This document shows, in pieces, positions 1 to 64,000 of a stretch of DNA of 64,000 nucleotides; position 1 is the stretch's first letter, and every line of letters starts with the position of its first letter. The stretch spans positions 1,546-65,545 of the forward strand of contig JAPLCW010000185.1 in the NCBI GenBank assembly GCA_026392015.1, written 5' to 3'. The notes below the pieces were generated by a model. The model did not search any database. It was not told where the DNA came from and saw only the letters and a program-made list of their open reading frames with translations. Source of the DNA: Candidatus Auribacterota bacterium (GTDB lineage Bacteria; Auribacterota; Tritonobacteria; UBA1439). A program made the position numbers and the translations under genes.

Positions 1-1
1 C

Positions 2-778
2 CAGCGCTATCTCGCCGCGAAATCGGAGCGCGCCGCGAATAGGTCGGTGTGGCTTAGCGCGCTGCTTTACATCCCCGTGTCGGCGTTCTTCTTCTTTATC
101 GGCACTTCGCTCTTCTCCTACTACACCGCACAGCCGGATCTCCTCCCTGCGGCTCTCAGGGCGGAGGTGAGCGCAGGGAAGGGAGACGGGGTGTTCCCCT
201 ACTTCATCGTGAACGCGTTGCCGGCGGGCCTGCCGGGGCTGCTGATCGCAGCCATCTTCGCGGCTGCCATGAGCACGATCAGCTCGAGCCTCAACTGCTC
301 GGCGACGCTGACTCTCTTTGATATCTACATTCGCTTCATCCGGAAGGAGGCCGGGGAGCGTGAGTCGATGTGGGTGCTCTACCTGAGTACCCTTGTCTGG
401 GGAGTTGTGGGAACCGGCGTCGCTTTGGCGATGATCCATATAAAGAGTGCACTTGATACCTGGTGGACGCTCTCGGGAATCTTCGGAGGAGGGATGCTCG
501 GTTTGTTCCTGATGGGCCGCCTCGGGCGGCGAGTGACAAGCGGGATTGCGCTGGTGGCGGTGGTTGGGGGAGTTATCGCGATCAGCTGGATGACCCTTTC
601 GCCGCTTGCGCCAGGCTCTGCCTTCCTGCCTCAGTACCGGCTCAATGTCTTTCTCATTCCGGTATTCGGAACGCTCGCAATCATGATGCTTGGTTTCCTG
701 CTGGCGGCGGCAATCGGAGGGAGACGGAAAATAGATAAACCACGGACGAACACGTCGCGGGTCAAATGCCGCAGCTAA
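2..778 (+). CDS. Sodium:solute symporter (SSS) family transporter, 5'-truncated by window edge
   Basis: Frame is open from base 2 (QRYLAAKS); contains the SSS motif GLLIAAIFAAAMSTISSSLN and multiple TM helices. Confidence 0.9.
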   Translation, partial: QRYLAAKSERAANRSVWLSALLYIPVSAFFFFIGTSLFSYYTAQPDLLPAALRAEVSAGKGDGVFPYFIVNALPAGLPGLLIAAIFAAAMSTISSSLNCSATLTLFDIYIRFIRKEAGERESMWVLYLSTLVWGVVGTGVALAMIHIKSALDTWWTLSGIFGGGMLGLFLMGRLGRRVTSGIALVAVVGGVIAISWMTLSPLAPGSAFLPQYRLNVFLIPVFGTLAIMMLGFLLAAAIGGRRKIDKPRTNTSRVKCRS

Positions 779-845
779 ATCTAATCACTGAAGACGCTGA
801 ACCCCCTGAAATATACTAAAGTAGATCACACAGATTAATGACTAA

Positions 846-895
846 AACCGCGGATTTTGCGGATTAGAAAACAGAAATCCGCGTAATCCGCGGTT
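846..895. repeat. AACC...GGTT palindromic element with ~9-nt periodic arms
   Basis: aaccgcggattttgcggatt ... aatccgcgtaatccgcggtt; related arms at ~7505, 38380-38590, 43427-43455 and 53005-53033. Confidence 0.8.
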
Positions 896-1017
896 AATAC
901 GTTATTTCGTTATATGCTCCCGATATGATGCCAATTCCAATTTGGTGTATATATCAGGTGAGTAGTGCGGATAAAACGAGATACTATTCTATTCCATGCG
1001 AATCCGTTGTTGGGTAA

Positions 1018-2664
1018 CTAATCCCCCCTGTTGCAGATCAGCATATTGTCCGGATCATCCTCAAACGTTTCCGCGGGTATGATGTGGAGGAGGTTTTCAA
1101 AGGACGGATCGAGGGCGAGGGGGATGAAGTTCCCCTCTTCCATGATGACGAATGTCATCGCCGGTCCGCGGAGCACCTCATGCACCTGCTCCGGCAGGTC
1201 CAACTCCCTGACGGTGCGGTTTCCGTAGAAGTTGACGCAGCCTCTGATATTATCCGAAGGCCTGTAGAGATAGAGCGGGTCGGTTCCCGCGATGCGCCAC
1301 GTCTCTTGCGCAAGCGCCATGAAGCATTTCTTTTTAAAGCGCGCATAGAGCATGGTGGGTGTGGAGCTGACGATGAGGCCGCATAAATAGATAGCGAGAG
1401 CCAGGCACAGGGCTACGGTAAAATCCCTCTTGAAGAGCAAATGGATGAACGCGGATGCGGGGAGGATAGCCAGTGCGATTGCGATAAAAAGGAATGTCCG
1501 GGGCGCCATCTGGCCGAAGATCAGGGCGAACATGGCGAACGGAATGACTATCCAGAGCCAGCCGAATCCCCTTCGTGAGTCTCCCCGGCGAAAGAGGGGT
1601 GAGCTGTCTATCCAGTACGCGATTATGATCGCCAGGGCAGAGTATGACGGCAGGATATATGTCCTCTCCTTGATTCCGGAAAAAGAGAGCAGAAACATCG
1701 GGAGGAATGCCCAAAGGAGCAGGAAGACAGAAAATTCTTTCCCTCTCCTCTCTCCGTTGCCCCGTATTTCGCGAGTGGCGTGCCAGACGGCAAAGGGGAG
1801 GGCGATTATCCAGGGGCCGAGAATTTCAGGGAGAACCGTTAGATAAAAATACCATGGCAGCCTGTGCCCGAGATCCGTATGGTAAAAGCGGGCATTGGGC
1901 AGTTCGAAATGTACCTGGAGAAAGCGCCCCAGGATATTGTTCACGAAATGCTCGTACAGGTACGGTGTTCCTCCCTCGCGATAGAAGAGATAGAGCCATC
2001 CCGCCACGGGAAGGAGGAAGAGGAGAATGGGCAGTGGCGATATCAGTTTTTTCAGCACGTCCCCCCGCCTTTCCATAATGCAAAAGGGAACAATAATCGC
2101 GCCGATGGTGAATACGGCGACGAATCCCTTGGTGAGAAAGGCTGCGGCGGAGAAGAGCGCAAAGAGAGAGTAGAATGTCCTCCCCCGGGCAGCTCCGCGC
2201 TCCCACAGTAATGCGCGGGCGATGCAGGCAAGCGCGCATGTGCACAACGCTCCGACGGCGATATCGAGCAGGACAACGTGGCTGTATCTCCAGAATCGCG
2301 GCATCGTCAGCAGGATGAACGTTGCGAGCCAGGCGGCGTTCACGCCTCGCCCGCGGCGGACGAGCGTAAACGTAGCCGCGAGCATGAGGCATCCGAAAAG
2401 CATGGAAACCGACCTCGCAACCGTCGGAGTGATCAGGCCGGTGAGAGCGTAGGCGGATGCCACGATATTATAGTAGAGCGGCGGCTTCTCAAGGAACGGA
2501 AGGCCGCAGAGGTGCGGGGTCACCCAGTGCCCCTCAGTGAGGGTTTCCCTCGCGATCTCGGCCTCTCTCGGCTCGTCGGGGCCGAACAGGCAGTCGTAGT
2601 GGAGCCCGGTGATCATCGCCGCGGCGATAATGAGTAATAGGAATGGAGAATTGAGCGTACGCAT
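1018..2664 (-). CDS. ArnT/PMT-like GT-C glycosyltransferase (family 39/83-like)
   Basis: PDEPREAEIARE...FLEKPPLYY and FLTKG motifs typical of ArnT; many TM helices. Confidence 0.85.
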   Translation of the reverse strand: MRTLNSPFLLLIIAAAMITGLHYDCLFGPDEPREAEIARETLTEGHWVTPHLCGLPFLEKPPLYYNIVASAYALTGLITPTVARSVSMLFGCLMLAATFTLVRRGRGVNAAWLATFILLTMPRFWRYSHVVLLDIAVGALCTCALACIARALLWERGAARGRTFYSLFALFSAAAFLTKGFVAVFTIGAIIVPFCIMERRGDVLKKLISPLPILLFLLPVAGWLYLFYREGGTPYLYEHFVNNILGRFLQVHFELPNARFYHTDLGHRLPWYFYLTVLPEILGPWIIALPFAVWHATREIRGNGERRGKEFSVFLLLWAFLPMFLLSFSGIKERTYILPSYSALAIIIAYWIDSSPLFRRGDSRRGFGWLWIVIPFAMFALIFGQMAPRTFLFIAIALAILPASAFIHLLFKRDFTVALCLALAIYLCGLIVSSTPTMLYARFKKKCFMALAQETWRIAGTDPLYLYRPSDNIRGCVNFYGNRTVRELDLPEQVHEVLRGPAMTFVIMEEGNFIPLALDPSFENLLHIIPAETFEDDPDNMLICNRGD

Positions 2665-2724
2665 AGGGAACGGATCAGATTATACACAATTGCCGCTGGA
2701 TATGTCGAAATATAGCAACTGCTC

Positions 2725-2910
2725 AGGAGCCAGAATTCAGGAGTCAGGAGCCAGGAGTTGGAATGAGGACGCCCGAGGCGACATTATTGCTCAGAAGCCA
2801 GAATTCAGAAGTCAGAATACAGAATTAAGGGTTAATGCAGTTACTGGAAGAGGTCAGCAAGCTACTGGAAGCTTATTCGCGATCCATTCTGGATTCTGGC
2901 TCCTGACTAC
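2725..2910. repeat. Inverted element with 7-nt periodic arms
   Basis: ggagccagaattcaggagtcaggagccag ... ttctggattctggctcctgact. Confidence 0.7.
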
Positions 2911-2963
2911 CTGAGTAGTTACGAAATATACAGGGTGTTTGAATGGTGCTACAATCATCGCTT

Positions 2964-4550
2964 ATGCAACATGGCGAGGAGAGTATCGGCTCCCGGATTT
3001 CATGGACAGGCTTCTGCTTCTGCCTGTGCGCGCTCTTTATTGTGCGAGGGCTCATGCTCCTCTGCATCTACCCGCCGCTCGAAGGCTTTGATGAACACCA
3101 GCACATCGCATATCTCGCATACGCGAATGAGAACCGGGACGCCCCGCACTACGGCGTCTCAAGGATGCCGAAATCGCTCTACAGCGACTTCGCGCAAAAC
3201 CCGAATCCCGTCTACGGCTGTGAGCAGCTCGCCGCGATCGGCGCACTCCCGTACAGCCGGTTCTGGGCGGAGCCGAAAAACGTTCGTTACGATGCGGACA
3301 TCATGCTCTATTCCGCGTTCTATCATCCCCTCTATTACAGGACGATCGGGCCGCTGTACGGTTTTTCCCGGAGCAGGATCGATTTCCGGTTCGCGGTCTA
3401 CGCCATCCGCATGCTCAATATTTTCCTCGCGGGCTTTTCGATACTGTTCTTCACGCTCCCTTTTCGCGCCCTTTTTGATTCGGAGCGGTTTTCCAAGCTC
3501 ACCGCGTTGGCCTCAAGCCTCGTGCCCATCTATCTCGTCTACGTGGCGAGGGTGGGAAGCGACGCGGCTGCGCTCCTAATCTGCTCGCTGATCTTCTTCC
3601 TCCTCGCGCGCATGGATGATGGGCACGCGCTCCGTCTCAAGGCGCTGACCATCGGTGTCCTGCTGGGGGTCGGGTCCATGGTGAGGGTGAGCGTCCTCTC
3701 GTTTCTGCCTGTCAGTATTCTTTTCTGCGTCTTTCTGCCGTCGGTTCATGGAGTCGGAACCAGGCAGAGGCTTGGGTATGTATCTGTGCTGCTGGTTTCA
3801 TTTGCCGCCGTCTCCTTTCGCAGTTTTGCATGGGATATGCACACCTACGGAATGATCCTTCCGGGACAGGAATCGCTCGCAATCGCGAGAGAAGGGAAGA
3901 GCCTTTTCGGCATCCTTGGCGCCGCGAGATTCTCGCACCTCTGGACGTTTTTTGTGAAAAAGATGATTTTCTCAAACCTCTGGACGAGCGGATGGTCGTT
4001 TCTGCCCGTCCCGCGACTGTTCCACTCCATCTTTGCAGCCATCATCCTTGTGTGCGCCGGGGGAGGATCTGCGGGATTGGCGCGTTCGATTTTCCTGCGG
4101 CAGAGGGTATGGTCGCCGAATGGGCGTCTTGCGCTGCTGTGCGCACTCACATGGGCCATGGTGTGCGGCGGGGTATATCTCCATGGCCTGAGTTCGCTTG
4201 TTGCGTACAGGTCGGTGATTTACTCTCCGTCCTATTATGCAATGCCCGGTTTTCTGCCATTGCTGGGGCTGATGCTCATGATGCTCCAGGGATACGGGAG
4301 CACACGGCTGTGGAGGGTGATGGTGGGTATTTTGATCGCAACTTTCGTGATAACGGAATGGTACTGTCTTCTCTTTCTCGCGGCTCCCTACTGGGCTCAG
4401 GCGTCCGCTCTTCGGGATATCTATTCGCGGCTCGCGTCGGTTCACCCGGCTTTTCCTGCGCCCCTCTTTTTTCTGCCGCTCGGCGCGGTGTACCTGGCGA
4501 TTCTCGCGGTTGTTCTCCGGTCCGCGGCCGGGCCCGACTTACGGAACTGA
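2964..4550 (+). CDS. DUF2142-like GT-C membrane protein
   Basis: PPLEGFDEHQHIAY and HPLYY motifs, polytopic. Start chosen at ATG 2964, downstream of TGnTACAAT (ORF track start 2943). Confidence 0.7.
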   Translation: MQHGEESIGSRISWTGFCFCLCALFIVRGLMLLCIYPPLEGFDEHQHIAYLAYANENRDAPHYGVSRMPKSLYSDFAQNPNPVYGCEQLAAIGALPYSRFWAEPKNVRYDADIMLYSAFYHPLYYRTIGPLYGFSRSRIDFRFAVYAIRMLNIFLAGFSILFFTLPFRALFDSERFSKLTALASSLVPIYLVYVARVGSDAAALLICSLIFFLLARMDDGHALRLKALTIGVLLGVGSMVRVSVLSFLPVSILFCVFLPSVHGVGTRQRLGYVSVLLVSFAAVSFRSFAWDMHTYGMILPGQESLAIAREGKSLFGILGAARFSHLWTFFVKKMIFSNLWTSGWSFLPVPRLFHSIFAAIILVCAGGGSAGLARSIFLRQRVWSPNGRLALLCALTWAMVCGGVYLHGLSSLVAYRSVIYSPSYYAMPGFLPLLGLMLMMLQGYGSTRLWRVMVGILIATFVITEWYCLLFLAAPYWAQASALRDIYSRLASVHPAFPAPLFFLPLGAVYLAILAVVLRSAAGPDLRN

Positions 4551-5354
4551 TACGCCCGGGTCGGTGACTCCCTCGTCCGGATCGTTCTCTTCGGGAGTAT
4601 TCCTATCGGAGAGATCGTCCTTCACGCCGAATGTGAATGTCTCCACTTCTTCATATTCACGCGGATCGAGGTTCTGGTCCGAGCGGAAGAGGACGAACTG
4701 GTTGACCATGAATGCCGTGCACGAGGGGGGCCATATCTTTTTAGTTATTGCTTCCTTGACGGTTCTGTAATCCACACCGCTGAACGTCCCTATGCTGGTA
4801 TGCGCGATCCAGTTTTTAGGATTATAATCCCAGCGCCCTTCATCATACTTCGGGTACGCCTTTATAAGCTTCGATCGGATAAAATCGACGAGATCCGAAA
4901 GTTCCTCCGACCCGCGGGGATCTTTATCAAGTTTGAAGACGAGGTATCCCTTTTGCCAGACTTCGAATTTCGACTTCTCCATGCTCTCGTGGATATCGAA
5001 AGGGGCAACCTTCTCGTTCTCTGCCACGTCCCACATCGCGTCGATTATTTTATTCAGCGTCGCATCATTGTCGTTCGGAAGGCGGCCGATCTGCTGGAGC
5101 GTGATGTGGAGCTGGTCTTTGGGATGGGGCTGGATGTGTGGGAGAATCTTCTTGTTTTTCTTCTTGATCAACGTTGCGATGTAACTCTGGCGGTTCGCGA
5201 TGCTCCCCGCGGTGCTGCCGGTGACCCGCACGGCCAGGAAATAGATGTAATCGGGTGAGATAAGCCGTCCGTCCTGGCCTGATGCAATCCATGGTGCGAA
5301 CATGGCAGTGCACAGGGCAATGAACACGATTCCGGACCTCTTTCGTATATGCAT
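4539..5354 (-). CDS. 2H phosphoesterase (LigT/ThpR-like) with predicted signal peptide
   Basis: Two Hx[T/S] motifs (QLHITLQQIG, WIAHTSIG); N-terminal basic plus hydrophobic segment RKRSGIVFIALCTAMFAPWIASG. Confidence 0.65.
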   Translation of the reverse strand: MHIRKRSGIVFIALCTAMFAPWIASGQDGRLISPDYIYFLAVRVTGSTAGSIANRQSYIATLIKKKNKKILPHIQPHPKDQLHITLQQIGRLPNDNDATLNKIIDAMWDVAENEKVAPFDIHESMEKSKFEVWQKGYLVFKLDKDPRGSEELSDLVDFIRSKLIKAYPKYDEGRWDYNPKNWIAHTSIGTFSGVDYRTVKEAITKKIWPPSCTAFMVNQFVLFRSDQNLDPREYEEVETFTFGVKDDLSDRNTPEENDPDEGVTDPGVSVP

Positions 5355-5429
5355 TGAATTCAATCCATACATACGGTATACAGTCCCGCCGGGCGGGAGA
5401 CTACATACACGATTGATGTCGATCCCCAA

Positions 5430-6530
5430 TTATTCGATGGTGACCTCCGTGGTATCGGCGGCGAGCGGGCTCGATGATCCCGGTTTCGCCCCGGCCGGCA
5501 GCACGGCGATCGTTCCGGACCACACGCCTGTCGGCGTGAGTTCCGTCACGGGGTAGTCGAGGAGCGTTGCGCAGGCGCGCCCGGTCGGGTTTAAGGTTGC
5601 GCGGTAGTAGGGTTTCGTTCCCTTCACCACATTCCCGTTGCTGAGAAGGGAGAGCGTTTCCCCCGACGGCGATGTCAGCACCAGGTAGATATCTATCAGG
5701 CGGCCTTCAAACGCGGGAATGCAGGCTGAGATAACAAGATGCCCTCCAACGGATACGGCATTGATGCCGAAGTCTAGCACGGTGGGGGAGAGGGTCACAT
5801 AGTTCGCAGTTTCGGTTACCGCGTTCAGTTGCACCTGCGAACCGGCCCATATGACATATTCACTGAGGCCGACCGGATTATACTTATTCCCCCAATCGTA
5901 TGTATAGCCGAGCCTCGACCAGGGATGTGCGTTATCGGTCGTATAGGAGACGCTCCGCAGCGCGTTGAACCATGTCTTGTACGTATCGCTGATAACGAGG
6001 AAAGGGTTGGCAGGGAAGTCCAATTCGGCTTCATGGTCGGTGATTTCCGGGTCCGGGCAGGGGCGGATGAGGTCGGCCGGGTTCACCCAGAACTCGGCGA
6101 AATATGTCTTGTCCGCGTCGGGCGGCAGGCCGATAAGCTGTTTGAGCCTTAGTACCAGATCATTTTGGGCAATCGCGCGATCTGCAACCCACGCCTTGAG
6201 CTCATCCGGGGAAGATACCCACGTTTCCCTCATCGTGATGATATCGCCCGGTTTTTTTGTCGGATAGAATCTATTGTCCGCCCATGTCTCCATGAGGACC
6301 CGGCTATTATCCGCATTCCATGTGAGATTCTCTTCTCCTGGAATAACGGCGATGAGATCTTTGGAAATCTGAGCCTGGGTCGTGTCCTTGGATGTCTCCG
6401 TGAGCGAGTCCAGGTATGCCTGCGGCCAGCCCGCGGGGAATGCCGCGCATTCGCGCGTAAAGAGCGCGATCCCGCTGATCAGAAATATGGACAGAAGCGA
6501 TACAATGAGATACAGTCTGGAACGGTTCAT
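5430..6530 (-). CDS. Exported hypothetical protein (WSRLGYTYDW domain plus C-terminal beta-rich domain)
   Basis: Signal peptide, SD ggaggt upstream, conserved-looking motifs QLIGLPP, DLIRPCPDP, PWSRLGYTYDWG. Confidence 0.7.
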   Translation of the reverse strand: MNRSRLYLIVSLLSIFLISGIALFTRECAAFPAGWPQAYLDSLTETSKDTTQAQISKDLIAVIPGEENLTWNADNSRVLMETWADNRFYPTKKPGDIITMRETWVSSPDELKAWVADRAIAQNDLVLRLKQLIGLPPDADKTYFAEFWVNPADLIRPCPDPEITDHEAELDFPANPFLVISDTYKTWFNALRSVSYTTDNAHPWSRLGYTYDWGNKYNPVGLSEYVIWAGSQVQLNAVTETANYVTLSPTVLDFGINAVSVGGHLVISACIPAFEGRLIDIYLVLTSPSGETLSLLSNGNVVKGTKPYYRATLNPTGRACATLLDYPVTELTPTGVWSGTIAVLPAGAKPGSSSPLAADTTEVTIE

Positions 6531-6612
6531 GTCAGAACCTCCTTTTAATGAAGTTTATTTCCCTATAATTGTCGCCTATAATAAGGGGGGACGCAAGGGG
6601 GGCCTGTTTTTT

Positions 6613-6933
6613 ATGAAGCCGGCGATATGCGCATCTTGTAGGGTTATCCTCCTGTTGGTTTTCGCGCCCTTCTCCTCCGAAGCCTGTACGCTCTGGGCGG
6701 CGGCGGGCGCCAGGGTTTCAGGCGGGGGGACGCTGATCGCTAAAAACAGGGATAAAAATCCTGCCGAGGTGAACACCCTCGAAATAGTCATTCCAAAGGA
6801 TTCACCTGAGTTGTATGTGAAACTTGCGAATAGCGGCGAAACTGATAAAGTCTATCGGCTCACGATGGATCCCCGCTTCTGTGCCGGCGCAAAGCAGGGG
6901 CCTATTGATCAGAAGCAGGCCGGCATCCGTTGA
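6613..6933 (+). pseudogene. Internally deleted C45/Ntn-hydrolase-like exported peptidase
   Basis: Signal peptide followed by ACTLWAA...GTLIAKNRD (Ntn nucleophile Cys start), but only ~106 aa in total. Confidence 0.6.
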
Positions 6934-6979
6934 TAGCTTCTGGGATAGTGTTCTATCACCAAGAGGTGTAGCATCCATT

Positions 6980-7432
6980 ATGCAACAGAAATATGATGAA
7001 CGCAGAGGGGACGGCTTTCGTGCAGGTGTGGACAGGAGGAAGCGCCCCACACCCTTCCTGTCCCGCTATACGTTCGTGGGCAGGCGAAGGAAGCATCGGC
7101 GCGCCGCCGATGGTCTGGAGAATTACTACGCCGACAGATTACAGTCGCGCAGCTGGTTATTCTTATGGATTATAGTGGGGCTTTCCACAATCGACTCGAT
7201 TTTCAGCATCTACCACCTGTCAAGAGGCTACGTCGAGGCGAATCCGTTACTCAGGCTCTCCTTGTTTTTCGGGACGAAGTCGTTCATACTGATGAAATAT
7301 CTCCTCACCCTCGCCGGAGTATTCATTATCTGCCTGCACCAGTATTTTCGTTACATCTACATAATCATCGCTGTGATCATCGCGTTCTACATTTTCCTGG
7401 ACGGCTACCACCTCGTGCTTCTTTGTCGCTGA
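6980..7432 (+). CDS. DUF5658-like small membrane protein
   Basis: ERR..DRR Arg-rich N-terminus; STIDSIFS...EANPLL motif; 3 TM helices. Confidence 0.7.
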   Translation: MQQKYDERRGDGFRAGVDRRKRPTPFLSRYTFVGRRRKHRRAADGLENYYADRLQSRSWLFLWIIVGLSTIDSIFSIYHLSRGYVEANPLLRLSLFFGTKSFILMKYLLTLAGVFIICLHQYFRYIYIIIAVIIAFYIFLDGYHLVLLCR

Positions 7433-7578
7433 GCGCCATTTCCCGGTCCATGATGTACCCGTTCATCCCCTTAGCGTGAACTATTCACCAACTCTTAATG
7501 TTTTAACCGCGGATTGGGCAGATTATGCGGATTTTTGGGCAGCGTATACGATTTTGGTGTCTGCCTATTTCACATAAA

Positions 7579-7654
7579 GGAGTTATCCACATGAGCCCGA
7601 TGCCGAGCGCTTCTTGCAAAGCTCTGCGAGGCAAGGGCGATTGTGGGTAACTCC
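7579..7654. repeat. GGAGTTA-ended palindromic mini-element (copy 1)
   Basis: ggagttatccacat...gtgggtaactcc; inverted homologue at 55717-55802. Confidence 0.75.
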
Positions 7655-7850
7655 GGCTTTTAGCCAGAGCAGGTATCGCTTTTTTCGCATACTAGGCCTC
7701 CCTTAGCTCTGTACTACAGAGCTAAACTGGAAAGCCTTAAATATGCCAGGCTGTTAAAATTGCTCCTTTATTCATCTGATGGATAAACCAAGTTAAATTA
7801 CGATCGGTAAAGCAAATAGTTTTATGCAAATTTAATTCCGATCGCTTGCC

Positions 7851-7879
7851 TTGACAACCTCTATTTTTGGTGTCATAAT
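7851..7879 (+). promoter_or_regulatory. sigma70 promoter
   Basis: TTGACA-17 bp-CATAAT upstream of the SD (ggagg) and ATG 7918. Confidence 0.7.
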
Positions 7880-7917
7880 ATGTATGTCTGAAGGCAACGG
7901 ACAGCGGGAGGAAACCC

Positions 7918-8505
7918 ATGAGTCAGAAACGAAACTGGATTGTTCCGGCAGTGTTAATCTCCGTTGGTGCGTGTGCGCTCTTCTTCAGCCTTGCCCTGCC
8001 GCGCCCCGGTGAATACCTGGTGTTGAACACGGTTGCCGATGGGAAGTATCGCCTCGGCGAAATGGTGACTGTGCACTGGAGCGCGAACCAGGAGATTCTC
8101 CGCGGCAGAAAAGTGGACGTTTGCTACGGTCTCGCGGAAGTCGAGCCGCCCTGGAACGCCGGCCTCGTATCGGTAGGCGATCTTCTCTCCCGGAGCCGGG
8201 CCCTCTATTTCTTCAACGATGCCCTCCTCCCGACCCAATGGCAGGAGGGAATGCCGGTGCCCGTTGTGAAGGGGGTCTCGCTGGGATCTTATCCTGATGG
8301 TGCGATATTCTTTATCGTGACGCCCGAGATCGAATCCAAAACGATGATGTTCTGGGCAATATTCATCGATCACGCCACAGGGGAATTTATCGATCCCGTT
8401 CTCCCGGTCGCGACTTCATCGCATTTTGAAACACGCAATCCGGCGCGGCCGACCCCGGACCAGGTCTCGATCGACGGAGGGGACGTCGTCGGCCCGGGCA
8501 GATAG
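7918..8505 (+). CDS. Exported/membrane-anchored hypothetical protein
   Basis: Promoter, SD and N-terminal hydrophobic helix; no recognised family. Confidence 0.65.
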   Translation: MSQKRNWIVPAVLISVGACALFFSLALPRPGEYLVLNTVADGKYRLGEMVTVHWSANQEILRGRKVDVCYGLAEVEPPWNAGLVSVGDLLSRSRALYFFNDALLPTQWQEGMPVPVVKGVSLGSYPDGAIFFIVTPEIESKTMMFWAIFIDHATGEFIDPVLPVATSSHFETRNPARPTPDQVSIDGGDVVGPGR

Positions 8506-8710
8506 TTTTGCTCTCCCCCTGCTTCATCCGTTGTTGATCCGGACAAATAACACTCCCGTCCGACGCCTCGCGCGGCTCACCCGCCGGTCGAACAATCCCT
8601 GATACTGAAGCGCTACGCGCTGTCGTAAGGGATCAGTTTCGCTGGGGTCTGCTGACTTTTCTCAGATATCCATATTTTTATTATAACCACGGATAACCAC
8701 GGATGGACAC

Positions 8711-8791
8711 TGTGGAAGGGGCGTCCTCGCCCCGATCGTCATTGTTGGAGGGCTCTCCCGACTTAATCGCGGCGAGGACACCCCTCCCACA
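8711..8791. repeat. GTGG-type REP doublet (REPIN-like)
   Basis: tgtggaaggggcgtcctcgccccgat ... atcgcggcgaggacacccctcccaca; homologous to 38768-38848 and its inverted copy near 45560-45640. Confidence 0.8.
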
Positions 8792-9020
8792 ACATATTCT
8801 TATATCGATAACTCAAAAGCTCTATTATCTTGATGTTGTATGACTTAATCACCCAATCACCCAATCGCCTAATCACTGCTTTTGAATAGCTTGATAGCTA
8901 AATTGCTCTCCCCCCCCTCCCACAATTGACTCACGTGAGATAATCCGTGTCCATCCGTGTTCATCCGTGGTTTGTATTCCCCTGTGTAACTGAGGCTTTA
9001 TGCGCTGCCCGATTCTCGGC

Positions 9021-9049
9021 TTGCCAAACATATCATGCTTGTCTATCAT
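9021..9049 (+). promoter_or_regulatory. sigma70-like promoter, probably leaderless
   Basis: TTGCCA-17 bp-TATCAT, 8 nt before ATG 9058, no SD. Confidence 0.5.
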
Positions 9050-9057
9050 GTCATGCG

Positions 9058-11559
9058 ATGAAATTATTTGCCAATAAATGGATCGCCGTGATCCTCACAC
9101 TACTCATCATCCTTACTGCTGTGATCATCCTTCACCTTTTTCTCATCGGCGGTATAGAGGCGCGTCTCGGTGGTTCCGTTCTGGGGACAGGGAAGGTCAA
9201 GCTCAGCATCCACAAGCTCGGCCGGCCGTTTTTCCTGTTCCTGGTTCTTCTCATACTTAAATTTATTCTCGCCCGGCCTGATCCCCTCCTGCATTTCAGG
9301 CGCTGGTTCGAACGCAACAGGCGGACCGTTGTGCTGGGACTCATGGTGCTGGTCGTTGCCTCAATCCCCCGTTTCTGCAATCTGGGAGGACACAGTGTTT
9401 CCGCCGATGAACTCCTGTGGATCGATAAAGGCAAAGAGATCATTGTACACTGGCGCGTCCATGAATTTAAGAGAGCGACGGCGAATCTCGCCCATCCCGG
9501 GATTGTGCCGGCGGCTCTTATCGGCGCGTCATATCTCTACCTGGGGAAAGATACATCTCCATTCTCGTTCAATCTTGCGGATCCCGTGATCGCGGCGCGC
9601 CTGCCGATGGCGTTTCTGGGCGCGCTGACCTGCCTCCTCTTGTACCTCCTCACGCGCGCCCCGGTTGGCGACACGGTATCTTTTGGAGCGGCCTTTTTCC
9701 TTGCCCTCTTCCCCGAACACATCGCGGCCTCCCGCGTCGCGCAGCTCGATGGAACGCTCTCTCTGTTCTTCATGCTTTCTCTCCTGTGCTACCTCAATTA
9801 CACAAACCGGATGCTCACCGGATGGAAAGTGGCATCTGCGATATTCTTCGCTCTCGCCATGCTCACCAAGGTTCCCGCACTGCTGATTCCGATTATCCTC
9901 GCCTTCTGGAAGGCCTGCGCGTGCCTCTATGAGCGTCGCGAAAAACTCCGATTCTGGGAGGCAAGCGATCTCGGCTGGCTTGGCATCGGCTTCGGTGGAT
10001 ATTTTCTGCTCTTTACGAAACTGTGGTACGAACCGTATGAGAGCGTCTGGAGCGGGTACACATATGTGTCTCCCCTCGCGGCTGTGCTCAACCGGATAGT
10101 TGACTCAATCGCCTGCTGGCCCTGGCTACAGGCGGCGGCCGGTCTTGCCGTGGTGTATGCGCTCATCCTCATGGCGAAAAGGGCCGCGCGGGGCAGCGGC
10201 CGGAGGATAGGGAGATCCGTTCCTGGATTCCTCACGGTGGTGCTATGTATTCTCCTTTGCCTCGCTTTCATCCAGGTTCTGAAAAAGCCGATCCTAAATG
10301 AAATTCGTCACCTCTCCGCGATGCAGCGGGTCGGCGATATGGGACACATCAAATACTGGATGGGCAGTGTCGTGTACGCCCCCCCGCGATGGTTTTATGC
10401 TTTCATGCTCTCGATACGCATGCAGCCGCTTATGCTCTTCTTCCTGGCTTTCGGCCTCGTCAGGTCGTGCGGCGTCGTGTGGCGGAGGGAGCGATCGTGG
10501 CAGGCATATCTGTTATTCCTCGCCGCATTCGCCATTTTTGCCGGGGTGATGAGCGGGGGGAACAAAATGGCAATACGGTATCTTACCCCCGTATTCCCGT
10601 TTGTGTGTCTCTTGTCGGGGGCAGGCTGTGCACATATTGCCGATTCCCTCGGCTCCCTCATTGCGCAGCGGGCGAATCCCGCAGGGATAGTTTTTGTTTT
10701 TTTGGCAGGTGTCTTGGCGGTCGGCGCTCTTGTTGTCCCGTTGCGAATCATCGCGCCGGATTATGATATCTACTGCAATTCTCTTGTCGGCGGGCCTGCG
10801 GGCGCCACCCGCTTCATCATGCCGGGCGGGGGAGTGGGGATACGGGAGGCAGTGGAGTTCATCAAGGCACACGCGAAAATGGAGGATGCGATCTTTGCCC
10901 TCGGGGTCCATGGGGAGGTTCGTTATTACTGGGAGCGTGCTGAGCCGCGCGATCCTTTCAGGGTACTCATCAATGACACGAAACCGCCCCACGTTGATTG
11001 GATCGTTATTCCGCTCACACAAAGATTGCGCTATCCTGATAACGCGATTATGAAGTTATCGAAGGCATTGCCTCCGGTGTATTCCGTGGTGCGATGCGGC
11101 GTTGACTTCATGGATGTCTACCGCGTGGAGGAGATGACCGCAACCGATGGGCGCCGCTACGAAGCGGAGGATCTCAAGTCCGATCTGGGGAAAGAGGTTG
11201 TCGATGATCGAGCCTTGAACGGCGGAGCGATCCGGGGAGAAGGGAACGGCCGGACGGGGATGCTCCTCTACGGGCCGTATGAGCGTTATGGTCCCGGACA
11301 GTGGAGGGCGGTATTCAGGCTGAGGGGGGGGCTCGCGCCGGGGGGGGAGCCGATCGCTCGCATCTTGGTGTCGGGTGTATCGGCGGATGATGTTCTGGCC
11401 TCGCGGGAGTTACGCCAGGGGGATTTTCAAACCGGCGATGAGTATCGCGATTTCTTGATTGATTTTTCCCTGGACCATGCCCGCCGGCTCCAGTTCTGTG
11501 TGTATTCAACGGGGACGGCGGATGTATGGGTGGACAGGGTGACGGTTGAGAGGCGATAG
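9058..11559 (+). CDS. ArnT/PMT-like GT-C glycosyltransferase with C-terminal beta-sandwich (CBM-like) domain
   Basis: SADELLW, HPG, LTKVPA motifs; soluble tail YEAE...LLYGPY..YGPGQWRAVFRL...VWVDRV. Confidence 0.8.
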   Translation: MKLFANKWIAVILTLLIILTAVIILHLFLIGGIEARLGGSVLGTGKVKLSIHKLGRPFFLFLVLLILKFILARPDPLLHFRRWFERNRRTVVLGLMVLVVASIPRFCNLGGHSVSADELLWIDKGKEIIVHWRVHEFKRATANLAHPGIVPAALIGASYLYLGKDTSPFSFNLADPVIAARLPMAFLGALTCLLLYLLTRAPVGDTVSFGAAFFLALFPEHIAASRVAQLDGTLSLFFMLSLLCYLNYTNRMLTGWKVASAIFFALAMLTKVPALLIPIILAFWKACACLYERREKLRFWEASDLGWLGIGFGGYFLLFTKLWYEPYESVWSGYTYVSPLAAVLNRIVDSIACWPWLQAAAGLAVVYALILMAKRAARGSGRRIGRSVPGFLTVVLCILLCLAFIQVLKKPILNEIRHLSAMQRVGDMGHIKYWMGSVVYAPPRWFYAFMLSIRMQPLMLFFLAFGLVRSCGVVWRRERSWQAYLLFLAAFAIFAGVMSGGNKMAIRYLTPVFPFVCLLSGAGCAHIADSLGSLIAQRANPAGIVFVFLAGVLAVGALVVPLRIIAPDYDIYCNSLVGGPAGATRFIMPGGGVGIREAVEFIKAHAKMEDAIFALGVHGEVRYYWERAEPRDPFRVLINDTKPPHVDWIVIPLTQRLRYPDNAIMKLSKALPPVYSVVRCGVDFMDVYRVEEMTATDGRRYEAEDLKSDLGKEVVDDRALNGGAIRGEGNGRTGMLLYGPYERYGPGQWRAVFRLRGGLAPGGEPIARILVSGVSADDVLASRELRQGDFQTGDEYRDFLIDFSLDHARRLQFCVYSTGTADVWVDRVTVERR

Positions 11560-11629
11560 AGTATGTGTTCCGGGATCCTGAGGTTCCTGGCCTGGATTAT
11601 TCACGAGGCGCCCGTATTAAAAGGGGCGT

Positions 11630-11844
11630 AACCACTGAGGGCATTGAATATACTGAATGTTTGGACGCAGATTTGCGCAGATGAACGCAGATCAACAAAA
11701 GAAGCAGCGTGAACCCTTGAAGTTTTCACCTCACACTGTCTTTGTATCTGCGCGTTCTGCGTTCATCTGCGTTCTGAATAGCGATTAGGATATCAATGGG
11801 ATGGTTTTTTGAACCGTTCAGTGTCCTCAGCGTCTTCAGTGGTT
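11630..11844. repeat. Nested AACCACTGAG / GGACGCAGAT palindromic elements
   Basis: Outer arms aaccactgag...cttcagtggtt enclose ggacgcagatttgcgcagatgaacgcagat...atctgcgcgttctgcgttcatctgcgtt. Confidence 0.75.
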
Positions 11845-11909
11845 AAAAGCGTGTAGTCTGTTGTGCTATTGGGCAGGTATGTCAGTTTTTAGTTGGTGAA
11901 TAGGTCAGG

Positions 11910-12062
11910 CTAGTGTCTTGTCTCAGAAATATCTCGCATATGTTTGTCATTGCGAGCGAAAGCGAAGCAATCCCAACTCGTTGTTATCAAATAGATTGCT
12001 TCGTCGCTTTGCTCCTCGCAATGACATGAGTAAGACGTGTTATTTCCGGGACACCACACTAG
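11910..12062. mobile_element. MITE with CTAG ends carrying a GTCATTGCGAG hairpin
   Basis: ctagtgtcttgtctcagaaata / tatttccgggacaccacactag (18/22 inverted match); internal gtcattgcgag...ctcgcaatgac. Confidence 0.75.
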
Positions 12063-12135
12063 GTTATAATATTTTTTAAATTCGTGAAATTCGTCCTATT
12101 CGTGGTTAAGAACCTCTTTTAACAGGGCAGGCGAA

Positions 12136-14274
12136 ATGCGCACCGTTGCTATTTGGATCTTCATCGTTCTCCTTCTTGTGTACCTTTATTGTCTCGCCCC
12201 CAACTGGGGGGCGATGACGCTCTTCAACACCTGGGATGGCCTCGAGTATGTAATCACTTCCTGTCTTCTCGGCATAGATCATCCTCCCGGCCATCCGTTC
12301 TACCTCCTCCTCTGCAAGCTTTTCTCCCTTCTTCCCACGAACGATCCTGCCTGGAATATAAACTTTCTGTCCGCGTTTTCCGGGGCAGCCGCGGTGATGG
12401 TTCTATTTATCGCGATCGTCGAGTTGCTGCGGCCGTTCGGTAAGGGGACCGGCAGCATCCTCACATCGCTTGCGGTGAGCCTGACGTTCGCATTTTCCTA
12501 TGTGTTCTGGAGCCATTGCGAGATTCCGGAGGTGCACACGCTCCAGCTCGCGCTTACCGGCGCCTGTGTCTGGGCGCTGCTGAAATGGCATAGAGGCGGA
12601 AGAGACGCCTGGCTCTATGCCGCGGCGCTCTTTCTCGCCGTCGGCATCGGTGTCAACATACTCGCTGATCTGGCGCTCCTGATCCCGGTGGCCATTCTGG
12701 TCATTTTCTCTCTCCGGTTGAAAAGGCGCCTCGCCCCAGGGGTGATTGCCGTGGCGATACTGTGCACCGGTTTTATCCCGTATATCTATTATCCGCTGCG
12801 CATCGCGCATGGTCCCTTCTACAGCCATCCGATGAACTATCTCGGCCCGTACGAGATGGGCACAGCCGCCTGGTATCGCTGGTATATCATGGGTAAGGCA
12901 TGGACCGGCGGCCAGATGTTTTTCCTCAATCGCGTGGCGGGAAACATACCGCTCTACCTGAGGTTTGGGTTCAGGGATCTAGGGCCCCCTCTCTTCATCC
13001 TCTCCCTCTTCGGTATTCTTCTCTCTCTGCGTGAATCAGTGGGCCTCTTCAGAGTTGTCGGGCCCGAGGACCGGGCATCGGCGGGGGAAAGGGCGGTTCT
13101 CCCCTTCCTCCTCCTGCTTTTTGCCTTTTCCCTCCTTCCGGAGATATCGATCCACGACCCGAGCAATCCGAGGGCCGTAAACTACCTCCAGAATTTCTTC
13201 CTCCCCTCGCTCTATCTTCTCTCCCTGCTCGGCGCATGGGGCGCGATGAGCCTGTACGGTGCAATCCGGTCGAAGGCGAAAGAGGGAGCCATGGTTCTCC
13301 TCGCGGTTCTTCTCGCAGTCCCCGTCTATCAGTGTTTTGCGAATGCCGGGTCCTGCGACCTAAGGGGGCAGGAGTGCGCCTACACGCTGTCGCTGAGGAC
13401 GCTCGAACAGATTCCGAGGGGATCGGTAATCGTCTCAAAACTCGTGTACGGGATGGTGGTGGAGTCTTTTACCAAAGTCGAGCACAGGATCCCGGCCGGC
13501 GATGTTTCCCTGCTCGACCCCGAGGTCGTGGCGAGGAGGCTCGCGAAGGAATCGCAGGCGAAGGATCTTTTTGACCGCAAGAACAAAGCGCTGCTGCATG
13601 ACGTGCAGCGGATTGTGGGGGAGGGGAGATCCGTTTTCCTTGCGGGGGATATTGTCGATGAGGACAAATCGCCGGAGAAACTCCTTCTCTCCGACCTGGA
13701 GCTCGAGCGGTGGAATGAGAAACTCTCTCCCTCTGAGTTGCGCCTCGTCTATCCTCGGGAACTCTACCTTTACCGCGTCACCGGTGTCAGGGCGGCCACT
13801 CCGGTTGAATCCCTCCCCGCGGGTCTTCAGAAGGGAAGCGCAAACGACGGGAAATTCGCCAACGGCGTTGAACTCCTTGGCTTTCTCCCGGCGGCGCCCG
13901 ACCGGAGGATCAGGGAGGATATCCTGAGCCTCGATCTCTTCTGGAAGGGTTCGAGGCGTGTCGGGGGGGATCTCTACATTGGAGTGATCTTCCTTGACGG
14001 CGCGATGAGACGCATCGGTGAAGCGTGCTGGCATACGCTCGGCGGTTCTTTCGGGGCGGCGTCCTGGAAGGAGGGAGAGCTTATCCGCGAGAAGGTGAAT
14101 ATCTTTCCCCCGCCGCTCCCTCCGGGAAGATACTTCATGGCGCTCGGGATAGTGGATGAGAAGGGCAGGGAAGTCAAGTATCTGCCCCCCGACTCTTCTA
14201 TTACGGGGCGCGCATTTGACTACGTGCTGCTCGCCCCATTTGAAATGGGAGCCATGCCGTACACGGAACAGTAA
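12136..14274 (+). CDS. DUF2723 / TMEM260-like GT-C protein
   Basis: WDGLEY...LGIDHPPGHPFY and WSHCEIPEVHTL motifs; C-terminal beta domain with WKEGELIRE. Confidence 0.8.
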   Translation: MRTVAIWIFIVLLLVYLYCLAPNWGAMTLFNTWDGLEYVITSCLLGIDHPPGHPFYLLLCKLFSLLPTNDPAWNINFLSAFSGAAAVMVLFIAIVELLRPFGKGTGSILTSLAVSLTFAFSYVFWSHCEIPEVHTLQLALTGACVWALLKWHRGGRDAWLYAAALFLAVGIGVNILADLALLIPVAILVIFSLRLKRRLAPGVIAVAILCTGFIPYIYYPLRIAHGPFYSHPMNYLGPYEMGTAAWYRWYIMGKAWTGGQMFFLNRVAGNIPLYLRFGFRDLGPPLFILSLFGILLSLRESVGLFRVVGPEDRASAGERAVLPFLLLLFAFSLLPEISIHDPSNPRAVNYLQNFFLPSLYLLSLLGAWGAMSLYGAIRSKAKEGAMVLLAVLLAVPVYQCFANAGSCDLRGQECAYTLSLRTLEQIPRGSVIVSKLVYGMVVESFTKVEHRIPAGDVSLLDPEVVARRLAKESQAKDLFDRKNKALLHDVQRIVGEGRSVFLAGDIVDEDKSPEKLLLSDLELERWNEKLSPSELRLVYPRELYLYRVTGVRAATPVESLPAGLQKGSANDGKFANGVELLGFLPAAPDRRIREDILSLDLFWKGSRRVGGDLYIGVIFLDGAMRRIGEACWHTLGGSFGAASWKEGELIREKVNIFPPPLPPGRYFMALGIVDEKGREVKYLPPDSSITGRAFDYVLLAPFEMGAMPYTEQ

Positions 14275-14277
14275 TCC

Positions 14278-16530
14278 ATGAAGTCTCCAGTGCAAGGGGA
14301 TTCGATCGCCCCCCTCACGCGGTTTTCCGCGTGGTGCAGCGTCACCTGTGTCTCTATCCTCCTGCTGCTCGTCCCCTTCGCCTGGTGGCCCAAAGATCTC
14401 TACGGCCTTATCAAATGGGTTGTGATAGACATCGCGGTGATTGTCGCGGTATCGGTCTGGCTCGCATCGTCTTTCTTTGAAGGGGTGTTCACCTTCCGCC
14501 GGAACGCTCTCAATCTCCCGCTCGCCCTCTTCATCTTCTGGTCCTCGCTCTCGCTGTGGATGGGCCCGGACCGCTACTACGTTGTGAAGAGGATGCATGA
14601 GCTGCTGCTCCTCGGCCTCCTCTACCTGTCCCTGACATTCTCGCTCACGACGCGCGGAAGGAGGATTTTCCTTTCCGCGGCCGCGCTCTCGGGGCTCACC
14701 GCGATTTCAGTCCTCGGGATCGCGCACTACTTCGGATTTTTTCCCGTCGAGAGTCCGTGGGGCGGGGGGCTCGGGAGGCGTGTGTACGCCACCATGCTCA
14801 ATCCGAACTTCCTCGCGGATTTTATCGTGGGTCTCTTCCCGCTCGCCCTCTGCTTTTTTATCTTCAGTTGCCGCCGAAAGGCCGTTGCCGCGCTCGCGGC
14901 GATCGTGATGCTCGTATCGTTTCTCTGCCTCCTGTTCACGGTGTCGTGGGGCGGACTGCTCGGATGGTCACTCTCCGTCGTTGTGTGTATTTCTCTCGCC
15001 TTCGGAAAGCGCAGGGAGCACGTGCAGGCGGAAAGGCTCGTTGCGATTCTCCTCGTTCTCGTACTGATGGGGGGAGTATTTCTCGCGATGAACAAGGGGA
15101 CCGTGGCTGCTGATTATTCCGGGATGAAGTACCGCGTGTTGTACTGGAGGGCGTCGCTCAGGATGATAGAGGAGAGGCCGCTTTTCGGTTTCGGGCTCAA
15201 CAGCTTCCAGCCCTATATCCCCAGGTACCTGACAGAGGTAATCTCCTCAGACATGAAGAGCGGGGTCTTCGATCGAAAAGGGTATGTCACCGTCTACGAA
15301 GGGGTGTACGCGCATGATGAGTACCTTGCGATCTGGATCGAGCTCGGCATCGTCGGTCTCCTCCTCTTCCTCTGGCTTGTCATCCGCTTCTATCTTCAGG
15401 CGCGCAGGAATCTCTCGATGGATCCATCTGAGGAGGAGATCGCGATTCAGGTGGGGGCTATGTGCGGCATCGCCGCGCTCCTCGCGCAGAGCATCTTCAA
15501 CTATCCGCTGCGCGTGCCCGCGTCGACCGTGAGCATCGCACTGCTTCTGGCATTTGTGGGTTCCGGTTCGTCGAGCCGCGCACGGAGTTTCCATCTCTCC
15601 ATGGTCCCGGGGAGCGTGAGGGGGATCCTCGCGCTTTTGCTGCTGTTGTGCGCGGCATTTCTCATTCCCCGTACGGCTCGACCGCTCATAGGCGAGAGAC
15701 TGTATGTGGAAGCCCGCTACGCCTCCTACAGGAAGGACTGGCCGGCGGTGCGGGAGCGGTGCCGCGCCGCGCTCGACTATCCGGTCACCGAGCCGGAGAT
15801 GTTCGATCTCCTGGGAGAGACCGAGGAGCGTCTCGGGTTGTTCGCAGACGCGATATGGGATTTTCAGCGAAAGCTCGATCTCAAACCGTTCGACTCGTAC
15901 GCACACCTGAAGCTCGGAGCCCTCTACGACCGGCTCGGCATGGAACGGCAGGCGGTATCGCACCTCGAGGAAGCGATCGCCCTGGAGCGGCATGATTCCG
16001 CGGAGGGGAGAGAACGTCTCGCGGAGATTTTGGGGCGGCATGGGCGGTGGGACGAAGCGGTGAGGCTGCTGAAGGAGGATCTTCCGCATCACGGGCGGGA
16101 GTGGATGCTGAGGAATTCACTGGGGATTGCCTATGCCGTTCGGGGCGACAGGGAATCTGCCGCGCGCGAGTTTCTCGCAGTAAAGGAACTGGGAGGGGGG
16201 GACGTCGCCGGGTATAATATGCGTGTGCTTCGGAGCCGGGCGGAGTCAAAGAATGGTCCTGGGCAAATGGAGTCATTACTCATCGGCCCATCAGGCAACG
16301 ACTGGGTCAACGCCCGGATCGAGCGGGGGCGCGAGGCCGTCCGGAGAGGAGCCTATGAGGTTGCGGGGCAGGACTTCCAGAGCGTCCTCGGCCGCTACCC
16401 GGACTATGTCCCCGCCATGTCGAATATGGGGATTTACTATTTGAAGACCGGACAGGCGGATCGGGCGACTGTGACATGGGATGCTGCGCGCCGTATCGAT
16501 CCGGGGTTCACAATCGAGATTCCTCGATGA
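14278..16530 (+). CDS. O-antigen ligase / O-oligosaccharyltransferase-like (Wzy_C) protein with C-terminal TPRs
   Basis: RVYATMLNPNFLA, RVLYWRASLRMI..RPLFGFG, AHDEYLAIWIELGIVG; TPR-like tail. Confidence 0.85.
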   Translation: MKSPVQGDSIAPLTRFSAWCSVTCVSILLLLVPFAWWPKDLYGLIKWVVIDIAVIVAVSVWLASSFFEGVFTFRRNALNLPLALFIFWSSLSLWMGPDRYYVVKRMHELLLLGLLYLSLTFSLTTRGRRIFLSAAALSGLTAISVLGIAHYFGFFPVESPWGGGLGRRVYATMLNPNFLADFIVGLFPLALCFFIFSCRRKAVAALAAIVMLVSFLCLLFTVSWGGLLGWSLSVVVCISLAFGKRREHVQAERLVAILLVLVLMGGVFLAMNKGTVAADYSGMKYRVLYWRASLRMIEERPLFGFGLNSFQPYIPRYLTEVISSDMKSGVFDRKGYVTVYEGVYAHDEYLAIWIELGIVGLLLFLWLVIRFYLQARRNLSMDPSEEEIAIQVGAMCGIAALLAQSIFNYPLRVPASTVSIALLLAFVGSGSSSRARSFHLSMVPGSVRGILALLLLLCAAFLIPRTARPLIGERLYVEARYASYRKDWPAVRERCRAALDYPVTEPEMFDLLGETEERLGLFADAIWDFQRKLDLKPFDSYAHLKLGALYDRLGMERQAVSHLEEAIALERHDSAEGRERLAEILGRHGRWDEAVRLLKEDLPHHGREWMLRNSLGIAYAVRGDRESAAREFLAVKELGGGDVAGYNMRVLRSRAESKNGPGQMESLLIGPSGNDWVNARIERGREAVRRGAYEVAGQDFQSVLGRYPDYVPAMSNMGIYYLKTGQADRATVTWDAARRIDPGFTIEIPR

Positions 16531-16551
16531 AATCAATTTAAGAACTAATCC

Positions 16552-16755
16552 GGACGCAGATTTGCGCAGATACACGCAGATTAATAACAGCAGCGAGGGA
16601 CTAGTAGTTAGGGATTAGGGAAAGTGGAACTGAAATGCGGTAGCTGGATATTAGTTGCCGGGTGCTAAGGATAATGTCCCAGAAATAGAGCATTCTCCCT
16701 AATACCTAACTACCAACCCCTAACTACTGAATGTAGTCTGCGTCCATCTGCGTCC
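16552..16755. repeat. GGACGCAGAT element enclosing a 7-nt periodic (tagggat/cctaact) element
   Basis: ggacgcagatttgcgcagatacacgcagat ... tctgcgtccatctgcgtcc with internal tagttagggattaggg / ccctaatacctaactacc arms. Confidence 0.7.
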
Positions 16756-16785
16756 TGTGGCTGGCATTTACTGGAGTTTCTAAGA

Positions 16786-18582
16786 ATGAATACGAACGCT
16801 GTACGCCAGGGCATTGCGTCCCTCACGATCATCGTGCTTATCGTCACCTTCTGTCTCAGTACATTCGACATCACCGAGCACGATTACTGGTGGCACCTGT
16901 CCACCGGAAAATATATACTCGCGCAGAGGACCGTCCCGCACATGGACGTGTTCTCCTACACCGCCACGCGGCCGTGGATCGCCCACTACTGGCTCGCCGA
17001 TGTGATCGGCTACGCGCTCTACAGTGTCGTGGGTACGCCGGGGATGATAGTTCTTAACGCCCTCGCGATCACCTTCTCGTTCTGGGTCGTGCTCAGGATC
17101 GCGCGCGCGGTCTCCGCACCTCCCCTCATTGCGGAATCAATCACGCTGCTCGCCGTCTATGCGAGCCGGAGCCGGTTCTATGTGCGGCCGGAGACGTTCT
17201 CTTTCCTCCTGATGGCGCTCTACCTCGCGATCTACTACAGATGGAAACGCTCCGGGGAGAGATGGCTGCTCCTTGTCTTCCCCTTTCTTCAGGTACTCTG
17301 GATCAATCTTTACGGGGGGGGATCCGTGATCGGTCTCCTCCTGCTCGCCTGCTTCAGCGCCGGCGAGATTATGAATCTCCTTCTCCCCCTCGGGAGGGAG
17401 ATGAGGAAGAAGAAGGGGGAGGTGTTCGGGCTGCTGCTCTCCGCGCTCGCCGCATTCGGACTCTCTTTCATCAACCCCAATACCTATCGCACCGTGTTCT
17501 ACTTTCTCATGAGCCGGGATCCGATATTCCGCCACATCGTCGAGTGGCGCCATATGGAGCTCAAGGAACTGCTCGGGATCCATGGGCTCCTATTGGGGCT
17601 CGGCGGAATTCTCCTGGTGCGTTTTGCAGGGTCGACCGATTTCGTGGAGCTCGCCCTCTTCGCGGTTTTCGCCGCCCTCTCCGTGGACGCGCCGCGCAGC
17701 CTCCCGTTCTTCGCCATTGTATCGGTGCCGATCGTCGCTTCCCGGGCCCGTCGCCTCCTGGAATTGTGGAGAGAGAGAGGGCGTGATGCGGGAAGGGTCC
17801 TTTGCCAGCGTTGGCTCCAGTGCATCTTCGTTCTCGTCGTCGTCGTATTCTCGTTCTGGTATATCGTCAAGGATATCGGGAAATTTCAGAGCGACTATAT
17901 TTTCGGATTTGGCGTCAACATGAAGCTCGTGCCGGTGGAGGCGGTGGATTTTATCGAGGAGAACGGGGTGCAGGGCCCGATATTCAACTCCTACGGCATC
18001 GGCGGCTATCTCATCTGGCGCCTCTATCCGCGGATGAAGGTGTTCGTGGACGGCAGGGTTGAAATGTACGGGACGGATTTCCTCAAAACATACATGCTCT
18101 ACTGGCAGCCTGACGTATGGGAGGGGTATGTGAAGAAATACGGCATCAACGCGGCGATCATCGACCGGGAGCCGAACTACACGACGCAGTATCTGGACGA
18201 GGGCGGCCAGTGGACCCTCGTTTTCTTCGATGACCGGGCGATGGTGTACCTGCGGAATGCGCCCCAGAACGCCGCTCTTATCAAAAAATACGGTTATAGA
18301 TACATTCGCCCCGCCGCCGGGAGGTTTGACTACCTCGACAGATACCTTTCGGATCCCGCATCCTCTCTCGCGGTCTTGGGGGAGCTCAAGAGAAGCCTGC
18401 ATGACGAAATATACAATCTCAACGTCCACCTGATGCTCGGCTACTGCTACGTGAAGATGGGCGCCCCGTACTTCCCATTGGCCCTCCACGAGTACGAGGC
18501 CGCGGCCCGGATCATGCCGGAGGGAAAGGATATACAGAAGAAAATCGAGTGGGTGGAGCAGCAGATGGGGAGAAGAAGCTGA
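16786..18582 (+). CDS. GT-C-like membrane protein (DxWWHL..G family) with C-terminal TPR
   Basis: DYWWHLSTGKYI, RPETFS, WINLYGG, GGYLIW...VFVDGR motifs. Confidence 0.75.
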   Translation: MNTNAVRQGIASLTIIVLIVTFCLSTFDITEHDYWWHLSTGKYILAQRTVPHMDVFSYTATRPWIAHYWLADVIGYALYSVVGTPGMIVLNALAITFSFWVVLRIARAVSAPPLIAESITLLAVYASRSRFYVRPETFSFLLMALYLAIYYRWKRSGERWLLLVFPFLQVLWINLYGGGSVIGLLLLACFSAGEIMNLLLPLGREMRKKKGEVFGLLLSALAAFGLSFINPNTYRTVFYFLMSRDPIFRHIVEWRHMELKELLGIHGLLLGLGGILLVRFAGSTDFVELALFAVFAALSVDAPRSLPFFAIVSVPIVASRARRLLELWRERGRDAGRVLCQRWLQCIFVLVVVVFSFWYIVKDIGKFQSDYIFGFGVNMKLVPVEAVDFIEENGVQGPIFNSYGIGGYLIWRLYPRMKVFVDGRVEMYGTDFLKTYMLYWQPDVWEGYVKKYGINAAIIDREPNYTTQYLDEGGQWTLVFFDDRAMVYLRNAPQNAALIKKYGYRYIRPAAGRFDYLDRYLSDPASSLAVLGELKRSLHDEIYNLNVHLMLGYCYVKMGAPYFPLALHEYEAAARIMPEGKDIQKKIEWVEQQMGRRS

Positions 18583-18829
18583 AAAGCTATCGAGCTATTT
18601 GAGGAGGCGATTGAGCGATTGGGCGATTAAGTGATAAAGTATCAAAGTAACAGAGCTCTCGGGCAATCGAGAGAAGGAGAAAATATAGCGATAGAGAAAA
18701 GAAAGCAATCGCTTTGACTTCAATCAGGGCAAGCCCACGATTGAGGGACAGAGATAATAGGTTTATGATGCTGTTTGTAAAATATCTCCCTCTCCCGCTT
18801 ATTGCGGGAGAGGGTGGGGGTGAGGGGAG

Positions 18830-19438
18830 ATGCGACGGATTATCAAAAGAGATTTTGCAAGAAAATTGCGTAAATACCAGTAATGCATCACGTAGGGGTG
18901 GTACATTGCTGAATATGTCATTCCTGCCCCCGTTTTCACGAGGGTAAACTCCAGCAGGAATCCAGGTTTCATACTGGATCCCCGCTCGAGTTTACACTGA
19001 GCGCAGTCGAAGTGCCGGGATGACAAGTAAAAGGGATACCACCCATAAGTGACCCATTACAAATACCAAACGGATGCTGAACGTTGCTTATGGATTTTAC
19101 TGCGCTCCCGAAGATTAGGGGGGTATAAATTCCGCAGACAGCATCCCATTGGCCCGTAGAGTGTAGATTTCTGCTGTAGTGAAATAGGATTGATTGTTGA
19201 ACTGGATGGCGGTCAACATATGTATTCTGTTGAAAAAGATACTCAGAGAGCGAGGTTTTTAGCCCGCCAAGGGTTCCATATCTTGCGATTCTGGGATAAT
19301 CAAATGCTTAAAGAGACAGAAGCTGTACTGGAAAGCATCTTGGCAAATCTGTCGAACCCTCACCCTGGCCCTCTCCCTATAGGAGAGAGGGGATCGGTTA
19401 AACCGCATTATTTCGTTATGTCTCAAAAAATATTATGA
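18830..19438 (+). pseudogene. DUF559 (Vsr-like) endonuclease pseudogene
   Basis: After removing the 18880-19060 insert it reads FARKLRKYQTDAERCLW..LRSRRLGGYKFRRQHPIGP*SVDF..LIVELDGGQH...LRFWDN; in-frame TAG at 19157; flanked by CCCTCTCCC..GGGAGAGGG palindromes (18788-18827, 19357-19391). Confidence 0.85.
18880..19060. mobile_element. 181-bp MITE, GTAATG...CATTAC ends, perfect 8-bp TSD
   Basis: AAATACCA duplicated at 18872-18879 and 19061-19068; internal gtcattcctgc...gcaggaatcca hairpins; homologue at 62251-62409. Confidence 0.9.
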
Positions 19439-21039
19439 AAACTGAGCGAATTCTGATTTTTTTCATTCTTGTCTCTTTTCTCCTCAGGCTCTTCCTGTGC
19501 CTCCAGCCTGCGGCGGAACTGGTTCCCAAGGCTGTTTCCGACGATATGTTCTATTATCTCTGCATCGCGAGAAATATCGCACACGGGCTCGGAGCGACGG
19601 CGGACGGCGTGAATGTCACGAACGGATTTCATCCGCTCTGGACGTTTGTGCTTGTTCCGCTCTCTCTGCTTTCCGGCGATGCGGTTCTCCAGGCGGCTCT
19701 CGTGGCGCTGACGTTTTTCTCGGTGCTCTCGGCCTGGTTCCTTTACAAAATCCTGAGGTTCTCATGTGACGAGGCCGCGTCCTTTCTCGCAGCTCTTGTG
19801 TGGCTTTTCTGCCCCTACACCGTGCTCGTCACGCTCGCCGGTGTCGAGGCTCCTCTCTTCGTGCTCGTACTCTCCGCCGCCGCATACTACTACCTCATGA
19901 TGAAAAGCCGCGCCCCCGCCGGAGGCTATTCCTGGAAGAGACTTATTGTGCTCGGTATTCTCTCGGGCGCGGCAGCCCTGGCGAGGATCGACGGGGGAGT
20001 CTTCGCCGCGATACTGTTCCTGTCTCTCCTGGCGGAGCAAAGGGCGAGGGCGGCATTCCCGAGGCGCGTAGTCGAGGCATGCGTCTTCGCGTGCGTCTGC
20101 GGAGTCGTGACCCTGCCCTGGTTCCTCTGGTCATATCTGAGAACCGGCTTCCTTCTTCAGACGAGCGGAAGCACGATCTATCACCAGCAGCACGTGATTT
20201 TCTGGGCGCAACAGAAGGACGCGGGCCCCCTGCGCTATGCCGCAGCGTGGATATCCCAGGTGCTCGCGAATTTCTCCGCGGCAGCCAGGTCTGTCTCGGT
20301 GCTCTGCGGCACGATCTATGCGGGGGCGGTCATCGCGCTGGTCGTTGTCGCATTGTCTCTCATGGTTGTCGATAGTCTTAAGGGCCGGCCATCCCGGAGA
20401 TGGCTGAGGGGGGGCGCATCGCCGGCGTTCCTTTTCTGTTACGCTGCGGTGCTGCTGCTCCTTTACTGCGGCTACCTCTGGTACAGCCAGGACTGGTATT
20501 ACTATTCGATCGTTTTTATCGCCTGTATTTTCCTCGGATGCGTATTCGATCTCCTGGACGAACGGTTGCGGCGGGGATGCGGCCTTATCCTGAGAACCTC
20601 CGCGATTGCCGCGGCCGCAGCGTGCATCGTCCTTTTTTCGCAATGGCAGACGCGCGCATGGTGGGAGAGGGGGATCCGGGGGTGGCAGATCGACATGTAC
20701 CGCGCCGCGCTATGGGTGAAGAAAAATGTCCCCCAGGAGAGCAGGATCGGATCGTTCAACTCCGGAATCCTCTCCTACTACTGTCCCCAGACGGTCATCA
20801 ACCTCGACGGTGTGGTCAACGGGGCGGCGTACAGGGCGATTCAGAACGGGAAGATCTTTTCCTATGTGAGGGAGCAGGGGATCGATTATCTCGTCGAGTC
20901 GCCGCTTTCCATCAATTTCAGGATGTTTCAGTCCCCGGCGGCCCCTCCGCCGGCAATGAAGGCAATCCACGCCGAGGGGACATACCCGGAAGCGGCGGCG
21001 CGACGGAATCCGGTGACTGTGTACCAGATTGTGCGCTGA
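19435..21039 (+). CDS. GT-C glycosyltransferase (DD-motif, ArnT-like)
   Basis: SDDMFYYLCIARNIAHG, TNGFHPLW, LARIDG, NLDGVVN motifs. Confidence 0.8.
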   Translation: MKTERILIFFILVSFLLRLFLCLQPAAELVPKAVSDDMFYYLCIARNIAHGLGATADGVNVTNGFHPLWTFVLVPLSLLSGDAVLQAALVALTFFSVLSAWFLYKILRFSCDEAASFLAALVWLFCPYTVLVTLAGVEAPLFVLVLSAAAYYYLMMKSRAPAGGYSWKRLIVLGILSGAAALARIDGGVFAAILFLSLLAEQRARAAFPRRVVEACVFACVCGVVTLPWFLWSYLRTGFLLQTSGSTIYHQQHVIFWAQQKDAGPLRYAAAWISQVLANFSAAARSVSVLCGTIYAGAVIALVVVALSLMVVDSLKGRPSRRWLRGGASPAFLFCYAAVLLLLYCGYLWYSQDWYYYSIVFIACIFLGCVFDLLDERLRRGCGLILRTSAIAAAAACIVLFSQWQTRAWWERGIRGWQIDMYRAALWVKKNVPQESRIGSFNSGILSYYCPQTVINLDGVVNGAAYRAIQNGKIFSYVREQGIDYLVESPLSINFRMFQSPAAPPPAMKAIHAEGTYPEAAARRNPVTVYQIVR

Positions 21040-21077
21040 GGATCGGATGTGTCGGGAAAACCGTGTGGAATACTTTT

Positions 21078-22514
21078 ATGAATGATTCCTATAGAGTTTC
21101 TGGAAAGGGTACGCTCGCGAGGGTGCTGATTCTCGCGGCTATCTTGTTCGCTGTATTTTACTTTAACTACTTCAATGATATCCAGCGCTTTCTGCTCTCG
21201 CAGAACGATTGGCTGAAGAGGTTGCGTTTCTACGCCGATGTGAAGCACCAGGTGTTCACCCTGGGACAATTTCCCCATTACCACCCCTATTATTTTAAAG
21301 GAACCAACGTCCTTTTCGCGAATGCGGAGGAATCGGTGCTCACGCCCATCAATCTCCTCCTGCCGTTGGTGTCGCTCTACCACTTTTTTATCTACCATCT
21401 CATCCTCCATTACCTCGCCGCCCTCATCGGCTTTGTCCTCCTGAGGAGGTTGCTCGGCCTACCCTATTTTTCGATTCTGCTGATGTTCGTGCTGTTCGGT
21501 TTTAACGGGAGGATCCTCTCCAACTATTATGTCGGACACGCCGGTTTCATCACGGTAATGTGGATTCCGCTTCTGCTGTATTTCTATTTGTCGTACCTCC
21601 TTCGAGGGGAGCGGCTCCTCTTCCATTGCGCGGCATCGGCGCTCATCATGACGTTGATATTTTTCGAAGGGGGAGTCCATGTCATTAACTGGCTCATCGC
21701 AATGTTCGCGTGCGATGCGGTCCTGATCTTCGCAGGCTGGTTCCTTGACCGGCGACGGGGGGTGCGGGGGGCATTCCCATCTGTCGCGAGATTCTGGGGA
21801 TTGACCCTGCCTCTGTTCCTGGGACTGAGCGCGATAAAGATATTCCCCTGCGCGAGCGTGTGGGGGGGGATGCAGTTCATCGGAGGGGGGGTTGGGTATC
21901 AAAACCTCGTGTTTTTTGCCCAGACCTTTTACCAGCGGGGACTCGGTACGGTAATCCCGTTCAAGGAGTTCTGGCTCCAGGAGGCGTACAACTATGTCGG
22001 CAGCGTTGCCTCCGTTCTGGCCGTGATCTCCATGGCGTATTCGCTGTGCGGAGGCCGGGATACTGTGATGAGGAGATTCGCGCTCCTCTCGATTCTGTTC
22101 CTCGTTTTTTCGATCGGCCAGAGCTATCTGGACATCTTTGGCCATTTCCCGCTTCTGGGCCAGGAGCGTGCCCCCACCAGATTCATCTTTGTGGTCATGG
22201 CGATCTGGTCGCTTCTGATCCCCGGCGCGCTACACGGAATTATGGGGCGCCTGAAGTTCGGCGCGGCGTTGCAGGAGATGGTGATGTGTGTCCTCGGCAT
22301 GGCGATCTACTGGCAGCTTTTCTCCGAGAGCAGACGGTGGATGGTGGTGCGTGAGCAGCTCGCGCCGGAAATGATGCTCTCCGGCAGGTACGAGTTACCC
22401 GCAGCCTATCATCGCACTTTTTATGCGGGCCTCGCCGTGACCGCGGTGACCATCGTCTGCCTCCTGATTGCCGCGCTATGGGTGCGCGCGAGATCGAGAA
22501 GGGGATGCGCATGA
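21078..22514 (+). CDS. YfhO-like GT-C membrane protein (short form)
   Basis: QFPHYHPYYFKGTNVLFANAE, FFEGG, AIKIFP, RAPTRF; similar to 43590 gene. The ORF-track extension to 20400 overlaps the previous gene. Confidence 0.7.
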   Translation: MNDSYRVSGKGTLARVLILAAILFAVFYFNYFNDIQRFLLSQNDWLKRLRFYADVKHQVFTLGQFPHYHPYYFKGTNVLFANAEESVLTPINLLLPLVSLYHFFIYHLILHYLAALIGFVLLRRLLGLPYFSILLMFVLFGFNGRILSNYYVGHAGFITVMWIPLLLYFYLSYLLRGERLLFHCAASALIMTLIFFEGGVHVINWLIAMFACDAVLIFAGWFLDRRRGVRGAFPSVARFWGLTLPLFLGLSAIKIFPCASVWGGMQFIGGGVGYQNLVFFAQTFYQRGLGTVIPFKEFWLQEAYNYVGSVASVLAVISMAYSLCGGRDTVMRRFALLSILFLVFSIGQSYLDIFGHFPLLGQERAPTRFIFVVMAIWSLLIPGALHGIMGRLKFGAALQEMVMCVLGMAIYWQLFSESRRWMVVREQLAPEMMLSGRYELPAAYHRTFYAGLAVTAVTIVCLLIAALWVRARSRRGCA

Positions 22515-22593
22515 GCGCCGGTACGCTGGTGGCTGCGCGGGGCGCTGTTGCATTCCGTCGTTCCGTGCGGATTCAATGGCGGGGGAGAGGCAG

Positions 22594-25086
22594 ATGAACG
22601 GAGAGGTGCGGATGCAGTGGCAGGGGGCAGGACATTTATCTGATAGGGGCGGACATTTCCGACGCTGGCGGGATGCCGGGTGCCTTCTCCTTCTGGCGCT
22701 CCTCACGCTGTTCTTTCTTAAGGACGGACTCTTCGCCCGCTCGCCTGTGGTGATCGCCGATCCCATGGTCATTGATCTTACCCATCATGTTTATCCCTGG
22801 AAGCTCTTCGGATTCAGCTCGCTGCAACGGGGGGAAATTCCTCTGTGGAATCCGTACCTGTTCTGCGGGGCCCCTTTTATCGCGAGCTGGTCATCGGCGA
22901 TGTTCTACCCTCTGAATGCGCTCTTCCTGTTCCTGCCCGTTCACACGTCCATCAACTGGAGTTTCGCGCTCCATATCTTCCTCACCGGCATGTTCACCTA
23001 TCTGTTCATGAGACTGGTGGGCGTGGCGGAGTTCGGCTCTCTGATCGCGTCGATCTCGTTCATGTTCTCCGGGACGGTCATCTTGCGCCTCTTCGCGGGC
23101 CATCTCTCGATTGTGTGCGCATTGACCTGGTTTCCCGCGCAGATCCTCGCGGTGGAGGCGGGGCTGCGATTCAAACGGTTGTCCTGTTTCATACTCGGTG
23201 GGCTTGCGGTGGGTATGCAGTGGCTCGCGGGGCATCCGCAGTATCCGCTGTACAGCCTTATGGCGCTCGTCGTCTACTTCGTCTTGCGGCTCGCCATCCG
23301 TGTGAGCGGTTCTGAAAAGGGATTTGCCCTCCGGGCGTGCGTTTTTCTCCTGGTGATGCTCGCGGCGGGTTTCGCTCTCGGCGCGGTTCAGATTCTCCCC
23401 AGCCACGAGTTCGCGCAGCATTCGTACCGGGGGCAAAAATTTGATTATGCGGGGGCCGTGGCGAATTCTCTGCCGCTTGAGAACCTCGTGACATTTCTCG
23501 TACCGGACGCGTTCGGGAACTTCAAGGATGTCTTCTGCTGGGGGCAATGCTACCTATGGGAAGGATCCGTATATATGGGCATCCTGCCGCTCGCCCTCGC
23601 GCTTCTTTCGTTGTTTGGGAGGCGGAGCAGGTACGTGTATATTTTTGGGTTGATGGCGGTCCTCTCCTTCCTCATCGCGATGGGGCGTTTCACCCCCTTG
23701 TTCACGCTGCTCTATGATTACGTGCCCGGTTTTAAAATGGCGAGGGGAAGCGCGCGGATGCTTGTTGTCACCGTATTTTCGCTTTCGGCACTGGCGGGGT
23801 TTGGGGTAAACGCGCTTCAGGACGGTTCACCCCCGCAGAGGAAACTCTTCCTCCGGGCGTTCTGCGGGGCGGCGGCGGCGTGTGTCGTGCTTGTCGCGTT
23901 GTATTACGCGGGAATTGCGGGGGGCGCCGGAGATGCGACCGTCTGGAAGGCATTACTCCATTACCGTAAATCCACCGATAGCGCATACTGGAAGATTCTC
24001 GACGACCCGAGTTTTGTGCGCAGCGCATATGAGATGTTTCGCCTGGGCGTCCTGCGCCTTATAGCCCTCACCGGCGTTACCGCGCTGATTCTTTTGCTCG
24101 CGGCGCGGAGGGAGAGGAATTTGGGAATGATGAAGGCGCTTATGGTGGCTGTAGTGGCTCTGGATCTGTGGAGTTACGGCGGTCCTTTCATTCACACAGA
24201 ACCTATTTCCGCATGTTGGTGGCCAAAGAGCGCGATGGATTTCTTGTCGAAGGACAGTTCCCTCTTCAGGATCTTCAGGGATTACTGGGTGTCGGCACTC
24301 GGCGTGAATCAGAATATGAATAACCGGATTGCGTCGGTGGACGGCTATGAGGCCGATTTTGTGAGTGTGTTCAAGGAGTTTGTTGACGCGGTGGGCATCA
24401 ATCAGGAGAATGCGGCTCGCGTCCTGAGTGATGCGCGCGCGTCACGGATCGCGGCAATGATGAACATGAAATATGTCATTCTGCCCGCGGGGAAGATGGT
24501 GGGCAGTCCCCTGTGCGTGCTCAAGTTTGATGGGGAGGGGTTCTGGGGGTACGAGCGCACGGAGGTTTTGCCGCGCGCGTTCGTGGTGCACGGCGCGAAG
24601 GTCATCCCGGAGCCGGCCGCGGTGCTGGCATTTCTCGAGGTGGGCGATTTCAGGCCTCGGGAACAGGTGCTGCTGTCCGATGCCCCGGGGAGCCGGCTGC
24701 CGGAGTACGGCGCGGCGAGCGATCGTGAGGAGGCGACCATCGTCCGGTATTCTCCCAACGAGGTGGTGGTGAAGAGCACCCTGGAAGAGCCGGGCATTCT
24801 CTTCCTCAGCGATGTCTACTACCCCGGTTGGACGGTGCGTATTGACGGCGCCCCCGGCCGTATCCTTCGCGCCAACTACGCATTCCGCGCCGTGTTTCTG
24901 GAAAAGGGCGCACATGAGGTGCGTTTCCGCTACCTCCCTCAGTCATTTATAGAGGGGGCATTGCTCAGCCTCATCTCACTCGCAATGGTGGCGGCGTGGA
25001 TTGCCTATGGATGGGGGAGGGGGAAGGGACGCAGGGCCGCGCCATACGAAATGCGCGGGAAGGACGGCGCAGATGCGGTTGCCTGA
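22594..25086 (+). CDS. YfhO family membrane protein (GT-C)
   Basis: PLWNPYLFCGAPF, LAGHPQ, C-terminal SDVYYPGWTVRIDG..RANYAFRAV YfhO signature; alternative start 22612. Confidence 0.85.
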   Translation: MNGEVRMQWQGAGHLSDRGGHFRRWRDAGCLLLLALLTLFFLKDGLFARSPVVIADPMVIDLTHHVYPWKLFGFSSLQRGEIPLWNPYLFCGAPFIASWSSAMFYPLNALFLFLPVHTSINWSFALHIFLTGMFTYLFMRLVGVAEFGSLIASISFMFSGTVILRLFAGHLSIVCALTWFPAQILAVEAGLRFKRLSCFILGGLAVGMQWLAGHPQYPLYSLMALVVYFVLRLAIRVSGSEKGFALRACVFLLVMLAAGFALGAVQILPSHEFAQHSYRGQKFDYAGAVANSLPLENLVTFLVPDAFGNFKDVFCWGQCYLWEGSVYMGILPLALALLSLFGRRSRYVYIFGLMAVLSFLIAMGRFTPLFTLLYDYVPGFKMARGSARMLVVTVFSLSALAGFGVNALQDGSPPQRKLFLRAFCGAAAACVVLVALYYAGIAGGAGDATVWKALLHYRKSTDSAYWKILDDPSFVRSAYEMFRLGVLRLIALTGVTALILLLAARRERNLGMMKALMVAVVALDLWSYGGPFIHTEPISACWWPKSAMDFLSKDSSLFRIFRDYWVSALGVNQNMNNRIASVDGYEADFVSVFKEFVDAVGINQENAARVLSDARASRIAAMMNMKYVILPAGKMVGSPLCVLKFDGEGFWGYERTEVLPRAFVVHGAKVIPEPAAVLAFLEVGDFRPREQVLLSDAPGSRLPEYGAASDREEATIVRYSPNEVVVKSTLEEPGILFLSDVYYPGWTVRIDGAPGRILRANYAFRAVFLEKGAHEVRFRYLPQSFIEGALLSLISLAMVAAWIAYGWGRGKGRRAAPYEMRGKDGADAVA

Positions 25087-26614
25087 AAGAGGCTCGCTAT
25101 ATAACAGGATCATCCTCATGCTTGTCTGCGTCCCGGTGGTGCAGACACTTTTGTGCCACGATATGCCGGGTCTCAATGCCGATGTCGCGCTCATGGGTAT
25201 CTCGGCGTATAAAATTCTGCACGGCGAAACCACCGGGCTGCGCGGCGAAACGCCCTACACGGGATCGCTCCGGATATATCTGACGACCCTCCTTTTCCGG
25301 ATAGGGGGCGTCAACCGGCTTTGCCTCGAGCTTGCCCTCGGGATCTACAACTCACTCACCCTTCTCTTCGTGTATCTCCTGGGGAAGAGAATGATCTCCG
25401 CGCGCGCCGGGATCATTTGTGCCGTTGTCGTCTCGTGCGCCCCATGGTTTGTGGTGAAAGATCCTGAAAACTGGCAGTACCTTCTGCTGGTGGCTGCCCT
25501 TTATCTCCTGGTGCGGCGTCGGGACGCAGGCAAATCCCAAACTTCTACGCAAAATGCAAAGGAGTTGAGGAGTAAGAATCTAAGCGCGGGCGAAGTTCTC
25601 ACAGCTCTCATGGGAGGGATTGTGATCGGTCTCGGATGTTATGAACATCAACTCACCGCGATCATCCCCCTCTCCCTTCTGATTGCGTACGCGGTGTATC
25701 GCAGGGGGAGCGGCATGGCATGGGGCCGTCTCGCGCTCATTCTGACCGGGTGCGCGGCCGGTTTTTCCCCGAGGATTATCTCCAGCATCGTGCACGCGAT
25801 ACCCGTTCCCATGGAGACGCTCAATGCGCCATCGAGGGTTGCGCGCGATGCGGCGGCCTGCGTCCCCTACTTCCTGAGCCTTCTGAACGGGTCGGTGGTT
25901 TACCTGGCGCACACCGGACGCATCAGGTTCTGGGTTATCCCGATCAATGCCGCGCTGTTCTTCGGCTCCCTCAGTGTCCTTTTGTTCTGGGGGAAAAAGA
26001 GCCTCGCGTATGCCATGGTGGCCCTGTTTCTCATGCTCTATCTCCTTCCCCTCATTGTGGTGAAATACACGACAATGCGATACTTCTTCGGCGCGCTTAT
26101 GACCGCCGCGCTGATTTCAGGAGTCGGCATATACGTGGTGTCATGCAGGTATGCAGTGGCGGGCATGCTTATCCTGCTCGTGTACGCTGCATGCAATATA
26201 TTCTATATAGCCGAGAATTTTTATATGGAGTTCGGGGAGACGGGAGGAGGCCTGACAATCTTCAGGACGGGCAATGTGTTTGATGCGAGCCATCACCTGG
26301 CGAGAACCGATTTTCTGTACGAGTGCCTGGACAAGACCGTGCCGGTAATTGTTGCTCCCGAGCCATTCATCGGCACCCCGCTCAGATTCTACGATCTTGG
26401 GCCTGGAAGCTTCAAGGTGATCACGGGGAAGATGGACGCGTCGTACGACAGTTTCTATTTTATCGATTATGCGAACGGCGGCAAGCTCGGCATCAGGATA
26501 GTGCCGTCCCTTTTCCCTGAGTACACCATCACCACGGAGTGCCCGGAACTCAAAAATTTTTCCGTGTACCGGTTCGTCAGAAAATCAACGGGGTATGTCG
26601 CCCGGCCCCGTTGA
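25073..26614 (+). CDS. ArnT-like GT-C membrane protein
   Basis: PGLNADVALMG..A..IL.GE...PYTG pattern; polytopic; start overlaps the previous stop region. Confidence 0.65.
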   Translation: MRLPERGSLYNRIILMLVCVPVVQTLLCHDMPGLNADVALMGISAYKILHGETTGLRGETPYTGSLRIYLTTLLFRIGGVNRLCLELALGIYNSLTLLFVYLLGKRMISARAGIICAVVVSCAPWFVVKDPENWQYLLLVAALYLLVRRRDAGKSQTSTQNAKELRSKNLSAGEVLTALMGGIVIGLGCYEHQLTAIIPLSLLIAYAVYRRGSGMAWGRLALILTGCAAGFSPRIISSIVHAIPVPMETLNAPSRVARDAAACVPYFLSLLNGSVVYLAHTGRIRFWVIPINAALFFGSLSVLLFWGKKSLAYAMVALFLMLYLLPLIVVKYTTMRYFFGALMTAALISGVGIYVVSCRYAVAGMLILLVYAACNIFYIAENFYMEFGETGGGLTIFRTGNVFDASHHLARTDFLYECLDKTVPVIVAPEPFIGTPLRFYDLGPGSFKVITGKMDASYDSFYFIDYANGGKLGIRIVPSLFPEYTITTECPELKNFSVYRFVRKSTGYVARPR

Positions 26615-28813
26615 GCGTAATTTCACCGCGACGATCCCGTGTTCGGTGGTTTCCATATTCTCGAACCGGAACTCCCGGCCCAGCCGCATGACGATCGCCT
26701 GCTGGAGTTCGTTGAGCTGGCCGATGTCTCTTTCCATGAACAGGTAATCGCCGCGGGTGAGGTGGTGCGCATAGCGCAGACCCCGATCCATGGCGGACCT
26801 CGCATTCCCCAGAAGATAATCCTGTCCGGGGTGACTGATCGGGAAAACGTTGGTTTTCCCGGCCAGCATGAGCGCCTCGGTGGTGCAGTCGGGCTCGATA
26901 AACAGGGCAACGCGCTGCTTGTCGGGGGCGTATTTTTGGATCAGGTACAACGCCTCGGCCACGCGCTGCCTCGTGGGCGATCTCGATTCCAGGTTGGCGA
27001 GTTGTTCCCGGAGTATCGTGGGCTTGCCCTGGCGCAGCTGCGCGATGCTGCGTCCGGCGGAGTAAAGGGCGGTGCTGTGCCATTTGTGTGTCACAGAGGG
27101 GACTCCTGCAAAATACAGGAGGGCGATGGCACAGCAGGAGCAGTAGGCGACGGAGAAACGGAAGGTGCGCGGCAGTCCGAGTTGGGAAACCCGCATCAGC
27201 CAGTATGCTGCCACAAAGATCGTCGGCAGGCAGATGTGGTAGAGATTGTTGGGATGGGGGCGGATGATAAAATAGGTGAAAAGGGCAATTCCGCACGTGG
27301 TCATTCCGAAGACGATCGAGAGCTCGCGCGCGTTCTCCCGTCTCCCCGGGGCCGGGAGCGCGTACAACGCAGCGATCAGAGACGCGAAGTAAATCGCAAT
27401 GACTATCCCCCAGGCACCCCATGGTTGTATCGGGAGCGCCCCCACACCGCCGCTGTACGGCAACAGATTAACAGCTCCGTACAGAACCAGGTATTCCCCG
27501 TAGTATCTCCAGTGGGGCCATTCTCCCGATCGAAGGCGAATATCGATTGACACAAGGGCGTAGGCGATCAGGACGGTTAATCCCACCCGGATGAGTTCTC
27601 GCCCAACCCATCGCGCGCGATCCCGGTAGCTCGATGACTCGGTGCAGCACTCACACATCACGATGCCCGCATACGTTGCCGCCGAAAAGAAAAAGGTCTC
27701 CACGCTCCACACCGATGCGATTCCCAGAGTGGCATAGTCGATCCATCGTGTGCGCCTCCGGATGCCGGGGCGCCGGACGCGCAGCGCAGCCAGGGCAAGC
27801 AAGAGGTAGGGCAGGCCGAATCTCAGCGGGCCGGTGGAGGGGGTATTCGTGGGGTAGCCCATGGACATAAAGTAGTTCATCATGAGAATCAGGGAGAGCG
27901 TCACGACGGAGAAGATAATCGATTTCAGCGACGTTCGCAGCAAAAAGTACACAACGAGGAACTGCGCAACCCACAGGATGCTTATCACACACGAGAGGCC
28001 CGCGTAGGAAAAGGGGATGAGGCCCGTTTGAAACAGGAATGAGAGAAAGTAGACGACGAAGAGCCCATACTGGCAATTAATATCGAAGAGCAGTGATTTT
28101 CCCCGCATGAGATCGTTCACGGGTCCGGTGTAAAAATTGTAGTGGGGGGGGTCGAAGTGGAAATATGTGTCGAACGTCATGAGAGCGATGAGCAGAATGA
28201 CCAGTCCGTCGAGTATCCGTTTGGTGAGCCTTCCCCCGCGCCACTGAACCAATGGTCCGTGAAATAGTGCGGCAGTCGCGATCAGGGCGATCAACGCGGA
28301 GATACGGAAAGCGGGCAGTGTGAAGGGAAGGAAGGTGAACAAGGCCGCTCCGAACAGCAGGGGGGTAAGAAAATACACGGTGTTCGAGAACAGAATAGCC
28401 CGCCCGGGCTCCCTGAGCAGACCCTTCCCTGCGCGAAGAGCAGCCACCGGGGCGAACAGGCTTGCAAGAGGGAACAGAGAGGCGACAAAGGCGGGAGGAA
28501 TCGCGTGAAGGCGCAGGCCCCATATTCCCGAACATACGCAGAGGGCGTTAAAAGCGATCAGGAATGCATGGGGGAGGCGATTTTCCCCGAAGAGTTTTCG
28601 CATCAGCCCTCGGATTGCATATGAGGAGAGCATCGCGAGGGGGATGACGATCAGCAGGCACACACTATAAATGACCCAGAGCGTATTCCTTGTGAGATGC
28701 GCGTTATCGAACGGCAGCAGAAGCAGGAGGAAAAAATAGCTGCCGTAGCAAAGGGAAAGCAGGAACAGGTCCAGTTTCCCTTTGGAGGATACATGGTCGG
28801 TGGCGGTCATCAT
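26585..28813 (-). CDS. Large GT-C-like membrane protein
   Basis: HYNFYTGPVNDLMRGKSLLFDINCQYG, GPLRF, WSVET motifs; many TM helices. Confidence 0.7.
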   Translation of the reverse strand: MMTATDHVSSKGKLDLFLLSLCYGSYFFLLLLLPFDNAHLTRNTLWVIYSVCLLIVIPLAMLSSYAIRGLMRKLFGENRLPHAFLIAFNALCVCSGIWGLRLHAIPPAFVASLFPLASLFAPVAALRAGKGLLREPGRAILFSNTVYFLTPLLFGAALFTFLPFTLPAFRISALIALIATAALFHGPLVQWRGGRLTKRILDGLVILLIALMTFDTYFHFDPPHYNFYTGPVNDLMRGKSLLFDINCQYGLFVVYFLSFLFQTGLIPFSYAGLSCVISILWVAQFLVVYFLLRTSLKSIIFSVVTLSLILMMNYFMSMGYPTNTPSTGPLRFGLPYLLLALAALRVRRPGIRRRTRWIDYATLGIASVWSVETFFFSAATYAGIVMCECCTESSSYRDRARWVGRELIRVGLTVLIAYALVSIDIRLRSGEWPHWRYYGEYLVLYGAVNLLPYSGGVGALPIQPWGAWGIVIAIYFASLIAALYALPAPGRRENARELSIVFGMTTCGIALFTYFIIRPHPNNLYHICLPTIFVAAYWLMRVSQLGLPRTFRFSVAYCSCCAIALLYFAGVPSVTHKWHSTALYSAGRSIAQLRQGKPTILREQLANLESRSPTRQRVAEALYLIQKYAPDKQRVALFIEPDCTTEALMLAGKTNVFPISHPGQDYLLGNARSAMDRGLRYAHHLTRGDYLFMERDIGQLNELQQAIVMRLGREFRFENMETTEHGIVAVKLRSTGPGDIPR

Positions 28814-28869
28814 GGGTAAGGTCTCAGAAGTTGTGCAATAATCAGATTCATGAACTTGGCCAATTGTCT

Positions 28870-29051
28870 CTAGTACACTGTTAAGCTAATTCTTACGAGG
28901 TAACCTGTCATTGCGAGCCCGAAGGGCGCGGCAATCTCGTTGTTAAAAGATAAAAACGAGATTGCTTCGTCTCCCGCCTCGGCGGGATCCTCGCAATGAC
29001 ATAATGCTTACGGCATTTATATCAGTAAAAACTAATTTACCAGTGTACTAG
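28870..29051. mobile_element. 182-bp MITE with CTAGTACACTG TIRs and GTCATTGCGAG hairpin
   Basis: Perfect 11-bp TIR ctagtacactg/cagtgtactag; near-identical inverted copy at 36062-36241. Confidence 0.85.
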
Positions 29052-29163
29052 TGTAGGGGCTTGATTCATCAAGCCCTTGTGTGAGGGTCGGGTGAAACTT
29101 GACCAATTTTTTCACACCTCCTGATCCGTGAATTCATGGAAGAGATCGCGTTGTCGCTCATTA

Positions 29164-30072
29164 TTATTTTTGCGCGATGCAATAGAAATTCCCCAGCGGG
29201 ATCAGGAATCGGATGCGCCCCGCGAAATTATTTTCAATAGCGCGGAGGAGAGCCCTCTTGAGCGCCCGCGGCAGCGGGGAGAGTCGGAGCAGGTAGCTCG
29301 CGCTATAGCGATTGAAGACCGGGCCGACCTTGAGAACCGAGAATCCGCGCGCGGAGAAGAGACGGGACACAGTGCACGGGCTGAACAGAAAGGTGTGTTC
29401 GATATCGACGATGGGGCTGCGGCTCTTCAATATCCGCGACGAGAGCGCGTCAATATTATGGCTGATGCAAAGGATGAACCCCCCCGGGTTGAGGAGGCTG
29501 CCGCATTCACTGACGAGCGCCCCCGGGTCGGGGACATGGTCGATCAGCTGAAACATGCAGATGACGTCAAAACGCTGAGACCCGAACAGCCCGGGACGCA
29601 TGGCGCTGCGCGCGATGTGCGGGCGAATCCGCGGATCCGCTTTCGACACCGCATCCTCACTCGGCTCAACACCCTTCACCACGGAGTAGCCCCGGTCCAG
29701 CGCTTCCTCCAGGAAAAAGCCGTTACCGCACCCTATCTCAAGGAGGGAGCCTTTCCTTGCGCCGTATGTCTCCAGCCTGGCCAGGCAGCGTCCATAAGTG
29801 GCTTTGATATTATCGACTTCGCTTGTGTAATCGAACGCGCTCCGCGCATAGAGGCGCGCCAGCGCCTCCGGTTCGGCAACGGGATCGGAGCGCACCAGCC
29901 CGCATTCGGCGCACCTCACCATGCGATAGCGGAGCCGGTCGGGCATGCGCCGGGCGGAGAAGACGGCAGGGGTAAACGCCCCCGAATCGAAATTTGCCGG
30001 GTAAAGTTCGGTCGCATTTCCCTCGGTAGTGCAGATCGCGCATCTCGAAGGGCGGAGCTCAAGGGAGTGCAT
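29164..30072 (-). CDS. Class I SAM-dependent methyltransferase with N-terminal CxxC pairs
   Basis: CAIC...CAEC; LLEIGCGNG; FQLIDHVPDP; LNPGG. Confidence 0.9.
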   Translation of the reverse strand: MHSLELRPSRCAICTTEGNATELYPANFDSGAFTPAVFSARRMPDRLRYRMVRCAECGLVRSDPVAEPEALARLYARSAFDYTSEVDNIKATYGRCLARLETYGARKGSLLEIGCGNGFFLEEALDRGYSVVKGVEPSEDAVSKADPRIRPHIARSAMRPGLFGSQRFDVICMFQLIDHVPDPGALVSECGSLLNPGGFILCISHNIDALSSRILKSRSPIVDIEHTFLFSPCTVSRLFSARGFSVLKVGPVFNRYSASYLLRLSPLPRALKRALLRAIENNFAGRIRFLIPLGNFYCIAQK

Positions 30073-31051
30073 CAGGACCCTTATCCTTTATTCCGTTTCC
30101 CGGGGCGGGATAGTTGAAAAAGCTTTCGACAAGATACGGAGGGCGGCGCTTCACTTCTTCGTAGACATGGGCGAGATAGGAGCCGAAGATCGCGAGGCAG
30201 AGTAGTTGGACTCCCCCCAGGAACAGGATGAGGAGGATCAGGGTCGCGAAGCCGCGAGGGGCAAGCGAAGGGCAGAATATGCGCAGTACGATTTGAAGCA
30301 ATATGCCGCAGAGCGAAGCGCCCACGGTAATGAACGCCAGCCACACGATGAGGTCGAGCGGGACGTAGGAAAACGAGAAGATGGCCTGACGCGCCCACTG
30401 AATATTTTTCAGGAGAGAATTCGTTGTTCTCCCGAACATGCGCTCCGGCCGCGTATACGGAACGCCTGTTTGCGTGAATCCCACCCACGACCGGAGCCCG
30501 CGAATGAAGCGGTTTGACTCCGGCAGGCTGTTGAGCGCGTCCACCACGCGCCGGTCGAGCAGCGAAAAATCTCCCGCGTCCAGGGGCATCGGCACATAGG
30601 AGGCCGCGCGAAATACGCGGTAGAACGCCTTGTAGGCGATTTTCATGAAGCGCGCCGTATCGCGCTGGACCCTCACGCCGTACACCACATTGTAACCCTC
30701 CCGCCATTTTCCGAAGAATTGTTCGATCAGCTCGGGGGGGTCCTGGAGGTCGCCGTCGAGGAGGATGACCGCGTCGCCGCGGGCGATTCGCATCCCACTG
30801 GTGAAGGAGCTCTGGGAGCCGAAGTTTCGTGTGTGATGGATGGCGATTACTTTCTTGTCCCGGGTGCACAGTTCCGCGAGGATGTCTCGCGTGTTGTCGG
30901 GGCTGCAGTCGTTCACGAAGATGATCTCGTAGTCCACGCCGATCTTTTTGAAGACGGTCGTTAGACGCTGGTGCATGACAGGAATTGCAGGGGCATCACG
31001 GTAACAGGCGATTATCGCGCTTAGCTTTTTCTGCGCAGTGTGGGTGTTCAC
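30059..31051 (-). CDS. GT2 polyprenol-phosphate glycosyltransferase (GtrB/ArnC-like)
   Basis: FVNDCSPD, RNFGSQ, LLDGDLQDPPE, GDFSLLDR, RFIRGL; two C-terminal TMs; GTG start with SD. Confidence 0.9.
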   Translation of the reverse strand: MNTHTAQKKLSAIIACYRDAPAIPVMHQRLTTVFKKIGVDYEIIFVNDCSPDNTRDILAELCTRDKKVIAIHHTRNFGSQSSFTSGMRIARGDAVILLDGDLQDPPELIEQFFGKWREGYNVVYGVRVQRDTARFMKIAYKAFYRVFRAASYVPMPLDAGDFSLLDRRVVDALNSLPESNRFIRGLRSWVGFTQTGVPYTRPERMFGRTTNSLLKNIQWARQAIFSFSYVPLDLIVWLAFITVGASLCGILLQIVLRIFCPSLAPRGFATLILLILFLGGVQLLCLAIFGSYLAHVYEEVKRRPPYLVESFFNYPAPGNGIKDKGPDALP

Positions 31052-31088
31052 GTGCTCGCTTTCTCCTCTCTTCTGACGGCCTCGGCGC

Positions 31089-31853
31089 TCATGCCTTTGT
31101 CGCCACGACAATGATATCAAAAGCGAAAAGGGGTTTAAGGAAATATCCCAGGCAATACTCCACCGGGTACACGTATTTCAGATACCGCCGGTACAGGGGG
31201 GATTCCTGCAGCTCTTTCCTGTTGCGGGAGTTTCCGGGGCGGTCGAGCCGGTACCATCGCTTGATCAGGGGCAGGAAAGCCCGGATGAAGAACGGGTCGT
31301 AGTCGACGCCGACAATGGAACAGCCGGCGGCGCGAACGAGCTCCTTTGCCGTCTTGAATGTGAAGAACCGGATGTGTGTTCTGTCCATGACTCCCGTGTC
31401 GATGTAATTGAATCTGCCGAAGAGGAGCGAGAGTCTGTTTGTCCACACCGCCACGTTGGGCACCGCGACGATGACGCGGCCGCCCGGCTTCAGAAATGTC
31501 AGGTAGTGCTTCAGGATGGAAAGCGGGTCGTAGAGGTGCTCCAGAATGTGCGAGAAGATGATGTAGTCGAACGTCTGCCCCCCGATCTCATGGCCTACCT
31601 TCTCCAATTGCGTGATGTCGCAATGAATCATCCTCGACATCTTGGGGAAGGCCTCGCGCGCCGCAGCTTCGCTCCTCTCTATTCCCCAGACTGTGTATCC
31701 CTTGCTCTGAATAGCCTGGGCGACCGTGCCGAGGCCGCATGCCACGTCAAGGACCATCCCGGGCGATGATCCTGTATGGGGAGGAATCTGCTTGATGAGG
31801 CCGACGTACGCCTCCTCAAGATACGGATACTGTTCTTTGTTCAGATTGATCAT
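31089..31853 (-). CDS. Class I SAM-dependent methyltransferase
   Basis: VLDVACGLG, FSHILEHLYDP, LKPGG, VPN, GVMDRTHIRFFT. Confidence 0.9.
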   Translation of the reverse strand: MINLNKEQYPYLEEAYVGLIKQIPPHTGSSPGMVLDVACGLGTVAQAIQSKGYTVWGIERSEAAAREAFPKMSRMIHCDITQLEKVGHEIGGQTFDYIIFSHILEHLYDPLSILKHYLTFLKPGGRVIVAVPNVAVWTNRLSLLFGRFNYIDTGVMDRTHIRFFTFKTAKELVRAAGCSIVGVDYDPFFIRAFLPLIKRWYRLDRPGNSRNRKELQESPLYRRYLKYVYPVEYCLGYFLKPLFAFDIIVVATKA

Positions 31854-31951
31854 ATCGTGTGCGCCCGTGCAGCACATTATAGTGAGTTCCGCCCCCGCAA
31901 TAAAGTTGAAAACATGGAAATATTTGGGATTTGGGAAAAGATCAGGAAAAG

Positions 31952-33049
31952 ATCAGGGTCACACCCTAAATAATAAGTAATACAGATTGAAAAAAGGATT
32001 GATGTGTACTAAAGTTACAGAATGGTAAGACCATTCAGGATAGAGTATCCCAACGCCTGGTATCATGTAACCTGCCGGGGAATTGAACGATCAAGTATTT
32101 TTCGGGATGATAATGACCAAAAGAGATTCCTTGAAGCTTTGGGGAAAAGCACAGAGGTATTCAGAGTGGAAGTGCATAGCTATGTGCTGATGAGCAATCA
32201 CTTCCATTTTTTATTGAAGACACCAGAGGCGAATCTAAGCCGTTTCATGCAGCGCTTTAATACGGCATACACCACCTATTTCAATCTCCGCCATAAGAGG
32301 GCAGGACATTTATACCAGGGAAGATATAAAGCGCTTCTTGTGGAAGCGGATGCGTATTTACTGGAGCTGAGCCGATATATTCATCTTAATCCTGTCCGGA
32401 TAAAGAAATACTGTGAGCTTCCGACAGCAGAGCAATGGGATATGCTCAAGAAGTATCGCTGGAGTAGCTTGTGCGCCTACATCAGGGGTAACGGCAGAGA
32501 TGAATTTATGCATTATGGCATGGTGTTAGATTATATGGGTGGAGATGACAGAAAGGGGAGGGAGAGATATCAGGATTTTGTCGTAAAGGGATTGTCTGGC
32601 AAATTGGAAAGCCCCCTGAAAGCGGCAAGAGAGAACGCGATCCTGGGATCGGATAGTTTTGTTGTATGGGTGAAGGAGCTATTCCTTTCTGGGGAGGGAT
32701 TTAGGCCTCAAGCCTACTCTCACTTGAAGACAATCAGGGAGCCGGTGGAAATCAGGAAGATAGCGGAAGCGGTGGCCAGAGAATATGGGATTGAAGCGGA
32801 GGAGATTATCAAGAAGAGGTCGAAGTTCAGGGAAGCTCGACAAGTGTTGCTGGAAATCAGTTACCGTCTTAATTTGAGGAAGAAAAGCATGCGTCAGATG
32901 GGTGCTGAGTTGGGTGGAATCAGTGGGGAACAAATTAGTCAAGCACACAATGCTATTCAGGCGAAGCTTCAGCGAGATAGCAGATTGCAAAGAAGAATAG
33001 AGACACTATTTAGTCAGCTTCAACTTATTATTTAGGGTGTGACCCTGAT
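31952..33049. mobile_element. RAYT element bounded by perfect 27-bp terminal inverted repeats
   Basis: atcagggtcacaccctaaataataagt (31952-31978) and its exact reverse complement (33023-33049); visibly lower GC than neighbours. Confidence 0.85.
32022..33035 (+). CDS. REP-associated tyrosine transposase (Y1 HUH) with C-terminal DnaA_C-like HTH
   Basis: WYHVTCRG, YVLMSNHFHFL (HUH), GHLYQGRYKA, RYIHLNP, YRWSS; tail IAEAVAREYGI..EEI..REARQV. Confidence 0.9.
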   Translation: MVRPFRIEYPNAWYHVTCRGIERSSIFRDDNDQKRFLEALGKSTEVFRVEVHSYVLMSNHFHFLLKTPEANLSRFMQRFNTAYTTYFNLRHKRAGHLYQGRYKALLVEADAYLLELSRYIHLNPVRIKKYCELPTAEQWDMLKKYRWSSLCAYIRGNGRDEFMHYGMVLDYMGGDDRKGRERYQDFVVKGLSGKLESPLKAARENAILGSDSFVVWVKELFLSGEGFRPQAYSHLKTIREPVEIRKIAEAVAREYGIEAEEIIKKRSKFREARQVLLEISYRLNLRKKSMRQMGAELGGISGEQISQAHNAIQAKLQRDSRLQRRIETLFSQLQLII

Positions 33050-33087
33050 GATTCCTATCTCCAACTGTCGCATTGAGGGTAAACCTT

Positions 33088-35628
33088 ATGGCCTGCGCAC
33101 ATGACCGGTCCGCTCCGGATAGCCGTTCCGCGGCCGCGCCGCGTCTGAGCGACTGGCATTGCATCGCGATCCTCCTTGCCCTCACGGCTCTCCTCTTCAG
33201 GAAGGCGCTCTTCAGCAGCCAGGTGATACTCAGCCATCCCGTCTTCCTCGACCTCACCCACAGCCTCTACTCGTGGAGGAAGTTCGGCTTCTCCCTTCTG
33301 CGGCAGGGTGTGATTCCGCTCTGGAACCCATACTCGTTCTGCGGCACTCCGTTCGTGGCGAACTGGCACTCGGCGGTCTTCTATCCCCCGAACCTCGTCT
33401 TTCTCTTTTTGCCCGCGCACGAGGGGATCAACTGGTCGATTGCGTTTCACTTCTTCCTCGCGGCGGCGCTCACCTACGCGTTCATGCGTTACCTTGTGAA
33501 CGACCGCATCAGCGCCCTGCTCTCGGGTCTGACATTCGTTTTCTCCGGCCCCTACATCGTGCAGCTCTTCCCGGGCCACGTCTTTAACCCGTTGCCGTGG
33601 CTCCCGCTCTCGTTCCTCATCGCGGAGATTGCGATCCGGAAGGGCAGAATTGTCTACTATGTCCTTTGCGGGACCGTGCTCGCGATCCAGATCCTTGCGG
33701 GCCATCCCCAGTACGCATTCTACTGCCTCGGGGGACTCGTTCTCTATATCCTGTATCGCGCATCCTGCGCCTGTCGTGATGGGAAGAGCCTGAAGCCGCT
33801 CGGCATCGCGTGCATCGGCCTCGCGATTCTCCTCGCCGTGGGATTCTCCCTTTCTGCGGTGCAACTTTTCCCGAGCCTCGAGTTCGCCGGGCAATCGAGC
33901 CGCGCGCTCCTGAAGGGGCCTGAGTCTGTCCGTGAAATTTCATTTCCCCCCGAGAATCTCGCCACCCTCCTCGCACCGGGTTTCTGGGGCGATATGCACG
34001 GGGTCCGGTACTGGGGGAGATGGTTGCTTTGGGAGACCTGCATCTATATCGGCATCCTGCCGCTACTGCTCGCTATCGCGGCCGCCTTGCTGATGAGAAA
34101 CCGATATACATATTTCTTCCTGGGCCTGGCCGCCCTTTCGCTCGTGCTCTCGTTCGGAGCGTACTCGCCACTCTTTAATTTCCTCTATTATCATATCCCC
34201 GGGTTCAACCTCTTCAGGGGGCAGGCAAAGTTCATTTTCCTGACGACATTCTCGCTCGCGGTCCTCGCGGGATACGGTTGTTCCCTCATCACTCACGCGA
34301 CCGATCGAAAAAAAGGACTCATCTATCTGGGCGTTGGAACGGTCGTTCTGTCGGGCGCCGTATTTTTGATCTGCGCGCTGCTTTCCACGGGCGGGGGAGA
34401 GCAGTCGCCGCTGTGGAATCGGATTGTGCAGTACAGGGAACTTCTCGGTTTTGAGGGAACGCCTCCGCTCAGCCGGGGCGAAGGCATGATATTTTCCAGC
34501 GCGTACCATGTGGCGTTCAAAGGGCTTCTCATCGCCGGGCTGTGGCTCGCGGTATCCGGCATTGTCCTCTGTGCCGTGGCAGGAGGATGGCTCCCCTGCG
34601 GGATCGCGGCAATACTGATTGTTGCTATTTCGCTGACCGACCTGTGGTCGTTTGGCGCAAAGTACATCATGGTGAGCCCCCTCGCGGCGTGTCACTGGCC
34701 CCGGCAGATCACGGAAGCGCTGAAAGCCGACGGCTCTCTCTATCGCGTATGTTCGCCCAATATCGCGGTGCCCGGGACAAACCAGAATATAAACGAGGGC
34801 ATCTATGCTATAGACGGGTATGAGACAAACAACGTGGGCGTGTACAAAGAGTACGTCGACTATTCGCAGGGAGTATCGCCCGCGCAGCAGTTGACATTTT
34901 CCATCAACAAGATCACCCCGCTGCTGGAGGCGCTGAACCTCAAATACGTTCTTCTGCCCTCGGCGGAATCTTTTGTGAAGTCCGGCTACAACATGTTTTC
35001 CCGGGACAACCAGGTATCCATTTATGAGCGGGTGAATCCCTCGCCGCGCGCCTACATCGTCCATGGCGCTCTCGTCATCCCGGACGGCGGAGACGCCCTC
35101 TCAGAGCTGGCGAAAAGCGGACACGACCCCATGCGCGCGGTGGTCCTGGACCGGGATCCCGGGGTCCTCATCCCCGCCGGCGGACCCCAGGCCGGGGAGG
35201 ATGTCGAGATTACGAGCTATAGCCCGAATAGCGTTGTCGCGCGCGCGCGGCTTGCCATGCCGGGGTTTCTCGTTCTCAAGGATGTCTTCTATCCCGGCTG
35301 GAAGGCTTATGTTGACGGGCGGGAGCAGCCGGTTCGCCGCGCCGACTACGCATTCAGGGCGGTCTATTGCGAGGGCGGAAGGCACACGGTGCAGTTCAGT
35401 TACGACCCCCGCTCTTTCGCCGTCGGGGCGAGGGTGAGTGTGGTGAGCGCGGTCCTCGTGGCGTTATGGCTGCTATTCCCGGCGATATTGTTCGGAGGAT
35501 ATCGTAAACACCCCCCTCCTGACCTCCCCCCCTCAGAGGGGGGAGGGAATAATAATGGATCGGGCTTTGCAACTTCCCTCTCCAGAGGGGAGAGAGTAGC
35601 GGCGGGTCTCGGGGGGAAGATTAGTTAG
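33088..35628 (+). CDS. YfhO family membrane protein (GT-C), paralogue of 22594 gene
   Basis: PLWNPYSFCGTPF, LAGHPQ, DVFYPGWKAYVDG..RADYAFRAV; C-terminus reads through a palindromic repeat. Confidence 0.85.
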   Translation: MACAHDRSAPDSRSAAAPRLSDWHCIAILLALTALLFRKALFSSQVILSHPVFLDLTHSLYSWRKFGFSLLRQGVIPLWNPYSFCGTPFVANWHSAVFYPPNLVFLFLPAHEGINWSIAFHFFLAAALTYAFMRYLVNDRISALLSGLTFVFSGPYIVQLFPGHVFNPLPWLPLSFLIAEIAIRKGRIVYYVLCGTVLAIQILAGHPQYAFYCLGGLVLYILYRASCACRDGKSLKPLGIACIGLAILLAVGFSLSAVQLFPSLEFAGQSSRALLKGPESVREISFPPENLATLLAPGFWGDMHGVRYWGRWLLWETCIYIGILPLLLAIAAALLMRNRYTYFFLGLAALSLVLSFGAYSPLFNFLYYHIPGFNLFRGQAKFIFLTTFSLAVLAGYGCSLITHATDRKKGLIYLGVGTVVLSGAVFLICALLSTGGGEQSPLWNRIVQYRELLGFEGTPPLSRGEGMIFSSAYHVAFKGLLIAGLWLAVSGIVLCAVAGGWLPCGIAAILIVAISLTDLWSFGAKYIMVSPLAACHWPRQITEALKADGSLYRVCSPNIAVPGTNQNINEGIYAIDGYETNNVGVYKEYVDYSQGVSPAQQLTFSINKITPLLEALNLKYVLLPSAESFVKSGYNMFSRDNQVSIYERVNPSPRAYIVHGALVIPDGGDALSELAKSGHDPMRAVVLDRDPGVLIPAGGPQAGEDVEITSYSPNSVVARARLAMPGFLVLKDVFYPGWKAYVDGREQPVRRADYAFRAVYCEGGRHTVQFSYDPRSFAVGARVSVVSAVLVALWLLFPAILFGGYRKHPPPDLPPSEGGGNNNGSGFATSLSRGERVAAGLGGKIS

Positions 35629-35655
35629 CGCAGCCCGGACAAAAAGGGAAAGGAC

Positions 35656-35760
35656 CGTTGATTTGCAGGGGTTCGACGAACTTGTCCTGAGCATTTCGGC
35701 TGCGCTCAGTATAAACTCAGCCGAAGGATCGAACCCGGGCGTGATAAATTCCGCCCCTAC
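35656..35760. repeat. GTAG-type REP pair with nested mini-palindromes
   Basis: tgcaggggttcgac...gatcgaacccgggcgtgataaattccgcccctac; inverted copy at 54140-54225. Confidence 0.75.
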
Positions 35761-35870
35761 AACATAGAAAAACCATACCCTTAGTCGAATTGACCCAGTG
35801 GCAAAATTATAACTGGTCATTCGCAGGTGGGAAATATTGCATAGCACGTTGTCGCATAGCGCGGACATAG

Positions 35871-36053
35871 GCCGCAACCGAATCTATCTGTGTGTATCGG
35901 TGTTCTATCTGTGTCTATCTGTGATGCACATTGAAGATTTAACGAGCACCACAGATACACATAGATAACTGCGGATGAACACAGATAAAGCCATATACTG
36001 GGAAAGAGTTACGGATTCAGATGTAATAATCTCTGCCAAAGAACAAACATTTT
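35871..36053 (+). repeat. 183-bp direct repeat, copy 1
   Basis: About 6 mismatches versus 36258-36440 by manual comparison. Confidence 0.9.
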
Positions 36054-36061
36054 GATGTTTG

Positions 36062-36241
36062 CAGTACACTGTTAAATTAGTTTTTACTGATATAAATGCC
36101 GTACGCATTATGTCATTGCGAGGATCCCGCCGAGGCGGGAGACGAAGCAATCTATTTTTATCTTTTAACAACGAGATTGCCGCGCCCTTTGGGCTCGCAA
36201 TGACAGGTTACCTCGTAAGAATTAACTTAACAGTGTAGTAG
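36062..36241. mobile_element. MITE, inverted copy of 28870-29051
   Basis: agtacactgttaa...ttaacagtgtag with gtcattgcgag...ctcgcaatgac core. Confidence 0.85.
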
Positions 36242-36257
36242 TATAGTGTGACAATTA

Positions 36258-36440
36258 GCCGCAACCGAATCTATCTGTGTGCATCAGTGTTAAATCTGTG
36301 TGTATCTGTGATGCACATTGAAGATTTAACGAGCACCACAGATACACATAGATAACTGCGGATGAACACAGATAAAGCCATATACTGGGAAAGAGTTACG
36401 GATTCAGATGTAATAATCTCTGCCCAAGAACAAACATTTT
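36258..36440 (+). repeat. 183-bp direct repeat, copy 2
   Basis: Matches 35871-36053. Confidence 0.9.
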
Positions 36441-36568
36441 TACGCGAATAGTGCAGAGAACGGCGAGAAGATTCTATTCGGCCTCTGCAGCAGTATCTCT
36501 TTCCGGGGCATTGAGGAGGTCTGCTTGGTGAATACACACTTCAGGAAAGACGGTGCGGAGCGCGGATC

Positions 36569-38221
36569 ATGGAGAAAAAACGTATGACTGATCATCCGAG
36601 GACACCGCATCGTGCATTTCTCCTGCTCATGGGGCTTTCGCTCCTCATCATGGCCCCGATGGTGATATATCCCTGCGGCCGGGACCAGGGAATGTTCGGG
36701 TATACGGGGCGCATGGTGCTCCATGGAGCGGTGCCGTTCAGGGATTTTTGGGATCCGAAACCCCCCGCGATTTATTACACCTATGCTCTGGGAGAGTTGC
36801 TCTTTGGCTACTCGATGATCGCGGTGCGAGTGCTGGATATCCTCTGGCAGTTGGCTGTCGCGGCGGTACTTTTCCATATTACCCGGAGGCTCTCAAAAAA
36901 TAACCTCCAGGCGGTGGTTGCAGGGCTCCTCTATGTGGTCTCGTACGCAAGCAGGGGATGGTGGAACACCGCGCAGCCCGACGATTTTCTCAATCTTCCC
37001 GCTGCCCTCGGCATTCTATTTTTTATGATGGCGCTGGAGCGTCAACGGATCGCATGGTTATCGGTTATGATCGGCATGCTCGCGGGAGCGGCGTTCTACT
37101 TCAGGTATCCCATGGGCGCGCTACTCGCTGTTTTTATGTGCGTCATCCTGGTCGTGCAGGGAATGAACAGGAGGACGGTGGGTGCGATTGTCGCCATGGG
37201 GGGGGGATTTGTCCTCCTTGCCGGAGGCTACGCCCTCTATCTCTATCTGGCCGGAGCGTGGGGAAAGTTTTTCTACACGGAGTTTATCTGGACCAGGGGA
37301 TACACTGGCTTGGGAGGGACGCCGCGCACTTTTGCGGGCGTAGTGCATCTCGTGGATATTCTCCATTCGCACTTCAGTGTCGTGGGTCTCATTTTCCTCG
37401 CTCTTCCGACCTATCTCTGGGCGATAAAAAGGGATGCACGCGACATTCGCGTGCAACTGATTGCCCTCTGGGTTCTCGTGGCGCTGGTGAATCTATACCT
37501 GGAGAACAAATTTTATATATACCATTTCGCGCCGCTCCTGGCGCCGCTCGCGATAGGCGCGTCGGGTGTGGTGTCCGTCCCTTTTGAAACCAGAAGGCGC
37601 CTCGGACTGAGAACCTCCTGCGGGCTGTTCGTGCTGTGTGTGGTCCTGGCATCTCTGGCGGTTGTGAATACGCGCTACGGCATCTACTGCCTCCAGACCT
37701 ACCGGGACAGCGTGGATGCGCTCGCCGGGAAGCTGCTCGGAGGCAAGGGGCTGGATGATTATTACATGAACGTGAGATTCACCTCTGATGATTTTTCGCT
37801 CCCCGCCGACCGGGTGGTGGCGAGGTATCTGGATGAACACACGCGCCCTGACGAGACGGTCTTCATATGGGGCTGCGAGACACTCGTCTACTACCTCGCC
37901 CAGAGGCGCGCCGTATCGCCCTTTATCCATAATTTCCCCTTCCGCTGTCCATGGACCCCCGACCGCTTCGGAGTGGAGCTGCTCTCGGCTCTCTCACGCG
38001 AAAAGCCCGACTATTTCCTGGTCGTTCGCAATGACCCCACGTGGTGGGCGACCGGGACGCATGAAGACTCACTGGGGGCGCTGAGAAGATATCCGCAGAT
38101 AGAGATGTTCTTGGTGGAGAACTATTCATTCGAAACGTCGATTGAGGATTTTCTCATTTACAAAAGAACAGGCGCTCCGCGGGAGGGGCGTGCGGCGGGC
38201 TTCCCCACTTCCCGACGCTAA
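36569..38221 (+). CDS. ArnT-like GT-C glycosyltransferase
   Basis: GRDQGMFGY..G...PFRDFWDPKPPAIYY motif; C-terminal TRPDETVFIWG domain. Confidence 0.85.
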   Translation: MEKKRMTDHPRTPHRAFLLLMGLSLLIMAPMVIYPCGRDQGMFGYTGRMVLHGAVPFRDFWDPKPPAIYYTYALGELLFGYSMIAVRVLDILWQLAVAAVLFHITRRLSKNNLQAVVAGLLYVVSYASRGWWNTAQPDDFLNLPAALGILFFMMALERQRIAWLSVMIGMLAGAAFYFRYPMGALLAVFMCVILVVQGMNRRTVGAIVAMGGGFVLLAGGYALYLYLAGAWGKFFYTEFIWTRGYTGLGGTPRTFAGVVHLVDILHSHFSVVGLIFLALPTYLWAIKRDARDIRVQLIALWVLVALVNLYLENKFYIYHFAPLLAPLAIGASGVVSVPFETRRRLGLRTSCGLFVLCVVLASLAVVNTRYGIYCLQTYRDSVDALAGKLLGGKGLDDYYMNVRFTSDDFSLPADRVVARYLDEHTRPDETVFIWGCETLVYYLAQRRAVSPFIHNFPFRCPWTPDRFGVELLSALSREKPDYFLVVRNDPTWWATGTHEDSLGALRRYPQIEMFLVENYSFETSIEDFLIYKRTGAPREGRAAGFPTSRR

Positions 38222-38274
38222 TCCCGGGACCACGAACGAACACGGATTGACACGGTGTAATGGTTAGAAGAATG

Positions 38275-38371
38275 GGCTCTCTTTCAATTTGTGTGGGTAA
38301 ATATTCTTTTCCCTCCCCCTTTGAGGGGGGAGGGAATGGCTAAAGTAACCCACACAAAACGGAAGAGAGCC
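38275..38371. mobile_element. 97-bp MITE, GGCTCT...AGAGCC ends, near-perfect 8-bp TSD
   Basis: Flanks gaagaatg / aaagaatg (7/8); central ttccctccccc..gggggagggaa hairpin; homologue at 41037-41138. Confidence 0.75.
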
Positions 38372-38685
38372 AAAGAATGTAACCGCGGATTACGCGGATT
38401 GGAAAAGATGAAGGGATAGTAACCACTGATGAACAGGGATGGGCACGGCAGCTTAAAGTTGAGCAAGGAGTTTTGGGGCTTTTAATAGCAGGTCTTCTGG
38501 AGTTGTTTGAATCCGCATAATCAGCAAAATCCGCGGTTAAAAAGTGATTAAAGAGTTCTAACCGCGGATTACGCGGATTGCGCGGATTGAAAAAGATGAA
38601 GGGATAGTAAACATCGATGAACAGGGATGGGCACGGTTAAGAGGTTTCTCAGTGTTAATCCGTGTTTATCTGTTGTTGTAGTGAA

Positions 38686-38943
38686 ATTTAATCAGGCTTC
38701 GCAATTGTGGGAGGGGGGGAAAAGCAATTTAGCTATCGAGCTATCAAGCTATCAAAATAAGAGCATACTGTGGGAGGGGCGTCCTCGCCCCGATCGTCAT
38801 TGTTGGAGGGCTTTCTGGGCTCGATCGCGGCTGAAAGCCGCTCCCCAATTTATTTAAATTCCCAGGTATTTAACGCGTGTATCTGCGTGCTCTGCGTTCA
38901 TCTGCGTCCTGAACAGCAGTTAATGTTTGGACGTGGATAGCGC
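38686..38943. repeat. ~255-bp composite repeat, inverted copy at 45471-45720
   Basis: Contains gctatcga/gctatcaa octamers, a GTGG REP doublet and an ATCTGCGT arm; nearly identical to the reverse complement of 45471-45720. Confidence 0.9.
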
Positions 38944-39042
38944 TGATTGGGCGGATTAGAAAAGGCTGAATCACTGAGGACTCTGAGATATTGTTTCAGA
39001 ATCTTCAGTGTTCTCAGATGAATAGATCGGGCTAGCATACTA

Positions 39043-40968
39043 ATGGCTGCGCAACTCAACAACGACAACGGCGGGGGGAATAAACGATGCGTCTCTCTGG
39101 GCCCGTTCCTATGCATCGCCGTCTGTGCACACCTCTTCCTCGCGCTCCATAACTATTGCGGCGTCGACGGGGCCAACTTCTTCAGCTACTACAGCCAGTA
39201 CGCGTTCGGCCTCTCCGGGGGGCGCTGCAACTATTTCAGCGCGTCGTTTAGCGCGCTCGCCGTGCCGCACGTGATCTCCTGTCTCCTGCGCGTCCCCCTT
39301 GTCGCGTGCGCCAAGTTCCTCCAGTCGGTCTTCTGGATCTGGTGCTCATATCTCGTCGTCACGATGTTGCCGAAACACGCGCGCGGGGGGAGAGTGCGGT
39401 GGTTCCTTTTTCTCGCGCTCAATCCCGTCGCGATCTTCAATATCCACTACCACGTCCAATACGATGCGCTGGCGCTCTTCCTCATGGTGGCGGGGCTCGA
39501 CTGCTACAGGCGTAAGGGCGCCGCGGCGCGGCTGCTCGCCGGGCTCTGTTGGGCGCTGGCCGTGAGCGTGAAGACATATCCCGCGCTCCTCCTTCCGCTC
39601 TTTCTTTTTGACCGGAGAGAGCCCGTGAGGGGAAAGGCGCTCTTCTACTGCTCTTTACTTCTTTTTTTCCTGATCCCCGAGATACCATGGATCTGCCGTG
39701 TCGGCTGGTCGCAAACATTCCTGCCGGCCCTCGGCTACCAGGGTTTCCACCGGTTCGGCCTGTACCTCCTGACCGGGGCCTCCGGTGAGGGATGGGCGGG
39801 GAAGGCAAGCGCTCTCACGGACAGCGCCATGCCGGCGCTCGCCGCCGTAGTACTGATCCTGGTCGGAACGCTCATCCGGAGGGGGAGGGCGTCTCTCTTC
39901 CAGGGCATCGGACTTTTCCTCGCCCTCCTCCTGTTGGTCTCCACGAGGAATGCGCCGCAATATTTTATCTTCGTCATCCCGTTCCTCATTCTTTTCAGAA
40001 GCAGGGGCGCGCTGGTATTTGCCAATGCGGCGTATGCGGTTATCCTCGCCTTCTTCTATCTCCTCGACAAGGAGATGAGCGGGAGTTACTGTCTTTTGAA
40101 CTGTCTCCATGCCGTTTCCATCGGCGGCGGAGCCCTGGCATTCTGGGGAAGGCTCTCCCCATGGATCTCCCGGTACGTATGGGGATGCGCCTTCATAATC
40201 GCATCCGGCGTTTTCTCATGGGCATACTGGCCTGCCCGCGGTGAGGTTAAAGATGATCCTGTCCCCGCGGCGTCAAGGGGGAAGAAGTCCACCGCCCCTC
40301 TCTGGATTGTTCTCTCCGCGCTCTGGGGACTCTCGCTCTTGAGCGCGCATTTTCGCGGGAATCCGTTCTCCATGCCGCCCAACGGGCTCCCCGATATTCT
40401 CAACTGCAACACCGTGCTCGAACCGGCCTCGACCCTCGCCTGGTACGGGAGCCGCGGCGAGTACGAACTGAGGTTCACAGGTCTCTCGCCGGGCGACGCG
40501 GTTCTTGTCTCGGGTGATTCATACTTCCGGGTCAGGATCGGGGACCGTACCATCGGGCCGTTCCGGGGCGACGGGAACAAACTCTACAGTTTCTGGTGGG
40601 GGATATCGTATTCCCTCTCCTATGACGATCTGGAGAAGAACAACTTCCTCGTCGGGGTCACCAACCAACTCTGCTCGATCCGCGGCGAGAATACGGTGAT
40701 GGCGAGGCTCGGCGGGAACGGGAGAGACTGGATCCCCAACGGCCACGGCCTGGAGGGGAAGGTCCAGGTGATGCGATGCGCCCTCAATGGGGTGCCCTGC
40801 GATGTGACGCAGGGGGAACGCCTGGGATGGCAGGATACCGGGTGGCTTACTCTGAGCCCGAGCATCGTCCCCGCGGGAGGGCATTCGGCAGTCAATATCT
40901 TCACTATTCTGCTGGCGTACCTCGTGGTATTCTTTAGCATCGTAACTCCTCGGCTGGATGTATCTTAA
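39043..40968 (+). CDS. GT87/PIG-M-like (DUF2029-like) GT-C glycosyltransferase with soluble C-terminal domain
   Basis: LNPVAIF..HVQYDAL, VKTYPALLLP, APQYF motifs. Confidence 0.7.
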   Translation: MAAQLNNDNGGGNKRCVSLGPFLCIAVCAHLFLALHNYCGVDGANFFSYYSQYAFGLSGGRCNYFSASFSALAVPHVISCLLRVPLVACAKFLQSVFWIWCSYLVVTMLPKHARGGRVRWFLFLALNPVAIFNIHYHVQYDALALFLMVAGLDCYRRKGAAARLLAGLCWALAVSVKTYPALLLPLFLFDRREPVRGKALFYCSLLLFFLIPEIPWICRVGWSQTFLPALGYQGFHRFGLYLLTGASGEGWAGKASALTDSAMPALAAVVLILVGTLIRRGRASLFQGIGLFLALLLLVSTRNAPQYFIFVIPFLILFRSRGALVFANAAYAVILAFFYLLDKEMSGSYCLLNCLHAVSIGGGALAFWGRLSPWISRYVWGCAFIIASGVFSWAYWPARGEVKDDPVPAASRGKKSTAPLWIVLSALWGLSLLSAHFRGNPFSMPPNGLPDILNCNTVLEPASTLAWYGSRGEYELRFTGLSPGDAVLVSGDSYFRVRIGDRTIGPFRGDGNKLYSFWWGISYSLSYDDLEKNNFLVGVTNQLCSIRGENTVMARLGGNGRDWIPNGHGLEGKVQVMRCALNGVPCDVTQGERLGWQDTGWLTLSPSIVPAGGHSAVNIFTILLAYLVVFFSIVTPRLDVS

Positions 40969-41036
40969 GGGGCAGAGGCTATAATTCAGTGCCATTCAGG
41001 ACGCAGATGAACGCAGAACACGCAGATATAATAAGA

Positions 41037-41138
41037 GGTTCTCTTCCATTTTGTGTGGGCAAATATACTTTTACTCTCCCCCTGTGAAGGGGGAGGGAAT
41101 AGGTAGGTAAAGTAATTCACACTAAACGAAAGAGACCC
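41037..41138. mobile_element. Degenerate copy of the 38275 MITE nested in a GGACGCAGAT element
   Basis: ggttctcttccattttgtgtggg...cacactaaacgaaagagaccc. Confidence 0.65.
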
Positions 41139-41292
41139 TAAAAGATTCTAGTAATAATGATCAAGGACGGATGCCGCTTTCTTGTTTATCTGCGCAAATC
41201 TGCGTCCAACCTTTCCAGGACACAGGTGAACGCAGAACACGCAGATACAAAGCTAATCTGCGCTGTCTGTGTACTAATGTAACGGAGATGGC

Positions 41293-43323
41293 TTGATGAA
41301 TAGCCGGAATACTGACACTTTGCATCTCACGGCACTCGTGCTCCTGCTCGTGTTCGCCTACGCGTATTTTCTGCCGCCATCCTCGCCCGAGAAATTCGGA
41401 ACGAACAACAGCGTGCGTTTCTACCTCACCAAGAGTCTTACGCTCGATGGGAGCTTTACCATTGAAAAATATTACCGGGGCGGCATAGACGCGGCGCTCT
41501 ATAACGGACACTACTATTCCGGCAAGGCCCCCGCAGCATCCTTCCTCGCGGTGCCCGTCTTCTGGCTTGTCTGGCATGTTGCGGATGATGCGATTCCTGA
41601 GTGGCTCTACCTGTACCTTGTCCAGCTTGTGGTTATCTCTCTCCCGAGCGTTCTGCTTGCCCTTTTGCTCCACGGCTTTCTTGTGCGGATCGGCGCGCCA
41701 TGCCGCGTTGCGGATCTTCTTGTCGTCGGCTACAGCCTGGGCACCATGGCATTCCCCTACAGCACACAGTTCATGGGACACCAGATTGCCGCGGTCTTTC
41801 TCTTCGGGTGTTTTACGAGTCTGTTGAGATGGCGAGAATACGAGACGGCGAGTGGACGAAACGGAGAGCCGGAGAGCCGGAGAGCCGGCGACCATCGAAA
41901 CTCTGAATCGCCGACTCGCCCCACCGCCCCATCGCCCACTCGTACTTTCCCCCCGCTGCTGCTGGCGGGCCTCTTCGCCGGCCTCGCCGTCGCAGCCGAC
42001 TACCAGGTGGCGCTCGTGGTGTGCATACTGGTGCTCTTCACGATATTCTCTTTTCGCCGTCTTGGGGCGGTGTTCCTGTTTGCGCTCGGCTGCATCCCCG
42101 GCGTTATTTTTATTCTGTTGTATAATTACGCTTCTTTCGGCGATCCGCTCAGTTTCCCCTATGCGCATGAAGCGATGCCGATCGCGAGGGAAGTCCAGTC
42201 AAAGGGCCTCTTTGGTGTGAAGCTGCCGCAGCTGGTGCCGCTCCTGATGCTGCTGTTCAGTCCGTGGAGGGGGCTGTTCTTTGTCTCGCCTTTTCTTCTG
42301 CTCTCGATTCCCGGCCTTTATTGTCTCGCAACACAACCTCAGGAGAGCGGCGATTTCTGTCGAGGGGCTGGCGTGAGCGGGAAACGGCTCTTTTGGATCT
42401 GCGGCCTTGCGGTGGCGGGGTATCTGCTCTTCAACTCATCATACACGGCATGGTCGGGCGGTTCAGGATATGGGCCGAGGTTCCTCGTGCCCATCCTCCC
42501 GTTCGCGGTGATCCCGATTTTGGCGGTCATGGGATCAGGCTCGAAGAGGTACTACTGGCTGCTCGTGCTGCTTGTTCTCTATTCGGTTGCATTCCAATGC
42601 GTGGGTACCGCAGGCGGCCCTCTCGCGCATGAGTATATCCGGAATCCCGTGAGGGAGTTCCTGTTGCCCTATGTGCTGAGAGGGAACGTCAGGCCGAACT
42701 GGTGCACGCTCGCGGGGTTCAGGGCGGGGCCAAGCATGGTGCTGTTCGCCGCTCTCCTGGCGTCGGGGATTACACTTTTTATCGCAACGGGGAGGAGGGG
42801 CTCCAGCGGAATGGCGCGGCGCGCCGGGATGGGGGAGAAACTTTTATGGTGGCTCTGCCTGTTGGGGGCGCTGGCGATGGGGCTCCTCTTCATCTTTCAC
42901 AGGACTGAGGAGACCGCATACAGATATGCGGTGATAGGACACAGCTATGACTGGTCGGGGGACCCCGAGGCTGCAATCCCCTGCTTTGAAAAATCGCTCC
43001 AGATGGATCCCGGCAACCCGCTTGTGCTCAATGACCTCACCCTGATCCTCGCCGAGAGGGGGTCCTATGAGAGGGCGCTGGCGGTCAATCTGCGCGCCCT
43101 TGCCGTGCGGCAGGGGGACCCGGAGATTCGGGCACGCGCCGATCTGCTTTCTCGAATTGTGGATATTTCGAATGCGATAGACGCTCCCCCTCGACGGAAA
43201 GAGCTCCTGAGAGAGCGCGCCGCACTCCTCGAGAAACTCGGCTGCCCCGCTGCGGCGCAAAGAGACCGGGAAGAGGCTGAGAGAGGGGAGGCAAATACGG
43301 GGGCAATGACAAATAGCAAATGA
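41293..43323 (+). CDS. GT-C-like membrane protein with C-terminal TPR
   Basis: YYSGKAP, FPYST, SPWRGLFFVSP, WSGGSGYGPRFL motifs; TPR tail. Confidence 0.8.
   Translation: MMNSRNTDTLHLTALVLLLVFAYAYFLPPSSPEKFGTNNSVRFYLTKSLTLDGSFTIEKYYRGGIDAALYNGHYYSGKAPAASFLAVPVFWLVWHVADDAIPEWLYLYLVQLVVISLPSVLLALLLHGFLVRIGAPCRVADLLVVGYSLGTMAFPYSTQFMGHQIAAVFLFGCFTSLLRWREYETASGRNGEPESRRAGDHRNSESPTRPTAPSPTRTFPPLLLAGLFAGLAVAADYQVALVVCILVLFTIFSFRRLGAVFLFALGCIPGVIFILLYNYASFGDPLSFPYAHEAMPIAREVQSKGLFGVKLPQLVPLLMLLFSPWRGLFFVSPFLLLSIPGLYCLATQPQESGDFCRGAGVSGKRLFWICGLAVAGYLLFNSSYTAWSGGSGYGPRFLVPILPFAVIPILAVMGSGSKRYYWLLVLLVLYSVAFQCVGTAGGPLAHEYIRNPVREFLLPYVLRGNVRPNWCTLAGFRAGPSMVLFAALLASGITLFIATGRRGSSGMARRAGMGEKLLWWLCLLGALAMGLLFIFHRTEETAYRYAVIGHSYDWSGDPEAAIPCFEKSLQMDPGNPLVLNDLTLILAERGSYERALAVNLRALAVRQGDPEIRARADLLSRIVDISNAIDAPPRRKELLRERAALLEKLGCPAAAQRDREEAERGEANTGAMTNSK
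41845..41943. repeat. 8-nt periodic palindromic element inserted in-frame in CDS
   Basis: acggcgag-tggacgaa-acggagag-ccggagag-ccggagag-ccggcgac ... tcgccgac-tcgcccca-ccgcccca-tcgcccac. Confidence 0.7.
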
Positions 43324-43589
43324 CAAATGACAAAACAGATTTATAGTACGTTGTGCCAATGGGAAGTTATGTTATCTCAGTGTGGATGAATGAATAAGAT
43401 CAAAATTTTTTCTGCATTTGCGGAATAATCCGCGTAATCGGCGAAATCCACGGTTAAAAACATATAACCACTGAGGCCACTGAGATCTCTGAGATAGTGT
43501 TTCAGTGCCTTCAGTGTTCTCAGTGGTTAATAACTTTTATTCTGTCATTTGGATTTTGTCATTTATCATTCGTCTGTAGGGAGGGATCG

Positions 43590-45359
43590 ATGAAGGGTTT
43601 TGCAACATCCAGGAAAAATATTCCGGTATCCAAGAAAGGGCAAGTTCCATCCCGGGGACAGTACGCGGGGGGGCATCGGCTTGCGCTTTCCATATTTTCT
43701 GTGGTGGCGCTGCTTTTCTGGTTGCCCGTGGCGGCGCATATGGACTACTGGGGAAGCGACATGTGGCATAGGGCCTTCATGCTGGCGGGGGCCGCCCGAA
43801 AGACGATTCTCCAGTACTGGCAGATCCCGTACTGGAATCCCTACATGTCGGGAGGGGCGCCGCTCCTCGCGAATCCCGCCTCCTCCTTTCTCTCCCCGAC
43901 GTTCATCCTCGTCCTCGTCGCCGGTGTTGTCACCGGGCTCAAGCTGAGGATACTGCTCGCGCTCTGGATCGGACTGTGCGGGGGATATTTCCTCGGCCGA
44001 AAGATCGCCCCGGGGCGTTTCGCGCCGTACCTCTGTTCTTTTGTATTCATGCTCGGCAGCTGGTATCCGCTCTACATGTCGCGCTGGCACGACGAGTTCA
44101 TCCCTTTTGTATATTTGCCGTGGCTCCTCCTCTTCCTCTGCTTGGGCGCCGAGAGACGGCGATGGTGCGCCGCCGGCGGCCTCACCCTCGCTCTCATGTT
44201 CTTCGAGGGAGGGGTGTACCCGGTGCCCTATGCGGTGCTCTTCATCGTGTTCTATGCGATCCTCCAGTCGATTCGGGAGCGGAACCGAAGATTTCTCACG
44301 AGCCTTTTGCGCGTGCTTATTCTCGGGCTTCTCGTCAGCGGGATCAAGCTGCTCCCGGCCATTGTTCTTCACCTGAAATATCCGCGCCCGACATTCTGGC
44401 AGGAGCCGGTCCTCCCGTTCGCGGCAATACCGAGGATGTTGTGGGGGGGAGACCAGTTGTCAGAGACGAATTTCAAGGGAGCGTGGCTTGGCTGGTGGGA
44501 ATACGGTATGTACGTGGGTATTCTCCCCTCCATCCTCGCCGGATTCGGCGCACTCGTTCTCTGGCGGCGCTCATGGACTGTGGGGCTCACCGGCCTGATA
44601 TTCGGGAGCCTCATATTCGGCGACTACGGCATCTTCTCCGCCTGGCACTGGATTCATAAATTGCCCGTCTTTTCGTCACTGCACGACCCTGTGCGGTTCC
44701 ACATCGTCGTCGTTTTTTGCATATCGATCCTCGCAGCGGAGGCGATCTCCTACATCGAGCAGAAGCGAGCGGGGCCCGGTCCGCGGATCGTGAATGCGGT
44801 GCTGCTGTTGTTCGTGGTGTGGACGGCCGTCGATTTCTGGCAGGTCTGCGGACCTTTGTACGCGCGCATATCAAGCACCCCGCCGCTTACGCCGAATAGA
44901 ACGGGTACGTTTCGCCAGGCCAAGTTGCCCAAGGCGGATCAGCAGGGGCCGCTTTCCTACCTGCTCTTCCTTCAAAACGAGGGGCTCGTGAACAACTATG
45001 AACCCCTCGAATTGCCCTCGGTGACGGTGAAGGCGTTCGATGAGCCGGGCTACATGGGCGAGGCATGGCTCGAGGGCTCGGAGGGGGAGTTTATGCTCAG
45101 GCAGTGGACCCCGAACCGGCTCTGCTTCCGTGTGAAGGTGGGGGACGGAGCGACGGTACTCGTCAATCAGCGCTACGACGAAGGCTGGCGTTTGCTGAAC
45201 GGGCAAGAGGTGATCTCCGTGCACGGGATCCTGGGGGTGCCTATCTCGCCGCCGGGGCGCACTCTCTGCATGGCATATCTTCCGCCGCTGTTTTACCCCG
45301 GCTGTATCCTCTCTATAATAGGCGCTTTTTACGCCACTCTCCTATGGCGGAGGAGATAA
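43590..45359 (+). CDS. YfhO-like GT-C membrane protein
   Basis: IPYWNPYMSGGAPLLANP, GIKLLP, HDPVRF, VNQRYDEGW; SD gggaggga before ATG 43590. Confidence 0.8.
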   Translation: MKGFATSRKNIPVSKKGQVPSRGQYAGGHRLALSIFSVVALLFWLPVAAHMDYWGSDMWHRAFMLAGAARKTILQYWQIPYWNPYMSGGAPLLANPASSFLSPTFILVLVAGVVTGLKLRILLALWIGLCGGYFLGRKIAPGRFAPYLCSFVFMLGSWYPLYMSRWHDEFIPFVYLPWLLLFLCLGAERRRWCAAGGLTLALMFFEGGVYPVPYAVLFIVFYAILQSIRERNRRFLTSLLRVLILGLLVSGIKLLPAIVLHLKYPRPTFWQEPVLPFAAIPRMLWGGDQLSETNFKGAWLGWWEYGMYVGILPSILAGFGALVLWRRSWTVGLTGLIFGSLIFGDYGIFSAWHWIHKLPVFSSLHDPVRFHIVVVFCISILAAEAISYIEQKRAGPGPRIVNAVLLLFVVWTAVDFWQVCGPLYARISSTPPLTPNRTGTFRQAKLPKADQQGPLSYLLFLQNEGLVNNYEPLELPSVTVKAFDEPGYMGEAWLEGSEGEFMLRQWTPNRLCFRVKVGDGATVLVNQRYDEGWRLLNGQEVISVHGILGVPISPPGRTLCMAYLPPLFYPGCILSIIGAFYATLLWRRR

Positions 45360-45470
45360 CGCGTCCTCCCAGCACTCCGGGTCACGCCGCGCAAGGACCG
45401 CAGCCAAATTTATCTGTGTGCATCGGTGTTCTATCTGTGTTTATCTCTGTCGGCAGACAGGGCAGGCAGG

Positions 45471-45720
45471 CGCGATATCCGCGTCCAAACATTAACTGCT
45501 GTTCGGGACGCAGATGAACGCAGATACACGCGTTAAATACCTGGGAATTTAAATAAATTGGGGAGCGGCTTTCAGCCGCGATCGAGCCCAGAAAGCCCTC
45601 CAACAATGACGATCGGGGCGAGGACGCCCCTCCCACAGTATGCTCTTATTTTGATAGATTGATAGCTCGATAGCTAAATTGCTTTCCCCCCCCTCCCACA
45701 ATTGAGAAGCCGGATTGAAA
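45471..45720. repeat. Inverted copy of 38686-38943 composite repeat
   Basis: Direct sequence comparison. Confidence 0.9.
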
Positions 45721-45833
45721 ATAAAGAGGTTGCATCAAAATTCTCTGTGATCTCTGTGCTCTCGGTGGCGAACATAAAAGTTGCGAAGACTAATCTACCC
45801 TCCCGGCACTCCCGGTCACGCCATCACGCGGGA

Positions 45834-47516
45834 TCAACGCGGGGCGGGGGTGCGGAAAACCATTTCATTGAGGACAAGCTGGCTGTTCCGGTAGACCGTC
45901 TTCGTTGCCGACGGGTCGAAGGTGAGCGCGCTCCTCGTTTTTCCGGTGTAGAATCCGAACTCCGCGGAGTCGATATAGAGCAGCCTCTTTATTTTTCCCT
46001 GGTTGACGAGGGCGCCGATGATGGCGGGATTGGAAATGAGGTGCGACGGGTATTGCCTTGAGTAGAGCTTCAGATACTGGTCGATCAAGCCAAAGACATG
46101 GGATTCGCGTTGCATCAGCATCGGCGAGAGAAAATAGGTTCCTTCCGTGAAGTAGCCGTCCGCCCTCTTCGCAAGGTCGTATATTCCACGGTGGTCGAAG
46201 TAGAAGTAGATCTTGTTGTAGTACGGCCAGGGCTTGGCGGACGGACGATAGGGGATGGAGTTGTTGGTAATCCCTATGAGGAGGCGCGTGCTCCTGATAT
46301 TCGAGCCCACGAGCACGCTGAAGAAGATCAGGAGGAAAGCGGACAGGCGAACGCCGGCGGGGCGCACACGCTCATCCTCGCCGCGCAACATCGAATCCCA
46401 GAAGATGCCGATGGTGAGAAAAACCGGAAGAGTGAACGAGTCCCAGCGTTCCACCACCCAGGAATCGTACAGGAACGAGTGTCCGGCATCGCACAGGAAG
46501 AGGGCGAAGAGGATTTTGACCATCCTGTTCGCGCGCATCGCGCATGCGGATACAAGGTAAAGGGTGAAAAAAGTGGCGATCACGATGGGACCGAGGATGT
46601 CTCCGTCGTAGATATCCGTGTGGATCACCAGCTCCTGGAATGCATAGAGGCTGGAGCGGATCCCCGCGAGCACGAAGACCAGATGGTCGCTCAGGGCGGG
46701 GTGGGGGGGGGTCAGGAAAAATCTTCCCGGAACCCTGTGAAAAACCCAGAAATCGAGCTTGGAGGAAACCGGCTCCCCAGTGCTCTGCATCCAGTAAAGC
46801 AGGTACATGAGGCCGAAGGAGAGGAGCAAGCCCAGGAACCCCGCCGCGCCTACGGAGATCCTCTTTGTAGGGCGGGGAGGTTTCACCGCAACAAGCGCGA
46901 AAATTATCGGCAGGGCAACGATATTCTTGAGATGCGCGGCCATGCTGAATCCCGCCGCAATTCCCGCGAGGAAAGCCCAGCGCAGGCAATGCCGTTCGCG
47001 CAGCTCTCCCCTGATTGCGCCTGTGGCGATGAGGAGGACCGTGATGAAGACAAGGTTGAAGAAGTTGGCGAGAGGGTTGTCATCGCATGTGGTGATAAGC
47101 CACGAGTAGCCGAGCGTATAGAGCGGGACGATGCTGATCACGAGAATCACGAGGAGATTGCGCATCGTATTCCTGCCGATGAAGAAGAGGAGGGGCATGG
47201 TGAGGACGGCGCAGATCAGCGTGCATATCTTGAATCCCATCAGGTAATCCCACGCCCCGAACAACGAGTAGAGCTTCGTGATGAGGTAGACAAAAGAGAA
47301 CATGAAGAGGTGAAACTTGGTGAACCATCCCTTGATGGCGATGGCGTTGAGGAACGTCATCTCGTTCTTTAACGGGTTGAGATCGACCGCCCAGTTCATG
47401 GTGTCGAGGTCGATGCAGAAGTTGCTGAAGATGGTATAGGAGTAGACGCCGGCGGTGATCGCCATCGCAATGAGGATGGGGAGCGTCCGGGTGTGGGGCG
47501 ATTGTCTCTCATTCAT
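45834..47516 (-). CDS. Putative GT-C membrane protein
   Basis: Polytopic; acidic DLD loop after TM1; TCDDN; AGIAAGFSMAAH; VERW. Family not recognised precisely. Confidence 0.6.
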   Translation of the reverse strand: MNERQSPHTRTLPILIAMAITAGVYSYTIFSNFCIDLDTMNWAVDLNPLKNEMTFLNAIAIKGWFTKFHLFMFSFVYLITKLYSLFGAWDYLMGFKICTLICAVLTMPLLFFIGRNTMRNLLVILVISIVPLYTLGYSWLITTCDDNPLANFFNLVFITVLLIATGAIRGELRERHCLRWAFLAGIAAGFSMAAHLKNIVALPIIFALVAVKPPRPTKRISVGAAGFLGLLLSFGLMYLLYWMQSTGEPVSSKLDFWVFHRVPGRFFLTPPHPALSDHLVFVLAGIRSSLYAFQELVIHTDIYDGDILGPIVIATFFTLYLVSACAMRANRMVKILFALFLCDAGHSFLYDSWVVERWDSFTLPVFLTIGIFWDSMLRGEDERVRPAGVRLSAFLLIFFSVLVGSNIRSTRLLIGITNNSIPYRPSAKPWPYYNKIYFYFDHRGIYDLAKRADGYFTEGTYFLSPMLMQRESHVFGLIDQYLKLYSRQYPSHLISNPAIIGALVNQGKIKRLLYIDSAEFGFYTGKTRSALTFDPSATKTVYRNSQLVLNEMVFRTPAPR

Positions 47517-47712
47517 AGCATCACAACTATACACATTCGATTGTTTTTTGAGTAGGAAAAACCGCGACGGAAAATAATGGGGCAGTTTCACGGGGATATA
47601 ATAAATATCTGCACGTCTGGACAAAGTCAGCATGGCCCGGCCTGGATGAGGCATGACGGCGGGAAAAAACTACGACCATCATGGCCCGGATTGAGTATAA
47701 TAACTCCCCGGT

Positions 47713-49317
47713 ATGAAAAAGGCGATCGAGTGGTTCGCTCTTGCAGCCGTGATTGCGCTGGCGTGCGCGCTTCGTTATACGGATCCTTACTCCGTCGCAG
47801 ACCTGGCAATTGTGCCCGACTCGGCGCAATACGCCATCTCGGGGTATAATCTCGCGCACGGCAAGGGGCTGTGGCTCTATATCAATAGCGTGCGGCTGCC
47901 GCTCATGTACCCCTGCGGTTTCCCGTTGATTCTCGCTTTCTGGTACGGCCTCACCGGATCAGCGCTCTATCAGGCGATTTACGTCGTCCTGGCCTTCAGT
48001 CTCCTCTCCATCGTTCTGACCTGGCTTTTCGCCCGCGCTGCATTCGGTGCGCTCACGGCGTTCTTTTCCGCCCTCCTGCTCTGTGTCGACCCGCTCTACG
48101 TGGGCTACAGCCAGGTCTTCATCAGCGACATGGTTTCGAACGCGTTTATTCTCTCCGGCCTCTGGATGGGATGGCGCGCCTCCGTGCGCGATCGGAGAAG
48201 CACGTGGCTCTGGTTCTTTGCGGGGGTGAGCTGCGGTTACGCGGCGAGCGTGCACCTGCTCAGCGGAGTCACGATCATTCCTCTCTGCGCGGCCTGTCTC
48301 TTCGGGGTGCGGCGGGGATGGCGCGAGCTGCTCTTCTCTCTTGTTCTTGTGTCGCTCGGTTTCCTCGTCGGACTCGCGCCGACGCTCGTGTACAACCAGA
48401 TCGCGTTCGGAAACATTCTCACCACAGGCTATTCCTACTGGCCGCGGTGGGGGGAGGGACAGAGTAATTTCTCGCTTCATTACGCGCTGAGGAATACCGC
48501 GGTCTCGGAGCGAGGGGATCAGCGCGGGAATATCGTCTACTATCTCTGGCATTTTTTCGGCCTGAGCTGGCCCAGCCTTTTTGCCCCGTATTTCCCCTCC
48601 GTCCTCCTTCTTGCGATTATCGGGGGGACGGCCTGCTTCAGGCGGAGCGAGGCTCGCGCCCGCCGCGCATTTTGCTCCATGACCATTTCGCTCGTCCTCG
48701 TCACCCTCGCGGTCCTCTTCTGCTACTCGTTCCAGATGGCGAAGTTTTTCCTCCCCCTTGTCCCGTTCGTGTGTATCCTCGCGAGTTACGGAATCACCGT
48801 TCTGTTCGCTGCGTGCGGGGGAAGCAGCGTGCACAACCGTCTCCTGCGCATTCCGGTGGTGGTCCTCCTGGCCGTCACCGCGTGGGGGTGCGGGAAGCCT
48901 TTTGTCGGAGGGGGAAATTCGGCTCGCGCCCCGACCTGGTGGTACGAGGGGCTTATACTTCTCGACGGGATCGCTCCTCAGGACGCGTTTCTGATATCAG
49001 GGATTGACGGCGTCTACGTGACGCACTATTTCATCAGGGATACCCGGAGGACATATCTTCCGGTCTCGCGAGAGGTGGAGTATGTGAAGCAGCGCGGCCT
49101 GCCGCTCAAGGTCGCAACAGAAAATATCGCCTACCTGAACAATCTTCTCCGCCATGGCAAGAAGGTGTATATGGATGGTTTCACCTACGCCTGGTGGACG
49201 CAGCAGCGCGCCCTCCTGGAGAGGCAGTTCAGTTTTGTGCCGGTGGCTTCCTATTATGGAGGCTCCCTCGGATTATATGAATTGAGAGCGCGGGCGGAGG
49301 TCCCCGGGCGAGGATAG
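47713..49317 (+). CDS. ArnT/PMT-like GT-C glycosyltransferase
   Basis: VPDSAQYA, YPCGFPLIL, ISD, YNQIAFGNILTTGY motifs. Confidence 0.8.
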   Translation: MKKAIEWFALAAVIALACALRYTDPYSVADLAIVPDSAQYAISGYNLAHGKGLWLYINSVRLPLMYPCGFPLILAFWYGLTGSALYQAIYVVLAFSLLSIVLTWLFARAAFGALTAFFSALLLCVDPLYVGYSQVFISDMVSNAFILSGLWMGWRASVRDRRSTWLWFFAGVSCGYAASVHLLSGVTIIPLCAACLFGVRRGWRELLFSLVLVSLGFLVGLAPTLVYNQIAFGNILTTGYSYWPRWGEGQSNFSLHYALRNTAVSERGDQRGNIVYYLWHFFGLSWPSLFAPYFPSVLLLAIIGGTACFRRSEARARRAFCSMTISLVLVTLAVLFCYSFQMAKFFLPLVPFVCILASYGITVLFAACGGSSVHNRLLRIPVVVLLAVTAWGCGKPFVGGGNSARAPTWWYEGLILLDGIAPQDAFLISGIDGVYVTHYFIRDTRRTYLPVSREVEYVKQRGLPLKVATENIAYLNNLLRHGKKVYMDGFTYAWWTQQRALLERQFSFVPVASYYGGSLGLYELRARAEVPGRG

Positions 49318-49324
49318 TTCCGAT

Positions 49325-51019
49325 ATGGAGAGATCAAGAATTCTCGTTCCGCTGCTCGCGGCAATCCTGTTGTGCTCCATCGCATGCCAGTGCGTCACCA
49401 GTTTATTGAGGGAGTCCAACATATTCGATGAAATCGCCGTCATCGAATTCGGCTCATCATTCTGGCATGACCGCCAGGTTCCGTTCCCTCCCCACCATTA
49501 TCCGCTTCTGCTTCCCGTTCTGTATACCTTCCCCATGAAGTTTCTAAGCGGGGTGCGCTATCCCCCTTACCCCTCCGATCGGGTTGACGATCTCGGGCAT
49601 ACCTTTATGTGGAAGGTGAACAGGGGGAAGGCAGGAATCATACTCACTATCTGCCGCCTGCCGGTCGTTCTCGTTTCCGTTCTCCTCGGATTTTTCGTGT
49701 TTAGGTTTGCGCGGGAGAGCTACGGGAACGCGGGAGGGCTCCTCTCTCTCTTCCTCTACTCGCTCTCACCAAGCATCATCGCACACTCCCGCTACGTCCA
49801 CCTCGACCTGGGCGGGGCATGCTTCGGATTGATCAGCGTCTACTATTTCTGGAGGTGCATGGAGAGCCCTTCAGGGAGGAGTGCGATCCTTGCGGGAGTG
49901 ACCCTGGGGCTCGCGCTGCTCTCGAAGCATTCGAACCTTATTTTGCTCCCGACGTATATCGGTGTGTCCGTCGTGAAGATGATTTTTCCCCTGCGCGCGA
50001 AGGAGATGACGCGCCCTCCGCTTCGCAACACGTCTATCCCGTTGATCCGGCTTCTTGTCATATGCATACTCGCGGTCTCGGTCATAAGCCTTTTCTGCAG
50101 CTTTATAAAAAACAGCAATGAGGGATCGGCAAAGCTCCTGGAGAGGCTCGGTCCACCCTCGAGGGCGGTGAGGGTCGTTAACGCGGTTGCGGATGTCCTG
50201 TTCCTGCGCCCCTACTGGGATGGATTGAGAGAACTTCAGCGCCATGCACGGGGAGGGCACTCGGCTTTCCTCATGGGCAAATACTCATTTCGCGGATGGT
50301 GGTATTACTACTTCATCTGCTTCCTTATTAAAACTCCTGTTCCTTTTCTTGTGCTGCTCGCCACCGCGGTGTGCGGCTACAGAGGCTTTGGGAGGGCGGA
50401 CCCGCTCCGTGATGCGCTGCTGATTGTGCCGGTGGCGATTATTTTCATTCTTTCCACCAGGAGCGGTCAGGATATAGGCGAGCGCCACATACTTTTTGTG
50501 TACCCGCTCCTCTTCGTCTTCCTCGGAAGGGTCGCGAACGCCGTCCCCGGGCGCGTTTTCTCGCGGAAAATCTTCCGCTATGCGGTTCCGGCTCTGTGTC
50601 TCTGGTACCTGACGGAGGCAATCATGATCTACCCTCACTATCTTGCCTACTTCAATGAATTCATTGGCGGGCCGAAGAACGGCTATAAGTACCTGGTCGA
50701 TTCGAATCTGGACTGGGGGCAGGATCTCAAGGGTTTGAAGAGATACATGGATGCGCATGGCACTAAAAAGATCAAACTCGCCTATTTCGGGACGGCGGAT
50801 CCTTCCTACTATGGTATAGACTATGAGTATCTGCCGTGCTCCGGCTTGCCGCGACCATCAGATTTTCGATGGAACCTGCCGGCAAAGGGATTGATGGCGA
50901 TAAGCGCAACCGACCTCCAGAGCGTCTATTTCGTGAACAAGAATGTCTATGCGTGGCTGAGGAAATATAAGCCGATCGACACTATCGGCTACTCGATTTT
51001 CATATATACTATACAGTGA
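49325..51019 (+). CDS. PMT/ArnT (GT39-like) glycosyltransferase
   Basis: IFDE, SPSIIAH, LSKHS, GWWYYYF...KTP, YLAYFNE..GGP..G...LVDSNLDWGQDL. Confidence 0.85.
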   Translation: MERSRILVPLLAAILLCSIACQCVTSLLRESNIFDEIAVIEFGSSFWHDRQVPFPPHHYPLLLPVLYTFPMKFLSGVRYPPYPSDRVDDLGHTFMWKVNRGKAGIILTICRLPVVLVSVLLGFFVFRFARESYGNAGGLLSLFLYSLSPSIIAHSRYVHLDLGGACFGLISVYYFWRCMESPSGRSAILAGVTLGLALLSKHSNLILLPTYIGVSVVKMIFPLRAKEMTRPPLRNTSIPLIRLLVICILAVSVISLFCSFIKNSNEGSAKLLERLGPPSRAVRVVNAVADVLFLRPYWDGLRELQRHARGGHSAFLMGKYSFRGWWYYYFICFLIKTPVPFLVLLATAVCGYRGFGRADPLRDALLIVPVAIIFILSTRSGQDIGERHILFVYPLLFVFLGRVANAVPGRVFSRKIFRYAVPALCLWYLTEAIMIYPHYLAYFNEFIGGPKNGYKYLVDSNLDWGQDLKGLKRYMDAHGTKKIKLAYFGTADPSYYGIDYEYLPCSGLPRPSDFRWNLPAKGLMAISATDLQSVYFVNKNVYAWLRKYKPIDTIGYSIFIYTIQ

Positions 51020-52656
51020 GGAAGAGAATCAAGATGATCTCTCCAAACAGGATTGTGATAAGGGGAATTGCGGTTGCGGTCGTGGGAATAGTCTTCATCC
51101 CTTACGTCTGGGGATACCTCCACGTTCCGCCCGGCATGGTCTACATGGGATTCGCCGACCATCCGTACGACCAGAACAGCTACCTCTCGCGCATCCAGCA
51201 GGCCTCCGAGGGAAAATTTTTCATCCGCCGCGACTTCACCCTCGAGCCTCAGCGGCCGCTCTTCTTCAATCCGTTCACCTGGACGCTCGGCGTGATCGCG
51301 GGCGTGACGGGCCTGACCCCGCTCGCCGTCTACTACGGGGCGCTCGCGTTCTACGCGTTGCTCCTATTTTACATCATCAACTGGTTTATCCGGATCTTTG
51401 TCGCCGATCCCCGCCAGCGCGTTTTTGCCTTCGCGCTCTGCGCGTTCTCGTCCGGACTCTGCTGGCTGGTCCCCCTCCGGCAGTGGGAGGTGTTGCTCAA
51501 GAAGTATAACATGGTTCCCATCGACTACTGGATCGCGGAGACCATCACCTTCGAAACGGTGTTCTCCTTCCCTCAATTTTCCCTTACGGCGGCGCTCATG
51601 CTGCTCGGCTTCGGTTTCCTGATCAAGGCGCTGAGGGGGAGCCTTGTGAAAAACAGCATCTGCGGCGGGCTCGCTATTTTTGCGCTTAGTTTTGTGCATA
51701 CCGTTGACATGGTCACGGTTGCTGTCGTGCTGGCAGTATATACCGTTGTTGTATTTCTTATGTTCAAGAGGGACGGGGTGCGCACGCTCGGTGCCGTCGC
51801 GCTTCTCTCGCTCGTCGCGCTCCCCGCGTTCGGCTACATGCTCTATCTCTTCAGGACGGAGCCGGTCTTCATCCAATGGTCGAAGGAGAAGTTTATCTCA
51901 CCACATTTTCTGAGCTATATCATCGGCTACGGAATCGTCCTCTTCCTCGCCGTCCCGGAGCTCGTCCGGATATTCAGAGAAGGGAGCCGTGACGACTGGT
52001 TCCTCGCCGTGTGGGTGATTGCCGTCGCCGTGCTCCTCTACGCTCCGGTCTCGTTTCAGCGGAGGCTCTCCACCGCAGTGCACATCCCGCTCTGCATCCT
52101 CGCCGCACGCGCAACATTCCGCTACGTGCTGCCGTCCCTTTTGGGGGGATTGTGGCCTCGAGGCGAACCATCCGGGCAGAGAAGAGACGCCGCGGGGGTA
52201 TGCATCCTCGTCGCCCTCTTCCTCATTATGGTGCCCGCCAATATCGTGAAGATTTCCAGTTGCATCGCGGACACGAGGAGGAATCCCCTTGAGTACTACC
52301 TCTATGAAGCGGACCTGGAAGCGATGCGCTGGATGCGGGAGAATCACAACGAGGATGCCGCGATCCTCTCGACGTACAAGAGCGGCCTCTACCTTCCCGC
52401 ATATACGGGCAATCGGGTATATGTCGGCCATTGGTCGGAGACGCTGAACTTTAACGAGAAGGCCGCCACCGCCGAGCGGGTCCTCTATTCCGGGAAAGAG
52501 GCTGACGCGAGGGAGTTTCTGAAGGAGCATAAAATAGACTACATTTACTTCGGCGCATTTGAGAAGATGAGGGGCCGTTTCAGCCTGGAGCACGCGCCGT
52601 TCCTCCAGGAAATATATAACCGCCGCGGGGTGAGTATATACAAAGTAAAATTATAG
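51016..52656 (+). CDS. GT-C-like membrane protein
   Basis: DQNSYLSRIQQA, FTLEPQ, PVSFQRR, PAYTGNRVYVGHWSET; GTGA-coupled to previous gene. Confidence 0.75.
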   Translation: MRKRIKMISPNRIVIRGIAVAVVGIVFIPYVWGYLHVPPGMVYMGFADHPYDQNSYLSRIQQASEGKFFIRRDFTLEPQRPLFFNPFTWTLGVIAGVTGLTPLAVYYGALAFYALLLFYIINWFIRIFVADPRQRVFAFALCAFSSGLCWLVPLRQWEVLLKKYNMVPIDYWIAETITFETVFSFPQFSLTAALMLLGFGFLIKALRGSLVKNSICGGLAIFALSFVHTVDMVTVAVVLAVYTVVVFLMFKRDGVRTLGAVALLSLVALPAFGYMLYLFRTEPVFIQWSKEKFISPHFLSYIIGYGIVLFLAVPELVRIFREGSRDDWFLAVWVIAVAVLLYAPVSFQRRLSTAVHIPLCILAARATFRYVLPSLLGGLWPRGEPSGQRRDAAGVCILVALFLIMVPANIVKISSCIADTRRNPLEYYLYEADLEAMRWMRENHNEDAAILSTYKSGLYLPAYTGNRVYVGHWSETLNFNEKAATAERVLYSGKEADAREFLKEHKIDYIYFGAFEKMRGRFSLEHAPFLQEIYNRRGVSIYKVKL

Positions 52657-52721
52657 CAGCGGATTGAACGGGTTGCCCGGATCAGTGAATTAAGGTAATC
52701 CGTCATTTTAAAGAGAATGTT

Positions 52722-52947
52722 AACCATGGATGAACACGGCTAAACACGGATTAGAAAGAACTGTGATAGAGGGAGTCGCAGGGTAGAAGGCAGGAATCCT
52801 TGATAGAAAGAACAAGAAACTTACTATTAGTGGTAAAGAAAACACCGGGACCGGCGTTGTCGGTAATTAAATGAATTGGAAACAGGCATTCATATTGTGC
52901 AAGGTTCTTGTCCGATGTGCCGTGTTAATCCGTGTTAATCCGTGGTT
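52722..52947. repeat. AACC(A)..GGTT palindromic element with ~10-nt periodic arms
   Basis: aaccatggatgaacacggctaaacacggatt ... ccgtgttaatccgtgttaatccgtggtt. Confidence 0.7.
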
Positions 52948-53124
52948 ATAGCGCATTTGTAGATTAGTATTTCAGTGGTTAAAATATCATAGCCGCGATT
53001 TTTTCATCCGCCCAATCCGCCTAATCCGCGGTTGGGAAGTTTTCGACATTTGAATTTCGCTAGGTGTCATTCTCTCTTGTTGTCGCTGTCCTCGATGAAT
53101 TATTACAGCCGGGAAAGGTGATAT

Positions 53125-54039
53125 ATGTTGCGGAAATTCGAGATAGACTCGGGAAGGGTCGTGGAGAGCGCCTCGGAGGAGAGCCCTATTCTGGTGTTTG
53201 CGAATCCCGACCTGAGCGAAAAGAAGAAACTCGTTGAAACCTACAAGATCGACGAGCAGCACATAAATTACGCATTGGACCCCGAGGAGCTCGCACGGCT
53301 GGAATTGGAGCCCGGCTGCGTCTCCTGTTTCTTGAAGATCCCGAAAAACTACTCCGCGCAGGACCATTTTCTCTTCAAGGTCTCTACCTTGGGGGCATTC
53401 CTTGTTCCGGAGCGCCTTATCCTCGTGCTCGGGGAGGATATCAGCCTCTTTGACGGAAAGTCGTTCATGAAGACGACGGCCCTTTCCGACCTGCTGCTAA
53501 ATCTCCTCTACAGGGTCATCTGTCATTTTTTGGGACATCTGAAGACAATCAATATGATCTGCGATGAGCTGGAAAAGAAGATCAATAGAGCGATGGAGAA
53601 TAAGCACCTGATCAATCTCTTTACCCTCGAGAAGAGCCTGGTCTACTACCTCAATGCGATTAATTCAAACGGCGTTCTTATTGACAAGATCAAGCTGAAC
53701 GCGGCCAGGCTCGGCTTCGATCAGGAGCGTGTGGATGCAATAAACGAGATTACTATCGAGAACACCCAGTGCTGCAAGCAGGCGGAGGTATATTCGAACA
53801 TACTCGCCAGCCTCATGGATGCCCGAGTCTCCATCGTCAGCAATAATCTTAACGTCCTCATCAAGATGCTGAACATCATTACCATCGGCATCATGGTGCC
53901 GACGCTCGTGGTCTCCATCTTCTCTATGAACGTGACCCTCCCGTTTCAGCAATTCCATCACGCCTTCTGGGTCATCATGAGCTTCGCCATCATCTCCGGG
54001 CTCGGCGTATTCTTTATGTGGAAGTATTTCAGGTGGTGA
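53125..54039 (+). CDS. CorA/ZntB family divalent-cation transporter
   Basis: ALDPEELARLE, SIVSNNLNVLIKML, two C-terminal TMs; signature reads SMN instead of GMN. Confidence 0.9.
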   Translation: MLRKFEIDSGRVVESASEESPILVFANPDLSEKKKLVETYKIDEQHINYALDPEELARLELEPGCVSCFLKIPKNYSAQDHFLFKVSTLGAFLVPERLILVLGEDISLFDGKSFMKTTALSDLLLNLLYRVICHFLGHLKTINMICDELEKKINRAMENKHLINLFTLEKSLVYYLNAINSNGVLIDKIKLNAARLGFDQERVDAINEITIENTQCCKQAEVYSNILASLMDARVSIVSNNLNVLIKMLNIITIGIMVPTLVVSIFSMNVTLPFQQFHHAFWVIMSFAIISGLGVFFMWKYFRW

Positions 54040-54052
54040 ACTGGATAAAAAT

Positions 54053-54225
54053 AGCGATTAGGCGATTGGGCGATTAGGTTAAAACGGTAAGCACACAATC
54101 GCTTAATCGCTCAATCGCCTAATCGCTCAAAGAATCTCGCGCCCGGGTTTGATCGTTCGGCTGAGTTTATACTGAGCGCAGCCGAAGTACCCAGGACAAG
54201 TTCATCGGACCCCTACAAATCAACG
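54053..54225. repeat. 8-nt periodic GCGATT element followed by GTAG REP copy
   Basis: gcgattaggcgattgggcgattag...caatcgcttaatcgctcaatcgcc; 54140-54225 is an inverted homologue of 35656-35741. Confidence 0.75.
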
Positions 54226-54275
54226 TCACCCAAATTGAGCCATTGGGATGAGTGGGGCAGGATGAGTGGGGCGGG

Positions 54276-54304
54276 TTGCATATCCCGGCTCACTGCGTTA
54301 TACT
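54276..54304 (+). promoter_or_regulatory. sigma70 promoter
   Basis: TTGCAT-17 bp-TATACT upstream of HAD gene. Confidence 0.55.
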
Positions 54305-54387
54305 AATGGGCGTACTGGATAAGGGGCCGGGGATTGGATACCCTGGCCCCTTTCTACTAAGATAATCTCCTTGGGAAAGGCAATGAT

Positions 54388-55320
54388 ATGAGGAAGCTTA
54401 AGGGAATAAGGGCGGTCGTCACCGATGCCGATAACACATTGTATAGCTGGATTGAGTACATAGTCCCCAGTCTGGAGGCGATGACGGATGCGCTTTGCCG
54501 CGCCACCGGCTTCACGCGCGACGCGGTCGTAACCTCCATGAAGAAGGTGTTCAGCGCTTATAGCACCAACGAGTACGCATTTGTCCTCCAGAGCGCCGAC
54601 ATCTTCGAAGAGATGCGGCGGCGCGACTACCGCTGGTTCCAGGAGCATGTGATCAACGCGGCGCGTTTTTCGTTCAACCGCGCCAGAAAAACGCACCTCA
54701 ATCTCTACCCCGGGGTGCACAAGACGCTGCATGTCCTCTGCAGCCACGGCATCCGCGTCATCGGGCTCAGCGACGCCCCCTCTTTTTCAGCCGAGCAGCG
54801 CCTGAAACATCTCAATGTGGATAAGTATCTCCAGGCGCTCTACGCGCTCAAGTCATACCCGGTGCCGAGGGAGAAGTCGCTCGACGAGGCGATTGTGAAC
54901 AGGATGAAAATGGGCTACTATCGTTCGCACATCAACAAGGTTGTGGAACTCCCGTTGAGCTTCGAGAAACCGAGCACACTAGGGCTGAAGAAGATATTGG
55001 AGGATGAGCATCTCCGGCCCGAGAAAGTGGTGGTTATCGGAGACAGCCTGAAAAAGGACATCCGCATCGCCAGGGATATGGGGATTGCGAATGTGTGGGC
55101 GCGCTACGGCACGGTGGTGCCCAAAGAGTTGAAGGAAAAACTGAACTACTACTCCGCGCCCGAGATACAGCGGAGGAACGTTGCCCAGCCGGGCGAGGTC
55201 CCCTACGAGCCGATGTATACAGTCGACCGGTTCGACCAGCTTCTGGAGATTATCGATCTCCCGCCATGGCGCATCGAGGGAGTGACAGCGCCTCCGCCAA
55301 TCCCTGCCCCGGCGCACTGA
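54388..55320 (+). CDS. HAD-superfamily hydrolase
   Basis: Motif I DADNTLY, LSD, EKPS, IGDSLKKDI. Confidence 0.85.
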   Translation: MRKLKGIRAVVTDADNTLYSWIEYIVPSLEAMTDALCRATGFTRDAVVTSMKKVFSAYSTNEYAFVLQSADIFEEMRRRDYRWFQEHVINAARFSFNRARKTHLNLYPGVHKTLHVLCSHGIRVIGLSDAPSFSAEQRLKHLNVDKYLQALYALKSYPVPREKSLDEAIVNRMKMGYYRSHINKVVELPLSFEKPSTLGLKKILEDEHLRPEKVVVIGDSLKKDIRIARDMGIANVWARYGTVVPKELKEKLNYYSAPEIQRRNVAQPGEVPYEPMYTVDRFDQLLEIIDLPPWRIEGVTAPPPIPAPAH

Positions 55321-55433
55321 AAAGCCTTCCTTTATCATCTCCGGCTGCGGGTTTCTTTGCCGCAGAGAGGCATGACGTACAATCTCTCGGACTTTTCGCC
55401 ATCAAGGCAGGGTACACTCTTTCCATTCACAAC

Positions 55434-55613
55434 TGTATACAAAGTATACACTTTTGGCTCTCAGAGGTGTAAACAAAGTATGCAAATTGGACTTTTTTAG
55501 AATACATCGAGAATTTTCATGTTTGCGATCATCGCTGCAACTGATTCGGCGCGTGCTCATTACGACTGTTTTTATTTTTTTTTATAAACTGCAAGTTTGG
55601 CATAGAAATTGCT
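55434..55613 (+). promoter_or_regulatory. sigma54 promoter with tandem enhancer-like sites (copy 1)
   Basis: TGTATACAAAGTATACA (55434-50), TGTAAACAAAGTATGCA (55468-84); TGGCATAGAAATTGCT, GG-N10-GC (55598-613). Confidence 0.75.
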
Positions 55614-55716
55614 GTCATATTAACTGTAAACGGATTGTATGATTTTACCGCCAATGCTGTATATTTGATTTTCGCGGTAAAATGAGAGGTGTATCGCACC
55701 ATACAAGAAGAAGAAG

Positions 55717-55802
55717 GGAGTTACCCATCCCGCCGTGGCGGGACCCTCGCCTCGGCGAGCTTTGCAAGAAACGCTCGGCTTCGGGCGGATGTGGATAACT
55801 CC
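55717..55802. repeat. GGAGTTA-ended mini-element (copy 2) with extra cccgccgtggcggga hairpin
   Basis: Inverted homologue of 7579-7654. Confidence 0.75.
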
Positions 55803-55946
55803 TCCGCAATGAAAAATGAGGGCCAAAAATATGCAAAAGCAGGGGGGATAGAGAATATTTATAGGTAATATGCTCGGATTGGGAGAGTTAGAGAAAATTT
55901 TAAGGAAAACTTTTGACAATACCCCGGAATGAAGGAGTGATGAGAG

Positions 55947-57038
55947 ATGAGAGCAACATTAGCGGTGGTTGTAAGCGTGATGATTGCGGCGAGTTTGTAC
56001 GGCACGGTGGTTGCGGGGAACCTGGATTCCGCCGGCGCACCATCAGGGGGAAGCGGGATGTATTCACTCTCACAGATCTATGATTACCTGAACTCGGGGA
56101 TAAAGGCAACACCTGTCCCCAGTTTCCAGGGACCAGGTGCAGCCCCCGGCTCGACGATGAAGACCACGAGGGAGATTTACGAGAGCATCGAGGCGAAGCA
56201 CAACCAGTGCAATGTGACCGCTGCCCATGTTGAGGCAGGCTGGATGTTCTTCTGCACACAATCGGGAAGCTGGGGGGTGCAGACAGGGACATTAGTTGTA
56301 CCGCCAACCCCAACACCAACCATAACCCCAACCCCATCCCCATCCTCAACCGCAACATGGTCGTTAAACGCAGCCGGCTGCAACGCCACTACCGGCTGGC
56401 ATTGGTACACAACCAACGGCCGCAGTGCCTGCTGGAGCAAGACCCTCGCCGATTCAGTTTCCTGGAATAAGGGGGTGGGGAATGATAGCAGAAAGACTGG
56501 TTCCTATACCTGCACCTCCCTTGTAACATACGACCTAAAGACCCGTATGGAGGCAGCTGTTAATCAGGATTGGACCAAGATTATAACTAGTGCTGGTGAT
56601 TTAAGTGCTTTGGCCATTGCAGATTGTATAGATGGCACAAAGGATCTAGTTGACTGTTCAACTAGTGTCTGCACTGGTTGGTCAAGCACCAACACCTGGC
56701 TCAGAGACTGGGCCGGAGCAGCAGGCAAATCAGCCCTGCCGTATCTGGGTGATGATGCCGGCACTATAAATGACTACAATACTGCCTGCGCGAGTAGTTC
56801 CAATGACCTGCCTTTAGCTTGTGCTACGCCTAACGCATTCTATCTGAATCGCAAAGCCTGTAGCGATGGCGATACAAACTACAGCTGGGCTGCCGCCTGT
56901 GGCTACTCCAGCGGCGATGGCTGGTCCACGATCGCGCGGCTACTGGGCTACTATTCCTGCTCCTCCCAGGACTACAACGACACGTCGGGCACGAGCGGCA
57001 ACCTAGCATTTCGCGTAGTTGCGCGGCCAGCGGAATGA
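55947..57038 (+). CDS. Secreted modular protein: shared N-domain, Pro/Thr linker, Cys/Trp-rich C-domain with CLec-like terminus
   Basis: SD aaggag; signal peptide; GNLDSAGAPSGGSGMYSL...FFCTQSGSWGVQTGTL; PTPTPTITPTP; ends LAFRVVARP. Confidence 0.85.
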   Translation: MRATLAVVVSVMIAASLYGTVVAGNLDSAGAPSGGSGMYSLSQIYDYLNSGIKATPVPSFQGPGAAPGSTMKTTREIYESIEAKHNQCNVTAAHVEAGWMFFCTQSGSWGVQTGTLVVPPTPTPTITPTPSPSSTATWSLNAAGCNATTGWHWYTTNGRSACWSKTLADSVSWNKGVGNDSRKTGSYTCTSLVTYDLKTRMEAAVNQDWTKIITSAGDLSALAIADCIDGTKDLVDCSTSVCTGWSSTNTWLRDWAGAAGKSALPYLGDDAGTINDYNTACASSSNDLPLACATPNAFYLNRKACSDGDTNYSWAAACGYSSGDGWSTIARLLGYYSCSSQDYNDTSGTSGNLAFRVVARPAE

Positions 57039-57052
57039 TTTGGTTATTTGAT

Positions 57053-57088
57053 GATTTGGAAGCCGGGGTTTTTCCCGGCTTCCAAATC
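57053..57088. other. Perfect 15-bp hairpin without U-tract (terminator or DGR-type cruciform)
   Basis: gatttggaagccggg-gttttt-cccggcttccaaatc, 14 nt after the stop codon. Confidence 0.7.
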
Positions 57089-57106
57089 GGAAATCTTTTC
57101 TGAAAA

Positions 57107-57247
57107 ATGATTACACTACACAGAAGAGAAATTTTTTATCTAATTGAAGGAGAGGACGCGAAACGATTGGCGCGGCCCCTTGGCTTGAAGCTGGTTGAGA
57201 AAAAGGTCGTTTCTCCGGGAGGCGAGGAGGACGCACAGAATAAATGA
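57107..57247 (+). CDS. 46-aa ORF resembling the start of MutS domain I (possible remnant)
   Basis: MITLHRREIFYLIEGEDAKRLARPLGLKLV resembles the FYE.F.EDA..AA..LGL.L pattern; below the ORF-track length cutoff. Confidence 0.4.
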   Translation: MITLHRREIFYLIEGEDAKRLARPLGLKLVEKKVVSPGGEEDAQNK

Positions 57248-57617
57248 CGAAACCCGAAATCCGAAATCCAAATCAATGACGAAACCAGAATGAGGAATGA
57301 CGGTTGGGAGAAAGCGTAACAGTAATTTCCAGCGGAGAAGAAAAGCTTGTAACGGGACGACGCGGCGATCCACCATTAAACGATGATTGCTTCGTCCCGC
57401 GTAGTGGGACTCGCATTGAAAATCTTTCATTATCCGCTATTTAGGAAGTTCGGAATTGAGCCATTTTTTGTTGCTCGAACAGGCTCCTTTCTATCCTACT
57501 ATTTCTGGCTCAATGGAAATATCCCATCCTTCCCTGGCCCCTTCTTTCAGGTGCCTGTAGAGGAGTTATTTCTATCTTGTCATCTGAGGAACATTACCAT
57601 TCTTGTATGACAAGAGT

Positions 57618-57799
57618 TGTAAACAAAGTATAAACTTTTGGCTCTCAGAGGTGTAAACAAAGTATGCAAATCCGACATTTCTAGAATCCACCGAGAATTT
57701 TCACCTTTGCAATCATCGTTCCAAGTGTTTGGTCTGGTACTCATTACAACTATTTTTCACTAATGAAGGAAAGATTGTTAAGTTGGCGCGGAAAATGCA
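57618..57799 (+). promoter_or_regulatory. sigma54 promoter with tandem enhancer-like sites (copy 2)
   Basis: TGTAAACAAAGTATAAA (57618-34), TGTAAACAAAGTATGCA (57652-68); TGGCGCGGAAAATGCA, GG-N10-GC (57784-99). Confidence 0.75.
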
Positions 57800-57823
57800 G
57801 GCTAATTACTTGTGGTTTTGTGA

Positions 57824-58684
57824 ATGTGCATCGATTGTATCACTCCTGCGGAAAGAATTATGACTCTCATTATCATTGCCTTGGCGCTCTTCGCAGCCTC
57901 CTTCGCTGATGCCGTACCCGCCAATTCTCCTTTTCCTCAATGCTATAATTTCCCATTCCCCTCCGACTTGGGGAAAAACGACTACCTCCAGCACCCATGC
58001 ATGGCCCCGGCGAAGATCGGTAGGATCCTTGAAGGCAACAACTTGATCTGGGGGGAGAGCATAGGATGGATCAATCTCGGGGCGACGCACGCCGAGGTGA
58101 AGATCGGCTCAAACATATTGGCGGGTTGGATCTGGTTGGAAAACTGCGGCTGGGTGTGCCTCGGCAACGGGCATCCTCTGGATGCGAGGCGCTACTCCAA
58201 CCGTGGCTCCTGTGACTGGGGAGTCAACAACGATGGTCGGGGCAAGTTGTCCGGTTTTGCCTGGTCTGAAGTCACGGGCTGGATCAGTTTCCGCACCGGT
58301 CATTCGTGTGTATGCCTGGATGAGAGCGGCCAGTTTTGCGGCTATGCGTGGGGAGAGAATGCAGGGTGGATGCATTTCGGGCCTGGCAGCACAGCGCAAT
58401 ATCTTGCGAAGGCGGATCCCGGGCCGTGGAGAGATATCGGGCCGGAACCGGGAGGGAGACTCGCCGGGAGGCAAAATGATTCTGAAATAAGCAGTGGCTC
58501 TGTCCCCGTCACAGGCCTGAATAACAATTATGAGAGATACAACAAGGATATCCGGACAGTCTGTCCGCTCAGGCTGGGAAAAGATGATTCCCATGCGGCT
58601 ATTCGGTGTTGCGATACGCCGATTTATATAAGCAGTCTTGCCAAACTTTCTCCCATTCGCGCTCCTCCGCGTTGCGGGTATTAG
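57824..58684 (+). CDS. Exported G-x-A-W-x-E-x-x-G-W repeat protein ending in RAPP
   Basis: Four repeats (IWGESIGWI, IWLENCGWV, AWSEVTGWI, AWGENAGWM); signal peptide from ATG 57860; tail SPIRAPPRCGY. Confidence 0.75.
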   Translation: MCIDCITPAERIMTLIIIALALFAASFADAVPANSPFPQCYNFPFPSDLGKNDYLQHPCMAPAKIGRILEGNNLIWGESIGWINLGATHAEVKIGSNILAGWIWLENCGWVCLGNGHPLDARRYSNRGSCDWGVNNDGRGKLSGFAWSEVTGWISFRTGHSCVCLDESGQFCGYAWGENAGWMHFGPGSTAQYLAKADPGPWRDIGPEPGGRLAGRQNDSEISSGSVPVTGLNNNYERYNKDIRTVCPLRLGKDDSHAAIRCCDTPIYISSLAKLSPIRAPPRCGY

Positions 58685-58774
58685 CCATAGTTTCATTGCG
58701 AGTCCCACGAAGTGGGGCGTGAAAATCTCACCTTTATCAACTTCAAGATGAATCAAGAAAGGATTGGTGTCAAA

Positions 58775-59560
58775 ATGAGAAATTTAATCGCAGCAGCTCT
58801 GAGTTTAATGTTGATGGTTGGCCTGTCATGCGTGGCTATTGCGGGGAGTCTTGACTCCCCCGGTGCCCCTTCCGCGGGGAGCGGGATGTACACGCTCCAG
58901 AACCTGTACGACTACCTGACAAGCGGAACGGAGCTCACGGTGCAGACCGGCTTCCAGGAGCCCACGTCAGGCCCCACCGCTGGCACCATGAAGACGACAA
59001 AGAAGATCGGGGATGATGTGAAATCCTTATTTGACCTGTGCGCAATCACGACTGCCGCAAATGTTGAATCGGGAATGCCATTCTTCTGCACGCAGCCGGG
59101 AAGCTGGGGAGTTCAGACGGGAACATTAAGCGTGCTGCCGAGACCGACAGCAACCCCAACCATAACCCCAACCCCAACCATAACCCCAACCCCAACACCA
59201 ACGGGTACGCCGTCGCATGCTTGGTGCGTGGCGCTCGGCGGATGGTGGGGACCCGACGGCCTGGGGGGGTCGGGATGTTGGTTTGGGGCGGATAGGTGGC
59301 CGTCAGGCACGTTTGTTTCGTGCGATACAATTTGTTCGGAACATGGCGCGTTAACCTGTGATTCCAGGAACTGGAATGACACTAATTGCCAGTACTGCCT
59401 CTCCCAGCATCCCACGTTCTCTTGCAACTCCCCTTGCGGAGGTACGGTTCCACTAATGGACAACAGATCCGAGTACTGTGGACAAAGGGCAGAGGGTTGC
59501 AACCAAAATTGCAGTCAGACTTCAAACAACGACCTGCGTTTGTGCCTTTGCAAGCAGTAG
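58775..59560 (+). CDS. Secreted modular paralogue of 55947 with a different Cys-rich C-domain
   Basis: SD aaagga; GSLDSPGAPSAGSGMYTL...FFCTQPGSWGVQTGTL; (PT)n linker; many Cys in tail. Confidence 0.85.
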   Translation: MRNLIAAALSLMLMVGLSCVAIAGSLDSPGAPSAGSGMYTLQNLYDYLTSGTELTVQTGFQEPTSGPTAGTMKTTKKIGDDVKSLFDLCAITTAANVESGMPFFCTQPGSWGVQTGTLSVLPRPTATPTITPTPTITPTPTPTGTPSHAWCVALGGWWGPDGLGGSGCWFGADRWPSGTFVSCDTICSEHGALTCDSRNWNDTNCQYCLSQHPTFSCNSPCGGTVPLMDNRSEYCGQRAEGCNQNCSQTSNNDLRLCLCKQ

Positions 59561-59591
59561 CGCGATCCTCGTGATACACTACTGAGGGAAT

Positions 59592-59631
59592 AGCGGCAGG
59601 GAGTTTGTTGTTCGCATTGCTCCCTGCCGCT
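59592..59631 (+). terminator. 12-bp hairpin downstream of 58775 gene
   Basis: agcggcagggag...ctccctgccgct; no clear U-tract. Confidence 0.45.
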
Positions 59632-59893
59632 GGCGGAGATAACTCCGAATCTTCGTGTAAGAAGATCCTTGCTCTTTAAGCCGGAGTAACTTCATTTTCA
59701 TCTGACGAATGGATCCGGATGAAATCCCGATGATTCATCCAGATATAATGTCCGTTCGCCAGAAGACCGGGAGTTCCATGCGATGCCGCATGGCGTCGTG
59801 TCCGTTCCTAACGCTGTCTACGGTATGCAGGGCGGCCGGCGGGCGGGGATGAATGGCAACGCCGGCTTCCATCGGCGGGGAGTATGCTTTTTA

Positions 59894-60138
59894 AACCACG
59901 AAGGCCACAAAGAGCGCGAAGATAATATTTTTGGCTCAACACGGATTTTAGTGATCCCAAAAATCAGCAAAATATCCCTCCCCCTCAAGGGGAAGGGGAT
60001 ATGCAGCGATTCCATAGTTAGTATCATTTTGCGGCGCAGTTTGTTATCCAGTTTTGGCTGCGCATATTCTTCACAAAAATCTGTGTTGAGCCATATTTTC
60101 TTACTAACTATCTTTGCGACCTTCGTGCGCTTCGGGGT
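59894..60138. repeat. Nested AACCACGAAG / ACGGATT palindromic elements
   Basis: aaccacgaaggccacaaagagcgcgaag ... ctttgcgaccttcgtgcgcttcgggg enclosing ggctcaacacggattt...aaatctgtgttgagcc. Confidence 0.7.
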
Positions 60139-60310
60139 AGAGACACAATTTGGTTGCGGCCAGCAGGCCGCGCTGTGTGTGTATGGTGGGCGTTGAAAAT
60201 TCAATATGTGTCACAGATGAACCCAGATAAGGCACAGATATATTTGGTTGCGGCCTTTGTGCCGCGCTGTGATATACTTTTCCAAAAGAACGAGATAGTG
60301 AGGAGGAGAG

Positions 60311-60814
60311 ATGAGTGTCATTGCGCAGAGCGAACTCGAAAAGCTGTTGAAGGAGGGCGTCATCAAGGTTGAACCATTCTCTTTTGATCAGATAGGCCCT
60401 GGCTCGATCGACCTTCATCTGGGCAACGAGTTCACTGTGTTCCGGAAGGTGAGGGAGGTGTTTCACGTCACCGATGAGACCGATTACCGGACGATCAGCG
60501 AAACAATTCGTGTGAACGATTTCTTCGTGCTCATGCCGGGTGAGTCGGCTCTCGCAAAAACCGTGGAGAAGATAACCCTGCCGGATGACATTTGCGGGAG
60601 GCTCGAGGGGAGAAGCAGGTTTTCCAGGCTAGGCCTCCTCGTGCACATCACCGCCTCTTTCATGCACCCGGGGATCTCCAACCATCAGGTTCTTGAGATG
60701 TATAACGCCAGCCCCATTCCGCTGGCGGTTCACCCGGGCACGAAAATCTGTCAATTCGTATTCGAAAGGACGATTGGCAGGGGGCACTATAGCGGCAAGT
60801 TCGTGAATCAATAA
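60311..60814 (+). CDS. dcd: dCTP deaminase
   Basis: QIGPGSIDLHL, EGRSRFSRLGL.VH.TA, LEMYN, ICQFVF, Y.GKF..Q; SD ggagg. Confidence 0.92.
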   Translation: MSVIAQSELEKLLKEGVIKVEPFSFDQIGPGSIDLHLGNEFTVFRKVREVFHVTDETDYRTISETIRVNDFFVLMPGESALAKTVEKITLPDDICGRLEGRSRFSRLGLLVHITASFMHPGISNHQVLEMYNASPIPLAVHPGTKICQFVFERTIGRGHYSGKFVNQ

Positions 60815-61066
60815 TCCCTGTGACCGCGGATGCACTCGGAGTATCACGAGTGAGTGCGAATTAGCCAAGCAAAGTTCGCTGATGGAAAAGATAATGAGTG
60901 TCCTAACGGAGCAGATATTTGCATTCGCAGATTAGACCGATTATGGGAAGAAGATATTGATGTTTGGATTTTCTATTGGGATGTATTTTGTCATTTGGAT
61001 TTTGTCATTTGTCAGTCATCTGTTCTCAGTGATTAAAGGGTTGGTCATCTTTATGGAGGCGTTCCG

Positions 61067-61960
61067 ATGACAATGAGGCACTGTGCTCTTTCGGCTGCAT
61101 TTGTTGCAATCATCATGCTGTGCCCGCCCGCTGCGCGCGCACAATATTTCCTTAGCTATTCGGGAGACACTGCGTCGCGGGAGATACGGGATTCGCTCTC
61201 CCTTCTGACGGAGGTTGAACAGGCGATTGACACAAATCACCGCGTCCTCGCGCGGTGGCTTTTGGTCGTGACCGAGGGTATGATCAAGAATGCCCAGGGG
61301 GATATTCCCAACGCGGTCTTCAATTCCGACCTTGCGAGCGCCAAAACAGCGCTCGAAAGAAAAGAGAGTAAGAAAGCGATCCGGTATCTGGGGAAGGCGA
61401 AGTCGGAACTCGATAATCTCTCGAAGGTCTGGGACGAGGGAAATGCCGGAGAGAAGATGGCCGAGTGCCTCTCTCGCGCGGAGAAGGGCGATCTGCAGGC
61501 TTCCCTCGCGAATGTCGCTGAACTCTCCGCCCTTGTGAGGGTCGACCCGCTTCAGAAATGCATCGAGAGCGCCATATCGCAGGTGCGCGAGGCAAAGGCG
61601 AAGCATGCGCACGGGTACGAGATAGAGGCTCTCCAGGCGCTCGGCAGCGCCGCTCACTCTCTGAGGAGGGCATACCTGGCCTCGCGTCTCACTCAGGCAA
61701 AGCTCATCGTGACGCACGCGCGGCTCATGGCGGACGGCGGCAGTTGCCGGAGAGCGGCTTGGACCCTCGGGCGCGCGGAGAGGAGACTCAAGAAGGGGAG
61801 TTACATGGCGGACAGCGCAGAGGCGGACGCGATCGCAAAAATAGCCGCGGATATGAACGATGCCCGTGGGGCGGTGCGGGAGAGGACAAGCGATGCGCGT
61901 GGCAAGCTCGAGCAGGTGGAAGCGAAGATCATCGCCCTCCTCGCGAAGATTGAACCATGA
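61067..61960 (+). CDS. Exported all-alpha hypothetical protein
   Basis: SD ggagg, AxA signal peptide, Ala/Lys/Glu-rich helical repeats. Confidence 0.7.
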   Translation: MTMRHCALSAAFVAIIMLCPPAARAQYFLSYSGDTASREIRDSLSLLTEVEQAIDTNHRVLARWLLVVTEGMIKNAQGDIPNAVFNSDLASAKTALERKESKKAIRYLGKAKSELDNLSKVWDEGNAGEKMAECLSRAEKGDLQASLANVAELSALVRVDPLQKCIESAISQVREAKAKHAHGYEIEALQALGSAAHSLRRAYLASRLTQAKLIVTHARLMADGGSCRRAAWTLGRAERRLKKGSYMADSAEADAIAKIAADMNDARGAVRERTSDARGKLEQVEAKIIALLAKIEP

Positions 61961-62250
61961 ACGCAGCAATGCAATTTCGGCATGCACCCTCTACACGTAA
62001 TCCGCAAGTTTCAAAACCAAAAACAAATCTCCAGTGCCCAGCCTTTTCTAGCGATTGAGCGATTAGGGACTGGGCGATTGGGTTAAACCATTGAACACCT
62101 AATCGCTTAATCGCCCGGTTGCCCAATCGCTATTTGTGTTTTGGATTATTAAATTTGGTTTTTGGGCTTATTTTGAAATTTGATCTTTGAATTTTGGATT
62201 TTTACCTGTGGGGAACGCAGCAGAGAGGTGTTTATCCGCCATCTCTGGTC

Positions 62251-62409
62251 GTAATGGGTCACTTAGGGGTGATACATTACTAAATATGTCATTCCTGCAC
62301 TTCGACTGCGCTCAGTGTAAACTCGAGCAGGAATCCAGGTTCCATACTGGATCCCCGCTTTCGCGAGGATGACAAGTGAAAGGGATACCACCAATGAGTG
62401 ACTCATTAC
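62251..62409. mobile_element. MITE homologous to 18880-19060
   Basis: gtaatgggtcact...agtgactcattac; flanks ctctggtc/ctcgggtt (6/8, decayed TSD). Confidence 0.8.
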
Positions 62410-62428
62410 CTCGGGTTCCTGATTGCTC

Positions 62429-62457
62429 TTGCAATTCCGATATAAAGTTCATACTAT
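62429..62457 (+). promoter_or_regulatory. sigma70 promoter of speB-pdaD
   Basis: TTGCAA-17 bp-TACTAT, ~130 nt upstream of ATG. Confidence 0.5.
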
Positions 62458-62586
62458 TGCCACCCTGACCCCGCGCCTGTTCTCCTCCCTTGTAAAGGGG
62501 GAATGAATGGTAGGGGATTGTGCGGAGATTTTATTGACTGAGACATCGCTTCGCGCACTCTGAAACTTCTGTAAAGGAAAGATGTC

Positions 62587-63504
62587 ATGGCTGAAAAGGC
62601 GCATCGAATTCCCAACAATTTCTGCGGATTGCCCGAGGAATTTTCGAGCTGGCGGAATTCGCGGGTTGTTATTATTCCGGTCCCCTACGACCTCACCTCA
62701 ACATACGTCTCCGGATCGCGGAGCGGCCCCCGGGCGATCATCAACGCCTCCATGAACATGGAACAGTTTGACGAGGAACTCAAGACGGAAAATTTCCGGA
62801 TCGGCATCCACACCCAGGAACAGCTCGAGACCATCGCCTCCTCGCCTGAGCCTATGATGGCGGCGATCGAGGGAGCGGTGGAGGAAGTCCTCGCTGCGGA
62901 TAAGTTTCCCGTCCTGCTCGGCGGCGAGCACTCAATCACCATAGGAGCCCTTAGAGCGGTCAGGAAGAAGCACCGGCGCATCTCGATCCTGCATTTTGAT
63001 GCGCACGCCGATCTGAGGGATTCGTACCAGGGGACGTCGCTCAGCCATGCCTGTGCGGGCAGGCGCGCGTCAGAGATGGGAAGGCTCGTGCAGGTGGGGA
63101 TACGGAGCCTGAGCGCCGAGGAGGAGGAGTTTCGCAGCAAGTCGGAGGTACGGACATTCTTTGCCGCCGACCTTGCCAGCGGCCGCGCGCACCTCAACGA
63201 GATCATCTCGAGCATTGACGGGGATCTCTATATAACCATTGATCTCGATGTCTTCGATCCCTCGATCGTGCCGGCCACAGGGACGCCCGAGCCGGGAGGC
63301 CTCACATGGTACGACGTGACCGGGATCCTCCGGGCGGCGTGTGAGGGAAGGCGTGTGGTGGGAATGGATGTGGTAGAGCTCTGTCCGATTATGAACAGCG
63401 TCGCCTCGGATTTCCTCGCGGCGAAGCTCGTGTACCGGGCTATCGGATATGTTTTTTCCGGAGAGCTCGCGCGGATTCGGGAAAGAAAACTAAAGAAGAA
63501 ATAG
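62587..63504 (+). CDS. speB: Agmatinase
   Basis: GGEHS, HFDAHADL, IDLDVFDP..PATGTPEPGGL; adjacent to arginine decarboxylase. Confidence 0.93.
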   Translation: MAEKAHRIPNNFCGLPEEFSSWRNSRVVIIPVPYDLTSTYVSGSRSGPRAIINASMNMEQFDEELKTENFRIGIHTQEQLETIASSPEPMMAAIEGAVEEVLAADKFPVLLGGEHSITIGALRAVRKKHRRISILHFDAHADLRDSYQGTSLSHACAGRRASEMGRLVQVGIRSLSAEEEEFRSKSEVRTFFAADLASGRAHLNEIISSIDGDLYITIDLDVFDPSIVPATGTPEPGGLTWYDVTGILRAACEGRRVVGMDVVELCPIMNSVASDFLAAKLVYRAIGYVFSGELARIRERKLKKK

Positions 63505-63531
63505 TGAGGGGATAACATACGGGAGGGAGAT

Positions 63532-64000
63532 ATGCTGCTTGTTCCTAAGAAGGTATTTTTTACAAATGGGGTGGGTACGCACAAGAAGGAGCTCCGATCG
63601 TTCGAGCTTGCTCTGCGCGACGCGGGGATAGAGCGATGCAACCTTGTTACCGTTTCGAGCATTCTTCCCCCCGATTGCAAGATTGTCTCGAGGGCGAAGG
63701 GGCTCGCCGATCTCGTCCCGGGCATGATCACCTTCACCGTGCTCGCACGCTGCTGTTCGAACGAGCCGCACCGGCTCATCGCGGCGAGCGTGGGCTGTGC
63801 GGTTCCCCACAAGGGATTTTACGGATACTTAAGCGAATATCACTCCTACGGAGAAACAGACGAAGTCGCCGGCAATAACGCCGAGGATATGGCGGTGGCC
63901 ATGCTCGCCAGCACCCTTGGCCTCGACTTCGACGAGGACAAGAGCTGGGACCAGCAGAAAGAGGTCTATCGCATCTCCAACAAGGTTGTGCGCGCGATGA
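63532..64000 (+). CDS. pdaD: Pyruvoyl-dependent arginine decarboxylase, 3'-truncated by window edge
   Basis: Manual translation MLLVPKKVFFTNGVG...SFELALRDAGI..CNLVTVSSILPP (Ser-Ser cleavage site)...YGYLSEYH; absent from the ORF track because it has no stop in the window. Confidence 0.9.
   Translation, partial: MLLVPKKVFFTNGVGTHKKELRSFELALRDAGIERCNLVTVSSILPPDCKIVSRAKGLADLVPGMITFTVLARCCSNEPHRLIAASVGCAVPHKGFYGYLSEYHSYGETDEVAGNNAEDMAVAMLASTLGLDFDEDKSWDQQKEVYRISNKVVRAM

What the first reader, a model, noticed from the sequence alone, without database searches (positions are those of the whole stretch)
56880..57247. Possible orphan DGR target: VR-like 3' end, perfect hairpin and MutS-I-like mini-ORF
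Seen: the gene ends ..WAAAC...ARLLG...LAFRVVARP, like the CLec-fold GFR terminus. 24 of the 34 codons from 56901 end in C/T and many encode Y/S/G/D/N. A perfect 15-bp hairpin without U-tract follows 14 nt after the stop, then a 46-aa MutS-domain-I-like ORF. Known: DGR variable regions derive from AAY-rich templates, lie at target 3' ends, are followed by a hairpin, and some DGRs carry MutS-like accessory genes. No RT, Avd or TR is visible in this window. Inference: a remote target diversified in trans, or a captured DGR fragment fused to the host display domain.
Basis: partly seen in the sequence, partly recalled or inferred. Interest (0 to 1): 0.75.

Follow-up and report, generated by a model that had tools for sequence, protein, structure and literature searches.

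The report
Orphaned DGR target with cassette remnants
The end of this secreted-protein gene is a hypervariable region of the kind written by a diversity-generating retroelement, but the template and enzyme that would rewrite it were not found in this genome.

Summary
Gene 55947-57038 ends in a C-type-lectin-fold domain (model pLDDT 96.5). The best structural matches include the DGR targets TvpA and Mtd. Its last ~50 codons carry a DGR signature. Across 18-19 paralogous copies in the genome, third codon positions are the most conserved. Conserved nucleotides are almost free of adenine (3 of 83, against 51 of 210 upstream). pN/pS is 1.09, against 0.45 upstream.

A genome of another family in the same phylum (G047) keeps the homologous cassette. 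It has a VR with the same 3' flank and hairpin, a MutS-domain-I-like ORF, an Asn-codon-rich template repeat (24 of 35 TR-VR mismatches lie at TR adenines) and Avd. The window's 46-aa mini-ORF is the decayed homologue of that MutS-like gene.

No template repeat, cognate Avd or DGR-type reverse transcriptase was found in the 94%-complete assembly. The locus is therefore an incomplete cassette. I judge it more likely a relic than a target still rewritten in trans, but this is unresolved.

It is a new member of a known kind (a MutS-like-accessory DGR with many targets). The scale is notable: 20 VR-bearing paralogues sit inside a ~220-member secreted-protein family.

The parts
55947..57038 (+). Target gene, 363 aa. 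It has a signal-peptide-like N terminus, a conserved family domain, a Pro/Thr linker and a C-terminal CLec-fold domain.
   Evidence: ORF. The first 135 aa have 228 tblastn hits on 89 contigs of the same genome. No Pfam, NCBIfam or PHROG family matched.
56361..57035 (+). C-type-lectin-like (CLec) fold domain, 225 aa as modelled
   Evidence: AlphaFold2 on a 71-sequence alignment gave pLDDT 96.5 and pTM 0.92. VIA-align matches: Bd2740 C-terminal domain Z 10.0, TvpA 2y3c Z 9.0 (154 aligned, rmsd 4.5), Lcl C-terminal domain Z 7.9, Mtd 1yu0 Z 7.6, and many C-type lectins. The best Foldseek match is TvpA at E 0.015; none reaches 1e-3. The genome has 20 copies.
56886..57008 (+). Variable region (mutagenised part). 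Boundaries are approximate, taken from where the G047 TR-VR homology begins and where the last variable codon lies.
   Evidence: NNC-type variable codons. Across the paralogues, conserved positions number 83 and only 3 are A. The window copy departs from the scaffold consensus at 3 of 83 positions. It aligns to the G047 TR with 21 of 45 TR adenines mismatched.
57009..57035 (+). G+C-rich invariant 3' end of the VR (..FRVVARPAE), in the place where an IMH would lie
   Evidence: Nearly invariant across the paralogues, third codon positions included. The G047 TR and VR are identical through the corresponding stretch and diverge just after it. An IMH function is inferred, not tested.
57039..57088 (+). 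Conserved 3' flank (57039-57052) and 15-bp hairpin (arms 57053-57067 and 57074-57088)
   Evidence: The same flank and hairpin lie behind about 9 of the 19 VR genes of this genome and one non-VR family gene, and behind the VR next to the TR in G047, where the inner stem differs. The consensus fold has 13 pairs, and 2 of them have changes on both sides.
57107..57247 (+). Remnant of a MutS-domain-I-like (MSL-type) DGR accessory gene. A 46-aa ORF remains, and decayed homology runs on to about 57350.
   Evidence: DNA 57122-57231 is 73.6% identical to the G047 spacer between VR and TR (E 1.5e-11). Protein identity is 60% over 45 aa (E 5e-12), and this is the only such copy in the genome. The G047 homologue passes Pfam MutS_I.
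57560..57823 (.). Repeated upstream element of the next gene. It is context, not part of the cassette.
   Evidence: About 98 blastn hits in the genome for this part of the intergenic region; 57089-57490 is single-copy.
57824..58684 (+). Neighbouring gene with a 'GW..F/GWINF'-type repeat. It is a homologue of the gene that follows Avd in the G047 cassette.
   Evidence: tblastn of the G047 protein hits C125:59594-59923 (window 58049-58378) at 44% over 114 aa, E 1e-21. The family has more than 50 copies in this genome, so the synteny is weak evidence.

Best explanation
The 3' end of gene 55947-57038 is a genuine DGR variable region. It lies in the ligand-binding C-terminal part of a C-type-lectin-fold domain of a secreted or surface protein.

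Inferred mechanism: an RNA copy of a template repeat rich in AAC/AAT codons was reverse-transcribed with random misincorporation opposite adenines. The cDNA then replaced the VR. It was guided by the invariant G+C-rich VR end and the flank and hairpin just behind the stop. This rewrote about 20 codons while resetting all non-adenine positions.

The locus is what remains of a cassette of the MutS-like-accessory type: target, VR, hairpin and a decayed MutS-like gene. The TR-Avd segment that follows in the homologous G047 cassette is missing here. About 19 other paralogues in the genome carry VRs made from the same or a very similar template.

Shown: the fold, the substitution pattern, the homology to a cassette with a true TR, and the decay of the accessory gene. 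Inferred: the retrohoming steps themselves. My leaning is that this locus is now an orphaned relic that is no longer rewritten, because no TR, cognate Avd or DGR-clade RT is in the assembly.
For: Fold. The model has pLDDT 96.5. The DGR targets TvpA (Z 9.0) and Mtd (Z 7.6) are among a list dominated by C-type-lectin-like domains.

Substitution pattern, measured on 18 paralogues.
- In the VR, third codon positions are the most conserved (31 conserved, 19 variable). Upstream they are the least conserved (35 conserved, 119 variable).
- Conserved nucleotides that are A: 3 of 83 in the VR against 51 of 210 upstream (Fisher p 8.8e-6). Variable sites have near-even base use.
- Over 153 pairs, mean pS falls from 0.70 upstream to 0.50 in the VR, while pN rises from 0.32 to 0.48. 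The mean ratio is 1.09 against 0.45.
- Six copies, the window's among them, differ from the scaffold consensus at no more than 4 of about 83 positions.

Homologous cassette in G047. It has a VR with the same flank and hairpin, a MutS_I-like ORF, a TR that translates Asn-rich, and an Avd. TR-VR mismatches: 24 at 43 TR adenines, 11 at 124 other bases.

The mini-ORF is homologous to the G047 MutS-like ORF.

MutS-like (MSL) accessory genes occur in 16 of 372 curated DGRs, always with avd (PMC5758913, passages read).

For the relic reading.
- The MSL remnant is cut to 46 aa with stops beyond it.
- No A-rich copy exists among the VR copies.
- The RVT_1 profile finds only one sub-threshold fragment in the genome.
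- The best match to the G047 Avd is 31% over 42 aa.
- 13 of 19 copies have 7-26 scaffold mismatches.
- One contig of the likely source run crosses the whole VR (56442-57059) without a difference.
Against: - No TR or DGR-clade RT was found in this genome, so the adenine rule could only be tested indirectly here and directly in G047.
- G047 lacks a DGR-type RT in its 87%-complete bin. Its TR-VR pair has 11 non-adenine mismatches, and its MutS-like ORF has an in-frame TAA. That cassette may therefore be decaying too.
- The adenine depletion at conserved sites sits at codon positions 1-2. No conserved third position is A in either region (0 of 31 and 0 of 35). It therefore partly reflects which amino acids are conserved.
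- Three homologous domains in other lineages had no RT within 10 kb (0 of 3 loci).
- Against 'relic' in particular: the assembly is 94.4% complete and broken into 216 contigs at the family's repeats, so a cassette could be unassembled. Six near-consensus scaffolds, and a VR pS below the upstream pS, also say that homing went on long after the paralogues split.
Confidence: 0.55

Rival explanations
1. The VR is still being diversified in trans. An intact TR-Avd-RT cassette would lie on DNA of this organism, or of a phage or plasmid of it, that was not assembled or binned. It would service this VR and the other near-consensus VRs through their shared 3' ends.
For: - Six VRs lie within 4 of about 83 scaffold positions of one consensus, although synonymous divergence upstream is 0.4-0.7.
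- The flank and hairpin are kept at about 90% identity at about 9 loci.
- The assembly has 216 contigs, many ending in family repeats.
- Trans diversification of incomplete loci is reported for Thiohalocapsa PB-PSB1 (PMC10907252, passages read). Remote targets are known, with up to seven for the Treponema DGR (PMC5758913).
Against: - No TR, cognate Avd or DGR-clade RT was found in 3.85 Mb at 94.4% completeness.
- The only MSL copy is decayed.
- A contig of the likely source run spans the VR with no difference. This is weak, because such contigs drop minor variants.
- Nothing related was found in viral contigs.
Confidence: 0.3
2. There is no retroelement. The paralogues' C-terminal loops are hypervariable through ordinary mutation under diversifying selection. 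Gene conversion between copies keeps the framework and flank alike, and the G/S/N/D/Y-rich composition produces the C-ending codons.
For: - Homologous domains in other lineages also have G/S/N/D/Y-rich loops with ordinary synonymous divergence and no RT nearby.
- The adenine depletion at conserved sites is confined to codon positions 1-2.
- Y-ending codons in the window gene alone are not significant (p 0.14).
Against: - Gene conversion would homogenise the variable columns too. Instead, the columns split into nearly invariant ones and fully randomised ones.
- Third positions are more conserved than first and second positions only in this stretch.
- G047 has a non-coding, Asn-codon-rich copy of exactly this stretch next to an Avd, and the differences are mostly at its adenines.
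- A MutS-like DGR accessory remnant sits behind the hairpin.
Confidence: 0.07
3. The family is or was serviced by a non-DGR-clade enzyme. This would be the UG4-like reverse transcriptase whose decayed 3' ends lie tail-to-tail behind many family genes. It would have acted as the mutagenic enzyme or as a retro-duplication engine for the family.
For: - 56 RT relics are found at E <= 1e-3, and 53 of them face the 3' end of a family gene within 2.2 kb.
- At six VR loci the relic abuts the hairpin.
- The longest relic best matches PADLOC RT_UG4 (87 bits, against 42 for the generic RT model). A canonical DGR RT of the same phylum prefers the generic model (165 against 109).
- UG4 RTs are associated with fimbrial genes in 66% of instances, and their function is unknown (PMC8934634, PMC9226505, passages read).
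Against: - All copies are pseudogenes. The catalytic box reads FCDY in the one copy that keeps it.
- Most relics begin at the same point (median query position 98). They were therefore copied as DNA along with the genes, not made by repeated truncated reverse transcription.
- Relics also follow family genes without a VR.
- The G047 cassette has no such relic.
- BLASTP similarity of the relic to any RT is only generic (best E 4e-5).
Confidence: 0.05

Closest known systems
DGRs with a MutS-like (MSL) accessory gene, 'Architecture D' of Wu et al. 2018 (PMC5758913), to which that paper assigns the Legionella DGR
   Same: - The VR lies at the 3' end of a CLec-fold target.
- The G047 relative carries both an Avd and a small MutS-domain-I-like ORF in the cassette.
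- Template codons are of the AAC/AAT type.
   Different: - In the window only the target, VR, hairpin and a 46-aa MSL remnant survive.
- No TR, Avd or RT is present at the locus or in the assembly.
- The MSL-like ORF is far shorter than the 112-283 aa reported. Even in G047 it is 64 aa up to a TAA, or about 94 aa read through.
- The RT partner of this lineage was not found in either genome.
Treponema denticola TvpA (PDB 2y3c) and its DGR with remote targets
   Same: - It is the second-best structural match (Z 9.0, 154 residues aligned).
- The target is a surface protein.
- Several targets are scattered in the genome and share one template.
   Different: - Sequence identity is 13%, and no FGE-sulfatase Pfam match exists.
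- About 20 VR-bearing paralogues are present, against seven non-adjacent targets cited for Treponema.
- The Treponema cassette carries HRDC, not MSL.
Incomplete DGR loci and trans-diversified targets of Thiohalocapsa PB-PSB1 (PMC10907252)
   Same: - One genome holds many CLec targets.
- Some loci lack an RT or TR.
- Duplication and domain shuffling are evident.
   Different: - In that genome RTs and TRs are present and diversification was observed in metagenomes. Here neither could be shown.
- Targets here are secreted proteins of a ~220-member family, not NTPase or conflict-system sensors.
Bordetella phage BPP-1 Mtd with IMH and target hairpin
   Same: - The fold is CLec (Mtd Z 7.6).
- The VR lies at the C terminus, and its 3' end is G+C-rich and invariant.
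- A hairpin follows shortly behind it. That a hairpin aids target recognition in BPP-1 is recalled knowledge, not read here.
   Different: - The stem is 15 bp with a 6-nt loop and starts 14 nt after the stop.
- The context is cellular, not phage.
- The function of the hairpin is untested.

Membership tests
DGR target gene / variable region | The VR lies in a C-type-lectin-like (or Ig-like) fold, usually at the C terminus | tested here: met
   Model pLDDT 96.5. CLec-type matches include TvpA (Z 9.0) and Mtd (Z 7.6). The Foldseek top hit is TvpA at E 0.015 only.
DGR target gene / variable region | Differences from the template are confined to template adenines, and other positions are identical | tested here: inconclusive
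   No template was found in this genome. Indirect evidence: 3 of 83 conserved VR positions are A against 51 of 210 upstream, and the codon-position conservation is inverted. In G047 the TR-VR pair has 24 mismatches at 43 adenines and 11 at 124 other bases. The window VR against the G047 TR has 21 of 45 adenines and 21 of 119 other bases mismatched.
DGR target gene / variable region | A conserved 3' recognition element (IMH) with a hairpin downstream | tested here: met
   The invariant G+C-rich end, the flank and the hairpin are shared with the VR that sits beside the TR in G047 and with about 9 copies in this genome. The function is inferred.
Complete DGR (system) | A cognate template repeat in the same genome | tested here: inconclusive
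   An nhmmer profile of the VR finds only coding copies, and none is A-rich at the variable sites. The G047 TR hits only VRs. The assembly is 94.4% complete in 216 contigs, so absence is not proven.
Complete DGR (system) | A DGR-clade reverse transcriptase ([LIV]GxxxSQ motif; the motif is recalled) | tested here: inconclusive
   RVT_1 gives one hit of 28.4 bits, below the cut-off. The RT_UG4 profile, which also detects canonical DGR RTs in the phylum, finds 3 fragments only. The fragment reads ..LGYSLCP.., not ..SQ... The assembly is incomplete.
Complete DGR (system) | The accessory gene Avd beside the TR or RT | tested here: inconclusive
   The genome has nine PF05635 genes over the cut-off, none on a contig with a VR. 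The best match to the G047 Avd is 31% over 42 aa, E 0.003.
MSL (MutS-like) DGR accessory protein / Pfam MutS_I | A significant match to MutS domain I in a small ORF inside a DGR cassette | tested here: inconclusive
   The window ORF alone scores 12.6 bits against a cut-off of 20.6. Its G047 homologue scores 28.4 bits, or 39.8 read through. The homology between the two has E 5e-12. The window copy is a truncated remnant.
UG4 reverse transcriptases (for the RT relics, not the finding itself) | The best profile match is UG4, with an intact RT of about 300 aa | tested here: inconclusive
   The best PADLOC match is RT_UG4 at E 2.5e-25, covering profile positions 167-300 of 307. All copies are fragments with decayed motifs, and no intact member is present.

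The most novel reading that the evidence does not exclude
The ~220-member secreted-protein family, about a tenth of whose members carry DGR variable regions, may have been built and diversified by retroelements of two kinds. One is a canonical MutS-like-accessory DGR that wrote the 20 VRs. The other is a UG4-like reverse transcriptase whose relics sit tail-to-tail behind more than 50 family genes. If so, the UG4 class, known so far only for its unexplained association with fimbrial genes, would have a role in amplifying or varying surface-protein genes.
Probability: 0.1. Interest if true: 0.85.

Novelty: new member of a known kind. Interest (0 to 1): 0.45.

Why it matters
This case shows that an orphan DGR target can be recognised without its template or enzyme, from the substitution pattern across paralogues and from a cassette kept in a distant relative. 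It adds a lineage of MutS-like-accessory DGRs in a sparsely sampled phylum (79 genomes in the collection searched). The 20 VR-bearing genes exceed the eight adjacent and seven non-adjacent targets cited in the 2018 survey and the 15 of Thiohalocapsa. These comparisons rest only on the passages I read in those two papers. If a working cassette exists, this organism could vary a very large surface repertoire. If not, the genome records how such a system decays while its products persist. The co-located UG4-like RT relics give a lead on a reverse-transcriptase class of unknown function.

Tried and rejected
- **Read-level test.** Only Logan contigs were available, and at 80% likeness they were swamped by paralogues. 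The one contig of the likely source run that spans the VR without a difference, and the lack of listed identical contigs over the VR in three runs of another study (depth 2-4), cannot tell fixed from variable.
- **Metagenome scan with an 18-nt scaffold word.** None was VR-like by the profile, and this used the only metagenome scan.
- **Genome-collection scan with the 20-nt VR end.** It gave 17 hits, all chance.
- **Viral contigs.** The pattern gave 2 chance hits, and the domain alignment gave none.
- **RT fragment as a query.** It found nothing in genome contigs and nothing in 78 other genomes of the phylum.
- **The same-genus genome G001.** It has no VR-like DNA, and its RT is a group II intron enzyme.
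- **The domain in other lineages.** In 3 loci there was no RT within 10 kb.
- **The first structure model.** With 18 paralogues only it was poor (pLDDT 59.4) and was not used.
- **PDB sequence search with the domain profile.** No hit.
- **Mini-ORF against the genome's own MutS or any paralogue.** No significant hit.
- **Conserved third positions as a control for adenine avoidance.** Uninformative, at 0 of 31 and 0 of 35.
- **Hairpin as an intrinsic terminator.** This was considered and not favoured, because there is no T-run on either strand. It was not tested further.
- **Earlier scan notes.** There were none for this genome.
Full report
**What is at the coordinates.** The window is G000:C125:1546-65545. 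ORF 55947..57038 (+) encodes 363 aa ending ..NYSWAAACGYSSGDGWSTIARLLGYYSCSSQDYNDTSGTSGNLAFRVVARPAE. Of the 34 codons from 56901, 24 end in C/T and 22 in C. C-ending is enriched against the rest of the gene (102 of 318, p 2.6e-4), while C/T-ending alone is not (p 0.14). A perfect 15-bp hairpin has arms at 57053-67 and 57074-88 and a 6-nt loop. It starts 14 nt after the stop and has no T-run behind it. ORF 57107..57247 (46 aa) matches Pfam MutS_I at E 0.17, below the cut-off.

**The gene is one of many.** The last 250 nt plus flank have many copies in the same genome. A profile built from them finds 19 hits at E < 1e-12. All are at 3' ends of ORFs of about 350-450 aa, and none is non-coding. A profile of the whole C-terminal domain finds 20 copies in G000. 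The first 135 aa of the protein have 228 tblastn hits on 89 of 216 contigs. In 78 other genomes of the phylum the highest count is 15. The domain occurs elsewhere behind pilin-type N termini, DUF1566 or TIG domains in unnamed metagenomic proteins.

**Fold.** A model from 18 paralogues was poor (pLDDT 59.4). With 71 sequences it reached pLDDT 96.5 and pTM 0.92. An all-against-representatives structural comparison gave these matches:
- Bdellovibrio Bd2740 C-terminal domain, Z 10.0
- TvpA of Treponema, Z 9.0 (154 aligned, rmsd 4.5)
- Lcl C-terminal domain, Z 7.9
- Mtd, Z 7.6
- FGE-family proteins and dozens of C-type lectins

Only two matches reach Z 8, and the tool warns that Z under 8 can be a common arrangement. 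Foldseek's best match is TvpA at E 0.015, and none reaches 1e-3.

**Substitution pattern.** I aligned codons of 19 copies and, for the whole domain, of 18 copies (alignment A1). Two rows were left out of A1. C31's tandem stop broke my coordinate routine, and C152:27387-28082 was found later.

| Measure | VR | Upstream |
|---|---|---|
| Third codon positions, conserved / variable | 31 / 19 | 35 / 119 |
| Conserved nucleotides that are A (p 8.8e-6) | 3 of 83 | 51 of 210 |
| Mean pS over 153 pairs | 0.50 | 0.70 |
| Mean pN over 153 pairs | 0.48 | 0.32 |
| Mean pN/pS | 1.09 | 0.45 |
| Arg codons that are AGR | 8 of 66 | 33 of 84 |

With a slightly wider column range, 5 of 83 conserved VR positions are A. 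Variable sites use all four bases about evenly. Six copies, including the window's (3 of 83), are within 4 positions of the scaffold consensus, and 13 have 7-26 mismatches. One caveat applies: no conserved third position is A in either region, so the adenine depletion reflects codon positions 1-2. Framework resetting combined with randomisation of defined columns is what mutagenic retrohoming produces. Gene conversion plus selection would not produce it.

**A relative keeps the template.** Among 79 genomes of the phylum, only G000 and G047 have this domain. G047 belongs to another family and is 87% complete. On G047 contig C277 (L210, minus strand) the order is as follows:
- the target gene's end with its VR
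- the same flank (..TGATTTGGTAATTTGATAATTTGG..) and a hairpin with a different inner stem
- a MutS_I-like ORF (28.4 bits, E 2e-6; 39.8 bits read through one TAA)
- about 0.8 kb of spacer
- a 150-nt non-coding copy of the VR that translates Asn-rich
- an Avd of 113 aa
- a repeat protein homologous to the window's next gene

TR against the adjacent VR has 24 mismatches at 43 adenines and 11 at 124 other bases. A second VR lies on contig C2. The template I had inferred from the G000 paralogues agrees closely with this TR. The best G000 match of the G047 TR is the window's VR (75% over 150 nt).

**The mini-ORF.** Window 57122-57231 is 73.6% identical to the G047 spacer (E 1.5e-11). The proteins are 60% identical over 45 aa (E 5e-12), and this is the only copy in G000. 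Downstream the homology continues at the DNA level, but the window has a deletion and stops. The mini-ORF is therefore the remnant of an MSL-type accessory gene. Wu et al. 2018 describe MSL in 16 of 372 DGRs, always with avd (PMC5758913, passages read). Between this remnant and the next gene the window has no TR or Avd. Positions 57089-57490 are single-copy, and 57560-57823 is a repeated upstream element.

**What is missing.**
- RVT_1 finds one sub-threshold fragment in G000.
- The RT_UG4 profile, which also picks up canonical DGR RTs in the phylum (L022 is a textbook cassette), finds three fragments.
- Nine Avd-like genes exist, but none lies near a VR, and none is close to the G047 Avd.
- G047 also lacks a DGR-type RT. 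Its three RTs look like group II intron enzymes.
- Avd relatives of the G047 protein (52% and 46% identical) sit in canonical cassettes with a convergent DGR RT in two other lineages.

**RT relics.** The fragment at G000:C26:5638-6096 has decayed motifs (..FCDY..). Relatives of its 3' part are scattered through the genome. There are 56 at E <= 1e-3, and 53 of them face the 3' end of a family gene. Most start at the same point. The fragment is UG4-like by PADLOC, scoring 87 bits against 42 for the generic RT model. The canonical DGR RT shows the opposite preference. I treat these relics as a separate feature.

**Activity.** This could not be settled (see Tried and rejected).

**Verdict.** The finding is a real DGR variable region in an incomplete MSL-type cassette. 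My probabilities are:
- 0.55 that it is a relic;
- 0.30 that it is still served in trans;
- 0.07 that no retroelement was involved;
- 0.05 that a non-canonical RT is responsible.

It is a new member of a known kind, with moderate interest.

Noticed in passing
whole genome G000; in the window, genes 55947-57038 and 58712-59560: A giant family of secreted proteins shares an N-terminal domain (..GS.DSPGAPS.GSGMY.L..IYDYL..), followed by a Pro/Thr linker and swappable C-terminal domains. There are 228 tblastn hits on 89 contigs, in tandem arrays of up to about 14-16 genes. The other 78 genomes of the phylum have at most 15 copies.
   Followed up: partly
window about 59597-59743 (-); G000:C26:5638-6096; many other contigs: Decayed 3' ends of a UG4-like reverse transcriptase lie tail-to-tail behind family genes. 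There are 56 at E <= 1e-3, and 53 face a family gene. No intact copy exists in this genome or in 78 others of the phylum.
   Followed up: partly
window 57560-57823 and 55434-55573: An upstream element of about 260 nt is repeated before many family genes, with about 98 blastn hits. Copies 55434-55573 and 57618-57757 are 84% identical.
   Followed up: no
window 57824-58684: This gene has a 'GW..F' repeat and belongs to a second multi-copy family, with more than 50 tblastn hits in G000. A homologue follows Avd in the G047 cassette.
   Followed up: no
G000:C140:6173-7663: The gene next to one VR paralogue ends ..NAALGFRCCK. This looks like a different FGE/CLec-type terminus of the kind DGRs target. 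It was not examined.
   Followed up: no
window 8839-8877, 54056-54135, 62068-62131, 38372-38963 and others: Short 8-nt-period intergenic repeats (AATCGC.. and GCGGATT.. types) and long inverted repeats are present, for example 38687-38888 against 45518-45719, 202 nt at 98%.
   Followed up: no
L022 (G024:C25) and L021 (G040:C241): These are canonical DGR cassettes in the same phylum. L022 holds the target VR, Avd, RT and TR. L021, cut at its contig start, holds the RT and TR. Both TRs translate as ..GGSWNNNANNLPSSNRNNNNPTNENNNIGFRVASS.
   Followed up: partly
G000, nine loci (e.g. C103:7504-7821): Nine stand-alone PF05635 (Avd / 23S-rRNA-IVP-like) genes score over the cut-off. None is next to an RT or a VR.
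   Followed up: no
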